Virus record (IMG/VR): IMGVR_UViG_3300027984_000004
Origin: an uncultured virus (IMG/VR IMGVR_UViG_3300027984_000004)
Lineage: Duplodnaviria; Heunggongvirae; Uroviricota; Caudoviricetes
DNA: 20,000 bases
Reading direction: 5' to 3' (one strand)
This document shows, piece by piece, positions 1 through 20,000 of this stretch (within the stretch, counting starts at the first letter, position 1; every line of letters starts with the position of its first letter). The notes under the pieces are model-generated. The model saw only the letters and a list, made by a program, of their open reading frames with translations, had not been told where the DNA came from and did no database searches. The position numbers were made by a program, and so were the translations under genes.

Positions 1-1
1 C

Positions 2-820
2 ACCCAAGTAATCCACGTAATGAATTAAACTATCTGGTAGATAATCTTTATGTCTCCATATAATCCATCCCAATCCCGGATATACAAGTCCGTATTTATG
101 ACCTGATGTATTTATCGAAACAACATTCCTCAAGCGGAAATCCCACAACAGATCAGGATGCAAGAAAGGAGAAATCATACCTCCACTAGCCGCATCAATA
201 TGGATAGAAACATCTATTCCTGCACGTATACTAATAGCATTAAGCATTTGCGATATATTTAAAATATCATCAAATTGACCTGTATATGTGATTCCTAGTA
301 TGGCAACAACACCAATCGTGTTTTTATCTATCAATGGCAATACTCCATAGCCATCTAAAACTTTATGATGTTCAAGTATTGGTGCGCAACGCGGTTCCAC
401 ATCAAAATAATTACAAAATTTTTGCCAACAAACATGCGTCGCGCTTGAAATTATAATGTTAGGCTTTCCCTTGCCACCATTTTCTTCCCAACGACGTTTC
501 ATAGCTAAACCAGCCATCATACACGCCTCGGAAGAACCAATAGTTGAACATCCTATTGCATTATCAACATCTGGACAATTCCACAAATCAGCCAATATCC
601 TCCAGCATTCATTCTCAATAGCTGTAGTTTGTGGATTTTCTGATTTATCAATAGCGTTTTTCCCAAACGTCTCATAATATAGACGATTAGCCCATTCATC
701 CATTTCGGCGGTCACAAATGATTCTACATTCTTACGAGGATTTGAATCTTCCTTTAATCGTTTGGCTATTGTTTCGTATGCTGATTCTGGTGATGTTGGA
801 TATTTGAATAATTTATCCAT
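2..820 (-). CDS. gadB: Glutamate decarboxylase (group II PLP-dependent decarboxylase), 3' end outside the window
   Basis: Not in the ORF track; hand translation from ATG 820 is open to the window edge: MDKLFKYP...KNAIDKSE...STIGSSEACMMAGLAMKRRW...HVCWQKF...HIDAASGG...WDFRL..VVSINTSGHKYGLVYPGLGW...VDYLG. These match GadA/B hallmark motifs including the PLP lysine (SGHK). Confidence 0.93.
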   Translation of the reverse strand, partial: MDKLFKYPTSPESAYETIAKRLKEDSNPRKNVESFVTAEMDEWANRLYYETFGKNAIDKSENPQTTAIENECWRILADLWNCPDVDNAIGCSTIGSSEACMMAGLAMKRRWEENGGKGKPNIIISSATHVCWQKFCNYFDVEPRCAPILEHHKVLDGYGVLPLIDKNTIGVVAILGITYTGQFDDILNISQMLNAISIRAGIDVSIHIDAASGGMISPFLHPDLLWDFRLRNVVSINTSGHKYGLVYPGLGWIIWRHKDYLPDSLIHYVDYLG

Positions 821-1179
821 TAACTAAATCCATCTGATAAATATATTTCTGTTAACTCTTGCCAAATCTTAGCACCATCTACAATGGCATCACGTAAAAA
901 TGGACGCTCTTTCATACGACTAGTTCCGTCGTGAACCCACGGGCCATATTCCATATTTGTACCTATAGCAACATAATTTTCAATAGGATATTCCGGCGCT
1001 GATGTTATTGAGCGCATTAAATCTCCGGTTATACGTATTGGCCGTCCATATTTATTTTCCATGTAGTCAACTGTTTTTTCTACAGCGGCTTCTCCAATAG
1101 CAACTAGTGCTTTATGCTTATTACCTTTAAATCTATTTAATACTTCTACTTTATAATTAACTATTATTACACTACTCAT
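820..1179 (-). CDS. HK97 gp10-like phage protein (minor capsid/tail-completion family)
   Basis: IGTNMEYGPWVHDGTSRMKERPFLRDAI resembles the family signature GTNxEYAxxVExGT...RPFL. ATG 1179 overlaps the upstream stop (ATGAGTAG) and is more likely than the track start at 1242. Confidence 0.8.
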   Translation of the reverse strand: MSSVIIVNYKVEVLNRFKGNKHKALVAIGEAAVEKTVDYMENKYGRPIRITGDLMRSITSAPEYPIENYVAIGTNMEYGPWVHDGTSRMKERPFLRDAIVDGAKIWQELTEIYLSDGFS

Positions 1180-2122
1180 TTTGCATAGCCTTTGCAATAC
1201 CTTTTGCTCTCTTGGCTTCAACTTCCAGACAATAGCGTTCAAATGATTTAGATTGCGCCCACGCTCTATGTGCTTGTAATGCAGGACTAACTGATTGAAC
1301 CATAGGCTTACTAACGCAAAAACAATTTATGAGATTAGCCGCTGTAGAACCACTACCATTTTGATCACCCGGAAACTTTAGTCCATTCGCAAATTCCTCA
1401 CCCACATCAACTATTTGTAGATGCGTCAATTCATGCTGTTCGCGTGTACGAACAAGCCTAGCCATCCACTGACTTTGCATAGATATCCCAAGACTTTCCG
1501 CTTCTTCATAACCCATATAACGACCTTCCGATTGGATTCTTGTCCTCTCAGTTTGCGCTACACGTCGCGCTTGTCTAAAGCTTTGTCCAGTAACATCACG
1601 TATGCGCCTAATTACTTTCTGCTGACTTTCTCCTAACATTACTGATTGCATCAACTGGTTTTGTAAACGCTGAACTATTGGCTTATTCTGTCCTAACTTT
1701 TTATATGCAAGCTTAGTAAACGGGCCCTCACTTCCCTTGACTAAAACTGCCAATTCATTACGATTATAAATATTCCAGTCTAAATCTAATCCAGACTGCC
1801 TATTAATAGAATAAGCGGCATAATCATAATTAAGCGTGTATATGCCAGTCATTTCACCTCTAATAATATCAGCCGCCGTCTGTCCAGCATCCGCTATTTC
1901 AGATGCAATTAAATTGGTCTGACGTTGCCGTCTAACCACTTCTCTAGCAAATGCCTTGCGCTTTGCATCCGGCGCGTCTGGAGGTAATGAAGCTAACTTT
2001 GCAATCCATTCTTTTTCGTTTTCAAGCGCTTTCGTCAGAGCTTCATTATAAACTGCCTCCAAGCGCTTAGACAATACCCTCATGCGGTCATCGGTCATTT
2101 TTGTTGCAATGTCAATAGCCAT
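1172..2122 (-). CDS. Phage head morphogenesis protein (SPP1 gp7 / Mu F-like)
   Basis: ARRVAQTE, W....RTR..H, GLKFPGD and INCFC motifs; lies immediately after the portal. Confidence 0.88.
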   Translation of the reverse strand: MAIDIATKMTDDRMRVLSKRLEAVYNEALTKALENEKEWIAKLASLPPDAPDAKRKAFAREVVRRQRQTNLIASEIADAGQTAADIIRGEMTGIYTLNYDYAAYSINRQSGLDLDWNIYNRNELAVLVKGSEGPFTKLAYKKLGQNKPIVQRLQNQLMQSVMLGESQQKVIRRIRDVTGQSFRQARRVAQTERTRIQSEGRYMGYEEAESLGISMQSQWMARLVRTREQHELTHLQIVDVGEEFANGLKFPGDQNGSGSTAANLINCFCVSKPMVQSVSPALQAHRAWAQSKSFERYCLEVEAKRAKGIAKAMQNE

Positions 2123-2124
2123 TG

Positions 2125-3789
2125 TTATCTACCAATATATTGCGCAGGAATGGATTGACCAACTAACGGCTGTATTTGTTGTGTATTTGTAGGCTGTTGT
2201 CCTTGCGCATCCTGTTGTATTTGGCCCGTCAAATCATTTATTACTGGTTCATTCGGCATAGATAAATTTTCCTCAGTCAACCTGTCTGATTCTTCTATCC
2301 CTATTTCCTCACCGTACAATAATTGTAATGCATATTCCTCAGATATCAACTGATTATTACGCAGTTCAATTATTTGTTCTGGTTTCGACGGTCTAATCTG
2401 ATCTGCCTGAATCTTAATAACTTCGCTGGACGGATCCACATCAATACCAGAATTAGATATGGCTGATTTCAGCGATAATAATCCACCGTCTTTTGCTTTA
2501 ATAGCTCTTTCCATCTGTGCGTTTTTATCTGTAGGTATATTTCGTTGAAAACCTATTATAATGTGTGTGAAATCATAATCAGTATTTTTCTTCAAGTTAA
2601 TTCTACTTGTAATTAGTTCCCACAAACGTAAATAACCTTTTTTGAATATCCTATCCACAACAGCGGCATACTGATTTAATCCATAATTTTTGAACTCAAG
2701 CGCCACTCCAGACGCATTACCTGAAAAACTAGCATCTGTCATATTGGGAACATTCGACAACATAGTTATTAATTCTTCTAATTTCTTCAATACGTCTAAA
2801 ATCCCATTGTAATCAACCTGCTTTATCAACCATTTAATGTCACCATCTTCTCGCAGAAATATAGCCTTTGCATCAAATAGTTCTTTCTCTTCCTGTTTCC
2901 ACGCCGGGTTTACCTCTCGTGCGGGATTACCAAACCTATCCACAACCATCATGCCATCAGCGCCCATTACATTTGTGAACATTGGATTATTAGGATTATA
3001 ATTCAATAATAACAACTTTGCATCGTCATTATATTGCGTCATATTCTTCAAATTGGTAATCATGTTTTCATACATATCTATTAAACCTAACACAGGTTCA
3101 TAAACAGCAATAGATGACGGATTTTCGAATGGCGTAACCGGCACGTCACCCCATAATAAATGCTTTTCAAGCATAGTTGTTTCGTTACCAGAATCATCAA
3201 AATCTACAAATTCAACCGGCATACCATCAGCAGTAAATATTCTACGAACACTGTCTGTTATTATTTCAAGTTTAATAATAACTGTTACACCATCAAGATC
3301 CAATTCTTCACTTCTCCTAAGAAATGCAATCGGATAAGGTGGCGTACCAAAATCATATACACAAATGCTATTTAAGCTATCCATCCATGCATAAGTTATC
3401 TCGTTATCTTCGCTTTCCATGACATATAAATATGCCGCTCCGGTTGTTATATAATTATGGATTAACTCAGCGAATACAGAACCGTCATCGTTGTATCTAC
3501 GGATATAGTCTATTTCCTGTTGGAAATTTTCTGATGTATCTCCTTCCATAACCGTATATGTCGGCGCTTTGCCAGATAAATAGCCTTGAACCATATGAGT
3601 TATATAATATTCAAACGGAACTGGCACATGTTCATCTTTCGCGCTCATTAATATATACGGAACATCCTTGCGGCGGAAGCGATTATATAATTCTCTTCTA
3701 AATCTCCAATAAGGTTCAGCGTATCGCAACAACATTGTTACCTTTTCTGGCGTTATACTATCAAAAAATTGTCGCTCTATCTGGATAAT
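2125..3789 (-). CDS. Phage portal protein, SPP1 gp6-like (start either ATT 3789 or ATG 3735)
   Basis: GYLSGKAP, WGDVPVTPF.N, LIDMYE, FSGNASGVALEFK, F.RNIP motifs; between TerL and the head gene; Gln-rich C-terminal tail. SD GGTGGTGA precedes an in-frame ATT at 3789. Confidence 0.92.
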   Translation of the reverse strand: MIQIERQFFDSITPEKVTMLLRYAEPYWRFRRELYNRFRRKDVPYILMSAKDEHVPVPFEYYITHMVQGYLSGKAPTYTVMEGDTSENFQQEIDYIRRYNDDGSVFAELIHNYITTGAAYLYVMESEDNEITYAWMDSLNSICVYDFGTPPYPIAFLRRSEELDLDGVTVIIKLEIITDSVRRIFTADGMPVEFVDFDDSGNETTMLEKHLLWGDVPVTPFENPSSIAVYEPVLGLIDMYENMITNLKNMTQYNDDAKLLLLNYNPNNPMFTNVMGADGMMVVDRFGNPAREVNPAWKQEEKELFDAKAIFLREDGDIKWLIKQVDYNGILDVLKKLEELITMLSNVPNMTDASFSGNASGVALEFKNYGLNQYAAVVDRIFKKGYLRLWELITSRINLKKNTDYDFTHIIIGFQRNIPTDKNAQMERAIKAKDGGLLSLKSAISNSGIDVDPSSEVIKIQADQIRPSKPEQIIELRNNQLISEEYALQLLYGEEIGIEESDRLTEENLSMPNEPVINDLTGQIQQDAQGQQPTNTQQIQPLVGQSIPAQYIGR

Positions 3790-3802
3790 GCTATATCACC
3801 AC

Positions 3803-3994
3803 CTAACATGTTGAATCGATGAATTTTACAACTTTTTTGGGCAATTTATCCAGTGATTCATATGATTCGCTTCTAGCCCTATGGGTCTTGGCAAAATAAC
3901 CATCTTTATCATGCATAATACTACACCCTGTTTTACCAAATCGCTTATTAGCAATTTCTCTTTCTTTCGCTGTTAATGAACGCTTATCTGTCAT
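3803..3994 (-). CDS. Small hypothetical phage protein
   Basis: 63-aa ORF; ATG overlaps the upstream stop (ATGA) within the packaging operon. Confidence 0.7.
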   Translation of the reverse strand: MTDKRSLTAKEREIANKRFGKTGCSIMHDKDGYFAKTHRARSESYESLDKLPKKVVKFIDSTC

Positions 3995-4062
3995 TTCTTT
4001 TTAGTTGCCTTATCAGTTTCATAACGGCAGTCCTTTGCTCCGCTCTTTTTACCTTTAGCCAT
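3991..4062 (-). CDS. 23-aa Lys-rich micropeptide (MAKGKKSGAKDCRYETDKATKKK)
   Basis: SD AGGAGG overlapping the TerL stop; its TGA overlaps the next ATG. Confidence 0.55.
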   Translation of the reverse strand: MAKGKKSGAKDCRYETDKATKKK

Positions 4063-4072
4063 GTAAATCCTC

Positions 4073-5368
4073 CTATATTTTCAAGTTTGACGTTACCATT
4101 AACGGGCCGCGCTCTATAATACGGATTAAACTGGATGCACTGTCCGCGCAATCATCGTGTTCCGCGTTTTCCGTATAATCCATAATCTCATTAAGATATT
4201 CCGGGTCTGTATCCTCCATAAAAATAATATTATTCCATGCTCTTTTTAAATACGTGCTTATCTTGACATATTTATTCATGGATTCATGGTAAGGCTCATT
4301 CGCAAATCCGCCCCGGCGACGTATCTCTTTTGCCAAATAACCTTTATCAGCGTTATCCTCAGTAGATATACTACCCCCGAAATACTGTTCTTTAATTTTT
4401 AAAAACTCATTTAAACAATTATCAATATGTGTTTTTCTTATCTTACCCAACACATATATAGTATTGCCCATTTTACGCGCTATAGTGAATGCGCTCCCGT
4501 CTTTACCTCCATATGCCGCGTCAATATGGCAAATTCCGTTATATATCTTAGTTTTGTCAGCTTCAAACCTTGGCGGCGTTGTGAACAATGCGTCCTCTGT
4601 TGCTATAAATTTTAACTCATAGTTTGCCGCAAATAATGATGGTGTCATAGATTGACGAATATCCTCTATTTCGTCCCTTGTCATCAAACCAGATTCAAAA
4701 CACGTACACTTCACTTTATTAGGCATTAACGTTGCCGCATCTTCCTTATGCCAACACGTTCCCGTATTAACTATGCGCCCACCGCGATTTTTTATATTCT
4801 GCAATTCAAAATATACTTGTCGTGTGTGATTGCGTTCTGCCGGGCTTATCCTATCACGCATATTGATTATATCATCCGTATAAACAATATCCGCATGTTT
4901 ACCAGTCAAACTACCGCCTACGCCAATGCCCAATAGTTGAACCGCACCCCGAACATGTGTAACTAAATTCGTACTGATTTCATTCTGGTTAGATTTTGTT
5001 AGTATCAACTTGCGTTCATATAGTTTAGATACAATATGCTGAATAACTTCACTTGTTAATATTTTCTTAACCTGATTGATGACCTCTACTACGTCAGCAT
5101 CAGTCTTACGTAAGAATATAATGTTATGCCTTGGGTATAGTATGATACGTAATGCAATGGCAATAGAAAGACAAGTCGTTTTATAACTACCTCTGTGGGC
5201 TTGCAATGTATAGTCTGACTTGCCGAATGTAAATTCTTTTATCCAACTGTTATGCAAAACAGTCAGTTTGTCAAACCCACACCATACACCTATTTGGCGT
5301 GGATTGTCTTTACATAAATTCAAGTAACTAATCTGCGGTTTCGTTAGTTTCATCATTGCCATTATCAT
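4073..5368 (-). CDS. terL: Terminase large subunit
   Basis: Walker A-like AHRGSYKTT, Walker B YTDDII, nuclease motifs IDAAYGG.D and HDDCADS; upstream of the portal. Confidence 0.93.
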   Translation of the reverse strand: MIMAMMKLTKPQISYLNLCKDNPRQIGVWCGFDKLTVLHNSWIKEFTFGKSDYTLQAHRGSYKTTCLSIAIALRIILYPRHNIIFLRKTDADVVEVINQVKKILTSEVIQHIVSKLYERKLILTKSNQNEISTNLVTHVRGAVQLLGIGVGGSLTGKHADIVYTDDIINMRDRISPAERNHTRQVYFELQNIKNRGGRIVNTGTCWHKEDAATLMPNKVKCTCFESGLMTRDEIEDIRQSMTPSLFAANYELKFIATEDALFTTPPRFEADKTKIYNGICHIDAAYGGKDGSAFTIARKMGNTIYVLGKIRKTHIDNCLNEFLKIKEQYFGGSISTEDNADKGYLAKEIRRRGGFANEPYHESMNKYVKISTYLKRAWNNIIFMEDTDPEYLNEIMDYTENAEHDDCADSASSLIRIIERGPLMVTSNLKI

Positions 5369-5735
5369 TAATATACGCTTCTACAGCATCTATAGTTTCC
5401 GACGTTTTCTTGGAATATTCTACCTCTTGAATATCTTTCATACCTAAAAAATTTTTTGCATGAAAAATCCATACAGCCGGATTTGATTGTGCAAGCTGAA
5501 AACCCGCTCGCCTTAATGAAATCTTTCCCCGTTGTTTCTTTTTGTCAAATACATTCGAAAAACCCATTGGTACGCCAAATTCGTCAGTATAGGTTCTTTT
5601 GCACCAATCATCTAATGTATCATAGCAACATCCCAATTCGGATTCAAATTCTAAAACTGTACATTGCAATGAGCACATTGTTTCAAAAATATTTTTATCT
5701 ATTTCCTTATGCGGTCTACCGCCCTTATTTTTCAT
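5328..5735 (-). CDS. terS: Terminase small subunit (putative)
   Basis: GGRP.KEID N-terminus, HTH-like segment, GKISLRR, IF.AKNFLG.KD; overlaps the TerL start. Confidence 0.78.
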   Translation of the reverse strand: MKNKGGRPHKEIDKNIFETMCSLQCTVLEFESELGCCYDTLDDWCKRTYTDEFGVPMGFSNVFDKKKQRGKISLRRAGFQLAQSNPAVWIFHAKNFLGMKDIQEVEYSKKTSETIDAVEAYINDNGNDETNETAD

Positions 5736-5784
5736 TTTGTTATTTCTCTACCTTTATTACATTCATAATATTTGGCAATTCAAA

Positions 5785-5841
5785 TCATCCCTCGAATTGT
5801 TTTTGGTCTATTCCCTTTTGGGGTCTACCTACTTTAGCCAA
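5785..5841 (-). pseudogene. Remnant of a second TerS N-terminus (MAKVGRPQKGIDQKQFEG*)
   Basis: SD GAGGTGA + TTG; GRPQKGIDQKQFE aligns with GRPHKEIDKNIFE of the intact TerS. Confidence 0.6.
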
Positions 5842-5848
5842 TATATAA

Positions 5849-6046
5849 TCACCTCTTTTTTACAGACTCATCCAATATCATAGGGACGCAATTATCCCGT
5901 CTTTTATCATTTGAAATAACTAGCGCCTGTTGCCATCCAAATGATTTTATACTATTGGCAACTCTGGTTATCTGTTCGTCAGGATGTTTCTTTGCGTTCT
6001 TGGAATAAGGTTTTAAATCTTTGATGGACTTTTCTATTACTTGAAT
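5849..6046 (-). pseudogene. Truncated ParB N-terminal-domain gene (65 aa)
   Basis: IQVIEKSIKDLKPYSKNAKKHPDEQITRVANSIKSFGWQQALVI aligns with the N-terminus of the 7015-7497 protein, then diverges before the IAGH.R motif; only ATT/ATA starts are available in frame. Confidence 0.72.
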
Positions 6047-6092
6047 AATATCACACCTTTTTATAAAATTTTAAATTTACGACATTAATATC

Positions 6093-7028
6093 TTATTTAT
6101 TTATCTTATATACTGCCTCATATGGCGTAATTAACTTTTTAAATGTGCCAGATTGCAATGTGCTTTTAGCGTTACGTTTTACAGCATGTGGTAATCCAAA
6201 TTTATCATCTAACATTTTATCTCTATAATGCGATATATAAATTGCTTTTGCGTTTACATTATTAATCCAATCACAAAACTCGCTAAAATCAATGCCATTG
6301 TATGCATCACAATCTGTATTCCAATATGGCGGGTCTAAATAAACTACTGCATTGAAATCATCTATTTTGATATCTTTATAATCAAGACTTGTTAATTCTA
6401 ACAATGGCTGTTGAAGCCGTTGAAGCTGTTGAAGCTGTTGAAGCTGTTGAAGCTATTGAAGCCGTTGAAGCTGTTGAAGCTGTTCAAGCTGTTGAAGCCG
6501 TTCAAGCTGTTGAAGCTGTTGTTTGTATTTTATGGATTGCTTATAATTATTCGACGTACCATATTTATTTAAAATATCAACTGCCAATTTATATTTAGTA
6601 TCCGAATCTTCCTCAGCATATAAATATGTCTTGAAATTATTTCCAAATGAATTGACCAATAATTGCAAGCATTCTAATGGAGTTAAATCCTCAACGCTTT
6701 TATCTCTAATTACATAAAATTGTTGCATTGGTATTAGCGCATCAAACATATTATATTTGCCAGAAAATATATAATCTACAATTTTTCGCATACGAACATC
6801 ATAAATATTACATATTGTATGATATCTAAATATTAAGGCTTCGGCTGTCATCGCAATGCCACCACCAAACACATCATAAAAATCAAATTTGCCTTTATTC
6901 TCAAGACGTATTAATTGAAATAATTGCCTAGACAACTTTTTCTTGGAACCCTGATATGGAAAACCAATCGGCGGGCCTTTACGATATCCTTTGATTTTTT
7001 CCAAATCAATGATATTAGTTATATTCAT
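6093..7028 (-). pseudogene. Dam/D12-class (alpha) N6-adenine DNA methyltransferase interrupted by one in-frame TAG at 6453-6455
   Basis: FPYQGSKK, motif I DVFGGG and motif IV YLDPPY; track ORFs 6453..7034 and 6093..6404 are in the same frame and separated only by that TAG. Confidence 0.85.
6408..6521 (-). repeat. 9-bp coding tandem repeat, consensus CTTCAACAG (LQQ/LER/LQR), about 12.7 copies
   Basis: Read directly; one unit is CTTCAATAG. Confidence 0.97.
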
Positions 7029-7497
7029 AACCACATGCTGGACATTTATATTTAAATTCTTTATCTAAATTAATGTTATCACCTAGATCATCTGATGCAG
7101 TTAACGGATCTGGCAACACGGATTCCGATAAGTCAAAGCCAAATGCAGACATATCAATATCAAAAATATTAGATAATTCTTCATTCAATAAATCGAAATC
7201 CCATAAAGATAATTCTGATGTTTTATTATCAGTTAAGCGATATGCCCGTATTTGTTCATCCGTTAAGTCATCAACAACAACACACGGAATAGTACTTATT
7301 TTTAATTTTTTGGCCGCTTTCACACGGGTATGACCTGCAATTATCACATTATTAGAATCAACGACAACGGGAACGCGCCATCCAAATGTCTCAATACTAG
7401 CCGCAACGGCATCCACCGCTGGATCATTCTTCCTTGGATTCTTATCATAAAACTTTAAATCATTAATTGATTTTTCATAAATCTGAATAAAAATCAC
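7015..7497 (-). CDS. ParB/sulfiredoxin N-terminal-domain protein with C-terminal CxxC
   Basis: NPRKND..V..VA.SI..FGW..PVVVD...IIAGHTR..AA, DNKTSEL..WD, CPACG; typical partner of phage MTases near terS. Confidence 0.9.
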   Translation of the reverse strand: MIFIQIYEKSINDLKFYDKNPRKNDPAVDAVAASIETFGWRVPVVVDSNNVIIAGHTRVKAAKKLKISTIPCVVVDDLTDEQIRAYRLTDNKTSELSLWDFDLLNEELSNIFDIDMSAFGFDLSESVLPDPLTASDDLGDNINLDKEFKYKCPACGYEYN

Positions 7498-7730
7498 TCT
7501 CCTATAAATGGCGCAATATGTGCAATAACCGCATTAAAACGTGCCTTTTGTGCTGGATAACAATTCCTGCCGGTATGCGTCTTATACCATGCATCCTGCA
7601 ATGCCTCGCACAACGGCGTATGGCAATTAACTGAACGTAAAAGCAATAGTTTCAATTCTTTAAAGTCCGACAAACTGAAAAGCTTCTTTTTAATACATCT
7701 TAGATAAAATTGTCTGATTTCGTCGTCCAT
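7494..7730 (-). CDS. Hypothetical protein, first gene after the promoter
   Basis: SD GGTGA + ATG (MDDEIRQF...); stop overlaps the ParB-like gene start region. Confidence 0.6.
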   Translation of the reverse strand: MDDEIRQFYLRCIKKKLFSLSDFKELKLLLLRSVNCHTPLCEALQDAWYKTHTGRNCYPAQKARFNAVIAHIAPFIGE

Positions 7731-7740
7731 AAAAATCACC

Positions 7741-7779
7741 AAATAAAAAATGCCATATATTTATATAATATGGCATTTT
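7741..7779 (-). terminator. Intrinsic terminator downstream of the pentamer array
   Basis: Perfect 12-bp inverted repeat AAAATGCCATAT (7747-7758) / ATATGGCATTTT (7768-7779), running into TTTTTTATTT on the minus strand. Confidence 0.75.
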
Positions 7780-7793
7780 GAAAATAATGTCAA
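7765..7793 (-). promoter_or_regulatory. SigmaA-type promoter for the ParB/MTase/packaging operon
   Basis: TTGACA (7793-7788), 17 bp, TATTAT (7770-7765). Confidence 0.8.
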
Positions 7794-7824
7794 TAGATAT
7801 TTCTGTTAAATTTACAAAACATAA

Positions 7825-8108
7825 ATGCATAACACAATACCTTATTTTACTTGGCTATACATTTTACGCGACATGACTGTACGTAGCTTTACTACACCAT
7901 GACTATGCATTTACATTACACGATGCCACATGACTATACATTTACACAACCCTACGCTACAATACCGTACCATACAATAACCATACGACACAGAGCACAA
8001 CTTGACTACACCATAACCATACATTATATGACTTAACATTAACTGTACTGTACTCAACTTTACGTTAGCTAACTCAACTCAACCTTACATTTACCTTACA
8101 TAATTACA
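7825..8108 (-). ncRNA. Putative guide-RNA array with 5-nt periodicity (NGY-NN repeats)
   Basis: About 54 consecutive units such as GGTTG AGTTG ... AGTAC AGTAC AGTTA ... GGTAC GGTAT TGTAG CGTAG GGTTG TGTAA; no ORF; begins right after the RAMP-like gene stop and ends before a terminator. The periodicity is observed; RNA function is inferred. Confidence 0.75.
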
Positions 8109-8720
8109 TTATTTCGTAACTGTTATAATTGAACGGCCATAACCGGCATTGCGCCATTGTAAAAAAGCTTTATACTTTGAATATTCCAATAACTCCATGA
8201 CTAACTTTTCATATTTAGGATCAAGCAATTCAATCTCAAAATCAAACGTTGTCCCTACTGGTACAGTTTCACTATTAGCTAATGCAATCCTTTCCCCTTG
8301 TGCCGTCTGCCCCCGCAATGGACGTTGAATATTCCCTACTATGCCCTGTTCTGCCCCTTCATAAACCAGCGGAATCTTTCGCGGGAATACAAATACGCAA
8401 TCTGTTAAAATCTTTATATAAGCTTTAGTTTTAGCTGTTTCCGATGTAGAAACACGTGCCATTGCCTGAGCCGCCGCTTTCAAGAATCCTTTTATCTGAT
8501 AATCCCACATAAAAGGTTGGCCGTCAGGTTTGCCATTCAAGCGTGGGAATACCGTCTTTGCTTTTTCAATTACCTCTGTTATGCCTATTGCCGATATCTC
8601 TTCCGTTGTACTTTTAGCATCCGGCGCTTTGCTGGCAATGTATTCCTCATGAAGATTTGGATCTGCGCTGGTAGTCCCCAACATTTCCGTAATTAATTCA
8701 GCATGGCATTTCAATACCAT
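8109..8720 (-). CDS. Stand-alone Cas7/RAMP-like protein
   Basis: 203 aa; N-terminal strand + LG (ELITEMLGT), P...YQIKGFLK.A helix, E.VP.GT.F.FEI.LL and a C-terminal Gly-loop-like LQWRNAGYGR, the layout of RAMP (Cas7/Csm3-like) folds. Confidence 0.72.
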   Translation of the reverse strand: MVLKCHAELITEMLGTTSADPNLHEEYIASKAPDAKSTTEEISAIGITEVIEKAKTVFPRLNGKPDGQPFMWDYQIKGFLKAAAQAMARVSTSETAKTKAYIKILTDCVFVFPRKIPLVYEGAEQGIVGNIQRPLRGQTAQGERIALANSETVPVGTTFDFEIELLDPKYEKLVMELLEYSKYKAFLQWRNAGYGRSIITVTK

Positions 8721-8724
8721 ATAA

Positions 8725-8856
8725 TCATAAGCTCCTTTTCAAATAATCAATAGCGCGTACTATCGCAAGAATTGCGCATTGACCATAATCTGTACTATAC
8801 CAACTGCATGAACATTTACAAGGTTGCCCGGATAAAGGGCATATACCAGATGTCAT
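8725..8856 (-). CDS. Small Cys-rich protein (43 aa)
   Basis: MTSGICPLSGQPCKCSCSWY...CAI; ATG overlaps the thioredoxin TGA; SD GGAGG upstream. Confidence 0.6.
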   Translation of the reverse strand: MTSGICPLSGQPCKCSCSWYSTDYGQCAILAIVRAIDYLKRSL

Positions 8857-9104
8857 CTGAACCATTCCTCCAAATCTTCCCGTGATAAAACTTCTGGATG
8901 CGTCTTTATCGGCCAACCGTCATCACCCAGCAAAACCAGTTTAGGCAATGATGTTACTCTATACTGCTCTGCTATCTTGGGTTCCTGTTCAATATCAATC
9001 TTTTGGAACTCAACTCCGTATTTAACGCATATACCTTTTACAACTGGTTCATACTGCACACAAACGCGACACCAAGGCGCTGTAAACATAAACATTTTCT
9101 TCAT
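8853..9104 (-). CDS. Thioredoxin-family protein
   Basis: FTAPWCRVC (CxxC), IDIE, Y.VTSLP; SD GGAGG before ATG 9104. Confidence 0.88.
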   Translation of the reverse strand: MKKMFMFTAPWCRVCVQYEPVVKGICVKYGVEFQKIDIEQEPKIAEQYRVTSLPKLVLLGDDGWPIKTHPEVLSREDLEEWFR

Positions 9105-9124
9105 AATTCCAACCTCCAAAAAAT

Positions 9125-9328
9125 TTATAGAGTTAATTGCTCAACGTTGTCATTTGCATGTAAAAATGCGCCGCTTTTAATTTGATTTTTAACTAAAACC
9201 TTAGATTTTTTAAGCCCTGACAATGTATAACCGGAATCCAGTATCAATTTAAGCATTTCCGGCGCATATCCTCCATTCTCAATATCTGATTTGAAAATAC
9301 ATGTATCACTATGCCATATCTCAAACAT
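9125..9328 (-). CDS. Hypothetical protein
   Basis: 67-aa ORF that fills the operon gap exactly. Confidence 0.6.
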   Translation of the reverse strand: MFEIWHSDTCIFKSDIENGGYAPEMLKLILDSGYTLSGLKKSKVLVKNQIKSGAFLHANDNVEQLTL

Positions 9329-9330
9329 AT

Positions 9331-10350
9331 TTATTCTGGTCTCCCATACATAGATATAAGATAATCAATATTTATATTTTTCAATTCAAAATGACATTTA
9401 TCTGGGGTATTCCAGTTTCCTCCCCATTCTAATCCTAAATATTCTCCTATTTTCCCGCATTTATTTAAAAAGTCCTCATCATACTCCTTTCCCTTAATAT
9501 TTTGACATATATCGAAACACATACCCCATTGGTGGAATGATTTGTATTCACTGCCTTTAGCGTTAGTGATTATCTCCCCCGAGAATGTACGCCCTTGTGC
9601 GTAAAATAAATCCTGTTGTTCTTTTGTCCTTATGGTCTCTGTTATCTTAACATCTAACCCATTATTTCTGGCTATTTCAATAAACTGCTCCATTTTAGCC
9701 TTCAAATTAGGGTTCAATCCTTTCCATAATGGAGAAGGTTTATAATATCTAAATACATGCGCTGGATAATTACTGTCACCATATCGTTCCATATTTAACC
9801 TATCCGCTTGCATATTAGCAAATAACTTAGAATTTTCTTTTGAATATCCACCGCGCTGTTTAGCCCAATATATATATCCTTCTCCATAATTATACCCCTG
9901 CAAAGCTAACTTAATGTTATCCAAATCATTAGGTGAACCCACATTAGCCGCTTTTAAACAATCAGCTAAATAATGACATCCACAGTTTATTGAATACTCA
10001 ACATCTTTTATTCCGTTAGGTTTAGAATCGTATTTTTTATTATACTTGCATTCTGCGCTTTGCATTAAATCTGATGTTTTACTTGTGCCTAATGCCCCCC
10101 ATTCTTGACGGCATACTGCCAATATAAGTTTTTTGTATCTTATTATACCGTATCTTTCAGCGTATTTGTCAATCAAACTAGAATATTTCATAATATCATC
10201 TGTTATCCCGACGTTTATCATATCACCGCCAGAATAGCCAACAATATTTACTGGCGGCGCATTTGGCAATTTGATAGCATTAGCGGCATATGCTGACGCT
10301 GGATACAACGCTATACATGCCGCTAATAAAATTGATACAAATCCTTTCAT
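9331..10350 (-). CDS. Secreted peptidoglycan hydrolase: signal peptide + CwlT-type lysozyme-like domain + M15 (L-Ala-D-Glu) peptidase
   Basis: Signal peptide ending AYA; QE..G, DLMQSAE, ALQGYNYG; RT..QQ..YAQGRT, SFHQWG.CFD, D..HFE. Confidence 0.87.
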   Translation of the reverse strand: MKGFVSILLAACIALYPASAYAANAIKLPNAPPVNIVGYSGGDMINVGITDDIMKYSSLIDKYAERYGIIRYKKLILAVCRQEWGALGTSKTSDLMQSAECKYNKKYDSKPNGIKDVEYSINCGCHYLADCLKAANVGSPNDLDNIKLALQGYNYGEGYIYWAKQRGGYSKENSKLFANMQADRLNMERYGDSNYPAHVFRYYKPSPLWKGLNPNLKAKMEQFIEIARNNGLDVKITETIRTKEQQDLFYAQGRTFSGEIITNAKGSEYKSFHQWGMCFDICQNIKGKEYDEDFLNKCGKIGEYLGLEWGGNWNTPDKCHFELKNINIDYLISMYGRPE

Positions 10351-10377
10351 GTTTTACTCTCCCGAAAATCTCTTTAT

Positions 10378-11568
10378 TTATTTTAATAAATTATCTGGAG
10401 TTCCATACATTGATTTATAATCTTGTGGCGCAAATCCATTTAATTCAAAATGACCAGCATCCCCAAGTTTAGACCAATTTCCACCCCAATTCATCCCTAA
10501 TGACATTCCTATGCTTCCTACCTTGTCAAAAAAGCCTCCATCATTTGAATATTCAGCACCGGGCGCATTCCTGCATACATCAAATGCAACACCCCATTCA
10601 TGAGCGCTCTCATAATCATTACCATTAGCGTAGGTAACTATTGCACCCGGTTTAGTTCTACCCTGCGCATATAATGCATTCTGTCGCTCAACCGTCCTGA
10701 ACGTTTCCGTTACTTTTACCGGAAGTCCTGCCGCATTGCATAATTCCAGGAATTGATTCATCTTAGTTTGCATTTCAGGTATTAAACCATATATACTGTC
10801 TGAATTTGAACGTTGATAAACGCCGTAATATTGTAAAACCCTATTTGCATATTTTTTATCCCCATACCTATTCCACCCTAATTTTTGTGCTTGCATATCT
10901 GAAAAACTGCAAGCTTTTTCCTCTAATGTTCCTATGCCTGAATTTGCGTAATTTACAAATCCGCCCCCCATATTATAAGCATATAAAGCAAGTTTAATTC
11001 TTTCAATGTCTGTAGGCGATTGCACATTAGCTAGATGTAATACTGTAGCCAATTCATGGATTCCACAATCTATGGAATATTCTTCATCCTTAATTGAATT
11101 TGGTGTATTAGGATACAATTTATTATACTGGCATTCGCTTGATTGGAGTACATCCGGGCCATATCCACTGTTTTCCTGTTGCGCCAATGCTTTTATTAAT
11201 TCAATATATTCTGATATCCCGTATTTATCAGCATACTTTTCAAATAGTGGCGTGTATTGTAATACCCTATTATTTACATTTGCTCTTACTACTTCTTGGA
11301 TGCCTACCATCTGATTAATTGATTGGGTTATTGAATGAATGGCCGGTTGTATTTCTACCGTTCCAGTACCATCCTGTACTTCCCAACCCAAAACTCGATC
11401 ATCATCCCATTGTACTTGCGGTACATCATTCCACTTTACCAAGGCATTATCTGCGCTCCATTGAACTGTATTATCAACCTCCCCCCAATTAAATGTCCCA
11501 GCAAATGCATAAACTGGAGTAGTTAACATTAGTACAATAAAACCGGTTACAATTAACTTCTTTTTTAT
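10378..11568 (-). CDS. Paralogous secreted lysozyme-like + M15 peptidase (probable ATA start at 11568; first ATG at 11529)
   Basis: QQENSG, DVLQSSE, ALYAYNMG; RT..RQ.ALYAQGRT, SAHEWG.AFD, D.GHFE. Upstream extension yields a full signal peptide xKKKLIVTGFIVLMLTTPVYAFA. Confidence 0.85.
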   Translation of the reverse strand: MKKKLIVTGFIVLMLTTPVYAFAGTFNWGEVDNTVQWSADNALVKWNDVPQVQWDDDRVLGWEVQDGTGTVEIQPAIHSITQSINQMVGIQEVVRANVNNRVLQYTPLFEKYADKYGISEYIELIKALAQQENSGYGPDVLQSSECQYNKLYPNTPNSIKDEEYSIDCGIHELATVLHLANVQSPTDIERIKLALYAYNMGGGFVNYANSGIGTLEEKACSFSDMQAQKLGWNRYGDKKYANRVLQYYGVYQRSNSDSIYGLIPEMQTKMNQFLELCNAAGLPVKVTETFRTVERQNALYAQGRTKPGAIVTYANGNDYESAHEWGVAFDVCRNAPGAEYSNDGGFFDKVGSIGMSLGMNWGGNWSKLGDAGHFELNGFAPQDYKSMYGTPDNLLK

Positions 11569-12266
11569 TTTTGCTCATCCAATGGAGTGTAATAAGGCGC
11601 ATTTTCAGGCAAGATCGGAGTGCTGGCTTGCCAAGCCAATGCTTCTTTATAGTGGGCATCCGTTTCAGAAGGCCATATAATATCATTGGAATACTGGTTT
11701 ATATTATTAACAATTTGATCCGTTATTTCATGGGGCTCAGTTTTTGGCGGATAATTAATATCAAACCAAGGCATTCCAGGTATATGCCTAGTCATATTAA
11801 AATCTGCATACATCTGTTGACGTTCAGCGTCTGTCATTTGATAAAGATTGGCTGTTCCTATAGCGGCAGTTACGTCATTGTACATTTGCTTAATTTGCTT
11901 ATCTGAATCTGTTAATTCTGTCTCCGGCGTAGTCAACCATATTAATGATTTAAACTGAGCATCGTCTATTTGACTTTGTGTAGCTCCTACTACAGCCCTC
12001 TGTTCTGGTGTCATATTTCTTAATCCAGTAGTATCATCACCAAACACCATCCAAGACAAATCTTTAGTAGCTTCTTTTCTAGCCGCTTTTCCTGCTGTAT
12101 CAACAGCTTTTGCGGCAATCTCACTTGTGGCTTTGTTTACTTGCGTAGTAAGCACTCCCGCGCCATTAGCAACTGCCGACAATGGCTCGTTTGAACCAAT
12201 ATTTAGATTAGCTAATATATATAACCCTACGATTGTGCCGATAATAGTTAAAATCGTTTTTGTCGT
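11565..12266 (-). CDS. Hypothetical membrane-anchored protein (probable ACG start at 12266)
   Basis: Frame is open 28 codons upstream of the track start, encoding xTKTILTIIGTIVGLYILA; SD AGGAGG is 7 nt before ACG. Confidence 0.7.
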   Translation of the reverse strand, partial: TTKTILTIIGTIVGLYILANLNIGSNEPLSAVANGAGVLTTQVNKATSEIAAKAVDTAGKAARKEATKDLSWMVFGDDTTGLRNMTPEQRAVVGATQSQIDDAQFKSLIWLTTPETELTDSDKQIKQMYNDVTAAIGTANLYQMTDAERQQMYADFNMTRHIPGMPWFDINYPPKTEPHEITDQIVNNINQYSNDIIWPSETDAHYKEALAWQASTPILPENAPYYTPLDEQK

Positions 12267-13634
12267 TTACTTTCCTCCTAATCTTTTTGCCCACTCATCA
12301 GCAGTGGGCATACTAGTATCAATTTCATAAGGCTTTACTTGAGTTATTGCAGATGGAAGGTTTGCGCTATTTAAACGTTCCTGCCATCCGCTGGAATCCT
12401 TTGGTAAATTGGTATCTATTCCTGGCAATAAGCTTTGCGTTGGTGTCAATTCCGATTTCTTAATCTCTATCCCTTTTTGAATAGCATCATATAACTTATC
12501 AGCTTCTGTTTTTGCTGGTACTGGCGCTAATGTTGGAATAGGAACCGGCGTAGGCTTTGCCGGTTGCTTTGGGGCTTCTGTTGGCTTTAACGGCATATTA
12601 GTAGGTACACGTACTGGCGTATTTGTTGCTATTGGTTGCACATCATCCTCTACTTGTGATTTTTTTTTTATCAATTCCGGTTCAGGAATCGGCGTATTGG
12701 TTGCTGTAGGTTTTGGCGTTGGCGTAGGTGACAATGTAGGCATAGCTATTTTCTTTACTTCAACATCCGGCCTAATCCTCAGAATTACATCTGCATCCTG
12801 TAAACCTGGCGTATCTTCTGGCACGTTCCCCGCCCTCATACGTATACACCATTGCGCTTTGCTTGTATCTGATATCTCAATATAATTTTGTGCCGATGGA
12901 TCTTTGTAAAGCAGTGAGTATCCTCCATCAAGCAATGTATAAATCTCATCATTTATAGAAAAAATATCACCTGGCTGGCTTTTCGACGGTTCTATAAATA
13001 AAACTAAATCCGGTCTATCCTGCAACTGTTGTACAAACTTCTTTGATTCCTCTACTGCCACTCCATACGGCCATATAACGCCGTCTTTTAATAGTGTATA
13101 CGCTTTACCTCCAGTAATAACAATATCTCCCGGCACAGCATCTTTAGGCAAAACATGTATAGTTGTTTTTACTAATTCGTCTACCGTCTTCCAAGGTTTA
13201 GGCTGGCTCGCCAAAACTGGTATTATCGTTGGCGTAGGGGTCAACGTGGGTTCTTGTATCTGCCCAGACCAATCAGGAACTGATACCGTACCCAAATATC
13301 CATTTGGATCAAATGTCGTATTAGGCTGAGTGCTATTCGAAACCTGTGTGGATTGTTGTTCTTTAATTATCTGCTTGACAACTCCAGCAATATCATCTAA
13401 TGTAATAGAGGGCTTTGTACTGTTTGATTCTTGTATTGGCGCTTGGCTTAACGCTGATTGAGTATCCATGCTGGTACTGGCCGACAACAGCACAGGTTGC
13501 GCCTTTCCACCCGGAGCTTCCGCCTGTGCTGTTTTGCTCAATTTAGATAAATCAATATTAATCACGCCGCTAAATATTAAAAACCCAGCTATTACCGCAA
13601 ATATAATTAACGCCGCTGTATTATTACTATTCAC
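12267..13634 (-). CDS. Membrane-anchored Pro/Thr-rich protein with an internal duplicated domain
   Basis: N-terminal TM segment, PTPT linkers, two copies of PGDI....G/D..YTLL..G. Confidence 0.75.
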   Translation of the reverse strand: MNSNNTAALIIFAVIAGFLIFSGVINIDLSKLSKTAQAEAPGGKAQPVLLSASTSMDTQSALSQAPIQESNSTKPSITLDDIAGVVKQIIKEQQSTQVSNSTQPNTTFDPNGYLGTVSVPDWSGQIQEPTLTPTPTIIPVLASQPKPWKTVDELVKTTIHVLPKDAVPGDIVITGGKAYTLLKDGVIWPYGVAVEESKKFVQQLQDRPDLVLFIEPSKSQPGDIFSINDEIYTLLDGGYSLLYKDPSAQNYIEISDTSKAQWCIRMRAGNVPEDTPGLQDADVILRIRPDVEVKKIAMPTLSPTPTPKPTATNTPIPEPELIKKKSQVEDDVQPIATNTPVRVPTNMPLKPTEAPKQPAKPTPVPIPTLAPVPAKTEADKLYDAIQKGIEIKKSELTPTQSLLPGIDTNLPKDSSGWQERLNSANLPSAITQVKPYEIDTSMPTADEWAKRLGGK

Positions 13635-13640
13635 ATAACA

Positions 13641-13874
13641 TCAATCCTTCAAACCGCGCCATTCCCAATGGCACGATTCTTCCAAGCATAAGCTTAATTT
13701 ATCATCCGATTTGCAATATTTGCAAGTTTTACACATATTTATTGGATTTAAATCACGTATTGCTAATTTCAACGCATTCATCAGGAAACGAATATCACTC
13801 GCCTTTATTTTTTCATTCGTACCACCATCTAGCTTTTCGGCTATCCTATCAATTCGTTCCATAATTTCTTTCAT
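13641..13874 (-). CDS. Small hypothetical protein with a Cys cluster (CxxCxxC...C...C.WEWRG)
   Basis: 77-aa ORF within the operon. Confidence 0.7.
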   Translation of the reverse strand: MKEIMERIDRIAEKLDGGTNEKIKASDIRFLMNALKLAIRDLNPINMCKTCKYCKSDDKLSLCLEESCHWEWRGLKD

Positions 13875-13882
13875 GGAAAATC

Positions 13883-14923
13883 CTACTTTCTTAAATATTT
13901 AGCCCAAATATCTTCTGCGGTACGCTTTTTTATTTCCCTCTTTTGTTCAGGAACATCAATAGCCACATTTAATGATTCCAATGCATCTACCTTTTTTTTC
14001 GCTCGCAACATTTGACGCTTTTCATTTGCGCTTTTTACATAATTAGCTATTCCATTTAAACGCGCTTGCGGCGCTGATAATCCACTTAACAAACAAACTG
14101 TTTCATCTGGATTAACAGATTGAAACGTTGCTAACGGTTCTCCGTATTGTTCCTTTATTTTTTGCAAATCTATACTTGCCGATGCTGATAATACAACATA
14201 TTCTATTAATTCATCTTTTTCTGCTGGAACATATATCCCACCAGATAACGCGCTTAACATACGCTCCGTAGATGATTGTTCTTTCGTTAACCGTCCGATA
14301 ATACCATATCCACCAGCCGTTAACGACCTTTTTAAATCAGCATTATCAATTACACCATCAATATTCTTTACGTCTGGTAATCCTAACAATGATATAAAAT
14401 CATTTACAAATGTTTCGTTAATAAGTTTCTTATCCTCAGCCTTTGAATTATCTATTGCAAACACGGAACAAATACCGTCAATATTTTGCATTTCTCGCAT
14501 CGCTTCTACAGCGTTAGCTTGCGCTTGCAATGATTCGTTTTGCGACGGCAAAACTACAATCGCCCCGATATTCTTATCTGGATACGTTCCAATAAGATTA
14601 TCAATTAACATTGGTGATGCGCCCGATCCTGTGCCCCCGGCGGCTGAAAAAATTACATATACAAAAGGAGTTTTCAATTTATCGTCTATAAACTGATTAA
14701 TCTTACTCCATTCCCCATTTGTGATTAAACGTTTTGAAATATTTCTGTCTTTAGCACTGCCCTCAGCACCAGTTATATGATAGGGTTGTTTGGCTTTTAT
14801 AGTTTCCAAATCCTCTATTGATGTGTTTATGCACACAACATTAAATCCAGCAGATTCAAACAACTTTCCTATGTTTCCGCCGCATTGCCCTATTGCCAAA
14901 AATGACACGTCATTTCTATTCAT
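13883..14923 (-). CDS. Tubulin/FtsZ-family GTPase (TubZ/RepX-like)
   Basis: IGQCGGNI, INTS..D, GSAKDR, signature AAGGTGSG, DN and ID.AD T7-like loop; SD AGGGAG. Confidence 0.9.
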   Translation of the reverse strand: MNRNDVSFLAIGQCGGNIGKLFESAGFNVVCINTSIEDLETIKAKQPYHITGAEGSAKDRNISKRLITNGEWSKINQFIDDKLKTPFVYVIFSAAGGTGSGASPMLIDNLIGTYPDKNIGAIVVLPSQNESLQAQANAVEAMREMQNIDGICSVFAIDNSKAEDKKLINETFVNDFISLLGLPDVKNIDGVIDNADLKRSLTAGGYGIIGRLTKEQSSTERMLSALSGGIYVPAEKDELIEYVVLSASASIDLQKIKEQYGEPLATFQSVNPDETVCLLSGLSAPQARLNGIANYVKSANEKRQMLRAKKKVDALESLNVAIDVPEQKREIKKRTAEDIWAKYLRK

Positions 14924-14954
14924 TACTTTTTTAAACTCTCCCTTTTTATTTTTT

Positions 14955-15242
14955 TTAATTTTGTATAACCTTGCTAATCACACTATTATAAAACTCCAGA
15001 CCTTCCGGCGTTAGATAAAACGTTTTTGCCTTATTATCGGTTAACCCATATGCCGTCATGCCGACATCAACCAATCTTACCAATCTATGATAGATTGTGC
15101 GCTCCGTTACTCCTGCCTGTGTTATTTCCTTAGATTTCATTGCCGTAATTGGATTAATTACACCAAACTCTGCCAACGTCTTGATTATATATGCATCCGT
15201 CCTGCTTAATTCCATTTTTCGCTTTTCGCACCCTCCTTTCAT
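14955..15242 (-). CDS. Winged-helix DNA-binding protein (TubR-like position); start may be 15215
   Basis: T.RTIY.RL..L...G......FYLT.EG wHTH pattern; directly upstream of the tubulin gene. Confidence 0.75.
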   Translation of the reverse strand: MKGGCEKRKMELSRTDAYIIKTLAEFGVINPITAMKSKEITQAGVTERTIYHRLVRLVDVGMTAYGLTDNKAKTFYLTPEGLEFYNSVISKVIQN

Positions 15243-15249
15243 TTTACAT

Positions 15250-15274
15250 AAAAGGCCACCGATATCAGCGGCCT
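15250..15274 (-). terminator. Probable intrinsic terminator after the secreted-protein gene
   Basis: Minus strand AGGCCGCTGATATCGGTGGCCTTTT: GC-rich hairpin with G-U pairs and a short U run. Confidence 0.55.
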
Positions 15275-15292
15275 AATTCATATTTTTTAAAA

Positions 15293-15679
15293 CTAATTAT
15301 TATAAGATACTTTAAAATTTACCGTTCCGTTAGCCACCGCCTTTGTCGCAGAATCGTTTGTTGGCGTTAAATAAAATGTATACCAGGCTCCATTCACAAC
15401 TATTAGTCTTTTTGTAACGGTTCCAGCGCCGGATATTGAACTTATGCATGATTGTTCCTTACTGGTTTTTCCAGTACCAGGTACAGTTTTCGTATAGGTT
15501 ATTTTATATTTGCCGCTTTCATTCCCGGTTGTCTTTAATTTTACCGTTTGAATTAAATGATAATTATCAACATATATAGTATAATGCAGTTTATTCTGCT
15601 TATCCGCCGCTAATATGGCCATTGCCGTACATACAGTTAACGCTACAATAATCAATCCACTGATTGTTTTCTTGAACAT
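15293..15679 (-). CDS. Secreted hypothetical protein
   Basis: Signal peptide MFKKTISGLIIVALTVCTAMAILA; SD GGAGG; beta-rich, basic mature region. Confidence 0.72.
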   Translation of the reverse strand: MFKKTISGLIIVALTVCTAMAILAADKQNKLHYTIYVDNYHLIQTVKLKTTGNESGKYKITYTKTVPGTGKTSKEQSCISSISGAGTVTKRLIVVNGAWYTFYLTPTNDSATKAVANGTVNFKVSYNN

Positions 15680-15763
15680 TTATCATGACCTCCAAGTCGA
15701 ATTATTTTGTCATAGTTTTAGTCGTTTGTTTCCTTGCGTTCCATTATCACTCCTTTCAAATAT

Positions 15764-15804
15764 ATTATATGATACTTGATAACAAATGGATGCATTGCTT
15801 TCAA
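15764..15804 (-). promoter_or_regulatory. Promoter with conserved 18-bp upstream box (copy 2)
   Basis: TTGAAAGCAATGCATCCA - 17 bp - TATAAT. Confidence 0.7.
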
Positions 15805-15819
15805 ATAGTTTTAAAATAT

Positions 15820-16562
15820 TTATTCGACAATTTCATCTAATCTTATCTGAAATTTTTCACTTTCAATTCTTGCCAATGCTTTTTTATAATATTCCTCGTT
15901 TATTTCAAATCCACAATATTCATATCCTGCGAGATAACAGGCAATCAATGAACTGGCTGAACCTACATGTGTGTCAAGTATTTTATCCCCAAGTTTTGCA
16001 AATTGATTTAATAGCCAGGTGTATAATTTTATTGGCTTTTGCGTCGGATGCCATCTTTTTTCGGAATACTTTGACGTATTTCCAGCTTCTCCAAACGGCG
16101 AAATCTGGACTATTTTGGCATTGCGATTAAAGGAAGTCCATATATATTCGCACATCGCCATGCTAAAATTTTCAGGCTGTAGTTTATCCCAAATCATAAA
16201 ACAACGCGTCGGCGGCAACGAAAAATAATTCGCGCCAAATATTACCTGATTTTTGCTTACCCGAAACAATTCTTTAAAATACTCTTGTGTTGGCGCAACA
16301 TCCCAATCAATTATAGATTTACCATATTTAGTAAACCAACTACCTCCAGTTCTTTTAACTTTTATATCTGGTTTATATTTATCAAATCGTTGGCCAAATC
16401 TTGATCCATCTGACACATCTGACAAATCCTTCCCTGCGCCGCCATAAGGAGGAATCATGGATCGACAATAGCTAAATCAAAAAACTTATCAGGAAAGGTT
16501 GCCATTCCAATCATGCAATCTCCGTTGTACAAATTATTCAATTCATATATTGTCGATCCCAT
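15820..16562 (-). pseudogene. Beta-class N4/N6 DNA methyltransferase split at DPPY (ORFs 16455-16562 and 15820-16458)
   Basis: MGSTIYELNNLYNGDCM..M..FPDKFFDLAIVDP* then MIPPYG...HPTQKP...ILDTHVGSASS; removing 8 nt restores VDPPYG. Confidence 0.88.
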
Positions 16563-16586
16563 AAAACCACCTCCGATCCATAAGCA

Positions 16587-16943
16587 TTACAATTTAACCT
16601 GCTGACCGACCATGCTATTAGACTTCATTTCAGCGGCCTTTTTTTCATTGATTGTAGCTTCTCCAGTTTCATCATCATCCCATGGACCTTTATCATCTAC
16701 CACCGTGGCTATCGCTTGTGGAAATTTAACATTATAAAGTACATTCACGCAATTAACCGCATATACAGCAAAATGGCATGACGAATGTTTATCAATTAAT
16801 TTGACAAGAGCATTCTGGATATTTTGCCTATAATCTTCTGCCGTTAATACCGATGTATTACTCCATTCTGCCAGAAATTTGTATAAATCTCCAAAAAATA
16901 AATTATCCTTTCCTCCGCTCTTAAAATCAAACTCCGACATCAT
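16587..16943 (-). CDS. Hypothetical protein
   Basis: 118-aa ORF in the operon. Confidence 0.65.
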   Translation of the reverse strand: MMSEFDFKSGGKDNLFFGDLYKFLAEWSNTSVLTAEDYRQNIQNALVKLIDKHSSCHFAVYAVNCVNVLYNVKFPQAIATVVDDKGPWDDDETGEATINEKKAAEMKSNSMVGQQVKL

Positions 16944-17242
16944 ATATACATCCTTCAGTCAGCATCCACCCAGAGCCATTACATAATTGACATTTATCAT
17001 CTATCCCGCCGCACAAACACTCAACCAAAATCATTCTTCTGCCTCCATATTCGCCCATCGAACAAATTCATCCCAACAATTATATCCGTAATATTCAACT
17101 TCACAAGTATATCGCGCAGGACAATCTCTACAACGTAACTTATTCATATCTCATATTTAATTAAGTTAGAACATTCAGCGCATTTATGCCCGCTATTGCG
17201 ACCAAACATTGAATACATTGCTTCATTCTTTCTTTTTATCAT
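16927..17242 (-). CDS. Chain of three tiny Cys-rich ORFs (17144-17242, 17031-17147, 16927-17034)
   Basis: 32, 38 and 35 aa, joined by ATGA overlaps; each has CxxC-type motifs. Confidence 0.6.
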
Positions 17243-17259
17243 TAAATCCCTCTGTGTAT

Positions 17260-17300
17260 ATTATATAACAGTTACTTCAAATTGGATACATTGCTTTCAA
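17260..17300 (-). promoter_or_regulatory. Promoter with conserved 18-bp upstream box (copy 1)
   Basis: TTGAAAGCAATGTATCCA - 17 bp - TATAAT. Confidence 0.7.
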
Positions 17301-17815
17301 GTACTATTTAAATAGTTAAATACAAAATAATACAAAATTCTATATAAATATCTAGCTGAATATATTTTGTCAATAAATGAAATATTTAAATTAAATCTAT
17401 GCTGAAACGTTAAAAGAGAAGCAATAAAAGCATTTGGGTTCATGTCGGTATCGTATTTATGTGTAAGAATATCCTTATATGAACCAGATTCAATTAATAA
17501 AAACATCCTTGCGCCGTCAGATTGCGCACGTTCAAACTCACGCTCAAAACGTAAACGTCCGTTGCTAAGATTCCCGGACAGTTCTGTCAAATTCGCCTTA
17601 CGCTCTATCGTTATTTTTCGACTAAAATCTATTTCTTTTGTCATATATTCACACACGGGAATTATACATGAATAATCCCCATAATCCAGTTTGCGCTCAA
17701 TAATTGGCACGAACGTATCTTTTAAAAACTTAATTATATGCCCATTTTTCTGCTCTCTTGTGTCAGATATTACAATTAAGCTCTTTAATACTTCATCACG
17801 TTCTTTTTTAGTCAT
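17297..17815 (-). CDS. ERCC4-domain nuclease
   Basis: DTREQ, KLDYGDYS, IERKA...EL, RFERE..R, LLIE motifs. Confidence 0.9.
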   Translation of the reverse strand: MTKKERDEVLKSLIVISDTREQKNGHIIKFLKDTFVPIIERKLDYGDYSCIIPVCEYMTKEIDFSRKITIERKANLTELSGNLSNGRLRFEREFERAQSDGARMFLLIESGSYKDILTHKYDTDMNPNAFIASLLTFQHRFNLNISFIDKIYSARYLYRILYYFVFNYLNST

Positions 17816-18165
17816 ATTTTATTTGCTTAATTCCTTATAATATTCGACCGTAACCTTGAAAATTTTATCCATAACAATCTCAAACAGATCGTTTGGCATG
17901 TTATTTTGCTTGCAAGTTTCCATGAATCCATATAATTCCATTAGGAATGGATTCAACTCGCGCTGATTCATGTCTAAATTGATTTGAAATGGCTCTATTT
18001 CTTTATCCTCCCTTTTTTAACAACAAACATTCCTAACGCAACACCCACCACCGCTCCAAACAATGATCCCAACATACAAATAATAAATACGTTTGCAATA
18101 TATTTTGACAATATTTCAACCATAAATTCCCTCCATAGTGGGGTATCCCCATTTTACGGATACCC

Positions 18166-18552
18166 CTAATTATCAATTTCCCTCCACTGATTTTTCAAAT
18201 ATTCCCAACATGATTTAAGATATGTCTCTATTTCCGGCATATCATCCTCAGTTATTTTATCAATCTCAACCGCCCAAAATATACCCTTACGTTGATATAT
18301 ATAATATAATTTTAGCGTATATTCATCTGGTATTTCCGTGCCATCAAATTCATCAAAACGATTTTCAATATCAAATCGAAAACAATGATTTAAATTATGA
18401 AAATTATGATCAACCGTCAAATCCTTATTGAACATATGGCGCTTGAAACTACTCCATGTATAATACTTTGTTTGGCCGAAATTATCCTGTTTACCTGCGT
18501 AATAGTTAGAATCAGAACAATAGAAACTATGATTAGTTAACTTTAATTCCAT
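18166..18552 (-). CDS. Hypothetical phage protein
   Basis: SD AAGGAGG before ATG (MELKLTNHSFYCS...). Confidence 0.7.
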   Translation of the reverse strand: MELKLTNHSFYCSDSNYYAGKQDNFGQTKYYTWSSFKRHMFNKDLTVDHNFHNLNHCFRFDIENRFDEFDGTEIPDEYTLKLYYIYQRKGIFWAVEIDKITEDDMPEIETYLKSCWEYLKNQWREIDN

Positions 18553-18553
18553 T

Positions 18554-19060
18554 TTATTCCTCCTTGTCACATAATAAATGTAATATTCTTTCAACTAAAC
18601 CTACATAATCCGGCGTAATTTTTACTTTATCCTTATGCGCTTCATAATAACTCAATGCATTACCGCCGAATTTATATCCCATTGCTTGCCAATCGCAAAT
18701 CATTTCCACATAAGATAATAATTGATATAAACCTTCATCTGATTTATTAAGCCAATATTGCCAATGATGTGAATTGTTTTCAAAATGATGCTCCCACGCA
18801 GTTTCGAATACATTTTCGTCTTTCACATCACCCTTGCAAGGATAAAAATATTCTCTGTATTGAGTGAACTCTTCCGCGCTATATTTACTTAAATCATGCC
18901 GTTTAATCATATCATTCAGCATATAGAACTTCCAGTCATCATAAACAAATGATTCGTTTTTACATTTATGCTGGACTTCATCCCAAGCTAACGCAACGTT
19001 CCTTCTATGTTCTTCAATGTAATTGCAATATTCTATGAATTTATCATTTATCTCGCTCAT
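18554..19060 (-). CDS. DUF5662-like HD-type protein
   Basis: H...V, HDLSKYS.EEF, W.HH...N.HHW.YW and EMICDW motifs. Confidence 0.75.
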   Translation of the reverse strand: MSEINDKFIEYCNYIEEHRRNVALAWDEVQHKCKNESFVYDDWKFYMLNDMIKRHDLSKYSAEEFTQYREYFYPCKGDVKDENVFETAWEHHFENNSHHWQYWLNKSDEGLYQLLSYVEMICDWQAMGYKFGGNALSYYEAHKDKVKITPDYVGLVERILHLLCDKEE

Positions 19061-19431
19061 GATTTTTTACTCCTATTTTTTAATCTATCTGGCAAATGCA
19101 ACACCATTACCACAAGTATATAACCTATTGTGAGTAATAATGCAATCGCTCCAACCGCATACTCCAACAATTTATCAATAGCGGCTAATTGTGCCCATAA
19201 TTGTAACCAATCCATAATTCCATACCTCCATTATATCCATTCTCACCGCGGTCGCTGTCTCTTAATATCCAGATTAAATAGATTGCCATCAGGCTCATCT
19301 TGAACTACCTGATGTGATACTATGAATGGCATACGATTGATAATAGCCTTCAATTCCTCATTGTCTCTTAACAAGTCATACATTTCTGCCTTCAACCTGC
19401 GAATTTTCTTTTTCTTACTCATACCATTCTC

Positions 19432-19524
19432 CTATTTAGATTTTTCGATAATTATTTCACATATAACGATAGTCAGTAATATTATAATAATCCATACTGC
19501 TACACGCCAAAAAATATCAATTAT
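19432..19524 (-). CDS. 30-aa single-TM peptide (probable ATA start)
   Basis: SD GAGGTG 6 nt before ATA; xIDIFWRVAVWIIIILLTIVICEIIIEKSK*; extended -10 TGATATAAT just upstream. Confidence 0.45.
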   Translation of the reverse strand: MIDIFWRVAVWIIIILLTIVICEIIIEKSK

Positions 19525-19571
19525 TTTACACACCTCACAATATTATATCATTAGATCCACATTTCAGATAT

Positions 19572-19796
19572 TTATTCGTCAAAATCTTGCTGTTTTAATA
19601 TCTCTTTGATTTGAATAAGAATATAAGAATTATCGTCATTATATAAGCCTAATAATTTAGCTTGCGTCCATACTAGACGAAACTTAAAATAACCGTTTAA
19701 AATAAGCGCTCCCATTTCAACATCTGTCTCTCCAGTTTTTGCCGTAATATCATCCTGCATATCATGTATCGTTTTAATAAACTCTGATACTCTCAT
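19572..19796 (-). CDS. Hypothetical protein
   Basis: 74-aa ORF with AAGGA SD. Confidence 0.6.
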   Translation of the reverse strand: MRVSEFIKTIHDMQDDITAKTGETDVEMGALILNGYFKFRLVWTQAKLLGLYNDDNSYILIQIKEILKQQDFDE

Positions 19797-20000
19797 AATA
19801 GATCTTCCTTTTATTTATTAAATGTCCAATGGTATAATTGTTTATAATATTCTAATTTATTCCGCGCTTCAATCATTTCTTTAAAACAGTATTCTTGTGA
19901 ATCAGAAATATCTTTACCGAATTTTGCTAAATCTATTATAATTTTTATTAACTCCATTTTATTATAAAAATCATTATTTAATATTTCTTGTATTTCATTA

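Follow-up and report, generated by a model that had tools for sequence, protein, structure and literature searches.

The gene for a 203-residue protein and the pentamer-periodic tract that adjoins it very probably form a further VIPR-type locus, in which a phage-encoded, Vipr-like RAMP protein is paired with a guide array of five-base step. We therefore treat the locus as a member of VIPR and not as a new kind of system. It lies within a 20,000-nt stretch of DNA (hereafter, the window) from an uncultured virus of the Caudoviricetes (IMG/VR record IMGVR_UViG_3300027984_000004). VIPR, an RNA-guided system that binds DNA, was first described in 2026 preprints and has been proposed as an ancestor of the backbones of CRISPR effectors. 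According to the available text of the survey, 667 systems of types I to VII are known, with GGY/NN "or a related consensus" as the repeat in each of the seven types (10.64898/2026.04.26.720920). The accessible parts of the same preprint and of a companion (section 5 of 10.64898/2026.04.26.720927) give the mechanism of type II Vipr as a lone RAMP acting on pentamer RNA, and the examples named for this type are Escherichia phage SUSP1 and a Pseudomonas fulva prophage (10.64898/2026.04.26.720920, 10.64898/2026.04.26.720927, 10.64898/2026.10.15.759431, as far as their text is available). The initial annotation of this DNA had proposed that a lone Cas7/RAMP protein polymerizes along a pentamer-periodic RNA, gripping a fixed GY scaffold while the variable bases serve as a discontinuous guide, and had pointed to a likeness to phage VIPR loci. 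This interpretation is supported: VIPR is in print and, for type II, has exactly that mechanism.

Genes for a terminase, a portal protein, a MuF protein and endolysins, recognized among the other ORFs with Pfam and PHROGs, place the window in a phage context. Two public DNA runs labelled as termite gut metagenome contain positions 7741-8720 and may be its source, and no RNA runs were listed among the public runs for this segment. The nearest record (G001) is identical to the window over 6612-10220 and is for this reason uninformative as a comparison. The gene had been annotated as a lone Cas7/RAMP gene, with neither a repeat-spacer array nor other cas genes nearby, and this description holds. 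Pfam and PHROGs recognized no Cas families among the 32 other ORFs of the window, PADLOC called no cas genes among 9 of its ORFs, and TRF together with a direct-repeat search found no repeat-spacer array in it, the sole repeat that they returned being a 9-nt coding repeat at 6407-6521. Of the hallmarks of class 1 CRISPR systems of types III and VII, that is, the repeat-spacer array, Cas10, Cas5, Cas6 and Cas14, none was found in the window. The features of the locus are collected in Table 1.

Table 1. Positions of the Vipr-like gene, the blocks of the pentamer array and the closing hairpin in the window.
Feature	Position	Strand	Description
vipr-like gene	8109..8720	minus	ORF from ATG to TAA (8720..8109), 203 aa, minimal RAMP
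vrRNA-like array	7831..8099	minus	269 nt, 52 pentamers G-Y-N-N-N, 9 phase-shifted blocks
Longest block, 10 units	8039..8088	minus	followed by separator T at 8038
5-unit block	8013..8037	minus	followed by separator G at 8012
7-unit block	7977..8011	minus	followed by separator T at 7976
7-unit block	7941..7975	minus	followed by separator T at 7940
6-unit block	7910..7939	minus	followed by separator T at 7909
Blocks of 2 and 7 units with separator G (7898) between them	7863..7908	minus	followed by separator AT at 7862-7861
Last block, 6 units	7831..7860	minus	decays into AT-rich sequence
Terminator-like hairpin and T-run	7741..7779	minus	closes the gene-plus-array unit

A RAMP fold of the Cas7/Csm3 kind and a glycine-rich loop near the C terminus, QWRNAGYGR, had both been predicted for the protein, and both appear in its AF2 model (pLDDT 84, pTM 0.80). 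The model shows one RRM core, a G-loop at 183-196 that includes Q188-W189-R190 and, at around residues 129-153, a thumb hairpin whose tip is of low confidence; QWRNAGYGR itself corresponds to residues 188-196 of the 203 and falls inside the G-loop. The best Foldseek matches are type VII Cas7 (8z4j_J, E 5e-8) and Csm3, and the best VIA-align match is Csm3 (6ae2_B, Z 12.7, rmsd 2.9 over 145 residues), in an alignment that spans residues 1-203. As modelled, then, the protein has a Cas7/Csm3 fold. Pfam, PDB-sequence and PADLOC searches gave no match for it, PHROGs returned phrog_18392 alone at an E value of 0.13, and the ESM Atlas returned only unnamed viral clusters.

The RRM core, thumb hairpin and glycine-rich loop are common to the protein and to the Cas7-family subunits of CRISPR systems, namely Csm3 (6ae2), type VII Cas7 (8yhd, 8z4j), Cmr4 (4w8w) and Csf2 (8rc2), which polymerize on RNA with a fixed step. 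Nevertheless, sequence identity to these subunits is only 10-19%, the locus has no partner subunits, repeat-spacer array or adaptation genes, and the step differs: CRISPR Cas7 advances 6 nt and displays 5 of them, whereas the VIPR-type step would be 5 nt here, with 2-3 displayed. A fold closest to Csm3 and type VII Cas7 would also be expected of an anti-CRISPR decoy, a Cas7 mimic that, with or without RNA, poisons the type I, III or IV effectors of the host, and the available text of PMC10651486 describes phage-encoded RNA anti-CRISPRs that mimic repeats. We regard a decoy as very unlikely: Rfam and the direct-repeat search detected no CRISPR repeat mimic in the tract, and the hypothesis leaves an array of pentamers with variable bases unexplained.

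That array is the second element of the locus, and its periodicity of five is confirmed. On the minus strand of 8100..7831, identity at lag 5 is 0.498, compared with 0.285 ± 0.030 in 2000 dinucleotide-preserving shuffles (z 7.1), none of which attained the observed value (maximum 0.381); the autocorrelation peak foreseen in the initial annotation is thus present. When the whole 20 kb was scanned in 100-nt windows, a sustained run of lag-5 identity at or above 0.42 was found only at the array, with window starts from 8150 down to 7900. The same scan gave a lone marginal window elsewhere, at 10080. GY opens 48 of the 52 pentamers (GT in 44, GC in 4), and the base that precedes it is A in 42% of cases, T in 29%, G in 17% and C in 12%. 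The earlier count of about 54 five-nt units, some 50 of them with GY, over about 285 nt was therefore close to the final parse, but the single continuous frame that it implied did not survive, as the tract is divided into nine shifted blocks.

In order, these blocks contain 2, 10, 5, 7, 7, 6, 2, 7 and 6 units and are separated by the single bases T, T, G, T, T, T and G and finally by AT, so that the extra base between blocks shifts the phase by +1 at each boundary. Blocks usually end in GTAAA, GTTAA or GTTAT. Neither strand of 7743-8108 is overlapped by an ORF exceeding 48 aa, no Rfam family matches the array, the direct-repeat search found no repeated elements of 20 nt or more inside it, and its predicted RNA structure does not exceed that of its shuffles (z 0.04). 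The closing terminator that had been proposed for the unit is present as a 12-bp hairpin with a 9-nt loop (7779-7747) followed by a T-run. Its predicted stability is -12.9 kcal/mol (RNAfold, z -2.68), which 2 of 200 shuffles matched. A consensus terminator scanner made no calls; the loops it accepts are 3-8 nt long, compared with 9 nt in this hairpin.

Gene and array remain associated throughout the family. We found the gene motif in 157 of the 162 loci retrieved, and a period-5 tract lies within 800 nt of the gene in 149 of these 157 (upstream in 61, downstream in 108 and on both sides in 20). Periodic windows make up 11.2% of windows near the gene and 0.09% of those more than 1.5 kb away, and G is the base that recurs on the strand of the gene in 1195 of the 1410 periodic windows. 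The layout of punctuated blocks recurs throughout the family: its blocks (n=2353) have a median of 6 units, with a single-G separator in 1899 of 2325 cases. Among 289 related block pairs, the mismatch rates at unit positions 1 to 5 are 0.016, 0.107, 0.136, 0.130 and 0.153: the first position hardly changes, and the other four vary. No block of the window is common to another locus. The best match, 75% over 5 units, joins the 5-unit block at 8013..8037 to a block of a related locus (L001), and an odd, AT-anchored third unit is found in both. Homologues accompanied by periodic tracts with different variable bases, as the initial annotation had anticipated, are thus a general feature of the family.

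The same survey bears on whether the tract might instead be an element that acts as DNA, for instance as iterons or as a site at which the ParB-like and terminase genes effect partition or packaging, its proximity to the RAMP gene being incidental. The ParB-like gene (7015-7497) lies around 0.3 kb downstream of the tract and the small terminase gene around 2 kb downstream, and a period of 5 bp is half a helical turn. Yet the tract adjoins the RAMP gene in the great majority of loci, whatever the other neighbours are, none of the neighbouring ORFs of the window clusters with ORFs of any other locus, and the periodic base is strand-specific, with G on the strand of the gene. A DNA-level element is accordingly a highly improbable explanation, and we retain the reading of the tract as a guide array encoded with its protein.

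Of 573 candidate stretches in viral contigs, 561 encode a relative, and the branch comprises at least 2742 protein clusters, with 131 species genomes and at least 561 viral contigs; it occurs for the most part in gut Clostridia phages. No conserved neighbouring ORF of 60 aa or more accompanies the family genes, so there is no conserved accessory gene of the vap type, which is typical of VIPR operons although some types lack it; the commonest neighbours are XRE-type HTH genes (66 of 158 loci, at a median distance of 1.4 kb) and SSB genes (44 loci).

Type II VIPR, as exemplified by SUSP1 (KT454805.2), is among the closest published systems. In this phage, vipr is found at 28474-29061 on the minus strand, with arrays on both sides. 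Both systems are phage-borne and have a lone, minimal RAMP that is about 200 aa long and carries both thumb and G-loop, neither has a CRISPR array or other cas genes, and in both a pentanucleotide array with a fixed G-pyrimidine and variable bases lies on the strand of the gene. With hhalign, the match to SUSP1 Vipr has a probability of 11.5% (E 2.6e-3) for single sequences and of 32% (E 4.8e-4) and 57% (E 1e-4) for profiles, and the profile alignments cover only the C-terminal halves, G-loops included. In the alignments, Q188-W189-R190...G195-R196 corresponds to D177-W178-R179...G183-R184 of SUSP1 Vipr, so the Trp-Arg pair of the G-loop is kept. Thumb Arg138 of SUSP1 is aligned with a residue other than Arg, in a part of the alignment that is of low confidence.

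In contrast to these likenesses, several features set the locus apart from type II; the marginal homology, the thumb position without Arg and the lack of a conserved vap gene and 3′ tail weigh against the VIPR reading. Sequence similarity is marginal (E 1e-4 at best), and the repeat is xGY/NN instead of the canonical GGY/NN. Asp177 of SUSP1 is replaced by Gln188, and SUSP1 His17 has no aligned counterpart. Guides here would have 5-10 units and be delimited by one extra base, whereas those of SUSP1 have 9-16 units and a structured, conserved 3′ tail; parsing of the array, the repeat search and folding revealed no such tail, blocks abutting with only 1-2 bases between them. There is no vap1-like neighbour, and the hosts are gut Clostridia and similar bacteria rather than Enterobacteria and Pseudomonas. 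In SUSP1 this Asp is the reader of the first G, and its replacement by Gln agrees with the relaxed first base of the repeat.

The relaxed NGY scaffold had been put forward as a variant. It is indeed a variant of GGY/NN, but not a new one, because related repeats have already been published. The alternative repeats NNNGG, YNNNG and NNNNG and "staggered" vrRNA arrays are listed in 10.64898/2026.04.26.720920 (Methods, fig. S18 legend), and the available text of 10.64898/2026.10.21.760802 names non-canonical WGT/NN and TGH/NN clusters. YNNNG is G-Y-N-N-N read from another start, A or T precedes GY in 71% of the units in the window, as in WGT/NN, and the one-base offset at which the blocks abut resembles the "1 nt overlapping positions" of the staggered arrays in that legend. 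From this comparison of text and legends, we infer that the locus shares both its architecture and its clade with the alternative-repeat, staggered VIPR systems.

By analogy with type II, several steps may be proposed for how the locus works. The gene and the array would be co-transcribed from upstream of 8720, the transcript ending at the hairpin at 7779-7747, and would give rise to short guides, one per block of 5-10 units, bounded by the single extra base. Each pentamer might then be bound by one Vipr protomer, with W189-R190 of the G-loop and the thumb holding the fixed G and the pyrimidine next to it. The other bases could point outward and form pairs with a gapped dsDNA sequence of a competing phage, satellite or prophage, and such pairing may silence transcription of the target. 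One feature is peculiar to this branch: the first G of GGY is not fixed, and of its two readers in SUSP1, Asp is replaced by Gln188 and His has no aligned counterpart, so that three positions vary in each unit and the guides are short.

Searches for targets found none. For the 10-unit block (8088-8039), the exact-match pattern consisted of the two bases after each GY, with successive pairs set apart by one free base and 20 bases fixed in all; there were no matches in viral contigs. Five matches in metagenome contigs are mutually unrelated and are read as chance, and in one of them (L165), inspected by eye, the free bases equal the fifth base of the unit at 3 of 9 positions. When 150 random guides of at least 6 units from 83 sources were compared, under 11 rules, with both strands of the DNA of those sources (1.04 Mb after masking of arrays), the best-match fractions equalled those of order-shuffled controls. 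Similarly, all 1974 unique guides from 163 sources were compared with 2.16 Mb. The 15 rules applied there read 2-5 positions and skipped 0-3, with exact matching over 16-20 bases, and, period-5 rules apart, gave no excess over shuffled controls. It follows that no guide matches the vipr genes or their flanks among the 163 sources compared. Period-5 rules did show an excess in that test, which we ascribe to residual arrays.

The reading rule has been approached from the units themselves as well. Position-specific conservation did not separate read from unread positions among the 289 related block pairs, and a depletion of stop codons in unit triplets, seen for p3-p5 and p2-p4, is explained equally well by dinucleotide bias. 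Reading two bases in each of a median of 6 units would provide only about 12 bases of specificity, compared with 18-32 for the 9-16 repeats of SUSP1. Because the pocket for the first G is lost (Asp to Gln, no His), three to four positions vary and guides are of about 6 units, this branch of VIPR may possibly, and we say so tentatively, use a code other than the published NN plus one skip, for example, one that reads three bases of each unit. The single bases between blocks may act as signals for processing or assembly and so fix the length of the guides, no structured tail being needed.

Those three features, and the low figure of about 12 bases, could also be taken further, as signs of a system that has the same ancestry, RAMP and pentamer RNA included, and works unlike published VIPR, either by targeting RNA or by reading three bases with another skip. 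This is improbable in our view: nothing points positively to RNA targeting, the fold, the G-loop and the layout of the array are those of VIPR, and the published definition leaves room for a related consensus in every type. We thus continue to read the locus as VIPR, with its code as the point at which it may depart from the systems in print.

As such, the locus adds a compact example of VIPR, a single gene with about 8 guides in a termite-gut phage, and represents a very large, uncharacterized branch. This branch differs from type II in three ways: its fixed scaffold is only a G and a pyrimidine, single bases punctuate its short guides, and a conserved accessory gene is lacking. The repeat has lost its first G and the protein has Gln in place of the Asp that reads this base, a testable case of protein-RNA co-variation that would help to clarify what determines repeat specificity. 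How the system could be reprogrammed depends on the targeting rule of the branch, and, should the alternative code prove true, it would be the second code that is both programmable and noncontiguous, with, for example, a codon read by each protomer.

The 203-aa protein has no match in sequence searches against Pfam, PADLOC or the PDB, and only a weak one in PHROGs (E 0.13). Its AlphaFold2 model (pLDDT 84, pTM 0.80; 40 family members as input) gave 179 Foldseek matches in the PDB at E ≤ 0.001, the best of them to type VII Cas7 (8z4j_J, E 5e-8) and Csm3. In a second, independent all-against-all structural search, Csm3 6ae2_B ranked first (Z 12.7, rmsd 2.9, 145 residues), followed by type VII Cas7, Cmr4, Csf2 and gRAMP domains, all spanning residues 1-203. 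In the model, we take the beta-hairpin at 129-153, whose tip is of low confidence, to be the thumb; a glycine-rich loop at 183-196 precedes the last strand. Judged by these features and structural matches, the protein as modelled is a Cas7-type RAMP in minimal form, with a single RRM, the fold that the initial annotation had expected.

The DNA that follows the gene is periodic. On the minus strand, lag-5 identity is 0.477 over the first 330 nt past the stop codon, with neighbouring lags at about 0.22-0.33, and between 8100 and 7831 it reaches 0.498, against 0.285 ± 0.030 in 2000 dinucleotide-preserving shuffles (z 7.1), none of which attained the observed value. In a sliding scan from end to end of the window, period-5 windows formed a sustained run at the tract alone; one further window, isolated and marginal, lies at 10080. 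The initial annotation had counted about 54 units, some 50 of them with GY; our dynamic parse agrees closely, with 52 pentamers (register G-Y-N-N-N), 48 of them opening with GT (44) or GC (4). The units do not share one frame: they fall into nine phase-shifted blocks of 2, 10, 5, 7, 7, 6, 2, 7 and 6 units, with a single extra base, T or G, at every boundary but one, where AT stands instead. Most blocks terminate in GTAAA, GTTAA or GTTAT. The tract contains no ORF longer than 48 aa and matches no Rfam family, and its RNA folding is no stronger than that of shuffles (z 0.04). At its end lies a 12-bp hairpin followed by a T-run (dG -12.9 kcal/mol, z -2.68), in keeping with the intrinsic terminator proposed earlier; a simple terminator scanner did not call it. 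A sigma-70-like site overlaps the 5′ arm of this hairpin and faces the 82-aa ORF and the ParB-like gene.

Features of the locus and of its surroundings in the window
Feature	Coordinates	Strand	Remarks
203-aa ORF (vipr-like)	8720 to 8109	minus	
Promoter-like site upstream of the gene	8821-8794		
Block compared with a related locus	8013-8037	minus	
Terminator-like hairpin	7779-7747		
Sigma-70-like site	7765-7793	minus	TTGACA, 17 nt, TATTAT; 11/12 to consensus
82-aa ORF	7494-7742		
ParB_N ORF	7015-7497	minus	
MTase_II ORF	6453-7034	minus	
Methyltransferase fragment	6093-6404	minus	
9-nt tandem repeat GCTGTTGAA	6407-6521		12.8 copies, 88% matches
43-aa Cys-rich ORF	8725-8856	minus	6 Cys; ends 4 nt ahead of the vipr start
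Thioredoxin-like ORF	8853-9119		
Adjacent endolysin-like pair	9331-11529	minus	339 and 383 aa; each Lysozyme_like plus VanY/Peptidase_M15_4
TubZ/PhuZ-like tubulin gene	13883-14923	minus	Tubulin E 6e-14, TubZ_C_3 E 5e-11
Pyridoxal-dependent decarboxylase domain	2-820	minus	PF00282, E 2.4e-45; window edge

Gene and array recur together. In a clustered protein collection, 2742 of 2871 candidates are relatives at E ≤ 0.001, none of which carries a Pfam domain or is informatively named. Viral contigs hold at least 561 (561 of 573 among the matches listed), and in bacterial and archaeal contigs, taken at one genome per species, a relative is encoded in 131 of 242 candidate stretches, labelled mostly as gut Clostridia MAGs. 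We assembled a linkage set of 162 loci (82 viral, 80 genomic), in 157 of which a script located the gene via its G-loop motif. A period-5 tract lies within 800 nt of the gene at 149 of these 157 (upstream at 61, downstream at 108, on both sides at 20); counted previously for the viral loci only, the figure was 78 of 81. Near the gene, 11.2% of 100-nt windows exceed the periodicity threshold, compared with 0.09% at more than 1.5 kb, and in 1195 of the 1410 periodic windows it is a G on the strand of the gene that recurs. The observation of a RAMP-like gene next to a pentamer array is thus confirmed, in the window and across its homologues.

The punctuated block architecture is general in the family: its arrays comprise 2353 blocks with a median of 6 units, a single G is the separator in 1899 of 2325 cases, and the last unit of a block tends to G-C-A-A-N. 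Position 1 of the unit is G in 94%, position 2 is C (53%), A (23%) or T (19%), and positions 3-5 vary, with much A. Within the window's clade, T (92%) or C (8%) occupies position 2. Mismatch rates over 289 related, non-identical block pairs (0.016, 0.107, 0.136, 0.130 and 0.153 for positions 1-5) indicate that only the G is kept constant. As anticipated, the variable bases differ between loci, and no block of the window recurs at any of the other loci. The closest is one of 75% identity over 5 units in L001, a 75%-identical relative; by sequence the two blocks look homologous, and three of their six differences, counted over positions 2-5 of each unit, fall at the fifth base. Both the window's block and that of L001 (GTACA...GTTAC) have an unusual AT-anchored third unit.

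The likeness to phage VIPR that the initial annotation put forward is borne out by the description of that system in 10.64898/2026.04.26.720920, which covers 667 systems. There, Vipr is a minimal RAMP that occurs, with no accompanying CRISPR array, mostly in phages and proviruses, and its vrRNAs, which have a conserved 3′ tail, consist of 9-16 YNNGG repeats (GGY/NN). Pairing with double-stranded DNA is through the NN bases, every third target base being skipped, and binding represses transcription, with satellites and prophages as natural targets. Perturbing GGY is stated to abolish silencing in SUSP1, an Escherichia phage with a type II system, and the legend of fig. S12 names GGY>AGY among the tested constructs. 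The relaxed scaffold of the window would be a variant, as had been suggested: going by text and legends, the alternative repeat YNNNG is the same unit as G-Y-N-N-N with a different start. Furthermore, 10.64898/2026.10.21.760802 describes 21 clusters in which VIPR-like arrays carry non-canonical motifs, WGT/NN and TGH/NN among them, and adjoin Vipr-like folds, and in the window the base preceding GT is likewise A or T in 71% of units.

The window's protein was also compared with SUSP1 Vipr. In record KT454805, GGTNN arrays lie on either side of a 195-aa ORF (28474-29061, minus strand), whose H17, E71, M72, R138, C173, D177, W178 and R179 match the numbering of the cryo-EM preprint (10.64898/2026.04.26.720927); residue 175 is V in KT454805.2, and the preprint names T175. 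The single window sequence aligns with the SUSP1 protein over its full length at a probability of 11.5% (E 2.6e-3), a profile of 40 sequences from the window's family with one of 31 type II sequences at 32% (E 4.8e-4), and a more diverse 33-sequence profile at 57% (E 1e-4), the last two over the C-terminal halves only. This similarity, weak but consistent, pairs Q188-W189-R190 with D177-W178-R179 and G195-R196 with G183-R184 in all three alignments; W189 and R190 are invariant in the window's family, Q188 is nearly so, and H17 falls opposite a gap. The preprint assigns reading of the first G to D177 and H17, stacking on the second G to W178, and the hold on the pyrimidine to R179. If these weak alignments are right, the window's protein would keep the contacts to both fixed bases and lose those to the freed base, which would explain its repeat.

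The DNA is that of a phage, with genes for the large and small terminase, an SPP1-type portal, a MuF-like head protein, methyltransferases, two endolysin-like proteins, a TubZ-like tubulin and an ERCC4 nuclease. The stretch 7741-8720 is present in two public sets of DNA reads with the label termite gut metagenome, which may be its source. As first noted, the window lacks a repeat-spacer array, and neither the 32 other ORFs compared with Pfam and PHROGs nor the 9 ORFs compared with PADLOC gave a Cas family. The endolysin-like genes are paralogous; the longest known contig of the tubulin-bearing phage is about 71 kb; and the decarboxylase gene, beside head/neck genes, may be an auxiliary metabolic gene.

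Clustering every ORF of at least 60 aa within 3 kb of the gene at 158 loci yielded no partner that is conserved. Most frequent nearby are an XRE-type HTH protein (66 of 158 loci, median 1.4 kb off, either strand) and SSB (44 of 158), both ordinary temperate-phage early-region genes. No neighbour of the window's gene clusters with any other locus, which leaves the ParB-like gene, 0.3 kb past the tract, unsupported as a helper. That ORF and the two methyltransferase ORFs, consecutive on one strand, resemble the pieces of a single ParB-N plus DNA-methyltransferase gene; the tandem repeat spanning the junction of the latter two may reflect a repeat-length frameshift or serve as a linker. The Cys-rich ORF starts in an ATGA overlap with the thioredoxin-like ORF, and its longer 63-aa form occurs at no other locus of the set.

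As to mechanism, we found no terminator-like hairpin between gene and tract, and a promoter-like site lies upstream of the gene, such sites being no more numerous in the region than in shuffles. It is plausible that gene and tract form one transcription unit, which would be closed by the hairpin past the tract. By analogy with type II systems, each pentamer would be bound by one protomer, with G and Y sequestered and the remaining bases displayed, and a gapped match in the double-stranded DNA of a rival element would be bound and silenced. Each block would be one short guide and the extra base a guide boundary, as the family-wide architecture suggests. With two read bases per unit, a median 6-unit guide would have a specificity of about 12 bases, compared with 18-32 in SUSP1; for this reason, we keep three read bases per unit as a less likely alternative, the most novel of the readings considered. 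Searching with the guides as gapped patterns in viral and metagenome contigs and in the family loci's own DNA gave nothing usable.

In published systems, VIPR is described as deciding the competition between phage and satellite (10.64898/2026.10.15.759431). Compared with the published forms by their description, the evidence supports the window's locus as a VIPR in an alternative-repeat, punctuated-array form. Alternative-repeat VIPR is already in print, and this locus is probably a further example of it.
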